Origin: an uncultured virus (IMG/VR IMGVR_UViG_3300047561_001544)
Taxonomy: Duplodnaviria > Heunggongvirae > Uroviricota > Caudoviricetes
DNA: 64,000 bases
Direction: 5' to 3' (one strand)
Virus record (IMG/VR): IMGVR_UViG_3300047561_001544
In this document: in pieces, positions 1 to 64,000 of the stretch
Position numbering within the stretch: position 1 is the first letter of the stretch
Layout of the letters: each line of letters opens with the position of its first letter
Position numbers and translations under genes: made by a program
Notes under the pieces: model-generated
Database searches by the model: none
Told to the model about the DNA's origin: nothing
The model's input: the letters and a program-made list of their open reading frames with translations, nothing else

Positions 1-861
1 AGATAGCTGTTTAATAAATTCAATATTTATATTTTCTGTTATATCATAGATAATATTTTTTACTTTATCTTTAAATTGTATAAATGGATTTAAATTAAAA
101 ATTTTATTTGTTGTGATTATACAATCTCGAATATTAATATTATTTAACGATGATATATAATCATTTTCATCTAACTCTTCTTTATAATCAAATCTAATAT
201 TTAAGATTTGTTTATGAAAAAAATTATTAGGTATAATTTGATTGGGGAATGCTTCTAATAAAATATTTTGATTATATTTTTCACCAATAAATTTTGTACT
301 TATATTCAGAAAAGATTCATTAAATAATAGTTTAAGTGCTCCATTAATAATTTCTTCAATTTTAATTTCATTAACCCTTTTAGGAGATTCATTTGGATTG
401 AAACTTGGAGACCAATTTTTAGGTGTTAAACAAATTTGATTATTATTCTTCCAAAATGGTCCGGCAATTTCTGGAGAAGATATACTATATAAAGCAATTA
501 ATGGAATTTCAAATGCGCTACACATGTGAATAGCAAAACTATCATTTCCGATATGTAATTTTGAATTATTTAGTATAAATGCTGTTTGATTAATATCTGT
601 ACTACCTTGCAAATTAATAACTTTATTTAATGAACTATCTGTTTTTGAACCAATTTGAATTATTTTATAGCCATTTTTTTCTAAAATAGGGAATAAAAAA
701 TCAATAACATCTTGAAAATAATCATAACATTTTCCACTCATTCCACTACTATTTTGAACAGTAATATATTTTTCATATGGTACTGGAAAGTATTTTTTAA
801 TAATAAATGGTTTTGTAATTTTACTACCAGTATTTAGAGCGTATTTTTCTAATAAGTGCAT
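1..861 (-). CDS. GT9-like (heptosyltransferase-like) glycosyltransferase, 3'-truncated by window edge
   Basis: Not in ORF track. ATG at 861; frame open to position 1: MHLLEKYALNTGSKITKPFI...KIIQIG...LHIGNDSFAIHMCSAFEIPLIALY, a GT9-type GNDS..H motif. Confidence 0.7.
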   Translation of the reverse strand, partial: MHLLEKYALNTGSKITKPFIIKKYFPVPYEKYITVQNSSGMSGKCYDYFQDVIDFLFPILEKNGYKIIQIGSKTDSSLNKVINLQGSTDINQTAFILNNSKLHIGNDSFAIHMCSAFEIPLIALYSISSPEIAGPFWKNNNQICLTPKNWSPSFNPNESPKRVNEIKIEEIINGALKLLFNESFLNISTKFIGEKYNQNILLEAFPNQIIPNNFFHKQILNIRFDYKEELDENDYISSLNNINIRDCIITTNKIFNLNPFIQFKDKVKNIIYDITENINIEFIKQLS

Positions 862-2780
862 AAATTTAAATCAATTTTATCTTCGCCATTGTGCATATAA
901 CTTAAAAGCCGTTGGGTAGAAAAATATGGATGATATACTATATTACAAATACCTTCTTGACCCATCCCACCTTCCATTAATATAGCTGAATCCATTACTT
1001 CATGATAAGGAATCCATTTATCTATATAAGGATTTCCATCTATAATTTCTTTATATTCCGGTTTTGTGGCTATATATATTTTATATTCATTTGATGGATA
1101 TCTATTTCTTAATGACTCAAATAATGCTGTAACTAAAAAAACATCTCCGATACTTTCGGGCTGTATTAATAATACTCTTTTAATATTTTCATCTTTATCA
1201 AATAAATCTTTTAATTGTATTTTTGTATTTTTTTGTATTTCTTGCCGAGCGGTTTGTTTAAAAAAGTTTTCAATTTCTTGTTTTGGCATATTTTGTTCAA
1301 TTTTTGTTAGCCAATGTTGTAATCCCTCGTCATTATCACTTATTTCCATGTCTAATATATTTTTATATAAAGACTTAAGCCACTCTTTATTATTATTATT
1401 ATTTTCTACAATAGCATCTGGATTTGGATTTTTTTGATTTAATTCGTAAGAACAATTAAAATCTTCTTCATCTAAAAGAGGGGTCGAATCAATAAATTCT
1501 TCAATTTTTGTCCCATTAATATCAATTGAATAATTTTTTAAAGCCCATTCTCGAGAATCTTTTTGCATTTTTTGTTTTGTCAATGGATTCATTTCATAAA
1601 CTTTCTTAAAAATTTTTGAAAGTTCAAACGGCGATGGTTGAGATTTTAAAAATTGCGTTCCATGTTCAGTATAGAAAGTAAATTTGATTGGTATACTTCC
1701 CTTGTTATTTTCTATAATATCCTCTCCAAATGAATATGGCGAAACTGTAATTATTTTTTCTGTTAAAGCTGCTTCTACACATGGTAACTCACAAGCTCCA
1801 GATGTTGCTGGATGAGAGTATAATGAAAATATATTATATATTTCGTTTAACTGTTCATCATTTACACCATTCGTTACATTTGCAGTAATTAACGTTTTTC
1901 TTTTAGTAATTGGATTTTCTAAATCTTGACCATGAAACGGAGCAATAAAATATTTACCAGTTTCTTTACAAATATACGTACATAAAATTTCTCTAGGATC
2001 TACACCGTATTGTTGGCAAAGTCTATGTATGTCCCATCCTTCACCGTAATGCGTATGTGTATATAAAAATGTATTTTTAATTTGTGGGTTATGTTTTTTA
2101 AATAAACTATACGCTTCTATTTGGGTATTGATTAATTTTCTTAATTGATTTCTAAAAACAAATCCGATAATAAATGAATTTTCAGGTATACCAAAACGTG
2201 CTTTAATTTCTGATATTTTACTATCTTCAAGTTTATAAAAATTTTTAGTATTAACTAGCGGATATTGATTTTTAACATGAAAAAAATTATGTTTATGTAA
2301 TTCTTTTCTTGCAAAATCGCTCCATGTCCAATAATTTTTTATAACTGGAGCTTTTTGGAGTGTATCTGGTAGTAATGGTAATGAATCAAAAGTATTCCAA
2401 CAAACTATTGGAATTTTTTTAGAAAATGGAAAATCTATAACAAATTGTGATCCCCAGGTATCATTAATAGCAAAAATTATATCGGGTTTAAAATCTTTAA
2501 CTATGTTAGCAATTTCTAATTGTCCATATGCGGCTACTCTAGCAAGATTCGGATCTTGATTAATTTGTTGAATTTTAGATGGATCTGTTGGTAAAACTCC
2601 TACAGTTTTCCATGGAAATTTATGTTCATGCGCGCCATGTTTTAATACTCCTTGTGCAGCATTTAATATTTCATATTTATTTGTTTTATATAAAAATGTT
2701 AATAATAATTTACACTGTTTACCAAAACCCGTATATGCTCCGGCATAATCTGTCAAAAATAAAAGTCTTTTTTTACGCAT
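849..2780 (-). CDS. GT-B (GT4-like) glycosyltransferase fused to a C-terminal GT9-like N-domain
   Basis: TGFGKQ N-terminus, FRNQLRK, GACELPCVEAA motif; C-terminal ESIGDVFL...IIDGNPYID. Confidence 0.75.
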   Translation of the reverse strand: MRKKRLLFLTDYAGAYTGFGKQCKLLLTFLYKTNKYEILNAAQGVLKHGAHEHKFPWKTVGVLPTDPSKIQQINQDPNLARVAAYGQLEIANIVKDFKPDIIFAINDTWGSQFVIDFPFSKKIPIVCWNTFDSLPLLPDTLQKAPVIKNYWTWSDFARKELHKHNFFHVKNQYPLVNTKNFYKLEDSKISEIKARFGIPENSFIIGFVFRNQLRKLINTQIEAYSLFKKHNPQIKNTFLYTHTHYGEGWDIHRLCQQYGVDPREILCTYICKETGKYFIAPFHGQDLENPITKRKTLITANVTNGVNDEQLNEIYNIFSLYSHPATSGACELPCVEAALTEKIITVSPYSFGEDIIENNKGSIPIKFTFYTEHGTQFLKSQPSPFELSKIFKKVYEMNPLTKQKMQKDSREWALKNYSIDINGTKIEEFIDSTPLLDEEDFNCSYELNQKNPNPDAIVENNNNNKEWLKSLYKNILDMEISDNDEGLQHWLTKIEQNMPKQEIENFFKQTARQEIQKNTKIQLKDLFDKDENIKRVLLIQPESIGDVFLVTALFESLRNRYPSNEYKIYIATKPEYKEIIDGNPYIDKWIPYHEVMDSAILMEGGMGQEGICNIVYHPYFSTQRLLSYMHNGEDKIDLNLCTY

Positions 2781-2790
2781 ATAAAATGTA

Positions 2791-3225
2791 TTATAAATAC
2801 ATTTGTTGTAAAGTCAATTTTAAATATTCTTGAAGACGAAGGGTTTCCGCAAAATTTAATGCAATACCAATGCCTCCCAATTTAATTAAATAGCCAATAT
2901 GAGATTCATCTTTAATAAATGGTTCTATAAAAATAGGTGTTTTTCCAGCATGTACTGTTGACCATTTTTTAGAACCGTTCGATTGCAAAACAAGTAAAGT
3001 TTCAGCAATATCATTTTCACTTAATTTAATTATTTTATGTTTTTCTGGATTCTTTACATTTTCTTTAAATGTTCCATTATTAGTTTGATTATTCCATCCG
3101 TGCTGTTTAATGATATTTATATAGAACCCATTTTTCTTTTGATCTTCTTGTTCCTGAGTCAATCCGAATGTTATCCAAGACCCTGTAACAGATTTTGTTG
3201 GTTTACAAAATTCTAATTTTTTCAT
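2791..3225 (-). CDS. hypothetical protein, possibly Whirly-like ssDNA-binding fold
   Basis: 144-aa ORF; IIKLSENDIAE...WSTVH...IALNFAETLRL pattern recalls Whirly family spacing. Confidence 0.45.
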   Translation of the reverse strand: MKKLEFCKPTKSVTGSWITFGLTQEQEDQKKNGFYINIIKQHGWNNQTNNGTFKENVKNPEKHKIIKLSENDIAETLLVLQSNGSKKWSTVHAGKTPIFIEPFIKDESHIGYLIKLGGIGIALNFAETLRLQEYLKLTLQQMYL

Positions 3226-3231
3226 AATTAA

Positions 3232-3630
3232 TTATATAGCTTTTTTTAAAACATATCTAAGAATAAAATCAAGAATACGCAATATTATAAATACTAAACC
3301 AATATATAATAGATTACCATAAATTATACAAATAATAAAAGAAATCCAAATAGATAAACATGTAATACACGAGAATAATTTAAGAAAAAATTTGATTTTG
3401 AATGAGTTTGTTAAAGATCTTTTTACATATAAATATTCTATATAGCTATCAAAAAATAAATTAGGATTTTTATTTTTAAAAAAATCTTCAATTAAAAGAC
3501 CATCGTATATATTTCTAGGTATTAAGAATTTAAATATCTTAAGATAGTAAGCAAAAAAATCAGAATAAAACCATATATGTATTATTAACGATCCAAAACA
3601 ACAGAGTAAAAATAAGAATAAGCTTGACAT
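3232..3630 (-). CDS. hypothetical membrane protein
   Basis: Hydrophobic N- and C-terminal segments, CxxC (SCITCLSIW). Confidence 0.55.
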   Translation of the reverse strand: MSSLFLFLLCCFGSLIIHIWFYSDFFAYYLKIFKFLIPRNIYDGLLIEDFFKNKNPNLFFDSYIEYLYVKRSLTNSFKIKFFLKLFSCITCLSIWISFIICIIYGNLLYIGLVFIILRILDFILRYVLKKAI

Positions 3631-3752
3631 CAGTGTAAAAAATAGTAAGATAAGGGAACAATTCTAATTCGAATACTCGCTCTGCTCGTCTTCGATTTGC
3701 TCGCTTTGCTCACAAAATTATATATCTTCTTTTTAAAAGAATCAAAAAAAGA

Positions 3753-3781
3753 TTGACATTATATTTAATATATGTTAGCAT
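3753..3781 (+). promoter_or_regulatory. sigma70-like promoter, leaderless mRNA predicted
   Basis: TTGACA-17nt-TAGCAT, 6 nt before ATG 3788. Confidence 0.65.
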
Positions 3782-3787
3782 TTAAGA

Positions 3788-4366
3788 ATGGTAGCTAAAA
3801 AATCTATTAAAGACGAGCAGTTAATATCTAAAGTCTTAAACAAGAGTTGTAATCAGAGCTTAGAAGAATTATTAAATCGTCATGGGGGCATGTTTTTTAG
3901 TATAGGAAAAAAATATTGTACGTCTTGTAATCTTAATTTAAATGATTTAAATGATAATAAATATTGGATAATGTTTAATGCAGCTAAATCGTTTGATTCT
4001 AAAAAGGGTAGTAAATTTTCCACATGGCTTGGGAATCAAATTCGTTTTTTTTGTTTAAATTTTAAAAATAAAAATCAAAAATTAATTCCGACTGAAGATA
4101 GCAGTATAGAATATTTTATGAATAATCTTATTGCCAAAGAAAATCATTTAAATAAAAAAGAAGTAATTAACACTATTATAGATTTATTTGAGGAGATATC
4201 AGATCCAAATACTAAAGATGCTATCTATTATAGATATTTTTATAATAAAGATCGTATTTTAAACTATTCAGAAATAGCAAATATTCTAAATGTTACACCT
4301 CAAACAGTTCTTAATTGGCACAATAAATTTATAAATTTTGCTAAAAAAAAATTGACATCAATATAA
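3788..4366 (+). CDS. sigma70-family RNA polymerase sigma factor
   Basis: Region 2 AAKSFDSKKGSKFSTWL and region 4 HTH NYSEIANILNVTPQTV. Confidence 0.85.
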   Translation: MVAKKSIKDEQLISKVLNKSCNQSLEELLNRHGGMFFSIGKKYCTSCNLNLNDLNDNKYWIMFNAAKSFDSKKGSKFSTWLGNQIRFFCLNFKNKNQKLIPTEDSSIEYFMNNLIAKENHLNKKEVINTIIDLFEEISDPNTKDAIYYRYFYNKDRILNYSEIANILNVTPQTVLNWHNKFINFAKKKLTSI

Positions 4367-4389
4367 ATAAATGATAAGATATAAAAACT

Positions 4390-4698
4390 ATGGAAAACCA
4401 AAATGAAAAAACTAAACTCCAAGAAGCTGGCGCTTTTTGGATTAAAAAATCAAAAGCTGGCAACTCTTTTTTAACTGGCACTGTCAAGTCCCAGTCTGGA
4501 GAAGTAATTAAAGTGATTGTGTTTAAGAATCAATATAAAACTGAAGGATCTAATCAACCAGACTATCGTGTTTATTTTGATACTAGTGTAGCCCCAGGTT
4601 CTGAATCTAAGAACCCATCTCCAGATGTAGAGAAAAGTAATAAGAATACCAGTACAAAATCTGTAGCTGCGCCTCAAACTGAAGAAATCCCATTTTAA
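4390..4698 (+). CDS. DUF736-like protein with SSB-like acidic tail
   Basis: GAFWIKKSKAGNSFLTG...NQPDYRVY; flexible linker then EEIPF C-terminus. Confidence 0.65.
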   Translation: MENQNEKTKLQEAGAFWIKKSKAGNSFLTGTVKSQSGEVIKVIVFKNQYKTEGSNQPDYRVYFDTSVAPGSESKNPSPDVEKSNKNTSTKSVAAPQTEEIPF

Positions 4699-4701
4699 TT
4701 T

Positions 4702-5793
4702 GTGCAAAAATTAGCTTTTAATTTACCATTAAATTCTACTTCTTTAGGTCAAGTATCGCTCTCAATCTTAAGAGAGCTTTATAATAAAAAGTTAGAAATT
4801 AATCTATTCCCCATCGGGGGAGTAGATATTTCTTCTCAATCTGAAGATCCGGAATTTTTTAAATGGATTAATAATTCTATTTCTCAATCAGTTAAGACTC
4901 ATAGTAGAAAAAATCCAATATTTAAATTATGGCATCTGAATGGAAGTTTAGAATCTTTTTCTGATAATCAAGTACTATTGTCTTTCTACGAAGTAGACTC
5001 CCCAACAAATACTGAAATTAATATTATTAAAAATAATAGTAAAGTTTTATTTTCAAATAATTATTCTGTAAATACCTTTAAAACTTTCGGAAGTCATAAT
5101 GTTGATTATTTACCATTAGCTTTTGATTCAAATCATTTTAAGAATTTAGGAAATAAACCTAAAAAAGAAGGAATTCAATTTGGTCTTTTTGGCAAATTGG
5201 AACCACAACGTAAAAGACATTTAAAAATAATTACAAATTGGGCTAAAAAATATGGTAATAAACATGGTTATTTTTTAAATTGTGCTATTTTTAATCATTT
5301 TTTAGATGTAAACGTACAAAGCCAAATTTTAAATCAAGCTTTAAATGGTCAAACGTATTGGAATATAAATTTTTTGCCCTATATGCAATCAAATCTTGCT
5401 TATAATGATTTACTTAATAATACAGATATAGTTTTAGCTATGAGCGGCGGAGAAGGCTGGGGTCTTCCAGAGTTTCAATCGGTAGCCCTTGGAAAACATG
5501 CTATTGTTTTAAATTCTCATGGATATAAAGAATGGGCTAATGAAAATAATTCTGTTTTAATAAATCCAAATGGTAAAATACCATGTTATGATAACATTTT
5601 CTTTCATCAAGGCGCTGATTTTAATCAAGGCAATATTTTTGATTGGAATGACGAAGACTTTTTAAATGGTCTAGATATAGTAGAGTCTAAATTCAAATTA
5701 AATAATATTAATACAGAGGGTTTAAAATTACAAAATGAGTTTACATATACAAAAATGGTAGATTCTATTCTAAATTATTTAACTAAATTATAA
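4702..5793 (+). CDS. GT4-like glycosyltransferase
   Basis: GEGWGLPEFQSVALGK motif. Confidence 0.8.
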   Translation: MQKLAFNLPLNSTSLGQVSLSILRELYNKKLEINLFPIGGVDISSQSEDPEFFKWINNSISQSVKTHSRKNPIFKLWHLNGSLESFSDNQVLLSFYEVDSPTNTEINIIKNNSKVLFSNNYSVNTFKTFGSHNVDYLPLAFDSNHFKNLGNKPKKEGIQFGLFGKLEPQRKRHLKIITNWAKKYGNKHGYFLNCAIFNHFLDVNVQSQILNQALNGQTYWNINFLPYMQSNLAYNDLLNNTDIVLAMSGGEGWGLPEFQSVALGKHAIVLNSHGYKEWANENNSVLINPNGKIPCYDNIFFHQGADFNQGNIFDWNDEDFLNGLDIVESKFKLNNINTEGLKLQNEFTYTKMVDSILNYLTKL

Positions 5794-5795
5794 AT

Positions 5796-5930
5796 ATGGA
5801 AAATATAAAAAATATTGGTGAAAAAATAAAATTTAAAGATGGTACTGAATATTCAAGAATGCCGAATGGAGAACTTAGAAGAATGTCTCCTAGAGCATAT
5901 CAAATTAGAAAATATAATAAAAAAAAATAA
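5796..5930 (+). CDS. small hypothetical protein (44 aa)
   Basis: ATG..TAA ORF exactly filling the gap: MENIKNIGEKIKFKDGTEYSRMPNGELRR... Confidence 0.5.
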   Translation: MENIKNIGEKIKFKDGTEYSRMPNGELRRMSPRAYQIRKYNKKK

Positions 5931-5933
5931 AAT

Positions 5934-7016
5934 ATGTTAGCAATTAGTACATACGCAACAAAATCTTATTTTTATATATGGCCTCAATTCTTGAGAAGAA
6001 TTAGTGCCGCCGCAGCACATCATGCAGAAGCTTATTTTATTTTAGCTACAGATAATAGTAAAGAATCAAAAAATGCTTTTGAATTAGCAAAAAAAGAACT
6101 TCCAGAAGGTTGGAAATTAGTTTGTTTAAATCTTGATGTTGAAGAGCATGAACTTAAATATAAAGAAGATTCACAGATTTTAATAGCAAAATTACAAAAT
6201 GCCGCATTTAGTTTTGCTAGAAAAATAAGGGTAGATTTTTTATGGAGTGTTGAATCTGATATGCTTGTTTCAGAAGAATCTCTTAAAATAAGTGAATGGG
6301 TTTTACAAATGCCAGATCTACATAATAAGCAATATTATGATGTTGCTGCATGTACATATCCGAATTTATTATTTTTGGGCGGATTTGGTAGTCCAGAATC
6401 TCAAATAGCAAATGATTTTTCTTATGAAGAAAGGATTATTCCATCGAGATTTAAAATGGTTTACGAAAAAAGGCAAGAAATTTTTAAAAAATTAAAAAAA
6501 GATGAGTCAAAAATTTTAAAAAATAAAATTTTAACTAAAGATCATCAAAAAGAATTAAAAGATCTAAATCTTAAATTAAAAAAAATTGAAGAGAAGTTAC
6601 GAAAATTAAGTTCTAAAATCTCAGATTTCCCTCCAGATGGTAATATTTGGGATATAACTGCAAAATATGGATGGAAACGACGTGGATGGTTTGATTTTGC
6701 CTATCCTGGAATAGGTCGTGGAAGTATTGTACCAAGTGATTGGTGTGGATTAGGTTGTACTTTAATGAGTAAAAAAGCATTATCTCTATCAGAATTTAGT
6801 GGTTATAATGGAAAAGGAACTCAAGATTTATTTTTATGTTGGGACAAATGGTACCCGAAAGATATCCGTATTGCATGTATACCCCATTGTCCTTGTGATC
6901 ATGTTAAAGTAGATAAAATAGAAAAGAAAATTATACATCATAAATCATTCTATGAAACGACTGGTGAGTTTAAAAATCATTTAAGGTTAAAATCAGAAGA
7001 ATGGATTCCAACATAA
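5934..7016 (+). CDS. GT-A fold glycosyltransferase-like protein
   Basis: SVESDM (DxD-like), DWCGLGCTLMS, QDLFLC, CDH; lysine-rich coiled-coil insertion. Confidence 0.55.
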   Translation: MLAISTYATKSYFYIWPQFLRRISAAAAHHAEAYFILATDNSKESKNAFELAKKELPEGWKLVCLNLDVEEHELKYKEDSQILIAKLQNAAFSFARKIRVDFLWSVESDMLVSEESLKISEWVLQMPDLHNKQYYDVAACTYPNLLFLGGFGSPESQIANDFSYEERIIPSRFKMVYEKRQEIFKKLKKDESKILKNKILTKDHQKELKDLNLKLKKIEEKLRKLSSKISDFPPDGNIWDITAKYGWKRRGWFDFAYPGIGRGSIVPSDWCGLGCTLMSKKALSLSEFSGYNGKGTQDLFLCWDKWYPKDIRIACIPHCPCDHVKVDKIEKKIIHHKSFYETTGEFKNHLRLKSEEWIPT

Positions 7017-7019
7017 TTT

Positions 7020-7364
7020 ATGCCATATTATTTATTTAGTAATCCAGAAACTGGAGATATACAGGAAATATTTTTTCATATGAATGATGAAAAGGTCTAC
7101 ATTGATAATAACGGTATTAAATGGACTCGAGAATTCGTTGTACCGCAGGCTAGTATTGATACAAATATAGATCCATATTCAAAACGCGCTTTTATGGACA
7201 AAACAAATAAAGCTGGTACTTTTGGCGAAATGATGGATATTTCTAAAGATTTAAGTGAAAAACGTGGCGGTTCAAAAAATGATCCAATAAAAAAGGACTA
7301 CGTTACAGATTGGAAGAAAAAAAGAAATTTACCGAATAAAAATGGGTATACACCTTCTTTTTAA
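7020..7364 (+). CDS. FmdB-like small phage protein
   Basis: MPYYLFSNPETGDIQEIF N-terminus. Confidence 0.55.
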   Translation: MPYYLFSNPETGDIQEIFFHMNDEKVYIDNNGIKWTREFVVPQASIDTNIDPYSKRAFMDKTNKAGTFGEMMDISKDLSEKRGGSKNDPIKKDYVTDWKKKRNLPNKNGYTPSF

Positions 7365-7440
7365 GAATCTTTTTTTTTATTTTAACAATTTGTTTATTTT
7401 TGCGATCTAATTCAAAACGTTGTAAATTTATATCCATAAT

Positions 7441-9420
7441 ATGAGTACAGAAATTATTTCAGAAAGTTTTACAAACAAATACGCTAATAAAAATCCTAAT
7501 TGGGGATTTAATGGTCTAGGGTATATTGTTTATAAAAGAACATATGCACGTTTAAAAGATGACGGTTTAACAGAAGAATGGCATGAAACAATTCGGCGTT
7601 GTATTAATGGTGCCCAAAAAATTGGAGCAAATTATACTCAAGAAGAGGCTGAACAGCTTTTCGATCTTATTTTTAATCTTAAATGTAATTTTGCAGGTCG
7701 AATGCTTTGGCAATTAGGAACTCCAACGGTTGATCGTTTTGGGGCTAACTCGCTTTTGAATTGTTGGAATGTTTCCATGAATAGCACTAAATCTTTTTTG
7801 TTTCTTTTCGAAAATTTAATGCTTGGTGGCGGTGTAGGATTCTCTATACGTAGAGAGGATATTCATGAGTTACCCAAGATTAAAAAAGATGTTAATGTTA
7901 TTCATCAGAATACTAAAGATGCTGATTTTATTGTTCCGGATAGCCGTGAAGGCTGGATTCGCCTTTTAGATCGTGTGCTTGAGGCGTTTTATGTAAATGG
8001 TAAATCATTTAGTTATTCAACTATTTTGATTCGTGGCGCTGGAGAAAGAATTGGTGGATTTGGCGGAGTAGCTAGCGGTCCACAAATTTTAATTGATGGT
8101 ATTGAAAAAATTGTTAAGATCTTCAAAACAAGAGAAAACAAAAAATTAAGGTCTATTGATGTTCTTGATATTTGTAATATTATTGGTGGCATTGTTGTTT
8201 CTGGAAATGTGCGCCGAAGCGCTCAAATTGCAATAGGAGATCCAGACGATTATCTTTTTCTTCGTGCAAAAAACTGGTCTTTGGGAAATGTACCCAATTG
8301 GCGTGCAATGTCTAATAATACTATTTATGCAGATAGTTTTGATCATATTTCTAGTGAGATATGGACCAATGGATATGTTTTAGATCCAGAGACTGGATTT
8401 GCTAAAGGCGAGCCTTATGGATTTTTTAATTTACCTCTTTCTCAAAAATTTGGTCGTTTAAAGGATGGTGAAATGAAAGACTCCACATTATACCCTACAG
8501 ATGAAGATAATGTGGTTGGAACAAATCCGTGTGGCGAAATTAGTCTTGCTTCATATGAATGTTGTAATCTTTCAGAACTTTATTTAAATAATATTTCCTC
8601 TAAAGAAGAACTTATTCTCTGTGCAAAACTTTTATATAAAACTCAAAAAGCTATTGCTGCACTCCCCTTTCTTCACGAGGAAACGAATAAAATTGTGCAT
8701 AAAAATATGCGTCTTGGTCTCGGTGTTACTGGTATTTGCCAATCTCTTGACAAAATTGAGTGGTTAGACGCTTGCTATAAAGAGCTTCGTAAATTTGATA
8801 AAGAATGGAGTAAGGAACGTGGTTGGAATCGTAGTATCAAACTTACTACAATTAAACCTAGTGGAACCTTGAGTTTGTTAGGAGGCTCTACGCCTGGAGT
8901 TCATCCAGCATATTCTAAATATTATACTCGTCGTGTTAGAATGTCTAGTAACGATAAACTTGTACAATATTGCCGAGATCTTGGATATCATATAGAATAT
9001 GTGCTTAATTTTGACGGATCTGAAAATCATGATACTGTTGTTGTTGAATTCCCGTGTGAAACGCCAGATGGCGCGCTATTTGCAGATGATATGGGAGTTA
9101 TTAAACAATTAGAAATGGTTAAAAAATTACAAGAAGTATGGTCAGATAATGCCGTAAGTGTTACAGCTTATTATTCAGAAGAAGAACTTCCAGCTTTAAA
9201 GCAGTGGCTTCAAGAGAACTATGCCAATTCAATTAAATCTGTAAGCTTTCTTCTTCGACAAAAACATGGGTTTAAGCAAGCTCCATATGAAGAAATTACT
9301 AAGGAAGTTTATGAAAATAAAAAGTCTAGAGTAAAATCTCTTGTAAATATTAAACAAAATATTGGCAATGACGCGATTGAAGGTATTGAATGTGAAGGTG
9401 GCGCGTGTCCCATTAAATAA
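7441..9420 (+). CDS. nrdJ: class II (adenosylcobalamin-dependent) ribonucleotide reductase
   Basis: GNVRRSAQI, TNPCGEI, TTIKPSGTLS, C-terminal CEGGACPIK. Confidence 0.93.
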   Translation: MSTEIISESFTNKYANKNPNWGFNGLGYIVYKRTYARLKDDGLTEEWHETIRRCINGAQKIGANYTQEEAEQLFDLIFNLKCNFAGRMLWQLGTPTVDRFGANSLLNCWNVSMNSTKSFLFLFENLMLGGGVGFSIRREDIHELPKIKKDVNVIHQNTKDADFIVPDSREGWIRLLDRVLEAFYVNGKSFSYSTILIRGAGERIGGFGGVASGPQILIDGIEKIVKIFKTRENKKLRSIDVLDICNIIGGIVVSGNVRRSAQIAIGDPDDYLFLRAKNWSLGNVPNWRAMSNNTIYADSFDHISSEIWTNGYVLDPETGFAKGEPYGFFNLPLSQKFGRLKDGEMKDSTLYPTDEDNVVGTNPCGEISLASYECCNLSELYLNNISSKEELILCAKLLYKTQKAIAALPFLHEETNKIVHKNMRLGLGVTGICQSLDKIEWLDACYKELRKFDKEWSKERGWNRSIKLTTIKPSGTLSLLGGSTPGVHPAYSKYYTRRVRMSSNDKLVQYCRDLGYHIEYVLNFDGSENHDTVVVEFPCETPDGALFADDMGVIKQLEMVKKLQEVWSDNAVSVTAYYSEEELPALKQWLQENYANSIKSVSFLLRQKHGFKQAPYEEITKEVYENKKSRVKSLVNIKQNIGNDAIEGIECEGGACPIK

Positions 9421-9842
9421 TGAAAAAAAATAAAGATATATATAAAGATGTAAGGGATTCAATGGATCCGACATTGGAACATAAATTTATGAATAATTTG
9501 CAATGGTCAATGCTTTTTTTTGTGTTTAATCAAATAGCAAATAAGATTAATGAAGAACATGAGTTTGACGAACAAAACTCAATGCAAAAACAGTTTATTA
9601 AAAGTTGGAAAAAGTTTGCCCATGTTAATATTGCAAAGACTGATTTAAAAATCATTAATGATATCTTAAATTCTCCCAAAAATATTTTTAATAGCGCGCT
9701 TCAAAATGATAACGAAATAACTGAAAGTACCGAAATTTATCAAGAAAAATATAATGATATAATTAATAAAATCGAAGAGTTTTTTTTGAAAACAACTCCA
9801 ATAAATGGTTATAATAGTTCAGAAGAAGATTTTGATGAATAA
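9420..9842 (+). CDS. hypothetical protein
   Basis: 140-aa ORF coupled to nrdJ stop (TAATG). Confidence 0.65.
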   Translation: MKKNKDIYKDVRDSMDPTLEHKFMNNLQWSMLFFVFNQIANKINEEHEFDEQNSMQKQFIKSWKKFAHVNIAKTDLKIINDILNSPKNIFNSALQNDNEITESTEIYQEKYNDIINKIEEFFLKTTPINGYNSSEEDFDE

Positions 9843-9843
9843 T

Positions 9844-10872
9844 ATGAAAAAAGTTTTAATTACTGGGGTAACAGGGCAAGATGGTAGCTATATGGCTGAA
9901 TATTTACTTAAATTTTCAGAGTATGAAGTTTATGGAATGATTCGTAGATCCTCTACCAATAATTATAAAAATATTGAACATTTAATAAATAAACCTAGAT
10001 TTAAAATTGTTTTAGGCGATCTTTCTGATTCACAATCAATTGAAAATTTAGTAAGAGAAATCCAACCTGATTATTTTATTAATTTAGCTGCACAAAGTTT
10101 TGTTGCAGCTTCATGGGAAATTCCCGAACAAACCTTTGATGTTGATGCTGTAGGTGTTATTCGTTGTTTAGAGTCGATTAGAAAACATGCTCCGAAATGT
10201 CGTTTTTATAATGCTGGGTCTTCAGAAGAACTCGGAAATGTAGATTATAGCCCGCAAGATGAAAAACATCCATTAAAACCAAGGAGTCCATATGGTGCTG
10301 CAAAGGCAGCGTCTAGACATATTGTAAAGGTATATAGAGAAAGTTATAATCTATATGCAATACAGGGGTTATTATATAATCACGAAAGCCCACGTAGAGG
10401 AGAAGAATTTGTCACTAAAAAAATTACAAAAAATATTGCTAGAATTAAAAAGGCAATAGATTATGGTTACGAATTTGAACCATTAGAATTAGGCAATATT
10501 GACGCAAAACGTGATTGGAGTCATGCACAAGATTTTGTAAAGGGTATTTGGTTAATGTTAAATCAAGACGAACCCAATGAATTTATACTTTCATCTGGAG
10601 AGACCCACACTGTGAAAGAATTTATTGAAAAAGCTTTTAATATTGTTGGCATACAGGGTAAATGGATAGGAGAAGGAATTAATGAATGTTTTTATTTAGA
10701 GAATGAACTCATAAAATTAGTATCTATTAATCCAAAATTTTATCGTCCAGCCGAAATAGACTTACTCCTTGGGGATTCGAAGAAAGCGAGAATTAAATTA
10801 AACTGGAAACCAGAAATTTCTTTTGAAGATTTAATCAAAGAAATGGTATATTTTGATTTACAACATGTATAA
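9844..10872 (+). CDS. gmd: GDP-mannose 4,6-dehydratase
   Basis: ITGVTGQDGSY, NLAAQSFV, SPYGAAK, NHESPRRGEEFVT, RDWSHA, YRPAEIDLL. Confidence 0.95.
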   Translation: MKKVLITGVTGQDGSYMAEYLLKFSEYEVYGMIRRSSTNNYKNIEHLINKPRFKIVLGDLSDSQSIENLVREIQPDYFINLAAQSFVAASWEIPEQTFDVDAVGVIRCLESIRKHAPKCRFYNAGSSEELGNVDYSPQDEKHPLKPRSPYGAAKAASRHIVKVYRESYNLYAIQGLLYNHESPRRGEEFVTKKITKNIARIKKAIDYGYEFEPLELGNIDAKRDWSHAQDFVKGIWLMLNQDEPNEFILSSGETHTVKEFIEKAFNIVGIQGKWIGEGINECFYLENELIKLVSINPKFYRPAEIDLLLGDSKKARIKLNWKPEISFEDLIKEMVYFDLQHV

Positions 10873-10874
10873 TA

Positions 10875-11087
10875 TTGAGTATGCATATAGAAGAACTACT
10901 AGATAATTCGCATAAATTTTATAATTGCCAACATAGATCTGAAAATGAGGGTGAATTTACAATTAAAAGATGCTCATGTCAAGGTGGCGATTATCAAATT
11001 AAAGGTTATGAATGTTATAAAAGAAGTATAATAGATGTAACAACTAGTATTTGTAGTGAATGCCAAGAGTATGAACCAAAAAAATAA
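10875..11087 (+). CDS. small Cys-rich hypothetical protein
   Basis: 70-aa ORF with 6 Cys, in operon. Confidence 0.5.
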   Translation: MSMHIEELLDNSHKFYNCQHRSENEGEFTIKRCSCQGGDYQIKGYECYKRSIIDVTTSICSECQEYEPKK

Positions 11088-11424
11088 AATTAATTTTATT
11101 AAAAAATTTCTCAAGGAAGACCTTAAAATTGTTTGGCCTAAAGAAATGAAAATGGTTAAAATGTTATTAGATATTTTTCCAGATGAAGTTTTTTGGAATA
11201 CACTTAATTTAAAGTTTAAACTTAATAGTTTATGTTGGCTATTATCTGATGATGGTAGATCTTTTCTTAATAAAGAATATCAACAATATAAATTAGAGCT
11301 TCCAGAAACGAAAAAGTACAAATTAGAAGAAAATAATATTGCCTTTGATTCAAAAATCTCTTATACTTCAGAAAGTCCTCTGAACTTAAGAGGCTTTTTA
11401 AATTTATGGCAAAAGAAATATTAG
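11071..11424 (+). CDS. hypothetical protein
   Basis: ORF overlapping both neighbours. Confidence 0.6.
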   Translation: MNQKNKINFIKKFLKEDLKIVWPKEMKMVKMLLDIFPDEVFWNTLNLKFKLNSLCWLLSDDGRSFLNKEYQQYKLELPETKKYKLEENNIAFDSKISYTSESPLNLRGFLNLWQKKY

Positions 11425-12497
11425 GCGGAAAAAACATTTTATCATCCCATTTAAAGGATAATAAAGATAGTCATTATAATTTTGAAGATGAGCAAATTTT
11501 TAATGTATCAACCGGATCTCTTCTTTTAGATTCTGAACTCGGTGGCTCGTTAGAAGTACCAGCAATTGTTCGTTTTACGGGGGTAAGCGGTGGCGGTAAA
11601 ACAAGCGCAGCTCTTCTTATAATGAATAATTTTCTTAAAACAATTCCAAACGCAAAAGGCTTATTAATTAAAGCCGAAGGTCGTCTTAATTCTAATGTAA
11701 AAAGAATTTCTGGCGTTGATTTTGTTGATAAACCTGAAGATTGGGATAATGGAAAATGCTTTGTATTACGTTCGAATGTTTATGAAAATATTGCGACCCT
11801 TATTCTCGAATTAATTCAAAATAATCCAGAAAATACTCGTTACTATTTTCTTGTAGATAGTATGGATGCGCTTATTTCTAAAAATGATTTAAGTAAAGGT
11901 TTTGATGATAGTGCAAAGGTTGCTGCTGGAGCAGTATTAACTTCTAATTTCTTGAGGCGCATAATGTTGCCACTTTCTACTTTTGGACATATTTGTGGCC
12001 TTATTTCGCAAGTTCGTTCAAATGTTCAAATTAATCCATATGCGAAAGGTGATCCTAAACTTACTAATAGTTCTGGCGGAAATGCATTACAGCATTATGC
12101 TGATTGGATTTTTGAATTTCAACCTAGATATAAATCAGATCAAATTATAGAAGATGGTAAAATTATTGGTCATTGGTCGAAGATCCTACTTCGAAAAACA
12201 ACTAATGAAAAAGATGGTACTGAAATTACTTATCCAATTCGTCATGGACGTTCTGACGGTAAAAGTGTTTGGCTAGAATATGAAATTGCAGATATGCTAA
12301 TACAGTGGGGATTTGCTAAAAAGAGTGGCGCATGGATTGCTTTTGATGCAGGCTTAATTAAAGATGTTAAAGAAGATACGGAAGAAATTATACCAGAAAA
12401 AATTCAAGGCATGGATCAATTAAGAACATTTTTAGAAGAAAATTCTAAAATTTGTAATTACTTATTTAATAAATTTAAAATAGCGTTTGCTAAATGA
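11406..12497 (+). CDS. recA: RecA-family recombinase
   Basis: STGSLLLDSELGG, Walker A GVSGGGKT, VDSMDAL, ISQVR, SGGNALQHYA, KSGAW. Confidence 0.9.
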   Translation: MAKEILGGKNILSSHLKDNKDSHYNFEDEQIFNVSTGSLLLDSELGGSLEVPAIVRFTGVSGGGKTSAALLIMNNFLKTIPNAKGLLIKAEGRLNSNVKRISGVDFVDKPEDWDNGKCFVLRSNVYENIATLILELIQNNPENTRYYFLVDSMDALISKNDLSKGFDDSAKVAAGAVLTSNFLRRIMLPLSTFGHICGLISQVRSNVQINPYAKGDPKLTNSSGGNALQHYADWIFEFQPRYKSDQIIEDGKIIGHWSKILLRKTTNEKDGTEITYPIRHGRSDGKSVWLEYEIADMLIQWGFAKKSGAWIAFDAGLIKDVKEDTEEIIPEKIQGMDQLRTFLEENSKICNYLFNKFKIAFAK

Positions 12498-13270
12498 GAA
12501 CTATCGAATATTTAATATTAGATTACAATAGAGAAAAAGAAGCCGAAACTCTTTTAGAAAGTATAAGAAAATATTCAAATTTTAATTATACAATTTCTTA
12601 TTTAGATAATGGATCAAATAAAAAATATTCTACAAAATTAGCGGAAAAGTATAATATAGATAATTTAATTATCAATAATAGAAATTCTGGATGTGGAGCG
12701 GGAACAATACAACTTTTTGCACAAAGTACAGCGGAATATTGTTTTTATATTCAAGTTGATCATGAATTAGTATTCGAAATTAATCAAGAGATGATTGATT
12801 TAATGATTAATAAAATTGAAAATGAAAAGTTTACATATATTGATTTAGCTGGAAATCAAGGCCATGGAAAATATTCAGAAAGAGCTCAATTTATAAATAC
12901 TAATTTTTATAATAAAATTCCAAAAGGTATTGGAGGTCCAGGCCCATGGAGCCATGTATTATGGACGGAAGAGAGTATTCAAAATTATATTAAAGATAAT
13001 AATTTAGAATTTTTATCTATATATGGTCAACATAATATACCACCATTTATAGATAGGGGGAAATATGGTTTAAGAAGTAATCCCGATGGGTCTATATGGA
13101 AACATCGTACAGATGATAAACGTGTATGGTTAATACAAGGTCCAGTAAAAGAAAAATATGAATATCCACCTTTCTCAGATGAACAATGGCAAGAAATTTT
13201 TTCCACTCAAATTTGTGAAGAAATTATCCCACATGGTTGGAAAAATAATATTTTTAAATGTTGGGATTAA
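12494..13270 (+). CDS. GT2-like glycosyltransferase
   Basis: ILDYNRE...YLDNGS...NSGCGAG. Confidence 0.7.
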   Translation: MRTIEYLILDYNREKEAETLLESIRKYSNFNYTISYLDNGSNKKYSTKLAEKYNIDNLIINNRNSGCGAGTIQLFAQSTAEYCFYIQVDHELVFEINQEMIDLMINKIENEKFTYIDLAGNQGHGKYSERAQFINTNFYNKIPKGIGGPGPWSHVLWTEESIQNYIKDNNLEFLSIYGQHNIPPFIDRGKYGLRSNPDGSIWKHRTDDKRVWLIQGPVKEKYEYPPFSDEQWQEIFSTQICEEIIPHGWKNNIFKCWD

Positions 13271-13285
13271 TAAATATAATATATT

Positions 13286-13966
13286 ATGATAACAGATGTA
13301 GAACATATTCAAAAAGCAATTGAAAAATCAAAAAATAATCAATCTAATTTACCACCAGCAATATTACAAATGGTGGGAATGTCAACAAATAAAACTCGAC
13401 ATTTATTTAATAATTTAGCAAATACAGAATCTAAAATTAATTATTTAGAAATAGGAACCTATAGAGGCGCTACGGCATCTTCGGTACTATATAATAATTT
13501 AGTAAATGCTATTATTATAGATGATTTTAGCCAATTTCAAGATTTAAATCTTCAAAACGCCAAATCGCCAGTGCCAGAAGATTTTTCTAGGAATGTGGCC
13601 CTTACACTAAATTTTAGTAATACAAACCCAACCGCTAAGTTTTATAACAAAGATTGTTTTTCTATAGATAAAAAAGAGATCTTTAATGAAAAAATAGATT
13701 TTTATTTTTATGATGGAGAACATTCTTACGAATCTCAATATAAAGCTTATGAATACTATAATGATATTTTAGAAAATAAATTTTTAACAGTTATAGATGA
13801 TTTTAATGATGAAGTGAATGTCAAAGGTGCGACACTAGACGCATTTAAAAAATTAAACTATGAAATTTTATTTCATGAAGAACTTCCAGCGGGCAAAAAT
13901 TCTAATTCTTTTGATGAAGAAGCTTATTGGAATGGATTAGGAATATTTTTAATACAAAAAAAATAA
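13286..13966 (+). CDS. class I SAM-dependent methyltransferase (Methyltransf_24-like)
   Basis: YLEIGTYRGA, FYDGEHSY, VIDDFN, WNGLG. Confidence 0.85.
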   Translation: MITDVEHIQKAIEKSKNNQSNLPPAILQMVGMSTNKTRHLFNNLANTESKINYLEIGTYRGATASSVLYNNLVNAIIIDDFSQFQDLNLQNAKSPVPEDFSRNVALTLNFSNTNPTAKFYNKDCFSIDKKEIFNEKIDFYFYDGEHSYESQYKAYEYYNDILENKFLTVIDDFNDEVNVKGATLDAFKKLNYEILFHEELPAGKNSNSFDEEAYWNGLGIFLIQKK

Positions 13967-13967
13967 A

Positions 13968-14837
13968 ATGAATAAAATTACGTTATGTGGAATGTCTGGA
14001 TATACAGACGAAGATTTTCAAAATTTGATTGAAATAATCGAACCAATTAAAGATAGAATCAATAAAATTGTTTGGACAATAAACTATTCAAATCTAAAAG
14101 ATATATATAATTTAGATTTAAATATTCTATTTAATCAACTTAAAAATAGTTATAATATATATTTTATTTTTAACCAGTGGATGTTTAGAAATGATTATGC
14201 TAGAAATTCCTATTTATTTAGTGGTCACATCGAACACGGCGAAATTTGTATTAATTTAGATACACTTGAAAGACTCAAACCTAAATTTTTTGAAAATTTT
14301 GATGGACTAGTACAAACAATGATTAAACATGAATTTGATGGATTTGTTTTATATAATAAAAGATTTATTTTTATTTATAATGACTATTTAGAATATAAAG
14401 GCAATCCGCACGAAGGAATTCATAATTTACAAAAAATTGGTGAAATAACCCAGATCGAACAATATAAAAATATAGATGATTATTTTGAGAATATAAGACC
14501 ACAAAAAAGAGATAAATATCATTTTGTTGATGCTTATGTTAAATATTATTATTCATATCCAAACTCTAACCATTGTTTACTTGGATGTGAGAATAATCAA
14601 GAACTCTTTCAAAAAAGAGAGTCTCTTCGAAGATATTTTAGATTATATTGTAGTAAAAATTTAAATTTAGATTTTAAAGTAGACTCTTTAAAAGACTACA
14701 TCTTAAACAATGAATTAGATGAATTTATGAAACAAGCTTTTAATCAAGAACGAATTTTAAATGATTTTTATAGATATCATAAATTAAATGATAGATTATT
14801 TGAAGATAGGGCGACTTGGGATTTAATTAATATATGA
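13968..14837 (+). CDS. GT-A-like glycosyltransferase (putative)
   Basis: NDYARN, LDTLERL (DxDE-like), PHEGI; within glycosylation cluster. Confidence 0.55.
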   Translation: MNKITLCGMSGYTDEDFQNLIEIIEPIKDRINKIVWTINYSNLKDIYNLDLNILFNQLKNSYNIYFIFNQWMFRNDYARNSYLFSGHIEHGEICINLDTLERLKPKFFENFDGLVQTMIKHEFDGFVLYNKRFIFIYNDYLEYKGNPHEGIHNLQKIGEITQIEQYKNIDDYFENIRPQKRDKYHFVDAYVKYYYSYPNSNHCLLGCENNQELFQKRESLRRYFRLYCSKNLNLDFKVDSLKDYILNNELDEFMKQAFNQERILNDFYRYHKLNDRLFEDRATWDLINI

Positions 14838-15562
14838 TTAATCTAGTTTTATTTACTAGCACAAAAGGGCATTTTGGTAATAAACAAATTTACCAAAGAA
14901 CTATAGAAGACCTATTTTCAAAAATAGATCCTAATTTTTTCTTTAAATTCGCACATATTAAAGTTTCCCCAAATGAAGAAAAGATTGCAGAAGAAATGCA
15001 AACATTTTTATCGTCTTTAAATTTTTTAGTCGATAAAACAATCGGTAATTGGAGCCATAGCGATCATCAAAGTCATGCTATAGGTTATACACAAGATATT
15101 ATTAAATCATTTAGTAATGACCAATTACACAAACAGCAATTCTCTTTATGGTTAGAAGATGACTGGCTTTTTAATATTAAAAAAAATAATTTAGAATATT
15201 ATATTAACTATGCCGTAGAACAATTAAAAATTAATAAAGATTTATTATGTTTTAGATTTAATCATGAAATACACGAAGTTGATGAAAATAATAATATAAA
15301 TAAAGATATTTATTATCTACAAACTGATAAATCTACACCATATGGATCAACATTTACATTTCAACCAAATATTACTAGAACAAGAGACGTTTGGTTAGCT
15401 TATAAATTTATTAGTAAATATTGGGATAATATTAAAAACATGCATATTGAATTACAGTCGGGATGGGGGTTAAAACATTTAACCTCAAATCCAAATCATT
15501 TTGCTTTTTTTAATCCACAATATATTGATTGTATCCATATAGGTTGTAATCCAAATCAATAA
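14834..15562 (+). CDS. GT-A-like glycosyltransferase (putative)
   Basis: LWLEDDWLF, FTFQP, HIG terminus. Confidence 0.65.
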   Translation: MINLVLFTSTKGHFGNKQIYQRTIEDLFSKIDPNFFFKFAHIKVSPNEEKIAEEMQTFLSSLNFLVDKTIGNWSHSDHQSHAIGYTQDIIKSFSNDQLHKQQFSLWLEDDWLFNIKKNNLEYYINYAVEQLKINKDLLCFRFNHEIHEVDENNNINKDIYYLQTDKSTPYGSTFTFQPNITRTRDVWLAYKFISKYWDNIKNMHIELQSGWGLKHLTSNPNHFAFFNPQYIDCIHIGCNPNQ

Positions 15563-15567
15563 TAGAT

Positions 15568-16404
15568 ATGAAAATTCAAGGAATCGGACTACCATTTAAT
15601 GAAAACCATTCTTCTTGTGGCACTTTAAAACCTAAAACTTTTCAATGGTCAAGCCAAGAACAGGAAATAAAAGTTTTTATAGATCAACAGATTATAAACG
15701 GTTTAGATGGAGTTCGAAATAAATTTGGATGGATTTGCGAATCAAAATCTATTTTATGGTGGGTATCAAATAATATCAAAGAGGATTATTTAAAATATAA
15801 AGAATCTTATATTAAAATATTCACTTGTGATCAAGAACTTATAAATTTAGATAGTAATTTATTTGAATTTTGTTATGCTGGGAGTAATCTACCATGGACT
15901 CCTATTGACAATTATGGAATACATACTAAATATAAAAATATTTCGTTTTTATGTTCAAATTTAAATTACACAGAGGGGCATAAATATCGTATTTATTGGG
16001 CTAATAAATTAAAAGATAATGTAGACTTATATGGATCAATTATTAATAAAACTATAGGACATAATTATCACGAATCTTATCATCATAAACCTAAAACCGA
16101 CGCTTTACAAGAGTATCGTTTTTCTTTTATTTTTGAAAATGGTAAATATAACTCTTATTTTACTGAAAAAATTACAGATTGTTTTGCAAATGGTGTTATT
16201 CCAATATATTATGGTACAGATTCAATTAATAATTTTTTTGATATAAATGGTATAATAATTTTTAATGAAAATTTAAATTTAAATGAGTTTAATGAAGAAT
16301 TATATTTTTCTAAAATAGAGGGTATTAAAAATAATTTCGAAATAGTTAAAAATTTAAAGATGAGTGACGAAATGTTATTTGAAAAAATCTTAAAATATAT
16401 ATAG
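15568..16404 (+). CDS. GT10-like (fucosyltransferase-like) glycosyltransferase
   Basis: YRFSFIFEN...YFTEKITDCFANGVIPIYYG. Confidence 0.85.
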   Translation: MKIQGIGLPFNENHSSCGTLKPKTFQWSSQEQEIKVFIDQQIINGLDGVRNKFGWICESKSILWWVSNNIKEDYLKYKESYIKIFTCDQELINLDSNLFEFCYAGSNLPWTPIDNYGIHTKYKNISFLCSNLNYTEGHKYRIYWANKLKDNVDLYGSIINKTIGHNYHESYHHKPKTDALQEYRFSFIFENGKYNSYFTEKITDCFANGVIPIYYGTDSINNFFDINGIIIFNENLNLNEFNEELYFSKIEGIKNNFEIVKNLKMSDEMLFEKILKYI

Positions 16405-16413
16405 TATTTTAAA

Positions 16414-17217
16414 ATGAAAATTAGCATTTACTCAACAGCTTTTAATATCATTAAAAATGAGTTTAATTACGAAGACGCTATTAAAAATTATTTATATTAT
16501 GCCGATGAATTATGTTTAGCCGTTAATAAAAGCGAAGACGATTCTTTACAGGAAATTATAAATTATGTCGATAAAAATAATTTAAAAAATGTTAAAATTA
16601 TTCCAACTGATTTTAAGTATGACGATCCTTTTTGTTATGGAAAAATTGTTAATGCAGCTTTACAAGCATGTACCGGAGATATTTGTATTCTTCAAGATCT
16701 TGATGAGCGACTTGGTGGGAATAAAGATTATTTAATTAATCTTTGTCAAAATTTTTTAAAGCTCGAAAATATTCAAGCTTTATTTGTACCAGTCATTAAC
16801 TTATATCAAGATATAAATCATTATAAAGACATTTCTTTCAAATGGTATATACATAAAAAAGGACTATATAGAGGTCCAGTTAACTTTGGAATAAAAGAGA
16901 ACGGGCTTCCAGATTATAATAAAACGAGTACAGATGAACTAATAGATAAAAATGGAAATTTAGTTCCCACTATCAATATAGTTCAGTCGCTTAATTTTAA
17001 AGAATCTATTGATTATATAGAACTAAATTATCCATTTATTTATCATTTAGGCTATACAGATTTTCACAAAAGAGTTAAAAGAAATAATTTTTGGAAACCA
17101 TTCTGGGAAAAAGCTACGGGTGGAGATTCAAATACTCATGTATTAAATGTAAATGATTTATACCAGAATAATTTATTAGAGTTAAAAATTCCAAAATGGA
17201 GTATCATAAATATATGA
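16414..17217 (+). CDS. GT2-like glycosyltransferase
   Basis: SEDDS, NAALQACTGD..ILQDLDE, YHLGY. Confidence 0.8.
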   Translation: MKISIYSTAFNIIKNEFNYEDAIKNYLYYADELCLAVNKSEDDSLQEIINYVDKNNLKNVKIIPTDFKYDDPFCYGKIVNAALQACTGDICILQDLDERLGGNKDYLINLCQNFLKLENIQALFVPVINLYQDINHYKDISFKWYIHKKGLYRGPVNFGIKENGLPDYNKTSTDELIDKNGNLVPTINIVQSLNFKESIDYIELNYPFIYHLGYTDFHKRVKRNNFWKPFWEKATGGDSNTHVLNVNDLYQNNLLELKIPKWSIINI

Positions 17218-17975
17218 AATATGGGATCTTATGTAATTTTTATGGATTCCCTAATTATTTAGATAAAGTTTTATCTTCATGGTCGGATATAAATAAGAAT
17301 TTTATTTTTGCGGCAGCTTGTTGTAAATTTAATGAATATATTGATATTAATTATCATTTAGAAGATACAGAAACAATAAAAAAGTTAAATTTAAATTATA
17401 AAAATATATTTTCATATATTTATAGTGAATCAATTTCTAACGACTCTATTGTAAGAAATTATCCATTACAATATTTATTAAGTCAAAATGTAGACTATAT
17501 TTGGATTTTAGATGGTGATGAATTTTATACTGAAGAACAGATTATTAAAATAACTAATTTTGTTGAACAGGAGCCATTTATTCCATTTTTTAAAATAAAT
17601 TTTAAAAATTTTTTTAACGATGAATTTCATTGGGTAGATGGTTTTTGTCCACCAAGAATATTTAAAACAAAATTAAATAATTTATCTTTAGATTCATTTT
17701 ATTATGAAAATGATATATATTATATAGATAGAGACAATAATAAAGTAGATTATAAACAATTATCAAATCTTTCTATTCCAAAGGCTATAGCACATATTGA
17801 TCATTATTCATGGTGTGGAGAAAAAATTTATTTACAAAATAAAATTAAATATCAAAATCATAGATATAAAGGAATTTGCTCGTATAAATGGAATGAAGAA
17901 AAAGATTGTTTAGATTTTAACGATAAATATTATAAAATGATTAATCAACCAAATCCTACAATTTATACAATATGA
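17214..17975 (+). CDS. GT2-like glycosyltransferase
   Basis: RN...DYIWILDGDEFY, HYSW. Confidence 0.8.
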   Translation: MKYGILCNFYGFPNYLDKVLSSWSDINKNFIFAAACCKFNEYIDINYHLEDTETIKKLNLNYKNIFSYIYSESISNDSIVRNYPLQYLLSQNVDYIWILDGDEFYTEEQIIKITNFVEQEPFIPFFKINFKNFFNDEFHWVDGFCPPRIFKTKLNNLSLDSFYYENDIYYIDRDNNKVDYKQLSNLSIPKAIAHIDHYSWCGEKIYLQNKIKYQNHRYKGICSYKWNEEKDCLDFNDKYYKMINQPNPTIYTI

Positions 17976-18739
17976 TTTATTATAACACTTCAGAACCAAA
18001 TAAATATAATTATCTAAAAAAAGAAATTTTTCCATATAAAACATGTTATACTAAAAAAAGATATGGTGGAAAACATGATGGTAGTTATGTGTTTTTAGAA
18101 GAGCTGATTAATGATACAAATTTTATATACTCTTATGGAATAAATACTGGCATGGATGCAATTAAATTTGATTTGGAAATGGCGGAAAATGGAAAAATTG
18201 TTTTTATGTACGATGGATCGATTGAACAGCCGTCTTATATACATAAAAATTTTAGATTTACTAAGGAGTTTGTTACTACAAACAATTTATATAAGCATCT
18301 AGAACAAAATCTTCATCTTAATGAAACACGTATGGCATTAAAGATTGATATTGATGGAAATGAATATGAGTTATTCAATAATAATATTGAATTCATTTCA
18401 AAGCATTTTAATCAAATATCATTAGAATTGCATTCTTTGATAGAAGAGTATCCACAAGAATGGAAGGTCGATGATTTAAACTTATCGATCATGAAAAATA
18501 AAGAAATTAAAAAACTTTTTTTTAAAAATATCAATAAATATTATAATATTATCCATATACATGCTAATAATCATGGCCCTAGATATATAGACTTTCCAGG
18601 CGCATTAGAAATTCTATTTTTAAGAAAAGACTATGAAATTTTAGATATTGATAATCAAAGATATCCAATAGAAAATTTAGATTATCAAAATTATCTGGGT
18701 AGAGAAGACTATGTATTAGATTGGTGGGTATATAATTAA
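17972..18739 (+). CDS. FkbM/Methyltransf_22-like methyltransferase
   Basis: GGKHDGSY, YSYGI, LKIDIDGNEY, QISLELH, HIHANN. Confidence 0.8.
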   Translation: MIYYNTSEPNKYNYLKKEIFPYKTCYTKKRYGGKHDGSYVFLEELINDTNFIYSYGINTGMDAIKFDLEMAENGKIVFMYDGSIEQPSYIHKNFRFTKEFVTTNNLYKHLEQNLHLNETRMALKIDIDGNEYELFNNNIEFISKHFNQISLELHSLIEEYPQEWKVDDLNLSIMKNKEIKKLFFKNINKYYNIIHIHANNHGPRYIDFPGALEILFLRKDYEILDIDNQRYPIENLDYQNYLGREDYVLDWWVYN

Positions 18740-18743
18740 AAAA

Positions 18744-19388
18744 ATGAAAGAAATTAATTTTATAATTACTTGTTTTGATAAAGAGGCCTATTGGCCATAT
18801 CTGAAAGAAATTATTAACTCTTATAAAAATATTAAATCAAATATTATTCTTTGTTATAATGGCGCTAATCAAAATTTTAAAAAAGAAGCAAATATTTTTA
18901 TAGAAAATACTGGCCATCAGCACGGGGAGGCCTCATTAATATTAAAAGGGTTTGAATATGCACAACAAAATTTTAAAAGTCCACTTTTTATCAAATTATC
19001 TATTGATAGTTGGCTATTAAATGAAAATATTATTTTGGATATTTTTAAGTATATGGACACAAATCATATTTGTTATGCTGGAAATTATTGGAATACCTTA
19101 CAGCAATTATCTGTTGATATATTTTTTATTAATAAAAATAATGGTAATTTCTTAGAAAGCTTTAAAGAACAGGCGCATAATATTGAAAATTTAAAAAATG
19201 GGTCGAGTGCTTTAGAAAATATTTTATTTGATTCTATTAGCTCTAAGCAATATAAATTTACTATTATTAAAGATAGGGATCCAATTCATCCAAATAATAG
19301 ATTCTGTTGTCCTCAACTAGGATGGACAATGAGCCACGAATTACAAGAAAACCTTAATTTTATGAAATTTTATGAAAACATTAATTGA
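18744..19388 (+). CDS. hypothetical protein, glycosyltransferase-like
   Basis: ENTGHQHG, IKLSIDSW; cluster context. Confidence 0.5.
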   Translation: MKEINFIITCFDKEAYWPYLKEIINSYKNIKSNIILCYNGANQNFKKEANIFIENTGHQHGEASLILKGFEYAQQNFKSPLFIKLSIDSWLLNENIILDIFKYMDTNHICYAGNYWNTLQQLSVDIFFINKNNGNFLESFKEQAHNIENLKNGSSALENILFDSISSKQYKFTIIKDRDPIHPNNRFCCPQLGWTMSHELQENLNFMKFYENIN

Positions 19389-19941
19389 TATTTTAAAAGA
19401 AACTCCAAATTTAGACGGCTGGCAAGATATTCCCGGTACTGATAAAAATACAAGACATAATTATATAGATGGTTTTTATGAGAATGAATTTAAAAGATAC
19501 CAAAATAAAGAAAATCTTTCAATTTTAGAAATCGGAATAGCGAATGGTGCATCTTTATATTTATGGGCAAAATATTTTAATAATCCTAAAATAATGGGAT
19601 TTGATATACAAAATATTGTTGTAGACGATTGGAAACTCGACTGTATTAAATATATTTTTGAAGATGCGTATCGTGAAGATTTCGCTCAAAAGGTTGAATC
19701 ATATGATATTATTATTGATGATGGTCCACATACTCTAGAATCTCAATTATTCTCACTAAAACATTATTTACCAAAAGTCAATAAAGGTGGTATTTTTATT
19801 ATTGAAGATGTTGCTGGTCATGACGCTTTAAATGAATTATATGAAAATACCCCAGATCATTTAAAATCAAACTCTCGAATTGTAGATCTAACAGCCTCTC
19901 TTAATGTATATGATAATATGTTATACATAATTAGATTATGA
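19372..19941 (+). CDS. class I SAM-dependent (sugar O-) methyltransferase
   Basis: TDK...HNY, ILEIGIANGASL, DIIIDDGPH, GGIFIIED. Confidence 0.85.
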   Translation: MKTLIDILKETPNLDGWQDIPGTDKNTRHNYIDGFYENEFKRYQNKENLSILEIGIANGASLYLWAKYFNNPKIMGFDIQNIVVDDWKLDCIKYIFEDAYREDFAQKVESYDIIIDDGPHTLESQLFSLKHYLPKVNKGGIFIIEDVAGHDALNELYENTPDHLKSNSRIVDLTASLNVYDNMLYIIRL

Positions 19942-20000
19942 CGTATTTTTAAAATTAAAAAAATATAACTTTAATATATTAATAATTTTTTAATTTATTG

Positions 20001-20006
20001 GTGTAA
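20001..20006 (+). promoter_or_regulatory. GTGTAA motif (putative phage-specific promoter)
   Basis: Recurrent motif 8-12 nt upstream of ATGs; here 12 nt before 20019. Confidence 0.5.
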
Positions 20007-20018
20007 TTATTCTGAATA

Positions 20019-20777
20019 ATGCACATTCCGATATTTAAGAATTTTTATAACTATTTTAAGCGTAAACTTACCAGGCAAGATCAAAAATTAAATGTTTTAA
20101 TTCCAATGGCTGGTGATGGTAAAAGATTTTCTGATGCTGGGTATAATAAACCAAAACCATTTATACAGATTAATGGTAAAAGAATGGTAGAAATAGTTTT
20201 AGAAAATATCGTTCCTAAAAATGTTAATAAAATTATTTTAATTACTAGAAGGAATCATAATACAAGAGAAGAGCTAAAAAATTCTAATTATAATCTTCAA
20301 ATTATTGAATTAGAAAAATTAACGGGGGGATCTATACAAACAATTCTTTATGCAGAAGAGGAAATTCAAAATCATAGTCTAATAGTTGCGAACTGTGACC
20401 AAAAAATAAATTTTGATGTGAATGATTTTATTACTAAATGCAAACATTTAGATGGAGGTATAGTTACTTTTAAATCAAAGAGTCCAAATCATTCTTATGT
20501 AAAAGTTAATAAAAATAACATTGCTCTAACGATTATAGAAAAAGAAGTAATTTCTGATTTAGCTGTAAGTGGGGTCTATTATTTTAAGAAAGCAAGTCAA
20601 TTTATAGAGGCTAGTAAAATAGTTATAAAAAATAATATTACGCAAAAAGGAGAGTTTTACATTTCTTCGGCTTTAAAAATTATGATAGAAAAAGGTTTAA
20701 AGTTAGGGGTTTATAACACTGAATCTATTATTCTAGGAACTCCCGAAGAATTACAAAAAAATATTCATTTATTATGA
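20019..20777 (+). CDS. sugar-phosphate nucleotidyltransferase family protein
   Basis: IPMAGDGKRF...PKPFI, VANCDQ, GEFYIS, LGTPEEL. Confidence 0.88.
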   Translation: MHIPIFKNFYNYFKRKLTRQDQKLNVLIPMAGDGKRFSDAGYNKPKPFIQINGKRMVEIVLENIVPKNVNKIILITRRNHNTREELKNSNYNLQIIELEKLTGGSIQTILYAEEEIQNHSLIVANCDQKINFDVNDFITKCKHLDGGIVTFKSKSPNHSYVKVNKNNIALTIIEKEVISDLAVSGVYYFKKASQFIEASKIVIKNNITQKGEFYISSALKIMIEKGLKLGVYNTESIILGTPEELQKNIHLL

Positions 20778-21421
20778 AAATAATTATAATTGGAGGGGGA
20801 GACATCGCTACAAATGGAATTATTCCAATAGTTGGTGGTAAAAATATTTCCCAAAAAGATTGTGATATAACAAATTATAAAGATGTACTTAAAGTAATCA
20901 ATATAGAAAAACCAGATATTGTTATTTGTACTGCAGGGGTATCTCATGTATCAAATATATTAGAATCCGATATTAATTTTTGGAAAAGAGAGTTGGATAT
21001 AAATTTATTGGGAAGTTACTATGTTGCAAAAGCCTGCGCCATAAGTAATGTTAAAACTATGATTTTTATAGCTTCTGTCGCTGGTTTATATGGCAAACCA
21101 AATCATTCTGGATACAGTGTTTCTAAATCGGGAGTTATAACGTTAGTTCAATCCTTAGCTATGGAAAAATATGATGCCTATACTATTTCTCCAGGAAGAG
21201 TGAATACTAAAATGCGAGAGAAAGACTTTCCGAACGAAGACCCTAAAACAAGACTAGATCCAAAAGAAATCGGCAGAGTAATTAAAGAAATTTTAAATAA
21301 AAAACATAAATCTGGAGATAATATTATTATAAGAAAAAGGGGTTATAGAATACTCAGAAGAGTAGATCGTGGTGGTGGATGGGCTGAATATCTAAAAGTT
21401 GGACATCCTGCGATTTTTTAA
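20774..21421 (+). CDS. SDR family oxidoreductase
   Basis: IIGGGDI, TAG, IASVAG, YSVSK (YxxxK), PGRVNT. Confidence 0.88.
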   Translation: MKIIIIGGGDIATNGIIPIVGGKNISQKDCDITNYKDVLKVINIEKPDIVICTAGVSHVSNILESDINFWKRELDINLLGSYYVAKACAISNVKTMIFIASVAGLYGKPNHSGYSVSKSGVITLVQSLAMEKYDAYTISPGRVNTKMREKDFPNEDPKTRLDPKEIGRVIKEILNKKHKSGDNIIIRKRGYRILRRVDRGGGWAEYLKVGHPAIF

Positions 21422-21440
21422 TATCATTTTCTAAAATATT

Positions 21441-21863
21441 ATGATAATTATTTCTCATAGAGGAAATACAAATGGACGAAATAAATCTTTAGAAAATAAT
21501 CCTATACATATAGATAAATTATTAAAATCTAATATACAAGTAGAAATAGATGTATGGTTTAAAAACGGTCTATTACTATTAGGTCATGATAAACCAGAAT
21601 ATATAATAAAGGGTACTTTTTTAAAAAATAAAGGTTTATGGTGTCATGCTAAAAATTTAAGTGCATTAGAATACATGTTAAAGAATAATATCCAAAACAG
21701 TTTTTGGCATCAAGAAGATGATTTTACGATAACTTCTTCTGGATATATTTGGACGTATCCGAATAAAAGTATTACAAGCCAATCTATAATAGTAGATTTA
21801 AATAAAAACTGGAAAACAAAAAATTATAATTGTTTTGGTGTATGCGTAGATTTTGTATATTAA
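21441..21863 (+). CDS. glycerophosphodiester phosphodiesterase-like protein
   Basis: ISHRGN, EN.P, VEIDVW, LGHD, WCHAKN. Confidence 0.8.
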   Translation: MIIISHRGNTNGRNKSLENNPIHIDKLLKSNIQVEIDVWFKNGLLLLGHDKPEYIIKGTFLKNKGLWCHAKNLSALEYMLKNNIQNSFWHQEDDFTITSSGYIWTYPNKSITSQSIIVDLNKNWKTKNYNCFGVCVDFVY

Positions 21864-21915
21864 TAATCTTAAAACTTGACTTTGAATATAAAAATATATA
21901 CCATCATTTTAGATA

Positions 21916-22329
21916 ATGAAATTCAAAAATATTTTTGGTAAAGACGTTAATAAAAACATTAATAAATATCTTGCTAAATGGAATCACCCATGTAAAAGCA
22001 AAGTTCAATTTAATGTAAAAAAATTTTTTGAAACCTATTGGGGTACACATATAGTTGTAGAAGAGTTTCCAGTTTTTGGCACTCGAATGAAATGTGACCT
22101 TATTAATTTTACAAAAAAAATTGCAGTAGAAACGCATGGACTTCAACATGATAAATTTGTAAAATACTTTCATAGGACTAAGACTGGTTTTAAAAAAAGT
22201 GTTAAAAGAGATCTGCAAAAATATAGTTGGCTAGAAATGAATGGTTTTAAAATTATTGAAATTTTTGAAAATGAAATCCATCTTTTAGATTCAGAATGGA
22301 TAAAAGAAAAATTTGATATAGAAATTTAA
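21916..22329 (+). CDS. PD-(D/E)XK endonuclease (DUF559/Vsr-like)
   Basis: EEFPV...CDLIN...AVETHGLQH...RDLQK. Confidence 0.75.
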   Translation: MKFKNIFGKDVNKNINKYLAKWNHPCKSKVQFNVKKFFETYWGTHIVVEEFPVFGTRMKCDLINFTKKIAVETHGLQHDKFVKYFHRTKTGFKKSVKRDLQKYSWLEMNGFKIIEIFENEIHLLDSEWIKEKFDIEI

Positions 22330-22364
22330 CTTGAATATAAAAAAAACTCTTGTATAATGAATTA

Positions 22365-22964
22365 ATGGGACCATTGTATATTGGAATTGCTGGCGTATCT
22401 CGATCTGGAAAAGATAGCTTAGCTATTGAAATAGAAAAAATTATTCGTGCTTATATTGGAAATGCTTTTATTTATAAAAGTTCATTAGCACAACCATTAA
22501 AAGAAGATTGTGCCGCTTTTATTAAAAATTATTTAAATTTAAATGTATTCACAGATAAGACTGAAGAAAAATCTATTTTTCGTGAATTTCTCGTTTGGTA
22601 TGGTAAAGTCAAAAGACAGCAAAGTGAAGGAAAACATTGGACGAACCTTTTAGACGAACGTATTAAAAATTTTCAACCAGATATTTGTATTGTTCCAGAC
22701 ATCCGTTATCAACAGTATAGAGAAGATGAGGTTAATTGGCTTAAATCAAAAAGTAGAAACGTACTTATTCACTTGCAAAGAGTTGCAATTAATGGTGAAA
22801 TAGTACAACCCGCAAATATGGACGAATCAATTAACGACTCTATTCTTCAAGATATGGCAGACTATAAAATTGTATGGCCCACATTTATTGAAGAGGGAAA
22901 GGACGAGTGTATGCGGGAAATTGCTATTAAAGCATTCAATACAGTTATTAAGGAAAAAATTTAA
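22365..22964 (+). CDS. deoxynucleoside monophosphate kinase
   Basis: IGIAGVSRSGKDS, LAQPLK, VPDIRY (T4 gp1-like). Confidence 0.8.
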   Translation: MGPLYIGIAGVSRSGKDSLAIEIEKIIRAYIGNAFIYKSSLAQPLKEDCAAFIKNYLNLNVFTDKTEEKSIFREFLVWYGKVKRQQSEGKHWTNLLDERIKNFQPDICIVPDIRYQQYREDEVNWLKSKSRNVLIHLQRVAINGEIVQPANMDESINDSILQDMADYKIVWPTFIEEGKDECMREIAIKAFNTVIKEKI

Positions 22965-22966
22965 TT

Positions 22967-24445
22967 ATGGCGTCAATTCGTAGCGTAGATATAGAAAAAC
23001 ACGTTCTAGCTGGCTTTATTAAGCATCCAGCCGTATTTTTTGAAGTTTCCCACTTCATTAATGAGGGCGACTTTAGTAATGGCCATAAAACTATATTTAG
23101 TGTTCTAAAGGGTCAGATAATGAAGAGTCAACCCCTTGATCCAGTAATTATTGCTGAAAAGATAAAGAGTTTGGGTATTAGTTTTAAACAGGATTTTAAT
23201 ATTTTTGATTATATAGAAAGTCTCGCATTTCTTAAGATTAGTCAGAAGTCTCTTGTAGAGGCGTGCAAAAATCTTAAAACAATTACAATTCGGCGCGAGA
23301 TTGCTGAAACCGCAGGTTTGATTGCGGATTCAATGTCAAATTCTGGAGATAAGTCTGCTGATGAAATCATTACTCTCGCGGATAAGATGTATAATGATAA
23401 AATTGCTGCCTATGATCTAGAAGCAAATCCGGAAGATCTTTTCTCTGATATCGATAAGCTTATTGAGGAAAGAGCTAATAATCCAATTTCTGAGACTGGA
23501 TTTTTGACTCCATATAAACATTTTAATAGAATGTATGGTGGATTGAGGCCTGGAGAACTTTATGCTTGGGTAAGCCGACCAAAGCATGGTAAGAGCACAA
23601 TTCTTAGTGATATTGCTGCAAAAGCAACCCTAATTAATCCAAATTTACAGGCATTGATTCTTGATACCGAAATGCAGACTAGTGTTATTAAGTTTCGTAT
23701 TGCAAGTAGCATTACTGGAATTCCAATGTGGTATCTTGAGACTGGTAACTTTAAAAATAATCCAGAACTACTTGCGAAATGGAATAGTAAGAAGTCGGAA
23801 CTTGCAAAAGCGCAGGGTAAGGTAAAGCATCTTCAAGTAGCTGGGAAGCCTGTATCTGAAATTGAATCTATTATTCAGCGTTGGTATCTTGGCCAAGTTG
23901 GCCGTGGTAATCCAGCTATCGTTGTATATGATTATATTAAACTTACTGGCGAAATGGAAAAAAACAAACAAGAGTATCAACTCATTGGTGATAAAGTAGA
24001 TCGTTTGAAAGAACTATCGGTTCGTCTTAATATTCCGTTGCTTACTGCCTGTCAATTAAATCGTAGCGCCGAAAATGGTGCAGATGATAGCAGTGCTATT
24101 GCACAAAGTGATCGTTTACAATGGTTCGCAGCATATGTTGGTATTTTTCGTCGTAAGACTATCGAAGAACAAGCCGAAGATGGCGCACAATTTGGCACTC
24201 ATAAAATGATTGAACTTGCGGCGCGTTATCAGGGTCAACATGCACAAGGGCATACGGATTTAGTCCGTGTTGTAGAAAATGGTCGCCCACAATATCGTAA
24301 GAACTTTATTTCTTTCAGCGTGGAGAATTTCAATGTAGACGAAAAAGGAACACTTCAAGATATTGTTAATCATCAAAATGGCGTGGGTATTAATATTTTT
24401 GATCGTGAAAATGGCGGTCAGGAAGAAGAAGGTGGATTGCTATGA
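22967..24445 (+). CDS. dnaB: replicative DNA helicase
   Basis: N-terminal DnaB domain, RPKHGKST, LDTEM, VYDYIKL, QLNR. Confidence 0.93.
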   Translation: MASIRSVDIEKHVLAGFIKHPAVFFEVSHFINEGDFSNGHKTIFSVLKGQIMKSQPLDPVIIAEKIKSLGISFKQDFNIFDYIESLAFLKISQKSLVEACKNLKTITIRREIAETAGLIADSMSNSGDKSADEIITLADKMYNDKIAAYDLEANPEDLFSDIDKLIEERANNPISETGFLTPYKHFNRMYGGLRPGELYAWVSRPKHGKSTILSDIAAKATLINPNLQALILDTEMQTSVIKFRIASSITGIPMWYLETGNFKNNPELLAKWNSKKSELAKAQGKVKHLQVAGKPVSEIESIIQRWYLGQVGRGNPAIVVYDYIKLTGEMEKNKQEYQLIGDKVDRLKELSVRLNIPLLTACQLNRSAENGADDSSAIAQSDRLQWFAAYVGIFRRKTIEEQAEDGAQFGTHKMIELAARYQGQHAQGHTDLVRVVENGRPQYRKNFISFSVENFNVDEKGTLQDIVNHQNGVGINIFDRENGGQEEEGGLL

Positions 24446-25332
24446 GACTTTTAGAACTTTTAAAAGATTCTGGGTGTAAACCTAGAAATTATGGAACTTA
24501 TATTACTTGTGCTGCTAAGTATCGCGGTGGCGATGATCCCACGTCGATAGCAATTTATCTTACCAATAATATCGTTAAAGATTTTGTTACTGGTAAAACT
24601 TTTTCTTTAGAGGAATTTTTAAAAACTACTTTAAAACTTAAAGATCTTAAGCAGGTCGAAGATATATTACAAGATAAAGCTAAATATTTTACTGGATTCC
24701 AAGATGAGGAAGATCCTTTTAATAAAAGCGTTAAATATTATTCTAATGAAGATATCGTTGATTTAAAACGTAATGGTTTTTATTGGGGTAATCGTGGAGT
24801 AAGCCAAGAAACTTTAGATGTTTTTGAGGGTGGAGTTTGCACAAGTGGTAAGATGTACCAAAGATATGTTTTTCCGATTTTTGATGCTCGTAAAAAAATA
24901 CAGGGGTTTTCTGGTCGTGATATCACAGGACAATCGAAAATCAAATGGAAACACATTGGTAGAAGGAATGAGTGGGCTTATCCATTCATTTTTAATCATG
25001 AAATTATTAGAGAGAAAAGGGAATTAATACTTGTAGAAAGTATTGGTGATATGCTTTCTTTATGGGAGAGCGGTATCAAGAATACTGGAGTAACATTTGG
25101 AACTGAGGCTGGTGGAGGCCTGCTAAAAGCAATAATACGTCTCGATCCAAAACGTATCATCCTTGCGACCAACAATGATGATAACAGGGCTGGGCAGAAA
25201 GCTGCTGCAAAAATACGTTCAACACTTGCACATTTTTTTGACCCAGCCCAACTTCAAATTTTTCATCCATTCAAAAATGATTTTGGTGATCAAACTATAG
25301 AAGAGAATAGGGAGTGGTATTCAAATATATGA
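24442..25332 (+). CDS. dnaG: DNA primase (Toprim), degenerate zinc-binding domain
   Basis: RYVFPI...GFSGR, LVESIGD, ATNNDD..GQKAA; follows dnaB. Confidence 0.85.
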   Translation: MRLLELLKDSGCKPRNYGTYITCAAKYRGGDDPTSIAIYLTNNIVKDFVTGKTFSLEEFLKTTLKLKDLKQVEDILQDKAKYFTGFQDEEDPFNKSVKYYSNEDIVDLKRNGFYWGNRGVSQETLDVFEGGVCTSGKMYQRYVFPIFDARKKIQGFSGRDITGQSKIKWKHIGRRNEWAYPFIFNHEIIREKRELILVESIGDMLSLWESGIKNTGVTFGTEAGGGLLKAIIRLDPKRIILATNNDDNRAGQKAAAKIRSTLAHFFDPAQLQIFHPFKNDFGDQTIEENREWYSNI

Positions 25333-25751
25333 GAAGCACTTGGGAAGAACATGCTATGAATTTAGCTACTATTGCAATGAAAAGATCAGAAGATCCTTTT
25401 CAAAAAGTTGGAGCTTGTATTCTTGGATATAATAATGAGGTCTTATCTGTAGCATATAACGGTCTTGCGGCTGGTATTAATGTTACTCCAGAATTTTGGA
25501 AAGATCGTGATGCAAGAAGACCATACATGATTCATGCTGAAAGTAATGCTCTCGCACGAATTAGAATGGGTGAAGGAAAACTTTTAGCTTGCACTCTTTT
25601 GCCATGTTCTTCATGCGCCACAAATATTGCTGCTTACGGAATTAAACATGTAATTTTTAAATCAATTTACACTAGAGATATTAAATCAGTTGATATTTTT
25701 AAATTTTATGGAATCTCTTGTGAGCAAGAGGATCCAACATACCCATTATGA
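25329..25751 (+). CDS. dCMP deaminase
   Basis: RSEDP..KVGAC, YNG, HAESNA, PCSSC. Confidence 0.9.
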   Translation: MRSTWEEHAMNLATIAMKRSEDPFQKVGACILGYNNEVLSVAYNGLAAGINVTPEFWKDRDARRPYMIHAESNALARIRMGEGKLLACTLLPCSSCATNIAAYGIKHVIFKSIYTRDIKSVDIFKFYGISCEQEDPTYPL

Positions 25752-26737
25752 GCGAATTAATTAAACTTTCAGCTAGTCGTATCAAGACGCTACAATCTTG
25801 CTCTTGGACTTATTATTGCAACTATAATTTAAAGTTACCCCAGAAAAATAACTCTGGGGCAATGCGTGGAACTGTGGCGCATCTTATTTTTGAAGTTCTT
25901 GGTAATCCAAGGCACGAGCATTATATTAAAAAAATTGTTAAAGACAATACTTGTTTAAAACAAAAAGCTATTTTTCGTCTAATTATTAAGACGGCTAATA
26001 AAGAGGGTCTTGATCTCGACGAGATGGTCAAGCCATTAAAGAAAAGTGGTCAAGAAGTATCAAATCTTAAATGTATTGATGAGATGATTCTTGTTGGATT
26101 AAAATTCGATTTTATTGGAGATGCAAAACTAATAGGTACTGAATGGGAATTTGATATAACAAATAAACAACCAGCATATAGAATTGGTGGATTTATTGAT
26201 CGTATTTTTAAAGATAAAAAACAATTAGTAATTAGAGATTTTAAATCAAGTAAACTTGCTTTTAAAGGCGAAGAGTTAGAGAGTAATATCCAAGCAATGA
26301 TGTATTCTTTAGCTGTAAGAAAAAAATATGCTAAACAAAAAGAAGTTCTTGTTAAATTCTTATTTTTAAGGTATCCCGATAATCCCGAACGTGAATGTCC
26401 GCATTTTACAGAAGAGCAGTTAGTTGGATTTGAGCATTATCTTGAATATCTAAATGGTTATCTTACAAATTTTGATGAGAAAAAGGGTAAATCAAACTTT
26501 GCGGCCAACGATTTTGCAAAAAAATGGATGTGCCAAACCAAATCTGGGTGGCGTTGCCCCTATCTTGATCCTATAGATTATAAAGTTTTATTGGATAAAG
26601 ACGGCAAAATTATTAAATCAATATTTGCAGATAAAGAATTTAAACCGTTAGATATTAAAAAAAATTATCATATTGAAGTAAGAAGGTATGAAGGTTGTCC
26701 AGCTTGGAAAAAGTCTGAGAATGACTTTGACTTTTAG
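25748..26737 (+). CDS. PD-(D/E)XK RecB-like exonuclease
   Basis: LSASRIK, GTVAH, GFIDRI, IRDFKS, QAMMY. Confidence 0.85.
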   Translation: MSELIKLSASRIKTLQSCSWTYYCNYNLKLPQKNNSGAMRGTVAHLIFEVLGNPRHEHYIKKIVKDNTCLKQKAIFRLIIKTANKEGLDLDEMVKPLKKSGQEVSNLKCIDEMILVGLKFDFIGDAKLIGTEWEFDITNKQPAYRIGGFIDRIFKDKKQLVIRDFKSSKLAFKGEELESNIQAMMYSLAVRKKYAKQKEVLVKFLFLRYPDNPERECPHFTEEQLVGFEHYLEYLNGYLTNFDEKKGKSNFAANDFAKKWMCQTKSGWRCPYLDPIDYKVLLDKDGKIIKSIFADKEFKPLDIKKNYHIEVRRYEGCPAWKKSENDFDF

Positions 26738-26763
26738 AACAATATACCGTAAAGTGTTTAAAG

Positions 26764-27516
26764 ATGTTACCTATTTTTAGATCAAATTATTCGCTTACCT
26801 CTGTTTTAACTCTAGATAGTTATACAGAAAAAGAGTCTCGAGACACTAATCGTCCAGATTCAATATTTGATATTACTAAAGACTATGGACTAAAAGATGT
26901 TTATATTGTAGATAACACCCTGACTAGTTTAGTAGAGTGTTACGAAAATTCAAAAAAAGCGGGCTTAAATTTAAGATATGGTTATAGAGTTAATGTTTGC
27001 ATGGATATAGAAAATAAAACTCCAGAGTCAGTTATTACGGAAAGTAAATTTATTATTTTTGCAAAAAAGAATTCTTTTGCAGACTTGGTTAAACTTCACA
27101 ATGTCTCTACCACAGATGGAGTTTATAATGGAGCGCCGCGTTTAGATTTTAATACTTTGAAAAAGTACTGGTCGAATAATTTGATTTTAGGTATTCCATT
27201 TTACGACTCTTATATTTACTATAACCTTCTTTATGGTAGGGAGTGCGTTCCAGAGATGGATTTTACCGAGCCATTTTATTTTAGTGAAAATAATGGATTG
27301 CCATTTGATGGTCTTTTGAACGACCATCTAAAGTCAATAGTTAAAGATAATGAGATCGTTGAATCTAAAACTATTTATTACAGAACTTATAAAGATTTTA
27401 AAGCTTATATGACATATCGCTGTATTTTAAATAGAACAACATTTCAAAAACCCGAACTAAGACATTTCGGCAGTCAGGAGTTTTGTATGGAGGCTTGGGA
27501 AAAATATGCAAAGTAA
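26764..27516 (+). CDS. DNA polymerase III alpha PHP domain (stand-alone)
   Basis: FRSNYSL..SVL (degenerate HxHSxYS), FAKK...DLVKL, PRLDF. Confidence 0.8.
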   Translation: MLPIFRSNYSLTSVLTLDSYTEKESRDTNRPDSIFDITKDYGLKDVYIVDNTLTSLVECYENSKKAGLNLRYGYRVNVCMDIENKTPESVITESKFIIFAKKNSFADLVKLHNVSTTDGVYNGAPRLDFNTLKKYWSNNLILGIPFYDSYIYYNLLYGRECVPEMDFTEPFYFSENNGLPFDGLLNDHLKSIVKDNEIVESKTIYYRTYKDFKAYMTYRCILNRTTFQKPELRHFGSQEFCMEAWEKYAK

Positions 27517-28138
27517 TCTTTTACGTTTTAATAAAAAGCAAAAATATATTATTTTTGATACTGAAACTGAGGGGCTTAGTCTAGCATTAACTAGACCTTG
27601 GCAACTTTCTTGGCTAGTATATGAAGATGGTAAAATTACAAAAAATGAAGATCATCTTTTATATTGGAAAGATTTAAATATTTCAGCTGACGCGGCAAGA
27701 ATTACTCATTTTGATTATAATAATTGGAAAGAAAAAGCCAAAGATCCATTAACTATTCTCAAAAAATTTGAAGAGCATCTTTACAATCCAGAATATTTGA
27801 TTGTGGGAGCAAATCTTTTTGGTTTTGACGTATATGTAATTAATTCTCTTCGAAAACATTTGGGTTTAGACTCTGATTATTCTTATATTGATAGAGTTCT
27901 TGATATACAATGTATTCAAAAGGGTATATATTTAGGACTCAAAGCTATTCCAGAAAATAGAACAGCTTGGCAATATCAAATGTACCACTATGTTAAAAAA
28001 GGAGTTAAGACTTCAGTAAAACATTTATGTGGACTATATGATGTTGAATATAATGAACTTAAAGCACATGATGCAGTCTACGACAATGAAAGATGTTTAG
28101 AAATCTTTAAGAAACAAATCCTAACAATTGAAATATGA
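27506..28138 (+). CDS. DEDDh 3'-5' exonuclease (DnaQ-like)
   Basis: FDTETEG, N..GFD, HDAVYD. Confidence 0.9.
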   Translation: MQSNLLRFNKKQKYIIFDTETEGLSLALTRPWQLSWLVYEDGKITKNEDHLLYWKDLNISADAARITHFDYNNWKEKAKDPLTILKKFEEHLYNPEYLIVGANLFGFDVYVINSLRKHLGLDSDYSYIDRVLDIQCIQKGIYLGLKAIPENRTAWQYQMYHYVKKGVKTSVKHLCGLYDVEYNELKAHDAVYDNERCLEIFKKQILTIEI

Positions 28139-30663
28139 GTTTTACAGAACAGTTTAAAAATATTGAAATGAAGAATGTCAACCTCGTAAGGTTGCCTAAT
28201 ATTTCATTTACAAAAGAAGAAAAGGGTAAATTTGCTGAAACAGAAGATAACGAGAAGTTTCTTCAACAATTAGTAAATGACGGATGGAGAAAATTTCGTG
28301 ATAAAATCCCTGAGAATAAAAAGAAAGAATATCTTGATCGTATTAAAGAAGAATTTGATATTGTTAAAGATCTTGGGTTTATTGATTATTTTCTTTTAGT
28401 CTGGCGCGTTATTAATAAGGCGCGTAGTCTTGGAGCATTTATTGACTGGGGTCGTGGTAGCGCGGCAGGTAGTCTAATTTTCTATTTAATTGGGGTTACT
28501 GGCGTTGACCCTATTGATAAGAAATTATTTTTTACGCGGTTTATATCCAAGGCTCGGGCCAAGAAGGAAGTTATTGATGGGGTTACGTATATTCAAGGCG
28601 ATCTTGCTCCAGACGTTGATATTAATCTCGGCGGTGTTCGTGACGAGATTATTGAATGGTTAAAAGAATGTTACCCAAATAAAGTGTGTAAGATTTCTTC
28701 TCTATCAACATTTTCTGGTAAAATCCTTGTCAAAGATGTTTACAAGATTGTTAACGAAGCAACGGAAGAACAGGCTAGTAACTTGGCAGATACTATTGGT
28801 AAAGTTTTCGGTGTTGTTGAAGATATTGAAGATTCTTATAAGAATAGTGAGAAATTCCGCGATTGGGCAGATGGATATAAGGAGTCTTACGAAATTGCCT
28901 TAAAACTTCGTGGACTTATTCGTGGTAAGTCTACTCATGCAAGTGGATATTTTCTTTCATACTATCCGTTAGATAAATTTGTTCCAATTGAAAAGAATAA
29001 AGAGGGAGAGTTGGCTATTTCTTATGAGATGAATACTGCTGCAAAATTTGGTATTAAATTGGACCTATTGGGACTTATCAGTAATGAAATTATTAAGAAT
29101 GTCTTTGAACAGATCGCAGAGAAGTTTGAAGATATTAATCTTGATGACAATATTGAGGTTTATCAACATTTACAGGATGACAAATTGCTTCCTTATGGTT
29201 TATATCAGATTAGTGCAGATTGTGCTTACCGTGTTTGTAAGAACATTAAACCAGCAAATATTAGCCAATTGAGTGACGTTAATGCTATAGCTCGACCTGG
29301 GGCGTTAGCCTATGAAAAGCATTATGTTGATTTTACAGGGGAAGCTCCGCATGAAAAATTGCGTGAAGTATTTTTAGAGTCACGTAATCTTCCCCTATAT
29401 CAAGAGCAATTAATTCAAGCCCTTGTTACGGTTGGATTTACAGCTGACGAGTCTGAATATATTAGGCGTATTATTGGTAAGAAAAAGCGCGATGAGATGC
29501 CTAAGTGGAAGGACAAAGTATTTCAAACCTGTGAGGCTAATGGGTTTGGAGAGCAAGTGGCCGAAGCGATTTGGAAAGTCATGTTGGATTCTGCAGATTA
29601 TTCCTTTAATAAATCGCATTCCTATTGTGTTGCATATCTTGGGGCTTTAACTGTTTACCTAAAGTATAAATATCCTTTAGAGTTCTTTACGTCATGTCTA
29701 AATGCCATCCAAAAACTTGTAGATCCAATGGAGGAAATTCGTCTAATTGAACGTGAACTACCTTATTTTAATATTAAACTCCTACCGCCGCATCTGTTGA
29801 AGTCTGAAATGGGATTTACAGTCGAAGGTCCGAATATCCGTTTTGGATTGAGCGCAATCAAAGGTATTTCAGATAGCGCAATGGAAAAATTAGTTAAATT
29901 CCGTGGAGAGTATGATAGTAAGATAGATTGTTTTATGGCAGCGAAACAGGCTGGTTTAAATATTGGAGTAGTATCTTCACTTATCCAAGCTGGTTCTTTG
30001 GATGAACTAAACACTAAACGTAGTCGTCTTGTTCTCGAAGCTCAGACATTTAATATTTTAACTGATCGTGAAAAACGCTTGGTTAAAACAATTCACGACC
30101 AGACAGATCAAAAGGATATTCTAACCATTTTAACGATTCTTGTCGAAAAGAATCAAGTTAAAGCCTCGCGCTTTGAAACGATTAAAAAGAAATATAATCC
30201 ATATAAAGAAATCTATATGTTGAATAGTCGTAATGAAGACCTAACAAACTATTTTTATGAGAAGAATTGTTTGGGGTTTAGTTATAGTCAAAATTTAACC
30301 AAGATTTTTAAGAATATTAATCCCAATTTTAAAACTATTAGATATGCATTTGAGAATTGCGAGGAGAACGATCAAGTACTTATTATTGGGGAGATTCTAG
30401 AAACTCGTCAGTCCAAATCTCGTAATGGTAATAAATTTTTTAAAGCTGGAGTAGCTGACGATACAGGAAAGGTTTCCGTATTACTTTTTGATGGTCAACG
30501 CGGACTATTTCAAGAATGTAAAGATGAGAATAAAGGTAATTTCCCAGAAGAGGGCGATATTGTCATTGTTAAAGGGCGGCTTAAGGGTGATGACGCTATT
30601 TTTGCAGATAAAATTGTAAAACAGGACTGTAAGATATATAAGAATATGCGGGATTTAAAGTAA
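28135..30663 (+). CDS. dnaE: DNA polymerase III alpha catalytic subunit (lacks PHP)
   Basis: GRGSAAGSL, PDVDI, KLDLLGL, RPG, YQEQ, YSFNKSHS, IRFGLSAIKGI, C-terminal OB fold. Confidence 0.95.
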   Translation: MSFTEQFKNIEMKNVNLVRLPNISFTKEEKGKFAETEDNEKFLQQLVNDGWRKFRDKIPENKKKEYLDRIKEEFDIVKDLGFIDYFLLVWRVINKARSLGAFIDWGRGSAAGSLIFYLIGVTGVDPIDKKLFFTRFISKARAKKEVIDGVTYIQGDLAPDVDINLGGVRDEIIEWLKECYPNKVCKISSLSTFSGKILVKDVYKIVNEATEEQASNLADTIGKVFGVVEDIEDSYKNSEKFRDWADGYKESYEIALKLRGLIRGKSTHASGYFLSYYPLDKFVPIEKNKEGELAISYEMNTAAKFGIKLDLLGLISNEIIKNVFEQIAEKFEDINLDDNIEVYQHLQDDKLLPYGLYQISADCAYRVCKNIKPANISQLSDVNAIARPGALAYEKHYVDFTGEAPHEKLREVFLESRNLPLYQEQLIQALVTVGFTADESEYIRRIIGKKKRDEMPKWKDKVFQTCEANGFGEQVAEAIWKVMLDSADYSFNKSHSYCVAYLGALTVYLKYKYPLEFFTSCLNAIQKLVDPMEEIRLIERELPYFNIKLLPPHLLKSEMGFTVEGPNIRFGLSAIKGISDSAMEKLVKFRGEYDSKIDCFMAAKQAGLNIGVVSSLIQAGSLDELNTKRSRLVLEAQTFNILTDREKRLVKTIHDQTDQKDILTILTILVEKNQVKASRFETIKKKYNPYKEIYMLNSRNEDLTNYFYEKNCLGFSYSQNLTKIFKNINPNFKTIRYAFENCEENDQVLIIGEILETRQSKSRNGNKFFKAGVADDTGKVSVLLFDGQRGLFQECKDENKGNFPEEGDIVIVKGRLKGDDAIFADKIVKQDCKIYKNMRDLK

Positions 30664-30669
30664 ATATAG

Positions 30670-30675
30670 GTGTAA
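30670..30675 (+). promoter_or_regulatory. GTGTAA motif (putative late promoter)
   Basis: 10 nt before ATG 30686. Confidence 0.55.
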
Positions 30676-30685
30676 TACTATAATC

Positions 30686-31411
30686 ATGCCGCTTCCAAAA
30701 CCTAAAAAGAAAGAAAAACAGGGCGATTTTATTTCACGTTGTGCTGGTGATACGACGATGAATAAAGACTTTCCAGAAACCAAGCAACGTGTCGCAGTTT
30801 GCTATTCGCAATGGAAAGACGCTAAAGCTAGCGCAATGGCAAGTTTTGGAGATGGAGAGAATGAAGTTTTATTTGAATGTCCAGAGTGCGTACAAGCCGC
30901 ACAAAAAACTTATAGTGGTAAAAAGCGTAGCGATCTTAAAGATAGTGATTTTCTTTTTCCAGCTACCCGCAGTTTTCCCATTGTAAGTCCACAAGACGTT
31001 CGTGATGCAATTAGTAATTATGGACGTATGGGCGGTAAAATGTCATATGATGCTTTTGTTAAAAAGCTTTATAATAAAGCGCGCAGCAAGGGCCAAGAAT
31101 TTGTTAATGCTATTCCAGAAAAAACTCGTAAAGAACATAAGCTAACAGCTTCTGAAGATTCTTTAGAAGAGTATAAAAATGAGTTTATTGAAATGGCCTT
31201 GGGTTCAATCGCGGTTATTGCCGATCATGCAAAAGAAATTATTGATAATGCTAATGATCCAAAAGTAAAAGAAAATTTATCAGAACCATTTTTACAACAA
31301 CAGATTGCCTTGGCTGAAGATTATATGATGACTATTAGTAATTATGTAATGTATTCCCAAGAATCTGATCAAGAAATAGATTTAACCGAACCAAATACAA
31401 ATTTAGAATAA
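30686..31411 (+). CDS. modular phage protein (DUF6582-like central module)
   Basis: MPLPKP...FISRC module; RSDLKDSDFLFP..RSFPI module; C-terminal QIALAEDY module. Confidence 0.65.
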   Translation: MPLPKPKKKEKQGDFISRCAGDTTMNKDFPETKQRVAVCYSQWKDAKASAMASFGDGENEVLFECPECVQAAQKTYSGKKRSDLKDSDFLFPATRSFPIVSPQDVRDAISNYGRMGGKMSYDAFVKKLYNKARSKGQEFVNAIPEKTRKEHKLTASEDSLEEYKNEFIEMALGSIAVIADHAKEIIDNANDPKVKENLSEPFLQQQIALAEDYMMTISNYVMYSQESDQEIDLTEPNTNLE

Positions 31412-31419
31412 TTAAAAAT

Positions 31420-31809
31420 ATGAAAACAGAAATTAAAGCCGACGCCGCTAGCGCAGGAACATACATCGCCACTCTTTTAAATGCGGGAACTTCCTTGCAT
31501 TATTTACATTTTAGAACTCGTAGCTTCTCTGTTCATGAAGCTCTTGGCGACTTATATGAGGGTGTTATTGGATTCGCAGACACACTAACTGAAGCCTATC
31601 AAGGTCGTCATCAAGTTATTCTTGATTTCCCTTCCCAGTCGGTAACAATGCCAACAAATGAATTAGAATTTGTTTTAAAGCTCCATTCTTATGTAATTAA
31701 TGCAAGATACTCTTTTGCACCAGCTGAAGAGACTGAATTGCAAAATATTATTGATGAATTGATTGGAGCTATTGATAAAGCTGCTTATAAAATTAAATTT
31801 TTAGCTTAA
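31420..31809 (+). CDS. Dps/ferritin-like phage protein (DUF5856-like)
   Basis: HYLHF.T.SFSVHEALG.LY...D.L.EAYQG; ELQNIIDE. Confidence 0.75.
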   Translation: MKTEIKADAASAGTYIATLLNAGTSLHYLHFRTRSFSVHEALGDLYEGVIGFADTLTEAYQGRHQVILDFPSQSVTMPTNELEFVLKLHSYVINARYSFAPAEETELQNIIDELIGAIDKAAYKIKFLA

Positions 31810-31813
31810 TTAA

Positions 31814-32365
31814 ATGAAAGTAATCTATAAAAAAAAATTTATAGGTAATCAAGAAATTTTACTGGTTTCTTATTCTAGTGGATGTGAAGAATGTGGAACT
31901 GAAGAAGAATTAAATGAAGATAATTTTTACATACCCTCTGAATCAGAATACATAACCGCAGAAGAGGTTGATTTTGAAGAATCGGAAGTTGTTGAAATTG
32001 ATGCTGGTGGACTCTGGGAAAATATAAGAAAGAAAAAGACTAGGGAGGGTAAAAATTATAAGCCTGCAAAACCTGGTGATAAAGATCGCCCTTCTAAAGA
32101 AGCTTGGAAAAAAGCTCAAGCATCAGAATATCAAGGCAGAAAAGTTCAATTAAATAAACCTTTCAGAACTCCAGGTGGCCCCAAAAAGTTTTCCGTTTAT
32201 GTTAAAAATGATAAAGGAAATGTTGTAAAAGTTAATTTTGGCGACCCAAACATGACGATTAAAAAGAATATCCCAGCGCGCAGAAGAAGTTTTCGCGCTC
32301 GTATGAGATGTGATAATCCTGGCCCAAAATATAAAGCTAGATATTGGGCGTGTAAGAGTTGGTAA
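31814..32365 (+). CDS. modular phage protein (DUF6321-like C-terminal module)
   Basis: GLWENIRKKK module; EYQGRKVQLNKPFRTPGGPKKFSVYV...FRAR..C...ARYWAC. Confidence 0.75.
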   Translation: MKVIYKKKFIGNQEILLVSYSSGCEECGTEEELNEDNFYIPSESEYITAEEVDFEESEVVEIDAGGLWENIRKKKTREGKNYKPAKPGDKDRPSKEAWKKAQASEYQGRKVQLNKPFRTPGGPKKFSVYVKNDKGNVVKVNFGDPNMTIKKNIPARRRSFRARMRCDNPGPKYKARYWACKSW

Positions 32366-32407
32366 GTTTACCTTGACTAAACATAAAATACTGTTACTAT
32401 AGGAATT

Positions 32408-32704
32408 ATGATAGTAACATGGACAGCAAAAGGCGCGGATTGGAAACAATCTATTAAAGCAGGTATTGACTCTAATCCAGGAGAAATTGCTACACAATGT
32501 GTTGAAAATTTAATGACATCTCTTAAAGATGAAGACGATGAAGCTAGTTTTGGAGCGATAATCGGTATTAGCCATTCACGAATGAAAAGTGATGATGAAC
32601 ATTATTTTATGTACGCCCCACTCGTTCTTGCCAATGCTGGATTTTATGAAGATGCAGAGGCTTTAGAAAAAGCTATAGATCTTGATGCTCATATTAAAGA
32701 ATGA
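32408..32704 (+). CDS. hypothetical protein
   Basis: 98-aa ORF behind TTGACT-16-TACTAT promoter. Confidence 0.65.
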   Translation: MIVTWTAKGADWKQSIKAGIDSNPGEIATQCVENLMTSLKDEDDEASFGAIIGISHSRMKSDDEHYFMYAPLVLANAGFYEDAEALEKAIDLDAHIKE

Positions 32705-33936
32705 AAGAATCATTAACCTATGATGAGTATAGAGAGATTATGGAGTCTCTTATTGAACATCATGGAATATTTTATCAATTTTGGAGAATATGTAAACCAG
32801 TATTTTCTAATGAAGTCCCAACTGCTTGTGTAGGTTTTGATAAAGACGCTAATTGTATTGAATTTTTAATTAATAAAAAGTTTTGGAATAAACAATCTGA
32901 ACACAATAAAAAATTTGTAATTGCCCATGAATGTATTCATGTTATACATTCCCATGGAAAACGTGCTGGTAAAAAAATGTCCGCTGCTGCTAATCAAGCA
33001 ATGGACATTGTGGTTAACGAATCACTTATTAAATATTTCGGATTTGATCGTAAACAGTTTGACCCAAAAAATCAATACTATTGGCTAGACACAAGTTTCG
33101 ATAAAAAAGACAACGTATTGCCTTGGAATAATTTTGAATACTACTATAACCTTTTGCTTAAAGATAGTAAAAAAATAAAAAATAAACAATTAGTCAGTGA
33201 TCATGGTGGCCTTGGAGATATTCCAGAAGATAGCGCTCAAGAAATTATTAATCAATTGAGTGAAGAAGAAACTGAAACACTTAAAAATATAACAGAAGAT
33301 GCGGAAAAAAATAGCCGCAAAAATAAAAAACAAATCGGTAATACAAAAGGCGGGTTGATTCAAAAATTAGATAATAAAGCGGTTCCCGTAAAAAAGAAAT
33401 GGGAAACAATTATTAAACGTTTTGAAAAGAAAATGACCAGAGATGAATCGCTTGAGAATCATTGGATAATGAAAGACAGGCGACTTTTTAATTTAAATTT
33501 TGATATATTTTTGCCATCTGATATTGAACAAACCGTAAGAAAAACTGAATCTAATAAAATCGCAACTTGGTTTTTTATGGATACTAGTGGATCTTGTTGG
33601 AATTTAGCACCACGATTCTTTCGTGCCGCTAAAAGTTTAAATCCAGATAAATTTGATGTGCAATTTTTTGCATTTGATACAGATGTTTATAAAGTTGATT
33701 TAAAAAAAAATAAAGTAGATGGTGGCGGTGGAACTAGTTTCCGATGCATTACGGATTATGTGTATAAAAAACATGCACAAAATCCTTACGTTTGGGTTAT
33801 CACTGATGGATGGGGTCATGGAGCAAGTATTCCAGAAGACCAACGTAAAAAATGGAATTGGTTTTTGACGAGTGATGGAACAAGTGCCTATATACCAAAT
33901 GGTTGCAAAATTCATTCTTTAAAAGATTTTGAGTAG
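32701..33936 (+). CDS. DUF2201-type metallopeptidase-vWA domain protein
   Basis: HECIH (HExxH), N.AMDIVVN, MIDAS DTSGS, GGGTSF, ITDG. Confidence 0.88.
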   Translation: MKESLTYDEYREIMESLIEHHGIFYQFWRICKPVFSNEVPTACVGFDKDANCIEFLINKKFWNKQSEHNKKFVIAHECIHVIHSHGKRAGKKMSAAANQAMDIVVNESLIKYFGFDRKQFDPKNQYYWLDTSFDKKDNVLPWNNFEYYYNLLLKDSKKIKNKQLVSDHGGLGDIPEDSAQEIINQLSEEETETLKNITEDAEKNSRKNKKQIGNTKGGLIQKLDNKAVPVKKKWETIIKRFEKKMTRDESLENHWIMKDRRLFNLNFDIFLPSDIEQTVRKTESNKIATWFFMDTSGSCWNLAPRFFRAAKSLNPDKFDVQFFAFDTDVYKVDLKKNKVDGGGGTSFRCITDYVYKKHAQNPYVWVITDGWGHGASIPEDQRKKWNWFLTSDGTSAYIPNGCKIHSLKDFE

Positions 33937-33967
33937 ACTTTTATAAAAATATTCTTATAATAACGAT

Positions 33968-35002
33968 ATGGCTAATGATCTAGTAATGATTAAAAATAAA
34001 TTAAATCAATATTTCAAATTGGGTAAAAATGTATTACTAGAAGGAAAGCACGGAACTGGTAAGACTAGCCTTGTTACGGAAGTATTTGATAAAAATTGTA
34101 AAAATTGGCTTTATTTTTCTGGATCTACTCTTGATCCTTGGGTAGATTTTATTGGCGTTCCCAAAGAAGTAAAACGTGGAAATGATTATGTATTATCATT
34201 TGTGCTACCAGAGAAAATGAGTGATGACAGTGTAGAAGCTATTTTTATTGATGAGTATAATCGTAGCCATAAAAAAGTTCGTAACGGCACAATGGAGTTA
34301 ATTCAATTTAAAAGTATTAATGGGCGTAAATTTCCCAATTTAAAAGTAGTATGGGCGGCTATTAATCCTAATGATGATGATGATGAAATTTATGATGTTG
34401 AAGCTCTAGATGGCGCTCAAACAGACCGTTTCCAAGTACAAATTAAAGTTCCATTTATTCCAGATTATGAATATTTTGTTCAAAAATTTGGACTAGAGCA
34501 TACTAAATCTGCTCTTGAATGGTGGAATGGGATGCCAGATAAAGCTAAAAAAATGGTCTCCCCGCGCCGTTTAGATTATGCCCTTGAAATATTTAGAGAG
34601 GGTGGAGATGTATTTGACGTTCTTCCGCTTGAAACAAATCCTACAAAACTCTTGGCGACCCTAAAGGTGGGTAGTCTAGAGGATAAATTAAAAAGTTTAT
34701 TTAAAGCTAAAAATGCCGATAAAGCTAAAGCGTTCTTTGAACAGGAAAACAATTTCCAAGCCGCCTTACCTATTATTAAAAGAAACGACGAATATTTGAA
34801 GTTTTTCCTTCCAACTGTGGATAATGAAAGAATTTCATCTCTATTCTTTAGTGATAATAAATTTCGCCAATTTATTTTAGAACATGCACCATATTTTAAA
34901 CCTGCTCTTGAAGAAATTTCTAAACTAAAATCCTTAAATAAGGGGGACTTGGGGCAAATTAACCAAGCTCTTAAACAAGTTGGTAATATTACTTATTTTT
35001 AA
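33968..35002 (+). CDS. MoxR-like AAA+ ATPase
   Basis: GKHGTGKTS, FIDEYNR, AAINP, DRF, SPRR. Confidence 0.88.
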   Translation: MANDLVMIKNKLNQYFKLGKNVLLEGKHGTGKTSLVTEVFDKNCKNWLYFSGSTLDPWVDFIGVPKEVKRGNDYVLSFVLPEKMSDDSVEAIFIDEYNRSHKKVRNGTMELIQFKSINGRKFPNLKVVWAAINPNDDDDEIYDVEALDGAQTDRFQVQIKVPFIPDYEYFVQKFGLEHTKSALEWWNGMPDKAKKMVSPRRLDYALEIFREGGDVFDVLPLETNPTKLLATLKVGSLEDKLKSLFKAKNADKAKAFFEQENNFQAALPIIKRNDEYLKFFLPTVDNERISSLFFSDNKFRQFILEHAPYFKPALEEISKLKSLNKGDLGQINQALKQVGNITYF

Positions 35003-35187
35003 CAATAAAAAAGCTCTTTTAGAAAACTCCAACTAGCAGCACCAGCTACCCCAAGCTGTGCAGTAAAAGCTGCGGTATGAGTTATCTGACCAAATAAAAG
35101 CAAAACAGATCCAGTAAGTAATAATAATGAAACAACTCCTAAAGTATTTAAACAATTATTAATTGCTTGCTTCATTTTTTTACTCAT
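34999..35187 (-). CDS. small two-TM membrane protein
   Basis: 62 aa with two hydrophobic segments. Confidence 0.5.
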   Translation of the reverse strand: MSKKMKQAINNCLNTLGVVSLLLLTGSVLLLFGQITHTAAFTAQLGVAGAASWSFLKELFYC

Positions 35188-35191
35188 AAAT

Positions 35192-35509
35192 TTAATTATT
35201 TTTATTGCTTAAAACGGCTACAGATCGTTCAATTTCTCTGAGCCTAATCTCAATAAGATCGAGAGTCTTATTTTGAGTATTATCAATTTGATTTTTAATT
35301 TCTAATTGGCCTAAAATTAATTCAATTTTTTGAATTTGTTCTTGGCTTTTTTGAAATTCTGATCGGGTAATAAATGTATTTTGTAGGTAAAGACTGGCGA
35401 TCATAAAGCCTAAAATAGCCAATTTCCATATATTATCAAAAGATAAAAGTTCATGTAAAGTTATTGGTTTCGGGTTGTTATGAACCTTAATTTTATTAGA
35501 AGTAACCAT
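35192..35509 (-). CDS. single-TM coiled-coil protein
   Basis: TM followed by heptad-rich region. Confidence 0.6.
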   Translation of the reverse strand: MVTSNKIKVHNNPKPITLHELLSFDNIWKLAILGFMIASLYLQNTFITRSEFQKSQEQIQKIELILGQLEIKNQIDNTQNKTLDLIEIRLREIERSVAVLSNKNN

Positions 35510-35551
35510 ATCCTATGTAGTTAATATTACATTTAAAATCTTTGATATAAC

Positions 35552-36373
35552 CTATATATTTGTCCAATCTTTTAAGAGAAGATTTTGTATTAAAACTTTA
35601 TTTGGAATATCGCGTTTAATCCATTTTGATGGCATAATAACCTTTTTATTTATATTTTTATTTAAAAATGCAGCCCACCAAGAAAATGTACTATTAGAGA
35701 TAATATTATGATCACATAAACTCATTAAAATAAAATCTAATAAATCATTAGAACCTTCACTAAAATAAAAATTTTTATAATTATAAAAATTATTTTTACA
35801 CCATTCTATATCGTCCGAAGTAACAAAAAAATTATAATCTCCATCAAAATGCTTAATCGCTTTATTAATGTATTCCACATCATTTAAATAGAATAAATTT
35901 TTATATTCTTGAACATAATCTCCTCTTCGAAAATGTATACTAATAATTTCTTTATTATTATATTTTTGTAAAATATTTTTAGCCTTTAAAATTAATTCAT
36001 CATGAATAATTAATTCATTTTTTAATTCTTTTTCGTATTTTATAAAACATTTATATGATTGAAACCAACCTTCTATAGAAGTATTATTTGGGATATTATA
36101 TATTAAATTTTCATAATCATAATTAATTATATCATCTTCTATATTACATGGTTCTTTAAATATGTTATTAATTTCTAAATTATTACTAGTTTTTGTTTTT
36201 AAATTAAATACATCATATAAATGACATTTCATAAATGGATTGGTATGTAATATATTTTGCTCTGGAAGTATTAATTCGGTATTTAGTTCTTTAGCAGCTG
36301 CAAAACAAATTGAGTATTGAAATAATTGGTTTCCTAACCTTCCATTATTACCTATGTTTAAATTTGTTATCAT
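35552..36373 (-). CDS. GT11 alpha-1,2-fucosyltransferase
   Basis: GRLGNQLFQY, HFRRGDY, SDDIEWC, NSTFSWWAA. Confidence 0.92.
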   Translation of the reverse strand: MITNLNIGNNGRLGNQLFQYSICFAAAKELNTELILPEQNILHTNPFMKCHLYDVFNLKTKTSNNLEINNIFKEPCNIEDDIINYDYENLIYNIPNNTSIEGWFQSYKCFIKYEKELKNELIIHDELILKAKNILQKYNNKEIISIHFRRGDYVQEYKNLFYLNDVEYINKAIKHFDGDYNFFVTSDDIEWCKNNFYNYKNFYFSEGSNDLLDFILMSLCDHNIISNSTFSWWAAFLNKNINKKVIMPSKWIKRDIPNKVLIQNLLLKDWTNI

Positions 36374-36455
36374 TATAATTGATACTATTTAAAATAATTT
36401 TTTCTAATTTTTATTAGAATCTATCCTAATAAAGATATAATATCTTACACATAAA

Positions 36456-37109
36456 ATGGCTTATTTAAATATTCCAATTCCACCTATAGAATGTTATGTT
36501 AGAGGTAACTTTTTAAGAAATCAACAGGATTCATTTGATAAAAAATTTGAGTGTTATATTTTTGGAATGAGTTCTATTCCCAATAAAACCCCGTTATTTC
36601 ATTTTATGATGAGTGATGGGGGGTTATGGTGGAGGATGCCATTGCATGCATTTTGCTGGAAAGAAGAGGCAAAAGAACAGGAGTTAGATGAACTTGTTCT
36701 TTGGGACTCTTATTCATATTACGTTTCTATTACACAATTTCCGATGTTGAAAAATTCCCCAGTAGAGTTTTTTAGTAGACGTAAAAATAAATATAAAGGT
36801 AGAATTCTTTTTACACTAGACTGGGCTCAAGAAGATAGAACTATTCCATATGTTGGATTTTCTGAACATCCTTCTCAACATAAATGTGGACATTTTATTA
36901 TGATGGATAATGGTAATTACGCTATACAACCAAATAATAGATTATTAGTTTTTGATAGCACTTTTTATACGAATAAAAAGCCGTTAATAGAAAGAAAATA
37001 TAATTCACAAGAATGGTCTTCGGAAGGTAACCCTAAATGGATGACTCCAGATAGTGATAATATATCATTTGATTTTATTAATACAGAGACAAATGAAGAT
37101 AATATTTGA
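36456..37109 (+). CDS. conserved phage hypothetical protein
   Basis: MAYLNIPIP, WWRMPLHAF, QHKCGH, GNYAIQPNNR. Confidence 0.7.
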   Translation: MAYLNIPIPPIECYVRGNFLRNQQDSFDKKFECYIFGMSSIPNKTPLFHFMMSDGGLWWRMPLHAFCWKEEAKEQELDELVLWDSYSYYVSITQFPMLKNSPVEFFSRRKNKYKGRILFTLDWAQEDRTIPYVGFSEHPSQHKCGHFIMMDNGNYAIQPNNRLLVFDSTFYTNKKPLIERKYNSQEWSSEGNPKWMTPDSDNISFDFINTETNEDNI

Positions 37110-37665
37110 TCATACGAATGGTGAATTTAATAAAAATGGAAATTCTTTACTAGAAGTTTTTGCTATAAAAGAGGGGGAATCTGATGAATATATGTTTAAT
37201 AATGGGTGGTTACCATTTCAAGATAGATGGTATCAAACTAGATCATCTAGATTAAAACTTTCACCAGTTTCTAAAAGAAGAAAAAAAGAACTGTCAAAAA
37301 TTAATATCTCACATATTAATAATATTTTTGATATTGCTGATAAGGCTATTATTTATGAAAAATTTGACTATAATTATTTAAAAGATTATCTTAAATTAAA
37401 TTATTTCAAATTCTTTTTTGACGATTGTTTTTGTGGTGTTGTTAATTTGATTAATGATATACCATATTATACTTTTATGCTATGGGATGAATCAAATAAA
37501 GATCATTCTTATGGAACATTATCATTTTATTATCTTATAGATAAATTTTATAATGAAGGTCATAAATATTTATACACTTCAGAATATTACCCTTTATTTT
37601 CTTATAAAGAAAATTTACAAGGGTTTGAATGGTGGAATGGTGAGCAATGGGTCTGTAAAGATTAA
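37093..37665 (+). CDS. aminoacyl-tRNA-protein transferase-like GNAT protein (ATE/Bpt C-domain-like)
   Basis: GW...WYQTRSSR; SYGTLS...G.KYLY...YK...FEWW. Confidence 0.6.
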   Translation: MKIIFDHTNGEFNKNGNSLLEVFAIKEGESDEYMFNNGWLPFQDRWYQTRSSRLKLSPVSKRRKKELSKINISHINNIFDIADKAIIYEKFDYNYLKDYLKLNYFKFFFDDCFCGVVNLINDIPYYTFMLWDESNKDHSYGTLSFYYLIDKFYNEGHKYLYTSEYYPLFSYKENLQGFEWWNGEQWVCKD

Positions 37666-37702
37666 TATTGATTTTTTAATCAGATATATTTACCATGTAT
37701 TC

Positions 37703-38401
37703 ATGGATAATACAGTAGAGTTAATCGGTTACTATGGTTCAGACGACGTTCACGCCTGTTCAGCTTGGACTTCGACAAGTAGAGAGATTACAGAAGAAAA
37801 GCGCGCGCGAATTCCAAGTCTATTAAAAATGCTTGCCGAAGCTGGTCATCACACCCCATTTGAAAAGTCTTCACTACATTTTTTAGTTAATTGCGATATC
37901 GCTAGTCATATTCATTTGATAAAACATCGTGTTGGGGTTAGTGTTAATGGAGAATCTGCCCGTTATAAAGAATTAAAAGAAGACAAATATTACATTCCTG
38001 ATGATTGGAAGGATATTGGATGCGAAGACGATTCTAAGTCATTTAATTATCAATTTAACAGATTTGGGCAAAGAATCGAACTTTTTGGAGAAAAGTGGAC
38101 AGATATTCTTGAAGAATATACAAATCTAGGCAATGATCTCTATCATAAATGCCTCGAAGACCTTGAGCCTACTCTTGGTCGTAAACGCGCTAAAGAAAGC
38201 GCAAGATATTTTAAAGGTTATAATTCACAGATTCAAGCAGATGTAATGTTTAACTGGAGATCATTCTATCATTTTCTAGAACTTCGCAATAAAGAAGACG
38301 CTCAAAAAGAAATTCGAGAAATAGCTGCTACTATGTTAGAACTCGTAAAAAATATTGAGGGTAATCCTTTTAAATATACCCTTGAAGCTTTCGGATATTA
38401 A
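37703..38401 (+). CDS. thyX: FAD-dependent thymidylate synthase
   Basis: GHHTPFE, KHR...S..SARY, NWRS..HFLELR, AQKEIR. Confidence 0.95.
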   Translation: MDNTVELIGYYGSDDVHACSAWTSTSREITEEKRARIPSLLKMLAEAGHHTPFEKSSLHFLVNCDIASHIHLIKHRVGVSVNGESARYKELKEDKYYIPDDWKDIGCEDDSKSFNYQFNRFGQRIELFGEKWTDILEEYTNLGNDLYHKCLEDLEPTLGRKRAKESARYFKGYNSQIQADVMFNWRSFYHFLELRNKEDAQKEIREIAATMLELVKNIEGNPFKYTLEAFGY

Positions 38402-38443
38402 AATTAATTTTTACTTATACTCTTATACAAGATATTATATAGT

Positions 38444-38929
38444 GTGGAGTTACAACAGTTACTTAATACAAAAGAACTAGCAGGGTTGAATTTAGAAATC
38501 ATGTTCGGCGCTGTTCCTAGAAATTTAGTAGCAGATAATTCTAAAAAATTTAATAAACGTAAAACAAAAAATTTATTCTATATAATATTTGGTGTTTTCT
38601 TAAAAGAATCTAATCAATATATAGTATTTTCTAGTATTTTTAAATCAAAACGTAAGAGTACAGATGACAGTTTATTTGAAGAGATAATGGTTGATTCCGC
38701 TGTTTATGAAGACGAACAGGACGTTCTAAATCATATTTATGATTTTATAAATAGTTTTTCAGAACATGATAGATATATTAACGAGGAAATAGCTAAATTA
38801 GAAATGATGCCCGCACAAGAAGCTTTTAATTACTTAGTGCTTTGGAATAAAGGAGTTTTTGATTATTTTAATGATTTGTTAAAGACGCGAAAGATAAAAA
38901 AAAATGGATTGTTTAATCTTTTTAAATAA
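38444..38929 (+). CDS. hypothetical protein
   Basis: 161-aa ORF. Confidence 0.6.
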   Translation: MELQQLLNTKELAGLNLEIMFGAVPRNLVADNSKKFNKRKTKNLFYIIFGVFLKESNQYIVFSSIFKSKRKSTDDSLFEEIMVDSAVYEDEQDVLNHIYDFINSFSEHDRYINEEIAKLEMMPAQEAFNYLVLWNKGVFDYFNDLLKTRKIKKNGLFNLFK

Positions 38930-38938
38930 TATAAGAAT

Positions 38939-39166
38939 ATGTATTGGCCATCTATGCAAATGTTTAAAGGAAGCGATACTTGGAAAAAATTACCCAAGCA
39001 AATGAAGTGGAGTTTTTTAGGTATGTGGAAATTAGAAGACTCTCAAATGAATTTAGAGCATCCAGAATATAAAATTCAGCCAAATATGGCTTATATTAAT
39101 AAAAGAAAAGTCGGATTTAAGCCTGCAGTAAAACCCGAAGAATCAAAAATTAATTCTGATAATTAA
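38939..39166 (+). CDS. hypothetical protein
   Basis: 75-aa ORF. Confidence 0.55.
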   Translation: MYWPSMQMFKGSDTWKKLPKQMKWSFLGMWKLEDSQMNLEHPEYKIQPNMAYINKRKVGFKPAVKPEESKINSDN

Positions 39167-39491
39167 TATAGGCCCAAATTTTTCCAGCACCAGTTGTTGG
39201 GGTAGCAAGTCTTATAGAAGTAATAGGTGAGTCTAAAAATGCTGGAGACATATAACCCGTAACCCCAGTAGTAGTATAAAAAGTATAATTATCATTAACT
39301 CCGCCTTGTGCAAATGATGCGTCATAAGGGCTTAAAAGAGATTTTCCTTGTAAATTAATAGTTGCAGTATTTCCACTAACATATGCTACAATTAAAGCGT
39401 TACGACTTAATGCAGTATTAACCCAACTTCCTGTAAATGGAAGTGATTGTCCAGTTGCTAAATACTCAGTTTTAATTAAAAAGGAATTCAT
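39150..39491 (-). CDS. hypothetical protein, beta-rich, possibly virion-associated
   Basis: T/G/S-rich 113 aa; GTGTAA motif 12 nt upstream (39504-39509, minus). Confidence 0.6.
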   Translation of the reverse strand: MNSFLIKTEYLATGQSLPFTGSWVNTALSRNALIVAYVSGNTATINLQGKSLLSPYDASFAQGGVNDNYTFYTTTGVTGYMSPAFLDSPITSIRLATPTTGAGKIWAYINYQN

Positions 39492-39549
39492 ACTAATTTA
39501 TATTTACACATAAAATTGACAAATTTAATTATAATAATTAATATATTAT

Positions 39550-39966
39550 GTGAAAAGAGACAAAGCTAAAATTTTTTTAAGAGAAATCTGCAGAGAATAT
39601 GAAGTTAAAGTCATATTTCGTAAGCTTTCTGGCGACATAGACGGAGAGTGCGATCAAAAGGCTAATTTTATTAATATAGATAAAAACTTGACCGCAAAAG
39701 AGATGGCTCAAGCAGTTTTTCATGAATTAGGGCATGTTTACTGTATTAGAAAAGGTATTTGGGAAAAATTCCATGAAGATCCACAATACCCAGCTCTTAA
39801 AAGTTTTAAAGTTGAAAATTGGGTAGAATGGTGGGCAAAAAAAGAATGGGATGCACAGGGAATGAGAAAGCTATTTGGTCAATATAAATTTGTTTATTTG
39901 AAAAAAAATAAAAATGAATTAATCAAATGGTTTAAAGCTGAATTTAATGCACCAAGATTATCATGA
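39550..39966 (+). CDS. ImmA/IrrE-like HExxH metallopeptidase
   Basis: INIDKNL...VFHELGH...E. Confidence 0.7.
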   Translation: MKRDKAKIFLREICREYEVKVIFRKLSGDIDGECDQKANFINIDKNLTAKEMAQAVFHELGHVYCIRKGIWEKFHEDPQYPALKSFKVENWVEWWAKKEWDAQGMRKLFGQYKFVYLKKNKNELIKWFKAEFNAPRLS

Positions 39967-40232
39967 AGCATATTATTACTGAAACTTTTGGGGCTATAAT
40001 GACAATATGTTTTATGTTTTGTTACGTGCCACAGATTGTTACTATTTTTAAAAATAAATTTTCTCGTGGACTTTCACTTGGACTTGTAATAATGTCAATT
40101 TGCGGCTATATATCTGGAATGATCTACATGTTTCTAACACAATTTGGTATATGGTGGTTTTTAAATTATTGCGTTGGGCTTATAATGTGTGTAGTATTAG
40201 TATACGCTTGGTATAAATTTAGAAAAAATTAG
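39963..40232 (+). CDS. PQ-loop / SemiSWEET-like transporter
   Basis: 3 TMs, YVPQIV...K..GLSL. Confidence 0.8.
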   Translation: MKHIITETFGAIMTICFMFCYVPQIVTIFKNKFSRGLSLGLVIMSICGYISGMIYMFLTQFGIWWFLNYCVGLIMCVVLVYAWYKFRKN

Positions 40233-40248
40233 TTCTTTAAAATTTTAT

Positions 40249-40323
40249 GCGCGGTTAGCTTAGCGGTAGAGCAGGTCCTTTACACGGACAAGGTCGGGGG
40301 TTCAATCCCCTCACCGCGTACCA
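40249..40323 (+). tRNA. tRNA-Val(TAC)
   Basis: Cloverleaf, acceptor GCGCGGT/ACCGCGT, loop TT-TAC-AC, CCA encoded. Confidence 0.93.
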
Positions 40324-40328
40324 TTTTT

Positions 40329-40399
40329 GGGGGTATAGTTTAATGGTAAAACTACGCACTTGCACTGCGTTGATACTGGTTCGATTCCTGTTACCTCCA
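40329..40399 (+). tRNA. tRNA-Ala(TGC)
   Basis: ACGCA-CTTGCAC-TGCGT; G3:U70 in GGGGGTA/TACCTCC. Confidence 0.9.
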
Positions 40400-40402
40400 T
40401 TT

Positions 40403-40484
40403 GCCCGAATGGTGAAATTGGCAGACACGACAGACTTAGGATCTGTTTCCGTAAGGAATGTGGGTTCGAATCCCTCTTTGGGCA
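40403..40484 (+). tRNA. tRNA-Leu(TAG)
   Basis: ACAGA-CTTAGGA-TCTGT, long variable arm, A73. Confidence 0.93.
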
Positions 40485-40553
40485 CTTTCTTCTTGATTTA
40501 TTAATAAAATATTCTATAATGAATAAAGCGTGTGAAGCAAGTGTTCTACTACA

Positions 40554-40760
40554 ATGAAACCTAGAAAAACAAGAAAGCCTAGAAAACCCAATAATCTCAG
40601 TGAAAAAGAATATATAAAACTTTTTGCTGAGGTTCTAATTTGGCTTTCAGAGCAGGAAGAGTGGATAAAGATGGTAGAAAATTTAAATAAAGATAGTATA
40701 CATAAACAAATAGAAGTTGAAACAGTACTTAATCAAATGTTCGATTTAGATCCTTTTTGA
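40554..40760 (+). CDS. hypothetical protein
   Basis: 68 aa, basic N-terminus. Confidence 0.55.
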   Translation: MKPRKTRKPRKPNNLSEKEYIKLFAEVLIWLSEQEEWIKMVENLNKDSIHKQIEVETVLNQMFDLDPF

Positions 40761-40761
40761 T

Positions 40762-41910
40762 ATGAAAAAATTCTTTAAACTACCTAAAAATAAAACTCCA
40801 GAGATAACTTTGGCGGGACTTTTTAGTTCTGAATTTGTTAATCCATTAGCGTTAATTTCCGCGCTGTATGGTGGAAGCCTTCCAAGTTACAAAAGATACC
40901 GTGAAAATTTTTATAAGGATAAAGCTATTGATTATTTGATTAGTAATGGTGCGGAAATAATTCAAACAGCTGAAGAGATTCAAATTTCAAAAAAAATACA
41001 AGACGACGATGATGACGGGTTTGTTATTGGTGAGGATTTCATAATTCCAAATATGGATAATGAGGAAGGATATTTATTCTTTTATAAAGATAATTTTATT
41101 CAGTTGATTGTTAATGATCTTAAAAAAGAAAAGGACAAATGTAAATTATCATTTTATTATCCGAATGATAAAGAATGTGTAAATGAGGAATTCCATAAAT
41201 TTTTAGTAATAGATAACTCACCTAATATTTTTATGGTAAATCAAGAGTATGGACAATTCACATTCTCTAAATTTAATATTAATTTACCAGAAACTTTTGA
41301 TCTTGCTTTAAATTATGGAGACGATTTTCCAGAAATTAATGATAAGTTGATTGATGCCCTACATGATAATTATTCTGGACTTTATATGTTGCATGGACTT
41401 CCAGGAACTGGAAAAACAACTTATATACGTTATTTAGCATCTGTACTTAAAAAAGATGTAATGTTTTTTCCGACTTCATTTGTGAATGAAATTACAAATC
41501 CAGCTATTTTAAATCTCCTTCGTAAGAAACAAGAATGTGTTCTTATTCTTGAAGATGCTGAAAAGGCTCTAACTAAACGTCATTTATCAGATGAACCATC
41601 TTTAGTATCTACACTGCTTAATATGACTGACGGTATTCTAGGAGATATACTTAAATTAAATGTTATTGTAACTTATAATTGTGATCGACAAGATATTGAT
41701 GAAGCATTACTTAGAAAAGGTCGTTTAAAAGCTGAATATTCTTTCCAAGGTTTAAAAAAGAAACATGCCGAAAAACTTATTAATCATTTAGATTTGGATA
41801 TTGAAGCAAAAGATGGCATGATTTTAGCAGATATTTATTATGCAAAAAGTGACGAAAAGTTAATTGGGAATGTAAAACAATTGGAGAAACCAACTATAGG
41901 ATTTAGATAA
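40762..41910 (+). CDS. AAA+ ATPase
   Basis: HGLPGTGKTT, ILEDAE, LLNMTDG, ALLRKGRL. Confidence 0.9.
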   Translation: MKKFFKLPKNKTPEITLAGLFSSEFVNPLALISALYGGSLPSYKRYRENFYKDKAIDYLISNGAEIIQTAEEIQISKKIQDDDDDGFVIGEDFIIPNMDNEEGYLFFYKDNFIQLIVNDLKKEKDKCKLSFYYPNDKECVNEEFHKFLVIDNSPNIFMVNQEYGQFTFSKFNINLPETFDLALNYGDDFPEINDKLIDALHDNYSGLYMLHGLPGTGKTTYIRYLASVLKKDVMFFPTSFVNEITNPAILNLLRKKQECVLILEDAEKALTKRHLSDEPSLVSTLLNMTDGILGDILKLNVIVTYNCDRQDIDEALLRKGRLKAEYSFQGLKKKHAEKLINHLDLDIEAKDGMILADIYYAKSDEKLIGNVKQLEKPTIGFR

Positions 41911-42195
41911 TATTATATGGTTGTTAATATTACCGAGTTTGAAAAAGATTTGGATGAATTACTTATAAAATATAATTTTAATATAAATAAAAATTTATCA
42001 AATCAAATTTTAACTGGATATTTAATCAATTGTTTAAAAAATTTAATAATATATGAAAAAGAAAATAACTACAATAAAACCGAATAATATAGTAAGAAAG
42101 AAAAGAAATACAAAAAAAATTGAACCTAAAAAATCTTGGGTAGATAAATTATCTCTTTGGGTTTACTCTAAATTAAATTTTATTTTTGGTAAATA

Positions 42196-42858
42196 ATGAT
42201 ACTTGTTATTTCAGACATACATCTTGGAAGTCCGATTTGTCAAGCTGAACTAACGCTTAAAGTATTGGAAGAGTCCGAATACGATAAATTAATTATTTGT
42301 GGAGATATTTTAGATTCCTATAATATTCATAGACTTTGTAAAAAGCAATGGAGAGTTTTATCTGCTTTACGAAAAATATCAAAAACAAAAGAATGTATTT
42401 TTATTAAAGGTAATCATGACCAGCATTTAGAGACTATTAGTGCTTTACTAGGATTTGATTTTAAACTTGAGCATACGGAAATTATAAATTCTAAAAAGTT
42501 TTATTTTGTTCATGGTGACAGATGGGATTACCTTATACAATTAAAACCTTACCTAGCAGAAATTGGCGCGGCAATTTATTACTTTCTTCAAAAGATGGAT
42601 AAAAAACAAATCTATACAAGAAAACTAAAAAAAACAATTAAAACTTGGAGATCTTCAGCTGATAAAGTCATGCACAGAATAGCTCATCATGGAAAAGATT
42701 TAGGTTGCAATACTATTGTATTTGGGCACACTCATATGCCAGAACATAAAATTATAGATGGAATTGAATGTGTTAACCTTGGTTCACAATGCGATTTACC
42801 AGTAACTTATGCAATTATAAATAGTGCTGGATATATTAGATTACAGAGTAAAGAATAA
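42196..42858 (+). CDS. metallophosphoesterase (LpxH/LpxH2-like)
   Basis: SDIHLG, GDILD, GNHD, HGD, GHTH. Confidence 0.85.
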   Translation: MILVISDIHLGSPICQAELTLKVLEESEYDKLIICGDILDSYNIHRLCKKQWRVLSALRKISKTKECIFIKGNHDQHLETISALLGFDFKLEHTEIINSKKFYFVHGDRWDYLIQLKPYLAEIGAAIYYFLQKMDKKQIYTRKLKKTIKTWRSSADKVMHRIAHHGKDLGCNTIVFGHTHMPEHKIIDGIECVNLGSQCDLPVTYAIINSAGYIRLQSKE

Positions 42859-42859
42859 T

Positions 42860-43255
42860 ATGAAATATAGAGATTTAAATATTACAAAGAAATTTTTGGA
42901 TGAAAATCCTGATGCAATTTTTGTATTTGGAGATAATGACCACAGAACTGGATATGGCGGCGCAGCAATACTAAGAGATCATCCACAAACATATGGTTTT
43001 ATTACTAAACGCGCGCCAGATAATATGGATCTTTCATTTTATCGCCCAGATGATTTTAAATTCAAATTTTTATCTCAAGCAATAGAGTTACAAATATATA
43101 TTGAAAAAAATAAAGATTCAGTTTTTTACATTTCTAAACTCGGTGCTGGATTAGCTAATAGATATCAAATATGGGAAAAAGTTATTAAAGAAGGTTTGAT
43201 TAAATACTTTTCCCAGTACCCTAACGTAGTTTTTTTATGGGAAGAAAATAGTTGA
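42860..43255 (+). CDS. conserved phage protein (macro-domain-like)
   Basis: FVFGDN...G.GGAA..R, SKLGAGLA. Confidence 0.6.
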   Translation: MKYRDLNITKKFLDENPDAIFVFGDNDHRTGYGGAAILRDHPQTYGFITKRAPDNMDLSFYRPDDFKFKFLSQAIELQIYIEKNKDSVFYISKLGAGLANRYQIWEKVIKEGLIKYFSQYPNVVFLWEENS

Positions 43256-43285
43256 TCAGTATTTAAAACATGCTATAAAAGATAC

Positions 43286-44074
43286 ATGAAAACGCTTGTC
43301 ATCCCAGACGTTCATCAAGATATAGAAGGCGTTTTAAAAATTTTTAAAGCTGAAGACATAGATTCTTTCGATGAAATCGTTTTCTTGGGTGATTGGCTTG
43401 ATTCTTTCCATGAGCCTCCGAGGGTATCTAGTTTTAAAGATACCTGTTTATTTTTAAGAGATCTTGTATGGAATAATAAAAGTGGAAAAATGATTTTCCT
43501 TGTTGGAAATCATGACATGGCCTATATTTATAATAATAAAAAAAGTGGATATAGCTCAAGTTTTATTAAAAGTAATGCCTATATGTGTAGTGGAGTAACT
43601 AAAAGCAAAATCTCTACATTTAGACAGGTATTTTTTGATAAGGGGTTAAGAGACGATTGGTTTATAAAAAATTTTAAAATTGCACATCGCTCACAAGCAT
43701 GGACTTTTTCACATGCTGGAATTATTTTACGCCATTTCCCATACGAAAAAACGGTAGATAACATTGTTGATAAAATACTTCCAGATGTATTCGCTAATTT
43801 TAGAAATTTAGACTATATCCATAATTGGTTAATTTCCGCTATTGGAACGGCACGATTTGGACAAGATCCATATGGTGGGCTATTATGGCTAGATTTTAAT
43901 ATTGAATTTAATCCGTCTAAAGAAGTTGGCAAACAAATCTTTGGTCATACTTATTGTCCAGAACCTACAGCTATTGGTTTAAATACTGAATATGAAAGTT
44001 GGAATCTAGATACTAATTTAAAAGATTACGCTATTATTCGTGATGGTCATTTAACCACCCGTCGTATAAAATAA
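43286..44074 (+). CDS. metallophosphoesterase
   Basis: PDVH, LGDWLD, GNHD, SHAG, GHT. Confidence 0.88.
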   Translation: MKTLVIPDVHQDIEGVLKIFKAEDIDSFDEIVFLGDWLDSFHEPPRVSSFKDTCLFLRDLVWNNKSGKMIFLVGNHDMAYIYNNKKSGYSSSFIKSNAYMCSGVTKSKISTFRQVFFDKGLRDDWFIKNFKIAHRSQAWTFSHAGIILRHFPYEKTVDNIVDKILPDVFANFRNLDYIHNWLISAIGTARFGQDPYGGLLWLDFNIEFNPSKEVGKQIFGHTYCPEPTAIGLNTEYESWNLDTNLKDYAIIRDGHLTTRRIK

Positions 44075-44247
44075 TTTATGAAAACTCGTTCTATAAAATC
44101 CATAAGATTCGGTAAATACACATTTCAATTATGGCAAAAGGGTAGTCATATTAAATCTTTACAATTTTATAATTTTAATAATCGTTATTTTAGAAAAATT
44201 AGCGTATATTTGCCTCTAGTAATAATTGAGTTGAGTTATATGAAGCC

Positions 44248-44610
44248 ATGAATAACGAAATTATAGATTTATATACAGCCGTTTTAAATAATTTAAAAAA
44301 TTCTATTGATCCAAATTTTAGAAATGAATTATTAAAAGAACGTCAAATTGAAAGTTTAGATGTAAAATGGAAACAGGCACGTTTAAATATTCAACGATAT
44401 ATAGAAAATGTTAAAAATCATCATCCACAAATTGATAATCTCATATCATATCATGGTTATTTTCTTTATGAGGATATTGCTAGTATTTTTCTAGATTTAA
44501 TCTGGCAGGATCTTCACAATAAATTAGATATTAAAGATACTATTTTTTACTATAAGACGTACAAGATTCAAATTTGCAATAGAAATCTATTGACATACCA
44601 ATCAAATTAG
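44248..44610 (+). CDS. hypothetical protein
   Basis: 120-aa ORF. Confidence 0.55.
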   Translation: MNNEIIDLYTAVLNNLKNSIDPNFRNELLKERQIESLDVKWKQARLNIQRYIENVKNHHPQIDNLISYHGYFLYEDIASIFLDLIWQDLHNKLDIKDTIFYYKTYKIQICNRNLLTYQSN

Positions 44611-44623
44611 AAGATAATAGAGT

Positions 44624-44914
44624 ATGGATAAATATAAAAAAGTTCAAGAAAAGCGTGAGATGTTCATTCAATTTTCTGAAGAAGAAATTGCCGAGATGGG
44701 ATGGGAAGAGAATCAAAAACTTTCTATTGAAATGAATGATGGTGGAATTACTCTTCAACCATATGCAAAAATGGAAATTGAAATTGGAGAGTGGTCGCGC
44801 GAAATGCTAGAATATCTTGTTGGCGAATCGTGTGATCGTGATGTTTCAGTCAATGACATTATAACCGAAGTTTTAACCGAATATATTAAAGCCAATGAAT
44901 CCTTACAAGATTAA
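44624..44914 (+). CDS. AbrB/MazE-like plus RHH-like small DNA-binding protein (putative)
   Basis: IQFSEE....GWEENQKL...GITL; C-terminal DVSVNDII; TTGACA-17-GATAAT upstream. Confidence 0.5.
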   Translation: MDKYKKVQEKREMFIQFSEEEIAEMGWEENQKLSIEMNDGGITLQPYAKMEIEIGEWSREMLEYLVGESCDRDVSVNDIITEVLTEYIKANESLQD

Positions 44915-45167
44915 AAATCAAAATAGTCATACTTATAAAGTAGTATTTGAGCATCCAACTGTAGGAGATCAAACATTTCCTACTGTAAATATTGAAATTT
45001 CTTCTGAAGCAACCATTACTGATCATTTGTATGCTTTTGAAAGATTTTTAGAAGGAATGGGATATGTTCTTCCAGAAAACGCTTCTCTTGATTTTGTCGA
45101 AGAAGAAATAGAATCTAGAGACAATATAGCTACAGACTCTATAGATGAAATTAATGGATTAAACTAA
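44895..45167 (+). CDS. hypothetical protein
   Basis: FERFLEGMGY motif, 90 aa. Confidence 0.6.
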   Translation: MNPYKIKNQNSHTYKVVFEHPTVGDQTFPTVNIEISSEATITDHLYAFERFLEGMGYVLPENASLDFVEEEIESRDNIATDSIDEINGLN

Positions 45168-45337
45168 TATGAATAATGGAATTGATAGAAGAAAATTTAA
45201 TTATAATTTACTAATTGTAATGATGTTAGTAATTATATTTTTGATGCAACTTTTTAATCAAAAAATGTTAATTCATAATGCTGATAGATTAGAGAATATT
45301 GAAACTGCAATATCTGGTAGAACTGATTTGTAATATT

Positions 45338-45928
45338 ATGGGAATGTTTGATTCAATACGTTGTAATTATCCGCTACCTCTTCCATTGGAAGTCGTCGAT
45401 AAACTACCAGACATTTATGAAGAAGAGTTTCAAACAAAAGACTTTGAAAATTTTTTAGACAATTATATTCTTACTGAAGAAGGTGAACTTCTTTTCCATC
45501 AGAAAAGATACGAATGGCGTGATGACGATAACTCTTTTCTAAAGGGTTGTATGGAAGTTGTTGAAGAAAAGATTGTACCACATCCTTTTCATGGTATAGT
45601 TAATTTCTATTTTTATAGAACGGTTTATTCAGATGCGTCTAGATTAAGCGGTTATGATATTTCTATAGAATACATAGCTAAATTCAATAATGGGCGTTTA
45701 GATTCTTTAGAGGTATTGAATTATGAAGTCGAAGATGCTACGAAAAGATTAGTAGACCTAGATAAGTTCTTTAAAGAAAAACAGCGTATTCGCAATTTTT
45801 GGTATAATAAATATATTTTTAATACCACACCTTGGAACTGGTTTAAAAAGAAAATTTTGATTTTATCGATAAAAAAGACTATTAAAGTTCTTACGAAGTT
45901 TGAGAGTTTAATTTGGAAATATTTATAA
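45338..45928 (+). CDS. conserved phage hypothetical protein
   Basis: MGMFD...FQTKD...Y.....G.L...EYIAKF.NG. Confidence 0.7.
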   Translation: MGMFDSIRCNYPLPLPLEVVDKLPDIYEEEFQTKDFENFLDNYILTEEGELLFHQKRYEWRDDDNSFLKGCMEVVEEKIVPHPFHGIVNFYFYRTVYSDASRLSGYDISIEYIAKFNNGRLDSLEVLNYEVEDATKRLVDLDKFFKEKQRIRNFWYNKYIFNTTPWNWFKKKILILSIKKTIKVLTKFESLIWKYL

Positions 45929-45969
45929 ATAATAGTGTAATAAACTATTACTAGTTCTTTAAAATTTAT

Positions 45970-46424
45970 GGGGGTGAAAGGATTCGACCTGAGACTGAAT
46001 CTAAAAGCGCATGTAGAAGTTAATCGGTGGCTTCTTTAAAACCGATTAAAAAATTAAGAGCAGATAATACTGACTCCATCTTGGCTGAAGCCGAACATAT
46101 CTTCAACAATGCTGACGAATATCTCGTTGGTTTTGAAGACGAAATGCTCTTAGCAGCCTAAGATCCTTTAACCTAGATCCTCTAAGGGTTAATTGATAGC
46201 AGAGGTTGTTGAATTGTGGACTATATCAACGTAACAAAAAGAATCCTTCGTATGTAGATTTGCGATAATAATCTATAGGCAGACTTAAAACTCGGTTAGT
46301 GTCGCCAAGCAGCCTAAAGTCTTCGTTACCGTATGGTAGCTGAAATGCTAAAGACATTAAAACATGTAGACCTTTTAGATAATGTGTCAAGGGACTCGGC
46401 TATCGTAGGCCGACACCTCCACCA
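45970..46424 (+). ncRNA. ssrA: tmRNA
   Basis: 5' GGGGGTGAAAGGATTCGAC, 3' CACCTCCACCA with G3:U70; tag ORF 46060-46161 ADNTDSILAEAEHIFNNADEYLVGFEDEMLLAA*. Confidence 0.95.
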
Positions 46425-46427
46425 TTT

Positions 46428-46460
46428 ATAAGCCCGAATTTAATTTCGGGCTTATTTTTT
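46428..46460 (+). terminator. intrinsic terminator after tmRNA
   Basis: ATAAGCCCGAA / TTCGGGCTTAT hairpin plus T run. Confidence 0.85.
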
Positions 46461-46499
46461 ACATTGACGTAAGAAGAAAAAATGTTAATATATAGAATT

Positions 46500-46533
46500 G
46501 GAACTGTAGCTCAACTGGTTAGAGCGCCATGCC
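46500..46533 (+). pseudogene. 5' half of a tRNA gene (Asp-like remnant)
   Basis: GGAACTG-TA-GCTC-AACTGGTTA-GAGC-GCCATGCC, then breaks; no T-arm or CAGTTCC seen downstream. Confidence 0.75.
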
Positions 46534-46570
46534 ATTATTTGACAACAATCAGATTCGTAAATATAGTTTC

Positions 46571-46644
46571 GGGGTCGTAGCTTAACTGGTTAAAGCAACG
46601 GTTTGTCGAACCGTCGAGTGTGGGTTCAAGTCCCATCGACCCCG
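46571..46644 (+). tRNA. tRNA-Asp(GTC)
   Basis: ACGGT-TTGTCGA-ACCGT, GGGGTCG/CGACCCC, G73. Confidence 0.92.
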
Positions 46645-46705
46645 CGTTACTTAGATGTTATAACATAAAAATGTATAAGCATCTAAACTACGTGTAATTC
46701 ATTAT

Positions 46706-47197
46706 ATGCCTATTTGTCAAAAATGTGATTCACAATTTTCAAATCGACTTAGAATCGATGGTAAAATTAAAAACGTCCATAATCGTAAGTACTGCCTTCA
46801 GTGTTCTCCGTTCGGTCAACATAATACTAAACAATTAGTTTTAAAAGAAAAATCAGATAAAAAATGTATCTGTAGTGTTTGTAATAAGGAATATATCTAT
46901 AGTAGAAAGAAGGGGAACTCTTCTATTAGATGTAACAGTTGCTATGTAAATCAGTTTAGGGCTAATCGTAAGGAAAAAGCTGTTAAACTACTTGGTGGTC
47001 AATGTTGTAAATGTGAATACAATAAATGCATAAAAGCTTTACAATTCCATCATATTGATCCAAAGAAAAAAGACTTTGAAATTAGTTCAAATAGTAGTAC
47101 AGTATCTTGGTATAAATTAGAAAAAGAAATTTCTAAGTGTATACTAGTATGTGCTAATTGTCATGCTGAAATTCATGATGGTATTACAGAGATGTAG
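46706..47197 (+). CDS. HNH homing endonuclease (Cys-rich)
   Basis: Multiple CxxC; LQFHHIDP..K...KCILVCANCHAEIH. Confidence 0.9.
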   Translation: MPICQKCDSQFSNRLRIDGKIKNVHNRKYCLQCSPFGQHNTKQLVLKEKSDKKCICSVCNKEYIYSRKKGNSSIRCNSCYVNQFRANRKEKAVKLLGGQCCKCEYNKCIKALQFHHIDPKKKDFEISSNSSTVSWYKLEKEISKCILVCANCHAEIHDGITEM

Positions 47198-47259
47198 CTC
47201 AATGGTAGAGCAACACCTTGATAAGGTGTGGGTTGTAGGTTCAAGTCCTACCATCTCTA
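47188..47259 (+). tRNA. tRNA-Ile(GAT)
   Basis: ACACC-TTGATAA-GGTGT, AGAGATG/CATCTCT; overlaps HNH stop. Confidence 0.92.
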
Positions 47260-47299
47260 TTAATTTTTTAATTTAAAATTCAAACATATATAATACATA

Positions 47300-47482
47300 A
47301 TGGAAAATAATAAAAATACTGGCGCTGGTAAGGGTGATAAACCTCGCAATTGTTTTTCTGAACAATATCGTAATAATTATGATTCAATTATTTGGTGTAA
47401 GAAATTAGAGCGAAAGCAAACGCAAGATGAAAAAGTTATTGATAATACTTCTAGCTCTGAGTTCTTGCCAAAATTTGAGTAA
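47300..47482 (+). CDS. small conserved phage protein
   Basis: GAGKGDKPR...YRNNYDSI.W. Confidence 0.6.
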   Translation: MENNKNTGAGKGDKPRNCFSEQYRNNYDSIIWCKKLERKQTQDEKVIDNTSSSEFLPKFE

Positions 47483-47684
47483 AATACAAGTTAAAGGCGA
47501 GGTTAGCGGAGTAAAAACTGGTAGTTCTAAAATTGTTGGTGGCAAACACATGATTACTGCTATTTATCCAGTATCAGATAGGTTGCGAGTAAAAGGAAAA
47601 ATTGCGCAACCTTATATTATTGAGCAAAGTATGGATATTGGACTTCCAAATTACGGGGAAACAAGTCTAGAAATTTTATTTTAA
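47427..47684 (+). CDS. putative lipoprotein
   Basis: MKKLLIILLALSSC lipobox; C-terminal F. Confidence 0.65.
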   Translation: MKKLLIILLALSSCQNLSKIQVKGEVSGVKTGSSKIVGGKHMITAIYPVSDRLRVKGKIAQPYIIEQSMDIGLPNYGETSLEILF

Positions 47685-47712
47685 AGTCTCAATGTAAAAT
47701 CATATAATAGAT

Positions 47713-48339
47713 ATGAGTATTGTATCTTTAAGAGATAATCCATTTTGGGTGAATTCACAATATCAAATAGAAGGATTAAAAAAATTTATAGAATATATAA
47801 GAAATCAAAATCCAGACAATTCGAAATGGTTAGAAATAGGTTCATACACAGGCGAGTCTGCAAAAATTTTTTTATCATATGATTTTATAAAAAAACTTTA
47901 TTGTATAGATACTTGGTCAAAACATCCAGAACTTACATTAAATTCAATGCCGTTTCTTGAAGCGGAAGACCTTAATAAGGTGAAACAAATTTTTTTCACA
48001 AAATTAGATTCCGAAATACAATCTGGGCGTTGTGTACCAATTGAGGACTCTTCTAAAAATGCATTTGAGTATATAGATGAAATGTTCGATGTTATTTACT
48101 TAGATGGTTCGCATAGTCGTAAAGATGTTTTACAAGATTTAACTTTATGGTATTCAAAATTAAAATTTGGTGGATTTATGTGTGGACATGATTTTACTTT
48201 TGATCAAAATTCTGCTTTATATACATGCTCTCAGGGAATACAAGATTTTATATCTTCAATATCAAGATTTAAAACTATAGAGTTTCATATTTTTAAAGAT
48301 GGTAGTTGGGCATTTCAAAAATTAGAAAAATACTTTTGA
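47713..48339 (+). CDS. class I SAM-dependent methyltransferase (Methyltransf_24-like)
   Basis: LEIGSYTGES, IDTW, YLDGSH, GGFMCGHD. Confidence 0.88.
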   Translation: MSIVSLRDNPFWVNSQYQIEGLKKFIEYIRNQNPDNSKWLEIGSYTGESAKIFLSYDFIKKLYCIDTWSKHPELTLNSMPFLEAEDLNKVKQIFFTKLDSEIQSGRCVPIEDSSKNAFEYIDEMFDVIYLDGSHSRKDVLQDLTLWYSKLKFGGFMCGHDFTFDQNSALYTCSQGIQDFISSISRFKTIEFHIFKDGSWAFQKLEKYF

Positions 48340-48372
48340 CTTATAATAAATACATGGTAAGATAAAAATCGT

Positions 48373-48663
48373 ATGAACAATCTAAACTATAAAAACCCAC
48401 CATCAATACATGAGATGAGAAAAAATAATTGGAAAGTTCGTGTAATTCATGGTTATATAAATGATCTTAAAAAAACTTTAGATAGTTTTTATATTATATC
48501 AGAATTAGCAACAAGATATACGAGAATTGAAATTACATGCCCTAAAAACTTAAATAGTTTTGGAGAAAGTTTTTGTAGCAATAAAGACCAATATAATAGA
48601 AAATTGGGAAATAGAATTGCTTTGGCGCGTGCAATAAAAAATTACCAAAAACAATATAATTAA
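48373..48663 (+). CDS. conserved phage hypothetical protein
   Basis: GESFCS.KDQYNRKLG..IALARA. Confidence 0.7.
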   Translation: MNNLNYKNPPSIHEMRKNNWKVRVIHGYINDLKKTLDSFYIISELATRYTRIEITCPKNLNSFGESFCSNKDQYNRKLGNRIALARAIKNYQKQYN

Positions 48664-48664
48664 A

Positions 48665-48738
48665 TGCCCTCTGGGGGAATTGGTAGACCCAGCGGCCTTT
48701 GAAGCCGCATTTTCTTGGTTCGAGCCCAAGGGGGGCAG
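48665..48738 (+). tRNA. tRNA-Gln(TTG)
   Basis: GCGGC-CTTTGAA-GCCGC, U1-A72, G73. Confidence 0.9.
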
Positions 48739-48748
48739 CTTTTTAAAC

Positions 48749-48821
48749 ACTCCTATAGTTCAATTGGTTAGAACGGTCTGTTTATAACGGACGAACCTTG
48801 GTTCAAATCCAAGTAGGAGTA
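48749..48821 (+). tRNA. tRNA-Ile(TAT)
   Basis: GTCTG-TTTATAA-CGGAC, ACTCCTA/TAGGAGT, A73. Confidence 0.88.
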
Positions 48822-48859
48822 CTATATGTGTAATATAACTTAACAATTTTATTAAAAAT

Positions 48860-49054
48860 ATGACAGCATCATCTAAACCTAATAAAAAATCTAAAGAATA
48901 CGTATCTTCAAGAGGATGGTCAGAAGAATGTATAACAAATATAAAAAAAATACAGGATGAATTTTTAGATCGTTATTACGACGATAAAGAAGAAAATACC
49001 GCAATACTTAAACTTTTGCAACAATTAGTGGAAAGATTAGAAAAAAATATTTGA
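48860..49054 (+). CDS. hypothetical protein
   Basis: 64-aa ORF. Confidence 0.5.
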   Translation: MTASSKPNKKSKEYVSSRGWSEECITNIKKIQDEFLDRYYDDKEENTAILKLLQQLVERLEKNI

Positions 49055-49086
49055 CTTTTTGCTAAAAAGAATGTATTAATATATAA

Positions 49087-49292
49087 GATCTGGCAGTAGT
49101 AAACCTTTCCAGATCGGGATTTGCTCTCTTTGCCTGTTAGTGTGTTGGGGGTGCTCATCCTACGCTAGTCGAGCTAGGCTACATAAAGCTATGACGCTAT
49201 GCATTGTTCAATACAGGCTTTGACGTTGATAGGTCTGCGAAACTCGCGGACGCTTCGTTGAGGAAGGGACAAGTTCTAGATCAAAACCTTTC
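49087..49292 (+). ncRNA. candidate structured non-coding RNA of unknown family
   Basis: GC-richer intergenic stretch behind a TTGACT promoter-like site; nested helices with G:U pairs on + strand. Confidence 0.6.
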
Positions 49293-49313
49293 AAATACTA
49301 TTTTAAAAAAGAA

Positions 49314-49342
49314 TTGACATCCCCACCACATTTATATATAAT
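49314..49342 (+). promoter_or_regulatory. consensus sigma70 promoter
   Basis: TTGACA-17nt-TATAAT, 8 nt before ATG 49351. Confidence 0.8.
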
Positions 49343-49350
49343 ACAAGACT

Positions 49351-49875
49351 ATGATGAAATATATCAAAATCGCAGTAGTCATGTTGGTAACGACTGGTTC
49401 AGTCATTGCTGGCAGTGATTTTAAATCAAATAAAAACGTTATTGAAGACACTTGTCGTTTTCGTGACACCGAACTTCAACTTGACCTTTTCGGTACTGGT
49501 GGATTCTATCAAGAGGGTAATCCAGGATGGGGCGGTGGTGCTGGACTTAACGTATTCTTTCTCAAGTATATCGGCCTTGGGGTAGAACAAAGTTTGGCAG
49601 CGCGTAATGACGCTACAGAATGGGGTACTTTTGGTAATCTGTTCTTGCGTTATCCAATTTGTGGTTGGAACTTGTCTCCATATGTTATGGCTGGACTTGG
49701 CGCGGTTTACGGTTCTAATAATGACGCAGTCCTAGCTGGTACTGTTGGTGGCGGATTGGAATACCGATTCACAGATAATATCGGTATTTTTGCTGATGCG
49801 CGTTGGCTTTACAATGCCGAAGCTAGTGATAGTGGCGCAGTCTTGGCGCGTACTGGATTGAAGTTTGCTTTCTGA
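49351..49875 (+). CDS. outer-membrane beta-barrel protein (8-stranded, porin-family-like)
   Basis: Signal peptide, amphipathic strands (SPYVMAGLG, GGGLEYRF), C-terminal GLKFAF BAM signal. Confidence 0.88.
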   Translation: MMKYIKIAVVMLVTTGSVIAGSDFKSNKNVIEDTCRFRDTELQLDLFGTGGFYQEGNPGWGGGAGLNVFFLKYIGLGVEQSLAARNDATEWGTFGNLFLRYPICGWNLSPYVMAGLGAVYGSNNDAVLAGTVGGGLEYRFTDNIGIFADARWLYNAEASDSGAVLARTGLKFAF

Positions 49876-49897
49876 GCCAAATCCCATTCAAGAAACT

Positions 49898-49932
49898 AAT
49901 AATGGGTCTAGAAATAGGCCCATTATTTTTTT
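49898..49932 (+). terminator. intrinsic terminator
   Basis: AATAATGGGTCTA-GAAA-TAGGCCCATTATT plus T run. Confidence 0.85.
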
Positions 49933-50006
49933 GCGGAATTAGTTTAATGGTAAAACGAAGCTCTTCCAAAGCCTAGATAGGAGTTCGATTCTCCTATTCC
50001 GCACCA
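49933..50006 (+). tRNA. tRNA-Gly(TCC)
   Basis: GCGGAAT/ATTCCGC, loop CT-TCC-AA, ACCA end. Confidence 0.9.
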
Positions 50007-50028
50007 TTTAATTAGTGTAATAAACTAG

Positions 50029-51165
50029 ATGATTAACACACATCAAGAGGGGTCTGAAAAGTTTCCTACTTTATTTGGTTTTAAAACTGATAATAAAATT
50101 GCCGCTAACGGTTTAAATACTATTTATGGTATTGTAATGGTAGTTGCAATGGCTTTTGCTTACCACGCGTTAAGCCTTATTCTTGTCGAGTGGAATTCTT
50201 TTTTAATATTTTTAGCAGCTATTGCTGTTGTTGGATTACCTTACTGCATTAAGATTATAATGTATGGGCGCAAATTATTTACTTTAAATATGGCTATACT
50301 ATGTATTGCTATTAGTTTATTACCTACAATTTTTGATTTTATTGGTTTTTATTCAGAAACAAGCATTAGACAATCACTGGTTAATACAAAATTTGAAGTG
50401 TTAGAAAAATTAAATTATTTTGATAAAGAGGCGCGCAAAGCTATAAATGAAAATATTATCGAGTTAGATAAAGACTATAATGTAAAATTGGTACAAACAG
50501 AAAAGGATTTTAATTCAAAAAAATCAAGCTTATCTCAAGAAGTCGTGGATGCACAACAAACATTTATAGATGAAACACAGGGCGTTTCTGGACGATCCAC
50601 AAGCGGTAGAATCGGTATTGGGCCAAAGTCTAAAGAACTTGAATCAGAAGTTAGGAAGGCCGAAGCAAGAACTGAATTAGAAAGAAAAGAGCTAGAAGAT
50701 AATAAACAAAAAGAAATTAGTCGTTTAACCAAAGATTATGAAACCAGATATAAATCTTATCAAGAAGGTATAGATGCGATTAATGAATTGGTTTCCTCTA
50801 AAGATAATAAAGGTTTAATTTTCGAAGTTAATCGTGCTAAAACTTTTGATGAATTAGCTGATACTGTTGTTCGTCTAAATACTAGTGTTAATATGGTCAG
50901 TTCTAAATTAGGTGTTGAACCAGAATATGTTAAGTTCTCTACCGAAAATGTTATCCAATTATCTTTTGGTGCCCTAACACGTTTTGAAATTACTGCGGTT
51001 ATTTGTTTTGCACTAGCCCTTCTTTTAGAAATTGTCGATACTATTATTGTTTATATGGTTCGTGGTGTTAAAAGTAAAGAAAAAGAGGAAAAAATAGAAG
51101 AACAAAACGCTGAAATACCAACAGTTGTCGTAGATAATGTAAAAAAGATTGTGAGTGTTAGATAA
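50029..51165 (+). CDS. membrane coiled-coil protein (DUF4407-like)
   Basis: 3 N-terminal TMs, coiled coil with E..G..G..G.GP, C-terminal TM. Confidence 0.7.
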   Translation: MINTHQEGSEKFPTLFGFKTDNKIAANGLNTIYGIVMVVAMAFAYHALSLILVEWNSFLIFLAAIAVVGLPYCIKIIMYGRKLFTLNMAILCIAISLLPTIFDFIGFYSETSIRQSLVNTKFEVLEKLNYFDKEARKAINENIIELDKDYNVKLVQTEKDFNSKKSSLSQEVVDAQQTFIDETQGVSGRSTSGRIGIGPKSKELESEVRKAEARTELERKELEDNKQKEISRLTKDYETRYKSYQEGIDAINELVSSKDNKGLIFEVNRAKTFDELADTVVRLNTSVNMVSSKLGVEPEYVKFSTENVIQLSFGALTRFEITAVICFALALLLEIVDTIIVYMVRGVKSKEKEEKIEEQNAEIPTVVVDNVKKIVSVR

Positions 51166-51204
51166 AAGGGTTGATTTTATAAAAAAAAGTCGTATCATTC
51201 ATTA

Positions 51205-51504
51205 ATGAGCGACAACTCAAATATTATCAACCAGTATGGATATCCTAGAATTACTGCGCCTGATCAACAATTAATTACTTTAATTGAATCAATGGGGAGA
51301 GCAGTAAGAGACAATGAATATAATTTCCCTGAGAAAAGATGGTTTCGCTTGTGCGAGATATATTATTCTTTGAGATATGGATTGTATGGTTATGCTTGGC
51401 AAAAAATCAACGATTTAAGGGACGATTTACGATGGAAGATTCCATCAGATGTTTATCATGCATTAAAAGACATATGTAAGGATATGAATGTTAAAATAGC
51501 ATGA
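51205..51504 (+). CDS. hypothetical protein
   Basis: 99-aa ORF. Confidence 0.6.
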   Translation: MSDNSNIINQYGYPRITAPDQQLITLIESMGRAVRDNEYNFPEKRWFRLCEIYYSLRYGLYGYAWQKINDLRDDLRWKIPSDVYHALKDICKDMNVKIA

Positions 51505-51510
51505 TTATTA

Positions 51511-51582
51511 TGCCAAGTAGCTCAGTGGTAGAGCGGTCGGCTGTTAACCGATTGGTCGTAGGTTCGAGCCCTACCTTGGCAG
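51511..51582 (+). tRNA. tRNA-Asn(GTT)
   Basis: GTCGG-CTGTTAA-CCGAT, TGCCAAG/CTTGGCA, G73. Confidence 0.93.
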
Positions 51583-51589
51583 TTTTTGT

Positions 51590-51916
51590 ATGAAAACCTG
51601 CGTGTATTGTAAAATTGAAAAAGATATAGGAGAGTTTCCTAAACACTCTTTATATAAAGACAATTTAGATATGCGTTGTAGAGATTGTATAAAAAAACAT
51701 GTTAAAGTTAGGAAAGAGCTTCATAAGAACGCGCCACCAAAACCCGAATTTTGCGAATGTTGTGGCAAAATTCCGCGCAAGTGGTGTTTAGATCACGATC
51801 ATAAAACTGATAAATTTCGTGGATGGTTATGTGATAAATGTAATACTGGCATTGGTAAATTGGGTGATGATTTAGAGGGTGTTATGAAAGCTGTTAAATT
51901 TTTAAAGAGGGTGTAA
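51590..51916 (+). CDS. endonuclease VII-family homing endonuclease
   Basis: CxxC motifs, LDHDH.T..FRGWLC..CN.GIG.LGD. Confidence 0.9.
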   Translation: MKTCVYCKIEKDIGEFPKHSLYKDNLDMRCRDCIKKHVKVRKELHKNAPPKPEFCECCGKIPRKWCLDHDHKTDKFRGWLCDKCNTGIGKLGDDLEGVMKAVKFLKRV

Positions 51917-51983
51917 TGGCACTGACTTCTAATCAGTACGCGCATAATGGATGATGCAGGTTCGAATCCTGTCACCCTCGCCA
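51907..51983 (+). tRNA. non-canonical tRNA-Arg(TCT)-like RNA with relocated D-arm elements
   Basis: GAGGGTG/CACCCTC-G-CCA, ACTGA-CTTCTAA-TCAGT, GCAGG-TTCGAAT-CCTGT; 7-nt linker instead of D-arm; 18-nt segment containing AATGGA after anticodon arm. Confidence 0.8.
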
Positions 51984-52328
51984 ATGTCTTAACCTATGAC
52001 AATTTGAGCAAAGAAGAACCGTTTTATCTAATTCTAAAAATAATTTATTTTTATTTATTTGTCTCATTTTAGTCCATTCGAATTTTTTTTGTTTTGGGTC
52101 TAAATGATGAAAATCAAAAATACATGAATTTGTGCCATCATATTTTACTAAACAGTCACAACATTGATTTCCTTTATAATCTAAGGCCACAATTCTTCTA
52201 GATTTCCATCTATCTGCAACATATTTATTAAAACAGTCTTTACAGTAGCTTTGTAATCGTTTTTTATTTTTAATATAAAAATCAGTTTCATTTTTAAAAT
52301 TTTTGCATTTTGAACATTGGATCATCAT
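51972..52328 (-). CDS. HNH homing endonuclease
   Basis: CxxC motifs, FDFHHLDP..K...LLCSNCHRLRH. Confidence 0.88.
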   Translation of the reverse strand: MMIQCSKCKNFKNETDFYIKNKKRLQSYCKDCFNKYVADRWKSRRIVALDYKGNQCCDCLVKYDGTNSCIFDFHHLDPKQKKFEWTKMRQINKNKLFLELDKTVLLCSNCHRLRHWRG

Positions 52329-52405
52329 AATGATGATTGGATAGAAAGATCTTATCTAAACTTTTTCTTGACCAAATATCAAAAATAACTTATAGTAATT
52401 TATAT

Positions 52406-52481
52406 GGCACAGTAGTCCAATGGCAGAGACAACAGACTTAAAATCTGTCAAGTGTGGGTTCGAGTCCCACCTGTGCTACCA
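52406..52481 (+). tRNA. tRNA-Leu(TAA), short variable loop
   Basis: ACAGA-CTTAAAA-TCTGT, 5-nt variable region, ACCA. Confidence 0.9.
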
Positions 52482-52490
52482 AATCATTTT

Positions 52491-52865
52491 ATGAAAACAA
52501 AATTTAATAAAAAATTTAGAGCTTTTGTGGATACACTTAATACATTATATTATTGGGACGTTTATGATGATTTTAGAAAAATAGATAAAAATTTAATTAA
52601 TTATAATGTTAACACTCATATACAATTTTCTAAAGAAAATTTTAATCCCCAACAGTTCACTGGTTTTAAAGACGCTAATAATAAAGAAATTTATGAAGGA
52701 GACTATATTAAATTAAACGATCAAAAAGATTGCGTAGTAGATTTTTTCAAGGGGAGTTTTATTTTAAAATTTTTTAATACTAAAAATGATTTTATTTGGT
52801 TTCATGATATCAAAGATAATGATATTTTAGAAATCAAAGGGACTATTTCCCATGATTTCAAATGA
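52491..52865 (+). CDS. YopX family protein
   Basis: KFRAF...QFTGFKDANNKEIYEGD. Confidence 0.8.
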   Translation: MKTKFNKKFRAFVDTLNTLYYWDVYDDFRKIDKNLINYNVNTHIQFSKENFNPQQFTGFKDANNKEIYEGDYIKLNDQKDCVVDFFKGSFILKFFNTKNDFIWFHDIKDNDILEIKGTISHDFK

Positions 52866-53027
52866 AAACTTATTACATAATTGAAAACTTTAACAAGTTA
52901 GCTAATCTTTGGGTACAGTATGATTTTATTCAATATAAGACTTTACAAATGGCTAAAAATGAGGTAGAAAGATTTAAAGAAAATAAGACTAAAGATAAAC
53001 TTAGAGTAGTCAAAATACAAATCGTAT

Positions 53028-53354
53028 ATGAAAAAAAATAAAAAACCAGTAACACGTTTTATGGATATGTATAGTGGCGGTGAATTAAAAACTAGCTATA
53101 CGCATATTTATATTGACGGAGAGCTTGAAACAGCCGTACAAACATTCCGAGAAATTTTTGGTATTGATCCTGATGATCAAACATGCGACTGTTGTGGCAA
53201 AGATTTCTCTTATGATGAATACGAAAATATCGAAGAAGCCACGGCTTACGAACGTGGTTGTGAGTGGAACGATCAGGGATATGATCTTAAAACAGCAAAG
53301 ATTTCAGTAAATGAGTATTTTGATGCAGATGATATACTTTGGATAACAGAATAA
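53028..53354 (+). CDS. conserved phage hypothetical protein
   Basis: FMDMYSGG, TCDCCG.DF. Confidence 0.65.
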   Translation: MKKNKKPVTRFMDMYSGGELKTSYTHIYIDGELETAVQTFREIFGIDPDDQTCDCCGKDFSYDEYENIEEATAYERGCEWNDQGYDLKTAKISVNEYFDADDILWITE

Positions 53355-53358
53355 AATT

Positions 53359-53679
53359 ATGAACATAAATACATACCAAGAAGAGGCCGCTAAAACGGCT
53401 ATTTATAAAGATAAACTAATTTACCCTACGCTAGGATTGGCTGGAGAAGCTGGTGAAATGGCAAATAAAGTTAAGAAAATTTTGCGCGATAATGCTGGTG
53501 AACTATCTGATGAAGTGCGAAAAGATCTTATTAAAGAATTGGGTGACGTAATGTGGTATTGTGCAGCTTTAGCTACTGATCTCGGAACTTCACTTGGCGA
53601 AATTTGTTTTGTTAATATTGAAAAACTCAAAAGTCGTCAAGAGCGTAATCAGATTGGTGGAAGCGGAGACAATCGCTAA
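53359..53679 (+). CDS. MazG-like NTP pyrophosphohydrolase
   Basis: LGLAGEAGE..NKVKK, KELGDVMWY, GSGDNR. Confidence 0.9.
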   Translation: MNINTYQEEAAKTAIYKDKLIYPTLGLAGEAGEMANKVKKILRDNAGELSDEVRKDLIKELGDVMWYCAALATDLGTSLGEICFVNIEKLKSRQERNQIGGSGDNR

Positions 53680-53904
53680 ATGAAAAAACAAAATAATCAT
53701 AAATTCAATGAGGCCATACTATGGCTATTGACAATTCCAACCGAAGAACTATCAGATTCAATGGTTTTGGCACATCAAAAAATGCATGAAGAGGGTCAAA
53801 ATGAAATTTGGTTGATTGATTATTTTGAGAGTAATCTAAAAGAAGAAATCAAAGAATTCATTGAATGGAATCATGATTTTAATATTTCAATTTCTTTAAA
53901 ATGA
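53680..53904 (+). CDS. hypothetical protein
   Basis: 74-aa ORF. Confidence 0.5.
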   Translation: MKKQNNHKFNEAILWLLTIPTEELSDSMVLAHQKMHEEGQNEIWLIDYFESNLKEEIKEFIEWNHDFNISISLK

Positions 53905-54719
53905 AAACTATTTTAGTTATGGGGTGTAGTTTTTCATCCGAAGAGAACAATACTTGGGTATCTTTTTTAAAAGACAAATATAAATTAAAAATTTTAAATA
54001 AATCAATTTCTGGTATTGGAAATCATTTAATTGCACATAATACGATATTAGAAACTCAAAAATTAATTAAAGAATATTCAGATATTTTTGTTATAATTCA
54101 ATGGAGTGGTATATTTAGATATGATCAAATAGTTAATAAAACTAAAGCCGATCATCGTATTTTATACAATAATGATACAGAACATGTGTGGATAGATAGT
54201 TTTGCTTTTCGTGAGAATTCTTTCTGGAAAAAATATTATGAAATAAAATCCTATGAGCAAGCTTTTCTTGAAACTATAGAAAATATTTTAAGAGTTCAGT
54301 GGTTTTTAAAATCAAACAATATTTCATATAAAATGTTAAATGGATGGGATATATTAACTTATGGTGAAATAAAACCTTTAAGAGAATTTGGTATTAATGA
54401 ATATGGAATTGCAGATGAAATTAATATTAATGGAAGTCAATATTTGGATGATAACTATGAAAGTATTAATAATAATTTAATTATTGATAAATTTAAATGG
54501 GTACAACCTTTATGGGATTTAATTGATTGGAATAACTACTGGACATATAATGATGATAAAATTAAATATGGTGGCATTATACAATGGGTAAAAAGAAATT
54601 TGCCAAAAGAAATTTGGCATCCGCATGATGGAGATTTTCATCCACATCAAAAAGCTCATGAATTATTTGCAGATTATGCGATAAAGAACATTTTTCGGGA
54701 AATCTATGAAGAAAATTAA
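53901..54719 (+). CDS. SGNH hydrolase-like protein
   Basis: GCSFS, SGIGN, QWS..R, DFHP...H. Confidence 0.75.
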   Translation: MKTILVMGCSFSSEENNTWVSFLKDKYKLKILNKSISGIGNHLIAHNTILETQKLIKEYSDIFVIIQWSGIFRYDQIVNKTKADHRILYNNDTEHVWIDSFAFRENSFWKKYYEIKSYEQAFLETIENILRVQWFLKSNNISYKMLNGWDILTYGEIKPLREFGINEYGIADEININGSQYLDDNYESINNNLIIDKFKWVQPLWDLIDWNNYWTYNDDKIKYGGIIQWVKRNLPKEIWHPHDGDFHPHQKAHELFADYAIKNIFREIYEEN

Positions 54720-54832
54720 ATTTATTCTATATAATATATATTATTTCTTTACAGATTATAAAAAATTTAAGATAAATAGAAAAATAAATAAAATGCAAAA
54801 AAAATATCCAAATATATACCCTCTTTACTAAT

Positions 54833-55825
54833 ATGAAAATATTGCCTTCTAAATCTATTTATTATGATAATGTTAATTTAGTTGCACAGCCGACCGAAGT
54901 AAAATCTCGTAAAGATATTCCACAAGAGTTAGAGAGAATTATGGTTAGTCCAATGCAGTCAATTGTTGGGCCAATTTTTGCGAAAAAAGCCCTTGAACTC
55001 GGGCTTTCGGTTTGTTTGCATCGTTTTAATTCAACAATTCAAGAACGGTTAAAGTTAATTAATGATGTATTTATGAATATGACCGACCCAAATATGGCGA
55101 AAAGAGTTTGGGTTTCAGTAGGATTAAAAGATTTAGAATATATAGAAGCTATTATACATCAAGGAGTAGAGAATATTATTATTGATGTGGCTAATGGATA
55201 TATGTCTGACGTAATTGAATTTGCGTCACAGATCTTTCATAAATCGGACAAACGAATTAAAAAAATTATGCTAGGTAATATTCATAGCGATACTATTCTT
55301 ACGGATTATCAGTACCTTTCTATTTATTTAGGTATTCCAATTTATTTTCGTTGCGGGATTGCTAGCGGTAGTGTTTGTAATACTAGCGGAATGACTGGAT
55401 ACAATCGCGGCCAAATTACGGAAATTAATGAATGTGCAACTTGGGTTGATTCTACTAATAGTAATTTAATTTTAGTTGCTGATGGAGGAATTGCTAATCC
55501 AGCTTGTGCAGCTAAGGCTTTTGGCGCAGGAGCGGAATATGTAATGATGGGCGGTTATTTTGCACATGCTAAAGAGTCTCAGCACGTTATTGATGAGATT
55601 TATAAATTTTGGGGTGGTGCTTCAGAATTTCAACAAATAATGTCTAAAGGAACGGCTGAACGTCATAGTGAAGGCAAAGAACAGGATATTAATAAAGATA
55701 ATCTTTTAAACTTGGATAAACTAGTTTCTGATTTATGGGGCGGTATTAGTAGCGCAGTTAGTTATAGCGGACATAAAACTCTCACAAAATTTATTGGAAA
55801 TGCGGTGTTTGAGATTAAAGAATAA
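54833..55825 (+). CDS. guaC: GMP reductase (IMPDH/GMPR family)
   Basis: IDVANGY, GIASGSVCNT, ADGGI, KAFGAGA.YVMMG, SEGK. Confidence 0.8.
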   Translation: MKILPSKSIYYDNVNLVAQPTEVKSRKDIPQELERIMVSPMQSIVGPIFAKKALELGLSVCLHRFNSTIQERLKLINDVFMNMTDPNMAKRVWVSVGLKDLEYIEAIIHQGVENIIIDVANGYMSDVIEFASQIFHKSDKRIKKIMLGNIHSDTILTDYQYLSIYLGIPIYFRCGIASGSVCNTSGMTGYNRGQITEINECATWVDSTNSNLILVADGGIANPACAAKAFGAGAEYVMMGGYFAHAKESQHVIDEIYKFWGGASEFQQIMSKGTAERHSEGKEQDINKDNLLNLDKLVSDLWGGISSAVSYSGHKTLTKFIGNAVFEIKE

Positions 55826-55831
55826 AAATAT

Positions 55832-55918
55832 GGAAGCGTACTCAAGCGGTTTACGAGAGAAATTTACTAAATTTCCGAGGTCTAAAAGCCTCCGTGGGTT
55901 CGAATCCCACCGCTTCCT
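55832..55918 (+). tRNA. tRNA-Ser(ACT)
   Basis: GGAAGCG/CGCTTCC, GAAAT-TTACTAA-ATTTC, long variable arm GAGGT/GCCTC. Confidence 0.85.
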
Positions 55919-55960
55919 TTTTTATTGATATTTCTTAAAAACTTTCTATAATAAGTAAAA

Positions 55961-56155
55961 ATGGAGACTTACTACATAAAATTAACCTTTAAAGGTCGTT
56001 ATTTTGATATAGGAATAACCCCTGTTGAGTACGATGGTTATGATATTGAAGTACGTGTAAAAGAAAAATTATCTGGAGATGATTTTCGATCTTTACGACA
56101 ATATCTTGAAAATGAAGGATATTTTGAAGCCGCACGAAATTTTTTAAAAATATAA
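55961..56155 (+). CDS. hypothetical protein
   Basis: 64 aa, YLENEGY. Confidence 0.55.
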   Translation: METYYIKLTFKGRYFDIGITPVEYDGYDIEVRVKEKLSGDDFRSLRQYLENEGYFEAARNFLKI

Positions 56156-56166
56156 AAATACTAAAT

Positions 56167-56445
56167 ATGAATATAGAACCCTTAGAAGTCAAACTGGTAA
56201 AGTCTTCAAAAATTGAAGATGGGGATATTGTAATTATAAAAATAGATTCAGAAGATAAGAAAAATTTTGATACAGATAATATCAAAAGTTTGTATAGTCA
56301 GATAAAAAAAATGTTAGGAGATAAAAATCTTTCTATATATTTCTTTCCAAAGAATCTTGATATAGACTTTATAAAAACTCAAGTAGAGAATATTGAATCA
56401 AATAAAGATAAAATTAATAATGAAATCGAAACTCCAAATAATTAA
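56167..56445 (+). CDS. hypothetical protein
   Basis: 92-aa ORF. Confidence 0.55.
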   Translation: MNIEPLEVKLVKSSKIEDGDIVIIKIDSEDKKNFDTDNIKSLYSQIKKMLGDKNLSIYFFPKNLDIDFIKTQVENIESNKDKINNEIETPNN

Positions 56446-56659
56446 AAATATAATTTTACTTTTAATAGTAAGTATAAATAATATTTACAGTCAAGAGAAT
56501 AAACCATTTGCTTTTATATCCTCCGTTGGTACTTCTGTAAGACAGTCGGAATTACAAGCTTTTAACGTAGCCTATATGAATAATCTAAGAGTAGTATCTG
56601 TGAGTAATTCGAAACAGGGTAATATCTGGACATCTATAGTAAAAGTTGTTTCAAAATAA
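56420..56659 (+). CDS. hypothetical secreted protein
   Basis: Signal-peptide-like N-terminus. Confidence 0.45.
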   Translation: MKSKLQIIKNIILLLIVSINNIYSQENKPFAFISSVGTSVRQSELQAFNVAYMNNLRVVSVSNSKQGNIWTSIVKVVSK

Positions 56660-56850
56660 TTTATGAAAATTAAAGAATTAATTAATTTACTTGAAGAAGA
56701 AAACCCCAAAGCCAAAGTAATTTTTGAATTTGAGGGCGAAGAATTGATTGTTGATGAATGGGATATTGAATCCAGCGATAATCTTGTAGTTGTTAAATTG
56801 GTAGAAAAATAGATTGACGCGTTCGTAAAAATTCATTAATATTCACGTAT

Positions 56851-57156
56851 ATGAAAAAACGTGGTAGAAAAGCTGGAAGCGGCAGTTTCATGCAAGTATC
56901 GCTTGAAGAACTCAATCGTGTACTAAAACCCAACGCGCGCGTTGTTATCTGGAGTCGTTACGGCCAGATGCTCGGAATTGAGGGCAAGAAGATCGAGGCA
57001 AACTACGATACTCTCGTGGCGGCAGTTAAGGGTGGCACTACAGAAGTTGAAATCGAAACTTTTGGCGCGCAACCCGTAGCCAAACAAGAAGTTAAAAAAC
57101 AGGACAATACGGAGGAACTCATCCCCAAGCCTTCGGTTTCTTTTGAGGTGTTTTAA
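56851..57156 (+). CDS. hypothetical protein with AT-hook-like N-terminus
   Basis: MKKRGRKAGSGSF; TTGACG-17-TAATAT promoter 8 nt upstream. Confidence 0.65.
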   Translation: MKKRGRKAGSGSFMQVSLEELNRVLKPNARVVIWSRYGQMLGIEGKKIEANYDTLVAAVKGGTTEVEIETFGAQPVAKQEVKKQDNTEELIPKPSVSFEVF

Positions 57157-57157
57157 A

Positions 57158-57358
57158 ATGAAAACTTTTATTAAAATCTTCTGGCCGTTTACCGTTTCGA
57201 TTTGTATTATGATAATTGGCGCATTTATAATGGGCATTCCAATTTCCATTCTATGGAATACTTTTTGCCCTAAAGTGTTCGGCGTAACTAGAATTGACTG
57301 GGTAGATGGGGCAATGCTTTATCTTTTGTGCAATCTTCTTTTTAAAAAGATCGATTGA
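57158..57358 (+). CDS. small membrane protein
   Basis: LWN...P.VFG...I.W. Confidence 0.6.
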   Translation: MKTFIKIFWPFTVSICIMIIGAFIMGIPISILWNTFCPKVFGVTRIDWVDGAMLYLLCNLLFKKID

Positions 57359-57389
57359 CACGCCAATAAAAATCTATTAATATTCAAAC

Positions 57390-57659
57390 ATGATCACTAA
57401 AAAAGACTATACAAAAGATGGTAAACATCCCGAAGATGTTATCTATAAGGAAATGGAGTTTCGTAGCGAGGTTAATAAAATGCTCGTGCAGAGATTCGAG
57501 CAACTTGTAGTTGATTTGCGTCTTACTGCTGATGGCGCTGATTATCTTATGAATTATTTTGATAATTATAGTTTCTTGTATGATAACGAGGAGATACTTG
57601 AATTTGATGAGTTTTTGTCTGAAAATTATGGTATTGAATATGGGGATATACATAAATGA
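57390..57659 (+). CDS. hypothetical protein
   Basis: ORF behind TTGACA-17-TAATAT. Confidence 0.65.
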   Translation: MITKKDYTKDGKHPEDVIYKEMEFRSEVNKMLVQRFEQLVVDLRLTADGADYLMNYFDNYSFLYDNEEILEFDEFLSENYGIEYGDIHK

Positions 57660-57904
57660 CTGATGAACTTACAATTAAAGTAAAGGCAAGTTCATGGGCG
57701 CGTGTTACGCGCGAACGTGATGAAGCGCGCGCTGAGTGTTTAGAACAGTGCCGTTTGCTTGCTATGAGTGCGGATCGTGAGGCTAAACTACTTGGAGAGC
57801 TTGAGCGCGCAAAAAAATCCCTAGATCATTCTACATGGGTTCATGGCGCTTGTAATCCGCCGTCTCCAGATTGGCAGAAGTCTAGAGATTCACAAATGTA
57901 TTGA
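57656..57904 (+). CDS. hypothetical coiled-coil protein
   Basis: RERDEARAE motif. Confidence 0.6.
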   Translation: MTDELTIKVKASSWARVTRERDEARAECLEQCRLLAMSADREAKLLGELERAKKSLDHSTWVHGACNPPSPDWQKSRDSQMY

Positions 57905-57937
57905 CACATTCTCCCAAATGGTATAGACTTGGGAATA

Positions 57938-58339
57938 ATGAAAATCCGAATCAATAACATCGGTGCAGAGAAAGTTGCATACATTGGTAAGCCTCCCAAA
58001 GATGCTGATCTGGAGATCTCCATTGTCAAGTATCATCCAAACAGATACTATGGAGAGCTAGAGCCTTATATACAAGGTGGTTGGATAGATTGTGGCAGCT
58101 ACATTGAGTCCCAAGTTCTAGGGACTATTCACAAAAATTGCTTCGATAGTCCAGAGACAAATTATGTCATAGCATCTTTAAAGTACAACAAGAAGGAAGA
58201 TTACACTGAGTTGACTTCAGTTGCTGATAGGTTACTATACATTGAGAATGAAGACAAAGAGAACTTCTGGGAGGTTTATAGGTTAGCTGATAAAGAGATG
58301 ATGAAAAAATTTAGTAATGAACAAGAAGATTCCATATGA
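57938..58339 (+). CDS. hypothetical protein
   Basis: ORF behind TTGACA-17-TAGACT. Confidence 0.65.
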   Translation: MKIRINNIGAEKVAYIGKPPKDADLEISIVKYHPNRYYGELEPYIQGGWIDCGSYIESQVLGTIHKNCFDSPETNYVIASLKYNKKEDYTELTSVADRLLYIENEDKENFWEVYRLADKEMMKKFSNEQEDSI

Positions 58340-58808
58340 TTTAAGTTCAGAAGAAATTGATGAACTAAGAAAAAGAAAAAAAGAAATAAGTGATTTTGTT
58401 TTTGAACAATTTAAATTAAATAAAATGAAAAGAGAAATAAAATTTAGAGTCTGGGACAAAAAGAATAAAGGCTTTTGTCATAAGGTTCATGAAAATTTCG
58501 ATTTGATTTATGCTGATGACATATGGTATATTCTAGGTGGAAAAGCTCTAGATAATAATTTTGTAATGCAGGAATACATTGGACTAAAAGATAAGAATGG
58601 CAAAGAGATCTATGAGGGTGACCTTATTAATTTCTTTTGTGACTATACTATGGATCTTGGTGATAGGGATGTAATTGAATACAAAAATCAAGAAGTTTAT
58701 TATGATGAGAGACTTGCTGGATTCTATTTTGGTAAAGATGGATTCCAAATGCTTGATAAAATCATGCCTGAGACTTTAGAGGTTGTTGGTAGCAATAATG
58801 AATTTTAA
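58317..58808 (+). CDS. YopX family protein
   Basis: REIKFRVWD...GLKDKNGKEIYEGD...EVVG. Confidence 0.88.
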   Translation: MNKKIPYDLSSEEIDELRKRKKEISDFVFEQFKLNKMKREIKFRVWDKKNKGFCHKVHENFDLIYADDIWYILGGKALDNNFVMQEYIGLKDKNGKEIYEGDLINFFCDYTMDLGDRDVIEYKNQEVYYDERLAGFYFGKDGFQMLDKIMPETLEVVGSNNEF

Positions 58809-59079
58809 AGACATTCATAATAGACAGATAAACAAGGGCGATAAGGTTCTGGTTTATATTCAGAAATATGCGCGCGCGCACGTTGGCGAGAATGTTTATG
58901 AAGTCGATGCGTCGAAACCATATCCAGTAGCCGATGTGCCAATGGCGCGTGGGCGCGTAGAGTGGGACAAAGATTTTAATAGTTTTGTTGTGCGTTATGA
59001 TTGGACTTGTGACTCTTGGAAACATAAATCCGCCTCTCAAATGGAGGGCGGTAATTATGCTTACGAAATTATTGATTAA
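58798..59079 (+). CDS. hypothetical protein
   Basis: FKDIHNRQINKGDKV. Confidence 0.6.
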   Translation: MNFKDIHNRQINKGDKVLVYIQKYARAHVGENVYEVDASKPYPVADVPMARGRVEWDKDFNSFVVRYDWTCDSWKHKSASQMEGGNYAYEIID

Positions 59080-59086
59080 ATTTTAA

Positions 59087-59326
59087 ATGCGATACAGAAT
59101 TAAACAAGTAGAAAAGTACGGAGAAAAATACTTCTATCCTCAGTATAAGAAGTTTCTTTTTTGGAGAAGGTTTGTCTGGTGGGGGGGAGAAGATGGATAT
59201 ACACCTAAAACAGTTTGGTACAAATATAAGGAAGAAGCTCTTGAGGCAATTGAAAAAGATAAAATAGAGCGAAGAGAGGAATCTCTTGAAGTTCCTAAAA
59301 AAACTATATATCATTACGTAGATTAA
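59087..59326 (+). CDS. hypothetical protein
   Basis: YRIK...FYPQYKKFLFW. Confidence 0.6.
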   Translation: MRYRIKQVEKYGEKYFYPQYKKFLFWRRFVWWGGEDGYTPKTVWYKYKEEALEAIEKDKIERREESLEVPKKTIYHYVD

Positions 59327-59345
59327 TAATATAAAAATTAACAAT

Positions 59346-59567
59346 ATGAAAATTGAAATTACAGACGATAGCGTAGATGAAATCATTTTGAATGGATTAA
59401 AAGAACAGAGGGATTTTATGTCTTCAGATTTAAAAAAATTAAAAAAGATTAAAAATCCAAAGCGTTACGTTCAAGAGGATATTGTATATCATACCAACTG
59501 CTTGCAGGCTTTAAAGACGGTAATCGCGCACTATAGTCCAAGCAGCAAGGTTCTGGGGGATTATTAA
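59346..59567 (+). CDS. hypothetical protein
   Basis: 73-aa ORF. Confidence 0.6.
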   Translation: MKIEITDDSVDEIILNGLKEQRDFMSSDLKKLKKIKNPKRYVQEDIVYHTNCLQALKTVIAHYSPSSKVLGDY

Positions 59568-59828
59568 ATGAAATATAAATTTGTAGAAACACAGGGCTGC
59601 CTATCTTCTGGCTTCACTATTAATGATGAAGAAATACAGGATGTGCCCAGAGAAAAACAAAAAGAAATTGTAGATTATCTTTGCGAACAGATCAAAGACG
59701 GTTTCGCTAATGGAAGCATCTCCGTGCTAGATATCGTAAAGACATTCGAAGTGCATTACAATGGAATAGAAAAAAATCGTTGCGAGACATGCGGCGACAG
59801 AGTATCTTGGGAGATTTGGGAGCTATGA
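59568..59828 (+). CDS. hypothetical protein
   Basis: GC...; CETCGD. Confidence 0.6.
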   Translation: MKYKFVETQGCLSSGFTINDEEIQDVPREKQKEIVDYLCEQIKDGFANGSISVLDIVKTFEVHYNGIEKNRCETCGDRVSWEIWEL

Positions 59829-60181
59829 AAGAAGATATTAATGAATTAAAAACGCTTTTAAAAGTCATGGAGCAAGCTAAACACGCCACCTTGCAGCGCG
59901 AAGGTTTTGCCGTGGAAGAGCGTGATAAGGCGAGAGAGCTTTTCCAAACCGCGATGGAACTTGCCAAAAAATATAAAGACGAGCGAGACGATGCAAGGCT
60001 TGAATGGGATCATTGTCTGAATCTAGCAAATAAACTTTTAAAAGAGCGTGACGAATACAAAATCGGACATGATCGTTACGAAAAATTGCGCCGATTAAAT
60101 TTGCAACAAATTAAAGAGTTGTATTTAAGAAATTTGCGAACTGCAGAACATTTTGATACGCTTGTAGATAAGTTAAATTGA
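59825..60181 (+). CDS. hypothetical coiled-coil protein
   Basis: Repeated ERD motifs. Confidence 0.6.
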   Translation: MKEDINELKTLLKVMEQAKHATLQREGFAVEERDKARELFQTAMELAKKYKDERDDARLEWDHCLNLANKLLKERDEYKIGHDRYEKLRRLNLQQIKELYLRNLRTAEHFDTLVDKLN

Positions 60182-60576
60182 ATAAAGTAATTACAGTTGA
60201 TTTTGACGAAACCTTAGCTGTTAATTCATCAACAGCTTGGGGAGGAACTATGCTTGTTCCTGTAGAGCGTATTGTCAAATTTATTAAATCAAAAATTGAT
60301 TCTGGATTTCATGTTTATGTTGTTACCTTCCGTAATTGGAATAATAAAAAAGAAATTATTGACTTTTGCAAAGCATATGATATTAAAATTAAAGATGTTA
60401 TTTGCACAGAAGGAAAGACTAAAACAGAATTTATAAAACGGCTAAATAGTTCTTTGCATATTGATGATCATGTTGAAACTTGCACACTATTAACTATGGC
60501 TGGGATTGAAGTTCTGCTTGTGGATTGGGATCAAGAAAAAAATAATTTAATGGCACAACATTTTAATAAAATATGA
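60178..60576 (+). CDS. HAD-superfamily protein
   Basis: VDFDETL, VVTFR, K, HIDD. Confidence 0.8.
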   Translation: MNKVITVDFDETLAVNSSTAWGGTMLVPVERIVKFIKSKIDSGFHVYVVTFRNWNNKKEIIDFCKAYDIKIKDVICTEGKTKTEFIKRLNSSLHIDDHVETCTLLTMAGIEVLLVDWDQEKNNLMAQHFNKI

Positions 60577-60755
60577 TAACTGATAAACAAAGATTAGATT
60601 GGTTACAACAAGGGCATGAGATTATAGCTCTTATATCTAAAGATGGAAAAAGCACTGTGTTCACAAGCAATTTTGTAGAACAAGATTGGGCCGAGTTTGA
60701 AAGCGTTAGAGACGCTATTGATTTTGGAATTAATTACAATAAAAAATTGCTATGA
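60573..60755 (+). CDS. hypothetical protein
   Basis: DKQRLDWL...RDAID. Confidence 0.6.
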   Translation: MITDKQRLDWLQQGHEIIALISKDGKSTVFTSNFVEQDWAEFESVRDAIDFGINYNKKLL

Positions 60756-61076
60756 ATAACGATATACAAGCCGAGATTGAACGCCTACACGATCTACTCA
60801 AAACACAAGAAGAATCTATGAGCGTTCTTCTTTCTAATTATGAGCATTTAAAAGCGCGCGTTGTGGAGATCGAACAATTCTTGCACAGAAAAACAAAAAC
60901 TTCTCGTTGTTGTTAATGAATTATTACTCTGAAACCATATTCAATATCGTCTGGAATCTAGAGAATATTCTTAAAAAAGATCCTGACTATACTATTAGTC
61001 CAAATGACGTAGAGATGCTTGACAAGGCGTCAAAAATAATACATAATGTTATTAAGCAATTAAAAGAAAGAAATTC

Positions 61077-61511
61077 ATGAAAGAAGAACTCGAAATCCAA
61101 CTAGTAAGTAAGTATCCAGACATTCTGCGCGATTATAAGGGCGACAAAATGGTAACCTGTATGCATTGGGGTATGGAATGTCAAGAGGGTTGGTATGACC
61201 TTCTTGATAGACTAATGAATAAATTAAACTTTATTTCTAAAAGACTGGGTATTCAAGTCATAGCCAATCAAATCAAGGAAAAGTTTGGTACTCTTCGTTT
61301 CTATTATACAGTTATTATTAAAGATGAGAAGGCTGTTGACGATACAACTTTTGATATTGTTAGCGATATTGTTTCGTCGGCAGAGAGGCAATCAGAAAAT
61401 ACTTGTGAGTCGTGCGGCAAGCATGGTGAGCTATGCACAAACGGTGGGTGGCTTAAAACGTGCTGCCCAGAGTGTGCGACTGAAAAAGGATATACTCCTA
61501 CTGATGCATAG
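61077..61511 (+). CDS. conserved phage hypothetical protein
   Basis: EC.EGW, QIKEKFGTLRFY, CESCG..G, GWLKTCC. Confidence 0.75.
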   Translation: MKEELEIQLVSKYPDILRDYKGDKMVTCMHWGMECQEGWYDLLDRLMNKLNFISKRLGIQVIANQIKEKFGTLRFYYTVIIKDEKAVDDTTFDIVSDIVSSAERQSENTCESCGKHGELCTNGGWLKTCCPECATEKGYTPTDA

Positions 61512-61586
61512 ATTTTTTAATTAGCCACAATAAAAAATTACTAAAATATATTGAATATAACTTTATTTTATAATAATATATAATAT

Positions 61587-62444
61587 ATGTATATACTAAT
61601 TTTAGGTAAAGGGTTTATTGGAACCAGTATTTCCAAATATTTTAAACGTAATAATATTGAGCATAAGATTTACTCTCAATCTGAATTAGATTATACTAAT
61701 ACAAATATTTTTGAAGAGTATCTTAAAAATAATAATCAAAATATTAGATGGGTTATTAATTGCTCAGGTTATACTGGAGTACCAAACGTAGACGCATGTG
61801 AAGACACCAAAGAGCTTTGCTATGCTTACAATGTTATTTATCCTATGCAGGTTGTTAGAACTTGCCATAATCTAGATGTACCAATAATACATATTGGTTC
61901 TGGATGTATTTATTCTGGCTACGATAAAGATTATAATGAAAATGACACGCCAAATTTTGGTATTTACTCTAACGAGTCTTCATACTACTCAAAGTGCAAA
62001 CATATTTTTGAGACGTTTGCTAAAGATTTTAATTGTTATATTTTTAGAATTAGGATTCCTTTTACAGAAACTCTAACAAGAAAAAATTATTTTAGTAAAA
62101 TACTGGCGTATGACTCTCTTATTAACGAACTTAATTCAGTAACCTCTGTTAATGATTTTAATAATTTTATAGTGAGGTTTATGGCAGTTAAACCAAAATA
62201 TGGTATTTATAATGTTGTTAATCCACAACCTATTAAAGCAGAAGATGTTGTTAGTTTGCTTGAACTTCATGGTTTAAAAAATCCAAACTGGAAATTCATA
62301 AAGCTTAAAGACCTTAATACAAAGGCTAACAGATCGAATTGCGTATTATCAACAGATAAAATAAATAATCTTGGTTTGCAACTTCCTAATACAAACGACT
62401 CATTAGTTAGGGATATGGTTGCTTTAGCACGTTCACAGGATTAG
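61587..62444 (+). CDS. dTDP-4-dehydrorhamnose reductase-like NDP-sugar reductase
   Basis: LGKGFIG, GYTG.PNVDACE, SGCIY, YSKCK, RSNC. Confidence 0.85.
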   Translation: MYILILGKGFIGTSISKYFKRNNIEHKIYSQSELDYTNTNIFEEYLKNNNQNIRWVINCSGYTGVPNVDACEDTKELCYAYNVIYPMQVVRTCHNLDVPIIHIGSGCIYSGYDKDYNENDTPNFGIYSNESSYYSKCKHIFETFAKDFNCYIFRIRIPFTETLTRKNYFSKILAYDSLINELNSVTSVNDFNNFIVRFMAVKPKYGIYNVVNPQPIKAEDVVSLLELHGLKNPNWKFIKLKDLNTKANRSNCVLSTDKINNLGLQLPNTNDSLVRDMVALARSQD

Positions 62445-62535
62445 AGTTTAAGACTTATCTATATTAAAAAAATTGTTCAATAATAAATTGTAAAAAAACT
62501 CTTGTAAACTGTAAAAATACTGGTATATTGACAAT

Positions 62536-63474
62536 ATGAACTACTTCGATGAAATGGTGGGTCAAGAAAAGACTAAAAACATTTTGGGCTTTTACATTGA
62601 CGCTTTTGAAAAAACTGAACTCCTACCCAACTTGTTTATTGTTGGTCAACGCGGACAGGGTAAAACAATGCTTGCAACTCAGGTTGCCAAGAATTTGCGC
62701 TCTACAAGTTTGGGGCGTGTTAAGCCGATGCTCACAATCAACTGTTCCACGTTGAAAAACGTGCGCCAATTTATTGAAGACATTGTGCTTCATTATGTGC
62801 GCGATCAACACATCACGCTTTTCTTTGACGAGGCTCACGAAATGCCAACCCAGGTTCAAACCTGCCTGTTGACAGTCTTGAACCCGAATAAAAACAACAT
62901 GAATACTCTTCGTTTCGAAGATTACCATATTGAATTTGATTTCAAGAAGGTTAGTTTTATCTTTGCGACGACTGATCCTCAAAAAGTTATCACTCCTCTC
63001 AAAGATCGTTGCAAAATGATCCACATGGAAGAGTATAAGTATCAAGACCTTGCTAAGATTATTGAAGATAATAGCGAGGACGTTACTTACTGCCCCGAAA
63101 CGCTTGAAGATATTGCGAGTGTTTGCCGTGGTAATGCGCGTAACGCTACCCTCATGGCTAAAGATAATATTATTCAGTATGCGCGCCGACATGGCGTGAC
63201 TGATATTGATAAGGCTATTTGGGGAAAAATCAAAGATATTCTTGGAATTTTGCCGCTGGGTGTCGAAAATACCGAGTTACAGATTCTAAAAGTTCTCAAG
63301 GACAAGTATATTTGTTCGCTCACAAATTTGAGTGCGGTTACTGGTCTTTCGACAAACGCAATCCGTGCAGAGTTTGAATTGTATCCGCTCAAGCATAGTC
63401 TTATGGAAGTGGCACAGGGTGGTCGCCGTTTGACACCTAAAGGCCGCGAGTATCTTGAAAAGATTGGCGAATAA
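62536..63474 (+). CDS. ruvB: RuvB-like Holliday junction branch-migration ATPase
   Basis: F...VGQ, GQGKT, FFDEAH, ATT...PLKDR, RGNAR.A, GR..T.KG C-terminal wHTH. Confidence 0.85.
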   Translation: MNYFDEMVGQEKTKNILGFYIDAFEKTELLPNLFIVGQRGQGKTMLATQVAKNLRSTSLGRVKPMLTINCSTLKNVRQFIEDIVLHYVRDQHITLFFDEAHEMPTQVQTCLLTVLNPNKNNMNTLRFEDYHIEFDFKKVSFIFATTDPQKVITPLKDRCKMIHMEEYKYQDLAKIIEDNSEDVTYCPETLEDIASVCRGNARNATLMAKDNIIQYARRHGVTDIDKAIWGKIKDILGILPLGVENTELQILKVLKDKYICSLTNLSAVTGLSTNAIRAEFELYPLKHSLMEVAQGGRRLTPKGREYLEKIGE

Positions 63475-63525
63475 ATAATAGAAATAGCTATTGACAAACT
63501 ATCAAAATACATATATACTTTATAA

Positions 63526-64000
63526 ATGATGAAAACTGAAAATAATATAAAGCTGGTTCCAATCAATAACCTTCAACGTGGGGATAAATTTCAAATCCCT
63601 TCTGTTAAGGACACAATGCGCGACTTGACCTTTATCTCTTCTACGGATACGAGTACGCTTATCGAGGGTCAGAAGCGCGACACTATTAATGATAACTGGA
63701 AAGGTTTCCGATTCCATGTTTCTAATGGAGTCATGGTTCAACTTGTTGACAAGTTTGAAGAAAATTTTATGGAAAACACAAACACTGCGACTGCTACGGC
63801 AGAGCAAAATACAGGAGAGGCTTCCGCGCCCAAGCGCAGGGGTCGCCCCTCCAAGGCAAAGCTCGCCTTCAATCAACTCAAGGGGGTTGCTGGTGAGTTC
63901 ACGGTTAGGGACGTTGTCGAGAGCAACGATATCAAGGAGTACGAGGTTCACAATTTGATCCGCAGCGCGGTTCAGAGTGGGAAGGTTCGTGTGGTCAAGG
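63526..64000 (+). CDS. AT-hook-containing protein, truncated by window edge
   Basis: Not in ORF track. Open frame MMKTENNIKL...APKRRGRPSK...; TTGACA-17-TATACT 6 nt upstream. Confidence 0.75.
   Translation, partial: MMKTENNIKLVPINNLQRGDKFQIPSVKDTMRDLTFISSTDTSTLIEGQKRDTINDNWKGFRFHVSNGVMVQLVDKFEENFMENTNTATATAEQNTGEASAPKRRGRPSKAKLAFNQLKGVAGEFTVRDVVESNDIKEYEVHNLIRSAVQSGKVRVVK

Follow-up and report, generated by a model that had tools for sequence, protein, structure and literature searches.

The stretch from 49087 to 49300 on the + strand of the window (the whole 64,000-nucleotide stretch of uncultured phage DNA analysed here) encodes a non-coding RNA of approximately 214-215 nt, which, judged from comparison with its homologues, is a member of a conserved, covarying and strand-specific family. 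The family is absent from Rfam 15, and its carriers, among the contigs collected, are large uncultivated phages that hold it among their tRNA genes. Compensatory changes between the homologues show a fold that consists of H1, P2, P2b, P3, P5 and P6 together with two pseudoknots, which is unusually intricate for an RNA of this size. The best explanation of the observations as a whole, and one that we hold with moderate confidence, is a stable, knotted non-coding RNA of the tRNA island that would be released together with the tRNAs, would dimerise, and would act as a scaffold or decoy. The initial annotation had proposed a novel phage non-coding RNA within the tRNA region, and the conserved covarying family and the lack of any match in Rfam 15 bear this out.

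The phage from which the window comes is low in GC and brings its own replication machinery, with genes for a DNA polymerase, a UvsX-like recombinase, a DnaB-like helicase, a primase, a ribonucleotide reductase and a clamp loader. Its tRNA island spans approximately 40.2-55.9 kb and contains 11-12 tRNAs overall (11 called by ARAGORN and 11 matched by Rfam) together with a tmRNA at 45970-46424 (84.5 bits, Rfam), all of them on the + strand. The RNA sits in a 296-nt gap with an ORF of 64 aa (48860-49054) on one side and an ORF of 174 aa (49351-49875) on the other, the latter carrying a weak outer-membrane β-barrel signature. The raised GC content noted earlier for this gap is confirmed: it is 0.48-0.49 over 49100-49249, a level like that of tRNAs, most of the flanking sequence being at 0.21-0.30.

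It had also been stated that the gap contains no credible ORF, and this agrees with our analysis, in which only ORFs of 27-60 aa overlap the RNA and no frame is kept open in the homologues. The length of the element varies from 208 to 221 nt with differences that are not multiples of three, and in some members the longest stop-free stretch is as short as 23 aa; this excludes a conserved small protein, and the reading as a small protein gene was rejected on these grounds. No tRNA- or tmRNA-like domain was called over 49084-49302 by ARAGORN or the Rfam tRNA clan, and a tRNA-like element or a piece of a tmRNA was therefore rejected. A group I intron was likewise considered and rejected.

The family comprises 28 distinct sequences, 47-98% identical to each other and forming nine clusters at 80% identity, which were collected from metagenomic phage contigs by pattern scans and model searches; most come from patterns that require the conserved core, and the family count has that scope. 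The copy in the window is 95-98% identical to three members and 54-77% identical to the remaining ones. A pattern based on the invariant core matched 14 viral contigs and 16 metagenome contigs (15 real, and L060, a chance match), and also a 7-kb contig from a MAG labelled Candidatus Melainabacteria. A second, independent and looser pattern led to 26 loci, of which 14 were the viral contigs just mentioned and the other 12 chance matches, and a relaxed pattern added one distant member (L088, 110.7 bits) beside a chance match (L089). An exact 20-mer of P5 gave 0 matches in viral contigs because P5 is too variable.

Searching five whole related records with the covariance model found exactly one copy, more divergent, in each of four, one of these being a complete record of 211,587 bp with terminal repeats; the fifth, a 16%-complete fragment, held no copy. 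The element is absent from the nearest related record (G001, a 24%-complete fragment). Searches by blastn gave no match for three family members in 50,697 phage records, and for the neighbourhood of the element they gave only HNH endonuclease and tRNA similarities.

The remark that no RNase P, SRP or riboswitch signature is seen was upheld when Infernal was run against Rfam. None of the 4227 models of Rfam 15, including those for riboswitches, ribozymes and RNase P, has a match over the element, either in the window or in any of 15 related loci (thresholds E<=10, E<=1 or E<=0.5); for the RNA stretch itself there was no match when the window was searched at gathering score and none when 48800-49500 was searched at E<=10. 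The covariance models for GOLLD (RF01998) and ROOL (RF03087) also gave no match over the element in the window and the 15 related loci. Rfam thus lacks at least one complex RNA class of large environmental phages. A search of the literature found no description of this RNA. A survey of IMG/VR lists 8,495 candidate structured RNAs of 29-151 nt (Fremin et al. 2023, PMC10690425); its supplementary files 3, 5 and 6 contain neither of two 13-nt core strings and none of four contig numbers, and file 4 contains none of six contig numbers. A fragment of the RNA may be listed in the alignments of that survey, the full length exceeding that of its candidates.

The fold was derived from a seed covariance model built on the window's clade, with the helices read off alignments, after which all members were realigned and the model was rebuilt twice (R1-R3). 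Realignment with a covariance model was needed because RNAalifold on a MAFFT alignment recovered the fold only in part, with H1, P4 and P5 misaligned. The three models match 49084-49302 with 226-285 bits, and the boundaries of the RNA agree with the points at which conservation ends and with the positions of flanking tRNAs in homologues. The features of the RNA and of its 5′ flank, with the proportion of alignment cells that pair and the number of pairs that change on both sides, are as follows.

49051-49079, + strand: promoter-like site, -35 TTGACT (49051-56), 17-nt spacer, -10 TATTAA (49074-79); ends 7 nt before H1
49087-49300, + strand: whole RNA, approximately 214 nt, starting with the first base of H1 and ending where pairing of the 3′ tail ends
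49087-49115, + strand: H1, 5′ hairpin, GATCTGG (49087-93) with CCAGATC (49109-15); 6 of 7 pairs change on both sides, 99% of cells pair
49096-49100, + strand: GTAGT of the H1 loop, probable partner of GCTAC (49178-82) in the P3 loop; 97% of cells pair
49116-49120 with 49157-49161, + strand: PK1, GGGAT with ATCCT; 7 of 8 pairs change on both sides
49132-49137 with 49213-18, + strand: P2, GCCTGT with ACAGGC; 1 of 6 pairs changes on both sides
49138-49143 with 49295-49300, + strand: PK2, TAGTGT in the P2-P2b bulge with ATACTA in the 3′ tail; 1 of 6 pairs changes on both sides, 94.6% of cells pair
49144-49148 with 49208-12, + strand: P2b, GTTGG with TCAAT; 2 of 5 pairs change on both sides, 95.7% of cells pair
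49164-49202, + strand: P3, irregular hairpin, 49164-75 with 49187-49202; 5 of 11 pairs change on both sides, 97% of cells pair
Loop of P3, + strand: AGGCTACATAA, conserved, 11 nt, containing GCTAC (49178-82)
49222-49259, + strand: P4, predicted, GACG (49222-25) with CGTT (49256-59), enclosing P5; 0 of 4 pairs change on both sides
49233-39 with 49245-51, + strand: P5, hairpin, GTCTGCG with CGCGGAC; 7 of 7 pairs change on both sides, 99% of cells pair
49263-49292, + strand: P6, hairpin, GAAGGG (49263-68) with CCTTTC (49287-92); 6 of 6 pairs change on both sides, 98% of cells pair
Loop of P6: 18 nt, ACAAG-TTCTAGAT-CAAAA; family form ACAA-N-(hexamer)-N-CAAAA
49275-49280, + strand: self-complementary hexamer TCTAGA in the P6 loop, proposed site of symmetric kissing-loop dimerisation

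Pairs were counted on the model-based alignments of the 28 distinct sequences. Across the 64 pairs, 96.3% of cells pair, compared to 35-40% when the 3′ partners are slid by 1-3 columns, on alignments that are biased toward the structure by being fitted to their own models, and with the structure itself derived from the same sequences. Changes on both sides occur in 39 of the 64 pairs and in 10-13 in the slid controls, so that the check by homologues and covariation suggested in the initial annotation came out in favour of a structured RNA. None of 500 shuffles equalled the observed pairing values, a count that overstates the significance because the family sequences are related. It is the gap between the proposed structure and the slid controls that carries the argument for the fold. 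An alignment of 24 sequences gave the same picture as the count on 28. The minimum free energy fold of the single sequence is not better than chance when compared with shuffles (z = -1.1 for the + strand and -0.8 for the - strand), and the case for a structured RNA therefore rests on the homologues.

Four of the helices originally proposed from the single sequence are supported by the comparison, GATCTGG/CCAGATC as H1, GCCTGT/ACAGGC as P2, GTCTGCG/CGCGGAC (49233-51) as P5 and GAAGGG with the 3′ CCTTTC as P6. P2 is invariant in 25 sequences, and the three most divergent carry GCUUGU/ACAAGC instead (at pair 53/151, CG in 25 and UA in 3). PK1 varies more widely, with forms such as GGUAAG/CUUACU, GAAUAAG/CUUAUUC and GAACAAG/CUUGUUC, and it is a pseudoknot because its ATCCT partner lies inside the P2/P2b domain. 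In PK2, UAGUGU/AUACUA is replaced by UGGUG./..ACCA in divergent members, and pair 58/245 is AU in 25 sequences and GC in 3. Since PK1 ties the 5′ linker, and PK2 the last six bases, into the core, both ends of the RNA are tied in. P4 is invariant in all 28 sequences, and its pairing is thus a prediction that lacks covariation. The 3′ strand of P6 is absent in one member (L064). Many of the unpaired bases of the core are invariant.

An all-against-all scan of alignment columns, in which 232 column pairs passed, mostly from relatedness, pointed to a contact between the loops of H1 (consensus GYAGY) and P3 (consensus GCURC). One pair of this contact, 14/100, covaries cleanly (CG in 13, UA in 13 and UG in 1). 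An intramolecular kissing contact between the two loops is no more than probable, because the control slid by +3 also reaches 88%.

The G-U and A-C counts indicate the strand on which the structure works. The 60 intramolecular pairs include 167 G-U cells and 8 A-C cells, and this excess implies that the pairing works on the + strand only, which is the strand of the tRNAs. The same asymmetry argues against a DNA-level element, and this reading was rejected.

Other pairings in the initial annotation were less successful across the family. Two copies of CCTTTC had been said to pair with GAAGGG: the 3′ copy does so and forms P6, but pairing by the 5′ copy holds in only 63% of cells. In a helix TAGTGT/ACGCTA, 83% of cells pair and none of the pairs changes on both sides, and the proposed closing stem, GGGATTTG/CAAGTTCT, pairs in 60% of cells across the 28 sequences. 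Taken together, these two and the 5′-CCTTTC pairing reach no more than what 199 of 500 shuffles also reach. A shared GATC and a duplicated AAACCTTTC are peculiar to the window's clade and two others. The conformational switch that had been suggested is not supported, since the competing pairings are limited to near relatives of the window and do not covary. In most members the beginning of P3 is complementary to the first four bases of TAGTGT, which would allow a transient alternative.

The RNA had further been compared to 6S RNA, which binds RNA polymerase. The likeness in size (approximately 200 nt) stands and is the one point in favour of this reading; however, the conserved fold has neither a long closing stem nor a central bubble, the helix that was to close it being the poorly conserved one described above, and no 6S family gives a match at E<=10 over 48800-49500. 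We consider a 6S-like RNA to be very improbable.

At a fixed place the loop of P6 contains a self-complementary core of at least 6 nt in all 28 sequences, as UCUAGA (or UCUAGG, with a G-U pair), UCCGGA, CCUAGG or CUCGAG, extended to 8-10 nt in some members. The three inner pairs of the palindrome covary (UA 13, CG 12 and UG 3; CG 24 and UA 4; UA 18, CG 9 and other 1), and the outer pair is G-U in three sequences. Between L012 and its close relatives L014, L022 and L053, four positions of the hexamer differ and self-complementarity is kept. By comparison, shuffled loops contain a self-complementary window of 6 nt or more, anywhere in the loop, in 17% of trials. The best intramolecular partner of the loop is scattered between positions 18 and 162, which implies that the loop has no conserved internal partner. 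Adjacent bases within a single chain are unable to pair with one another, and the palindrome would therefore pair between molecules. We consider it likely that the P6 loop forms a symmetric kissing-loop homodimer: the exposed palindrome, with its A-rich flanks, would pair with the same loop of a second molecule, the outcome being either a symmetric homodimer or a bridge within a larger assembly.

Alternatively, the RNA might be a monomer in which the palindrome is the site of a dimeric protein, or a site at the DNA level, instead of an RNA-RNA contact. This would fit the fact that TCTAGA, TCCGGA, CCTAGG and CTCGAG are all classical restriction-type palindromes. However, a protein site would be expected to stay conserved and not to switch among at least four palindromes with self-complementarity kept, and a G-U wobble at the outer pair is a feature of RNA. 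We therefore regard a monomer as improbable. For the homodimer there is precedent, in that switching of the palindromes in L9.3 of OLE and L21a of GOLLD has been taken as evidence for intermolecular pairs with the same argument on neighbouring bases (Kretsch et al., PMC12286853), and cryo-EM is reported there to show symmetric kissing-loop bridges in both. Kissing loops and palindromic pairing are described as the commonest dimer contacts of RNA in a review (PMC12990946).

GOLLD and ROOL, large ornate RNAs of phages and prophages, resemble the RNA of the window in being phage-encoded and multi-pseudoknotted, in lying often in or beside tRNA islands, and in that their function is not established. 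They are not homologous to it and are 3-4 times larger, at approximately 580 to >800 nt compared to approximately 215 nt. OLE belongs to extremophilic Firmicutes, where it is associated with protein; this bacterial RNA is not homologous to the one described here and is not phage-borne. A further parallel is found in the dimerisation initiation site of HIV-1, a 6-nt palindrome in a purine-flanked hairpin loop, in which subtypes switch palindromes. That site is, however, a packaging signal of the viral genome and not a separate small RNA, and there is no homology. The likeness to OLE and GOLLD lies in the loop itself: in L9.3 of OLE a symmetric kissing loop has a palindrome that switches yet stays self-complementary, as the palindrome of P6 does, and in L21a of GOLLD covariation of the palindrome marks a symmetric kissing loop, as it may in P6 (PMC12286853). 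GOLLD and ROOL are described in the same paper as having no known protein partner and as assembling through kissing loops. The RNA of the window shows only one putative loop of this kind, so that a dimer is its minimal reading, not a cage of 8 or 14 copies.

The species 1 and 2 stable RNAs of T4 (rnaC and rnaD) are also small RNAs inside a phage tRNA cluster, encoded on the tRNA strand immediately behind a tRNA, and the T4 tRNAs have a homing endonuclease gene in their midst. They are shorter, 139 and 119 nt, and rnaC ends in a tRNA-like T-arm, which the RNA described here does not have. When T4 was searched over 69000-75000 with model R3 and filters off, the maximum was 10.2 bits and rnaC was overlapped only by a partial match of 1.8 bits. 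In neither sequence nor structure are rnaC and rnaD homologous to the RNA of the window.

The purpose of the phage tRNA-island RNAs (rnaC and rnaD of T4, ROOL and GOLLD) has been obscure for decades, and it was shown recently that the ornate ones form homo-oligomers. The present family is far smaller than these, at approximately 215 nt, or approximately 430 nt as a dimer, and it has well-defined ends. Most of its helices are backed by compensatory changes, and the predicted dimer contact could be broken and restored by design. This makes it tractable for cryo-EM or crystallography, and it could serve to find out what phages gain from RNAs that self-associate.

The surroundings of the element are consistent with expression as part of the tRNA island. 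In 20 loci with flanks of 0.6-0.9 kb, all 81 Rfam matches are tRNAs on the strand of the element, with at least one tRNA in 19 of the 20. The RNA begins 5-9 nt past the 3′ end of a tRNA (...GCTCCA) in 11 of the 28 distinct sequences, and 9-10 nt past a tRNA at L073, L077, L085/86 and L055; a tRNA begins 5-9 nt after the 3′ tail in L014/L077, L015 and L070/L076.

In the window the 5′ side is different in kind. The promoter-like TTGACT at 49051, pointed out in the initial annotation, proves to be followed after 17 nt by TATTAA, and it overlaps the stop codon of the ORF at 48860-49054. The site was not listed by a consensus promoter scan because its second hexamer ends in A. TTGAC(A/T) is found 33-34 nt ahead of the model start in 10 of the 28 distinct sequences, including the window, and in these ten a TAnnnn box follows after 17 nt and ends 7-8 nt before H1. 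From this fixed arrangement we infer a sigma-70-like promoter of the RNA in the window's clade. On the 3′ side an A/T-rich run is followed by a promoter that matches the consensus at 12 of 12 positions (49314-49342), ahead of the β-barrel gene; no terminator and no tRNA that would set the end was found on this side of the RNA in the window.

The position directly upstream of the β-barrel gene (49351-49875) is what would suggest a cis-acting leader or riboswitch of that gene. The contexts in related loci contradict this, as does the consensus promoter that lies between the RNA and the gene. Relatives of the β-barrel gene led to 8 viral loci. In one (L001) the stretch of the RNA is present at the same place with 93% identity. 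In L008 the copy (70% identical, E 8e-13) is elsewhere, after the β-barrel gene and right behind a tRNA-Cys in a cluster of 13 tRNAs, and in L002-L007 there is no copy in the 3 kb upstream of the gene. Furthermore, the next feature in most loci is a tRNA or another small RNA. The leader reading was rejected, and we give it hardly any credence.

We propose that the RNA would be transcribed with the tRNAs as part of tRNA-island transcripts. In clades other than that of the window, its start would lie 5-9 nt past the 3′ end of the preceding tRNA. Release would be by host tRNA-processing nucleases, with RNase P acting at the next tRNA and 3′-end trimming at the previous one, and resistance to exonucleases would be expected because both termini are buried. 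In T4, rnaC and rnaD are released from tRNA-island transcripts by tRNA-processing enzymes.

A different relation to the tRNAs is conceivable, in which the RNA is a ribozyme or a processing RNA of the tRNA-island transcript, excising itself or acting on the neighbouring tRNAs. Its compact multi-pseudoknot core with many invariant unpaired bases and its location in tRNA transcription units (19 of 20 loci, as above) would be in keeping with this. So would the pairing of ACCA in the 3′ tail with UGGU in divergent members, which recalls the contact of tRNA CCA with RNase P RNA. Against it, no ribozyme or RNase P model matches over the element at E<=1, the termini are accounted for by the promoter or the flanking tRNAs, and there is no signature of a cleavage site. 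We consider this reading to be decidedly improbable, and prefer a structural RNA that is released by enzymes of the host.

As to what such an RNA would do, our guess, made by analogy, is that it serves as a scaffold or decoy during infection, consisting of RNA only or of RNA and protein, in the manner suspected for ROOL and GOLLD. The most plausible target to be sequestered would be a host factor involved in the metabolism of tRNA or RNA, or in defence. A role specifically in counter-defence is a speculative suggestion, which we rate as doubtful.

The observations that bear on defence come from the 3′ flank in related phages. In 6 of the 15 related loci that were searched at E-value thresholds, the element is followed on its own strand, after approximately 12 nt, by a match to the abiF-motif RNA (RF03085), with 28.4-37.8 bits compared to a gathering score of 37. 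The abiF-motif RNA is reported to be an antitoxin that neutralises the AbiF toxin by direct binding (PMC12373285), and with such neighbours the islands may collect counter-defence RNAs. On this basis, the same fold could belong to an anti-defence decoy that mimics an RNA bound by an abortive-infection or RNA-targeting system of the host, for example an RNA antitoxin or a tRNA-like target, and so neutralises the system during infection. However, only one abiF match reaches the curated cut-off, the window's clade has no abiF-like neighbour, the element itself is tied to no defence system, and the palindrome would be left unexplained. A mimic of this kind is therefore unlikely.

The dimerising scaffold that we favour leaves room for a more far-reaching, though rather doubtful, version: that the RNA is a minimal, doubly pseudoknotted, 215-nt relative in kind of the self-assembling ROOL and GOLLD, which forms dimers or a larger assembly by means of its covarying palindromic loop and acts during infection as a sponge in counter-defence or for a host factor. 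If this were true, the tRNA islands of large phages would be partly islands of anti-defence RNAs. Such a counter-defence sponge would be in keeping with the motif resembling the abiF antitoxin that comes right behind the element in related phages.

In 6 of 15 related loci, the Rfam model of the abiF-motif RNA (RF03085) matches about 12 nt downstream of the structured RNA element, on the same strand, at the following positions:

L012:781-816, element's strand, abiF-motif RNA
L013:780-815, element's strand, abiF-motif RNA
L019:781-816, element's strand, abiF-motif RNA
L053:402-437, element's strand, abiF-motif RNA
L054:571-607, element's strand, abiF-motif RNA
L058:572-607, element's strand, abiF-motif RNA

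The matches score 28.4-37.8 bits against a cut-off of 37, and are followed on their 3' side by about 90 conserved non-coding bases. The motif is absent from the window. In the flanks of these loci, which are filled with tRNAs and were annotated with Rfam for RNA genes only, no Abi gene is evident. The phages of the related loci may carry, in this motif, a mimic of the AbiF RNA antitoxin.

Three of the related loci also carry a tRNA-like gene identified by the Rfam tRNA model:

L013:821-891, tRNA-like gene
L018:897-967, tRNA-like gene
L019:890-960, tRNA-like gene

This gene, which scores 43-45 bits and was missed by ARAGORN, is conserved in the three loci and in an alignment. Its anticodon loop is TTGATAA (Ile, GAT), and its T-loop, GCAGTAC, is atypical. 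The two tRNA finders also differ in the window: the tRNA at 51907-51980 was found by Rfam (39.2 bits) but not by ARAGORN, whereas tRNA-Gln at 48665-48739 was found by ARAGORN and is absent from the Rfam gathering list. Two further genes of the window's tRNA island are:

45970-46424, tmRNA (Rfam RF00023, 84.5 bits, full length)
55832-55918, tRNA-Ser, anticodon ACT

The phage-encoded tmRNA sits 2.7 kb upstream of the element and is missing from the ARAGORN output. The tRNA-Ser (ACT) is recurrent, being found also in the islands of L014, L015, L021 and L063; the wobble position seldom holds an unmodified A.

Small Cys/His-rich ORFs are scattered between the tRNA genes of the window:

46706-47197, small Cys/His-rich ORF
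51590-51916, small Cys/His-rich ORF
51972-52328, minus strand, small Cys/His-rich ORF

In the first, a segment at approximately 46991-47180 shares 70-73% DNA identity with HNH endonuclease genes from many large phages. The arrangement recalls T4, in which segB lies among the tRNAs.

Downstream of the element, the window contains:

49314-49342, promoter of the following gene (12 of 12 consensus positions)
49351-49875, outer-membrane β-barrel-like gene, 174 aa
49898-49927, terminator-like hairpin, just before tRNA-Gly

The gene has a GC content of 0.45-0.49, compared to approximately 0.27 for the phage, and has relatives in 8 viral contigs (61-98% identity). The region 49314-49927 resembles a cassette that was acquired and is expressed independently.

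The sole match among 185,579 species genomes was CALBDR010000183.1 (L068), a short contig of 7,176 bp from a metagenome-assembled genome labelled Candidatus Melainabacteria, which carries the element among tRNAs (211 bits with the covariance model R3). The contig probably comes from a phage and was binned together with that genome; as a hint to the host it is weak at best.

Two matches adjoin or follow other copies of the element:

L088:1072-1147, twister-P1 ribozyme match (25.8 bits, E 0.046)
L075:1585-1715, partial second copy, some 520 nt to the 3' side of the full one

The former, directly on the 3' side of the most divergent family member, falls below the gathering score of 67.2 and is probably noise. 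The latter, which includes two masked N letters, retains only three parts: one resembling the 5' hairpin, one resembling hairpin P5, and the P6 hairpin together with its tail. Its loop palindrome is CCUAGG, in contrast to UCCGGA in the full copy on that contig, and the partial copy with its differing palindrome hints at duplication or module exchange.

Follow-up and report, generated by a model that had tools for sequence, protein, structure and literature searches.

The order of the cloverleaf arms in tRNA is, to our knowledge, treated as universal outside organelles. The structure of yeast tRNA-Phe contains three base triples, 9-12-23, 10-25-45 and 8-14-21, as well as the 15-48 pair. In red algae and archaea, circularly permuted and split tRNA genes depart from the textbook order of parts, the circularly permuted ones having the 3' half ahead of the 5' half and the acceptor ends inside the gene; in these systems processing undoes the permutation and the mature tRNA is canonical. 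The tRNA-like domain of tmRNA combines an acceptor stem and a T arm with a D-loop analogue that has no normal D stem; this analogue lies 5' of a long helix that stands in place of the anticodon stem, and no anticodon loop is present.

In the canonical L-shape, as described in PMC5485724, residue 15 pairs with residue 48, G18 pairs with Psi55, and residues 13, 22 and 46 form a triple. D-armless mitochondrial tRNAs (mammalian mt-tRNA-Ser(AGY) and nematode mt-tRNAs) have no D stem-loop, their acceptor and anticodon stems being joined by a short connector, and passages of PMC7609411 present the D arm as lost and the molecules as more flexible. Allo-tRNAs and (8/4)/(9/3) tRNAs are metagenome and phage-cluster forms missed by standard finders; according to passages of Mukai et al. 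(PMC5389517), their stem lengths are changed and their variable arms are long, with the arm order kept.

Layout of the tRNA gene in the window

The window, i.e. the whole stretch of DNA that was analysed, comprises 64,000 nucleotides of an uncultured virus of the Caudoviricetes (IMG/VR record IMGVR_UViG_3300047561_001544). Its source is a freshwater metagenome, and its G+C content is about 30%. The window holds a phage tRNA cluster, in which ARAGORN called 11 tRNAs but not the gene at 51907-51983, and in which a tmRNA was located at 45970-46424 using Rfam. AGA is the most frequent Arg codon in the window (181/456, from 44 ORFs).

The gene at 51907-51983 on the plus strand reads GAGGGTG / TA ATGGC / ACTGA CTTCTAA TCAGT / ACGCGCATAATGGATGAT / GCAGG TTCGAAT CCTGT / CACCCTC G CCA (Table 1). 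Its acceptor, anticodon (UCU) and T arms are all intact, and only 7 nt, TA plus a 5-nt linker, occupy the place of the D arm, with the linker ATGGC leading directly into the anticodon stem. An 18-nt stretch with the D-loop-like AAUGGAUG is located 3' of the anticodon arm and is composed of AC, GCGCAT and AATGGATGAT, after which the GCAGG of the T arm begins. An earlier sequence-only reading of this locus had proposed a tRNA-Arg(UCU) with intact arms, 7 nt at the D-arm place and an 18-nt segment on the 3' side, and the sequence agrees with that parse exactly.

Table 1. Positions of the parts of the rewired tRNA gene and of the neighbouring ORF in the window
Feature	Position	Strand	Remarks
Acceptor stem, 5' strand GAGGGTG	51907..51913	+	Pairs with 51973-51979 (fold)
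Putative U8-A9 equivalents TA	51914..51915	+	TA in 94/94 members, not demanded by the parser
5-nt linker ATGGC, putative D-stem 3' strand (22-26)	51916..51920	+	Pairs with 51940-51945, one bulged G
Anticodon arm ACTGA CTTCTAA TCAGT	51921..51937	+	Anticodon TCT at 51928-51930
2-nt connector AC, place of 44-45	51938..51939	+	Unpaired in the fold
Putative relocated D-stem 5' strand GCGCAT	51940..51945	+	Final GCAT = D-stem of canonical relatives
D-loop analogue AATGGATG, then AT	51946..51955	+	A14 A15 .. G18 G19 A20 .. A21- and U48-like bases
T arm GCAGG TTCGAAT CCTGT	51956..51972	+	Sequence and fold
Acceptor 3' strand CACCCTC, discriminator G, encoded CCA	51973..51983	+	Sequence
Endonuclease VII/HNH-type ORF	51590..51916	+	Pfam PF02945, E = 4e-13; context, outside the tRNA

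The closest canonical counterparts were obtained by a scan with the same anticodon arm, which found 14 viral contigs (L001-L014) carrying a canonical tRNA-Arg(UCU). Eight of the 14 read gctctcg ta GCAT AACGGATA ATGC a ACTGA CTTCTAA TCAGT agatt/agagt GCAGG TTCGAAT CCTGC cgagagc. These genes share with the window gene an identical anticodon arm, a near-identical T arm, U8-A9, a 7-bp acceptor stem, the D-stem letters GCAT, the D-loop motif AAYGGATR and the presumed identity bases A20, C35 and U36. The canonical genes have the D-stem 5' strand and D-loop ahead of the anticodon arm, and behind this arm a variable loop of 5 nt. In the window gene, by contrast, both D elements come after the anticodon arm, with only 5 nt before it. 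The window gene has three elements of a canonical cloverleaf, namely a 7-bp acceptor stem with an unpaired discriminator, a T arm with a 5-bp stem and a 7-nt loop GTTCRANNC, and a 5-bp anticodon stem with a 7-nt loop containing U33 and purine 37 (CTTCTAA), but no D stem-loop is present between position 9 and the anticodon arm, where 5 nt are found.

The layout also differs from each of the non-canonical systems. The rewired tRNAs resemble the D-armless mitochondrial tRNAs in lacking a D stem-loop and in having a short connector, but they keep a G18-G19 element and a D-stem-like helix built from non-adjacent strands, and they are phage-borne rather than organellar; the D-armless class is marked by loss of the D-loop element for T-loop docking, whereas GG(A) and a GTTCRA T loop are present in all 94 members of the family described below. 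As in permuted and split genes, the order of parts is unusual. However, the two acceptor strands occupy the gene ends in the usual order, and what has been transposed is an internal segment, a change that circularisation would be unable to reverse; therefore the mature RNA itself should be rewired. Compared with the allo-tRNAs, the family keeps the 7/5 stem lengths and changes the order. Unlike tmRNA, it has a normal anticodon loop, with the D-loop analogue on the 3' side of the helix.

The Rfam tRNA model (RF00005) matched 51907-51980 with 39.2 bits (gathering score 29), and its alignment deleted 15 D-arm model positions, leaving 4 nt, and inserted 15 nt in the variable region. The minimum-free-energy fold (-23 kcal/mol) is the structure proposed in the sequence-only reading, and consists of a 7-bp acceptor stem, the anticodon stem with a bulged AUGGC/GCGCAU helix stacked on it, 10 unpaired nucleotides and the T arm. 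With z = -1.48, the stability of the fold is unremarkable, and equally good folds were obtained for 17 of 200 shuffled sequences. The case for more than chance therefore rests on conservation and not on energy. Rival local hairpins are likewise not separable from the linker helix by energy.

The rewired family and its helices

Homologues were collected using several pattern scans. A scan for the D-loop/T-arm junction gave 21 viral loci, 13 of them with the full layout; a wider pattern gave 30 viral and 96 bacterial-genome loci; a metagenome scan gave at least 118 loci; and a scan without constraint on the D-loop segment gave at least 116 viral loci. A strict parser was applied that demanded at least 6/7 acceptor pairs, at least 4/5 pairs in each of the anticodon and T stems, and a YTYCTAM loop. 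At least 94 distinct sequences showed the rewired layout, 54 from metagenomes, 35 from viruses, 3 from bacterial genomes and 1 from GenBank, in addition to the window. Since the scan patterns fixed a YCT anticodon loop (two scans) or an AAYGGAYR motif (four scans) and the parser fixed the loop, part of the invariance of the family is by design.

The layout check removed a number of pattern matches. Those at L016, L020/L024/L032, L026/L035, L028 and L031 are non-members, as are 92 of the 96 bacterial-genome matches and the normal tRNAs L040, L054 and L056. Only 4 of the 96 bacterial-genome matches (L091, L094, L113 and L120) are members, and the rewired form is therefore essentially phage-borne.

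A covariance model built from the alignment (R1) gave 70.6-85.9 bits for the copy in the window and for 13 relatives, whereas no ordinary tRNA in 258 kb of sequence from 36 sources exceeded 38.2 bits. The Rfam tRNA model, on the other hand, reached its threshold in only 5 of the 20 other members tested. The exact tRNA of the window recurs in one metagenome contig (L223). In addition, a contig from a second study spans 51452-52420 and shows 37 differences, of which none is listed within 51907-51983. A third study provided a contig over 51910-51976 that has 4 differences as well as an extra T in the D-loop analogue. The extra-T variant also occurs elsewhere in the rewired family. Megablast and blastn searches of the window locus against GenBank phages gave no close relative, and in the nearest record, a 35.8-kb fragment, the rewired gene is absent.

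These data bear on the reading that the gene is a decayed tRNA pseudogene or an assembly artefact of the contig. The low Rfam score, the missing ARAGORN call and the entry of the nuclease ORF into the 5' end are in line with decay. However, the 94 distinct relatives with compensatory changes (described below), the 257 GenBank records that match the copy of phage phi92, the same sequence in the independent contig L223 and the coverage of the locus in runs of two other studies refute this reading, which we regard as scarcely credible.

The 94 sequences were aligned with MAFFT (alignment A1); the rows are related, so that the shuffle statistics overstate independence. A model with four helices paired 91.8% of the cells versus 67.1% in shuffled alignments, a value that none of 500 shuffles reached, and pairing fell to 35-48% when the partners were slid. 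The acceptor stem was paired in 98.8% of cells, with covariation at all 7 pairs; the anticodon stem in 94.0%, with changes on both sides at all 5 pairs; and the T stem in 99.8%, with covariation at 4 of 5 pairs.

The fourth helix is formed between linker bases 2-4 and the three bases that precede a conserved T-A-A. This helix is short (3-4 bp). Taken alone, it was paired in 89.0% of cells in register and in 15-55% when slid. Pair 11-41 is CG in 66 rows, UA in 27 and another combination in 1; pair 12-40 is GC in 87 rows, with AU, CG, GU and UA in others; and pair 13-39 is GC in 59 rows, with UA, AU, CG and GU in others, and fails in 28 of 94 rows. All but one of these 28 failures belong to the clade of the window (27 rows with UA at 11-41), which uses a bulged register with 11-41 UA in 27/27, 12-40 GC in 27/27, 13-38 GC in 15 and GU in 12, and 14-37 CG in 27/27. 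Across the family, about 10 complementary linker triplets occur, including CGG/CCG, CGT/ACG, CAG/CTG, CGA/TCG, CTC/GAG, CCG/CGG, CGC/GCG, CCC/GGG, TCC/GGA and the bulged TGG form. Pair 10-42 is unsupported in A1 (AU 9, other 85). RNAalifold on A1 predicted the acceptor, anticodon and T arms only and not the linker helix, and at least 3 linker pairs appeared in the single-sequence minimum-energy folds of only 42 of the 94 members. Alignment columns 32-38, which hold the connector and the partner of the last linker base, vary from 3 to 7 nt among the members, those of the phi92/Felix O1-like clade having a longer connector.

The sequence-only reading had suggested a pattern and covariance-model search, with an absence of homologues or of covariation as grounds for abandoning the idea. 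The search instead returned at least 94 distinct sequences, and compensatory changes between the linker and the relocated strand were seen at 11-41, 12-40 and 13-39. The bulged AUGGC/GCGCAU helix that it had drawn for the window is present in the minimum-energy fold and is held in all 27 members of the window's clade. Its further claim, that positions of about 10-21 with G18-G19-A20 were relocated while an Arg anticodon was kept, is borne out by GGA in 94/94 sequences and by Arg anticodons in 66 of 68 layout matches. Evasion of host tRNA nucleases and a decoy role, which the same reading had suggested, would be candidate functions.

The alignment also bears on the reading that the gene is a canonical tRNA in disguise, with a GCAT-AATGGATG-ATGC hairpin as the true D or variable arm or with another register. 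A perfect GCAT...ATGC hairpin is present in the window, ARAGORN calls a 93-nt intron-containing tRNA-Arg(tct) in one locus (L022), and GenBank labels the copy of phage Yaboi tRNA-Val(aac). However, the ATGC strand takes the first two bases of the T stem, and the full hairpin was rejected since it clashes with the covarying T stem. Variants at column 59 (A 4, C 2) keep the T-stem pair 59-75 (AU 4, CG 2) and lose the hairpin pair. The changes in the smaller hairpin are one-sided (pair 41-54 is GU in 32 rows, GC in 31, AU in 20 and other in 11), and a local hairpin of bases 11-13 with the AYG after GG, which showed one-sided changes only, was rejected as well. Moreover, the alternative readings do not hold for the family as a whole. 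We consider this reading very improbable.

GGA is present in all 94 rows, 25 of which come from the scan without constraint on the D-loop segment. TA at positions 8-9 and A37 are also present in 94/94, the anticodon loop being partly fixed by the search patterns. Of the two bases before the T stem, the penultimate is A in 94/94 and the final is T in 90/94. A14 is invariant or nearly so. Positions 14, 15 and 48 are A, A, T in 88 rows and A, G, C in 2; the 15-48 covariation consists of these 2 rows from one locus, and 2 G/G rows break it.

Given the yeast tRNA-Phe triples and the 15-48 pair, the new junctions, from 9 to 22, from 45 to 10 and from 21 to 48, join residues that are spatial neighbours in the L-shape, and therefore the same three-dimensional body could form with a different threading. 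A re-threaded but otherwise normal L-shape is thus plausible for the rewired tRNA. In such a fold, positions 10-21, i.e. the D-stem 5' strand and the D-loop, would be placed between the anticodon stem and the T stem, and the five bases after U8-A9 would act as the D-stem 3' strand (22-26). The linker and the relocated strand would pair and rebuild a D-stem of 3-4 bp stacked on the anticodon stem, and the relocated loop would present A14, R15, G18, G19 and A20 at the elbow. From there, the chain would run from an A21-like base to a U48-like base and into the T stem.

Arginine anticodons and distribution in phages

Bacterial tRNA-Arg identity elements are A20, C35, U/G36 and N73, according to passages of PMC9976931. 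C35 and U36 are present in the window gene (TCT), and the A that directly follows GG in 94/94 sequences would be the spatial equivalent of A20. The discriminator is A in 33 members, T in 32, G in 28 and C in 1, and the G of the window lies within the A/G/U set. Among the 68 layout matches found without constraint on the anticodon, 66 carry an Arg anticodon (TCT 40, CCT 25, TCG 1); the other 2 carry TAT (L021) and a doubtful AAT. Rewired UCU and CCU genes stand in tandem in three loci (L254, L322 and L047).

A canonical tRNA with the same anticodon was found by ARAGORN in none of 13 six-kb loci. In the whole genome of phi92, 15 tRNAs were found, none of them for Arg, together with one rewired gene. 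In the whole genome of the Mycobacterium phage Wildcat, the only canonical Arg tRNA is Arg(acg), and one rewired gene is present. The copy of phi92 is preceded by a promoter match, TTGACA-17-TATAGT (11/12), that ends 12 nt upstream, and no promoter match was found directly upstream of the window copy. Contigs of the RNA run X24 resemble the neighbouring canonical tRNA-Asn and tRNA-Leu only, with none over 51907-51983, a result that is neutral as to expression of the gene.

The window tRNA matched 88 GenBank phage records and the phi92 copy matched 257, 256 of them at 80% coverage or more. By host, the matches to the phi92 copy fall to Escherichia (137), Salmonella (50), Klebsiella (37), Streptomyces (8) and others, and they include phi92, Felix O1-like, Klebsiella, Streptomyces and Mycobacterium (Wildcat) phages. 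Six representatives (wV8, Sugarland, jumbo phage JNE01, KpS8, LPML1 and Yaboi) have the UCU layout and R1 scores of 57.5-71.7 bits. Among the 60 phi92-copy matches listed, the gene had no feature in 46, 6 records were unannotated and 5 had a CDS only, while tRNA-OTHER was given in 2, tRNA-Val(aac) in 1 and tRNA-Arg in none. A second set of 49 GenBank records contained tRNA-OTHER in 6 and Arg in none. The rewired gene is also unannotated in the records of phi92, Wildcat and Karp.

The rewired layout was not described in the full texts that were searched, which were the main articles of mostly non-subscription journals, and no named class with this topology was found there, as the sequence-only reading had said. 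The passages on non-canonical tRNAs in PMC7609411 and PMC5389517 do not describe it either. A tRNA-Arg(AGA) is given for phage rV5 in a passage of PMC3606486; the rV5 record contains no rewired copy at E <= 1e-8, and therefore this passage is not a prior description.

As judged from conservation and covariation, the rewired gene represents a real and conserved class of phage tRNA-Arg in which the D segment is transposed, a class that has for the most part escaped annotation. Its almost exclusive use of Arg anticodons and the missing same-anticodon canonical tRNA suggest that it is probably a working AGR decoder. We infer that the host ArgRS would charge the RNA, in which A20, C35 and U36 appear to be kept, and that the charged tRNA would decode AGA for the phage. 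The best explanation overall is likely to be a functional tRNA-Arg(UCU) that would be a topological isomer of a normal tRNA.

The main rival to a decoder is a tRNA-like RNA that acts outside translation, as a decoy or sponge for an anticodon nuclease or a tRNA-targeting defence, or as a binder of ArgRS or a modification enzyme. The core is non-canonical, ARAGORN misses the gene in 12 of 13 loci as well as in phi92 and Wildcat, the Rfam model scores just 5 of the 20 tested members at or above threshold, and restriction to one amino acid would also suit a bait for an Arg-specific enzyme. Nevertheless, the parts of a working tRNA are kept, including the 7-bp acceptor stem, the free discriminator, the GTTCRA T loop, U33, A37, the identity bases C35 and U36, and a putative A20. 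Moreover, the gene is placed in tRNA clusters that have no canonical tRNA of the same anticodon, and UCU, CCU and UCG versions exist, sometimes in tandem, as expected for decoders. A role outside translation therefore appears unlikely compared with the decoder.

Origin of the wiring and its meaning

The position of the window gene raises a further reading, in which it belongs to a homing-endonuclease cassette. The endonuclease would then cut canonical tRNA-Arg genes, and the rewired gene would be a resistant allele, with the rewiring destroying the target site and keeping tRNA function. This is an account of origin and spread among unrelated phages and is compatible with a functional tRNA-Arg(UCU). 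The final 10 nt of the Endonuclease VII/HNH ORF of Table 1, TAA stop included, overlap the 5' end of the window tRNA. Of 16 loci, 3 have a homing-type nuclease at a distance of up to 1.2 kb, namely the window, L027 (HNH_2 and HNH_3) and L033 (GIY-YIG), and GenBank HNH genes stand at or beside the rewired gene in Sugarland, warpig, I14.1 and K18PH07C1. In addition, an identical 74-nt core is common to Mydovirus and Sugarlandvirus Klebsiella phages.

However, the remaining 13 of 16 loci are free of homing-type nucleases over this 1.2 kb, and phage tRNA clusters often contain homing endonucleases in any case. Furthermore, no rewired tRNA was present up to 1.5 kb away in any of 80 loci with relatives of the window endonuclease (63-74% identity), where the highest R1 score was 28.2 bits. 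The cassette idea was rejected for the nuclease family of the window on these 0/80 loci, and the juxtaposition of ORF and tRNA in the window is treated as incidental. In general the idea is weak, and we hold it to be quite improbable as the explanation of the gene.

For the functional tRNA-Arg(UCU), the leading guess, which is a tentative one, is that the wiring may be kept because it escapes some factor, of the host or of a phage, that targets canonical tRNA-Arg or its gene. The fullest version, in which the family would be a natural and widespread class of elongator tRNA, a cloverleaf isomer with an L-shape and Arg identity that translates during infection and is kept by escape, is rather doubtful as a whole. 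The hosts named for this version are E. coli, Salmonella, Klebsiella, Streptomyces and Mycobacterium. The escape targets named in it are a nuclease, a defence system or a homing endonuclease.

Hundreds of phages, including well-known coliphages, have this conserved wiring, which is almost never annotated. Because the family is present in culturable coliphages, the question is directly testable. If the rewired tRNA is charged and used in translation, the tRNA core would be re-threadable in nature without loss of function. Bacterial ArgRS, EF-Tu, RNase P, the CCA enzyme and the ribosome would then accept a rewired tRNA, which would also offer a natural scaffold to orthogonal-tRNA engineers. For the phages themselves, tRNA inventories would be systematically one Arg decoder short, and the missing AGR decoder would be explained for phi92, the Felix O1-like phages and Wildcat.

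RNA genes, ORFs and a direct repeat in the window

A phage-encoded tmRNA was matched by the Rfam model RF00023 with 84.5 bits, and was absent from the ARAGORN output for the window. In addition, ARAGORN reported a tRNA-Ser with a long variable arm and the anticodon ACT, which scored 46.1 bits with Rfam; its position 34 is A, unusual in a Ser(AGY) decoder. Three ORFs sit between the tRNA genes, at 54833-55825, 47713-48339 and 52452-52865; they matched, in that order, the IMPDH/GMP-reductase family, a methyltransferase domain and YopX. Moreover, a direct repeat of 13 nt was detected, whose two copies differ at one position (AGAGGGTGTTATG / AGAGGGTGTAATG). The first copy lies within the 3' end of the Endonuclease VII/HNH-type ORF, and the second comprises the 5' end of the rewired tRNA and the base just before it.

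Coordinates of features in the window and in other loci
Feature	Sequence	Coordinates	Strand
tmRNA	window	45970-46424	+
Inter-tRNA ORF	window	47713-48339	+
Repeat copy 1	window	51874-51886	+
Repeat copy 2	window	51906-51918	+
Inter-tRNA ORF	window	52452-52865	+
Inter-tRNA ORF	window	54833-55825	+
tRNA-Ser(ACT)	window	55832-55918	+
Fic/DOC-domain ORF	L015	2182-2703	-
Fic/DOC-domain ORF	L034	3610-4095	+
Rv2179c-like 3'-5' exoribonuclease ORF	L019	2217-2843	-
Rv2179c-like 3'-5' exoribonuclease ORF	L030	3302-3922	+
Rewired gene, anticodon TAT	L021	3295-3376	-
Rewired tRNA, 8-nt anticodon loop	L059	290-363	-
Rewired tRNA, C at position 33	L029	1293-1366	+
Rewired tRNA, Streptomyces phage Yaboi	L429	145-223	
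Same gene, GenBank record	MH727564.1	86686-86764	

Protein genes beside the rewired tRNA in relatives

Within the window's clade, whose members carry UA at pair 11-41 and a bulged linker helix, two contigs have Fic/DOC-domain ORFs no more than ~600 nt from the rewired tRNA. Rv2179c-like 3'-5' exoribonuclease ORFs adjoin it in Streptomyces-phage contigs.

Variants of the layout and other tRNA-like elements

The rewired layout was also found with other anticodons. An 82-nt gene (L021) with the anticodon TAT (Ile AUA type) has a longer connector and scored 38.2 bits with R1, the covariance model of the rewired tRNA-Arg family, and a 77-nt gene with the anticodon TCG (Arg) shares one 337-nt locus (L199) with a CCT copy. 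Among the family members, L059 and L120, the latter from an Ensifer sesbaniae scaffold, have an anticodon loop of 8 nt (CCTTCTAT) on a 4-bp stem, and another (L029) carries C rather than U at position 33 (CCCCTAA).

Further tRNA-like elements were matched by the D-loop/T-arm pattern. One (L126) lacks an anticodon arm and joins the D-loop motif and T arm directly to the acceptor stem; in a second (L117), a 9-bp stem capped by a 17-nt loop replaces the anticodon arm. In L026/L035, a single acceptor frame encloses two hairpins that resemble T arms, and L020/L024/L032 are T-arm elements with a CCA end.

Annotation and possible transfer in GenBank phages

The rewired gene of Streptomyces phage Yaboi is labelled tRNA-Val(aac) in GenBank. 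Since R1 aligned this gene as a UCU member with 71.7 bits, the label is probably a misannotation. Furthermore, among Klebsiella phages, the ~144-kb myophages of Mydovirus and the ~110-kb siphophages of Sugarlandvirus carry rewired tRNAs that match with 100% identity over residues 3-76. This identity suggests that the rewired tRNA moved recently between unrelated phages infecting one host, Klebsiella.
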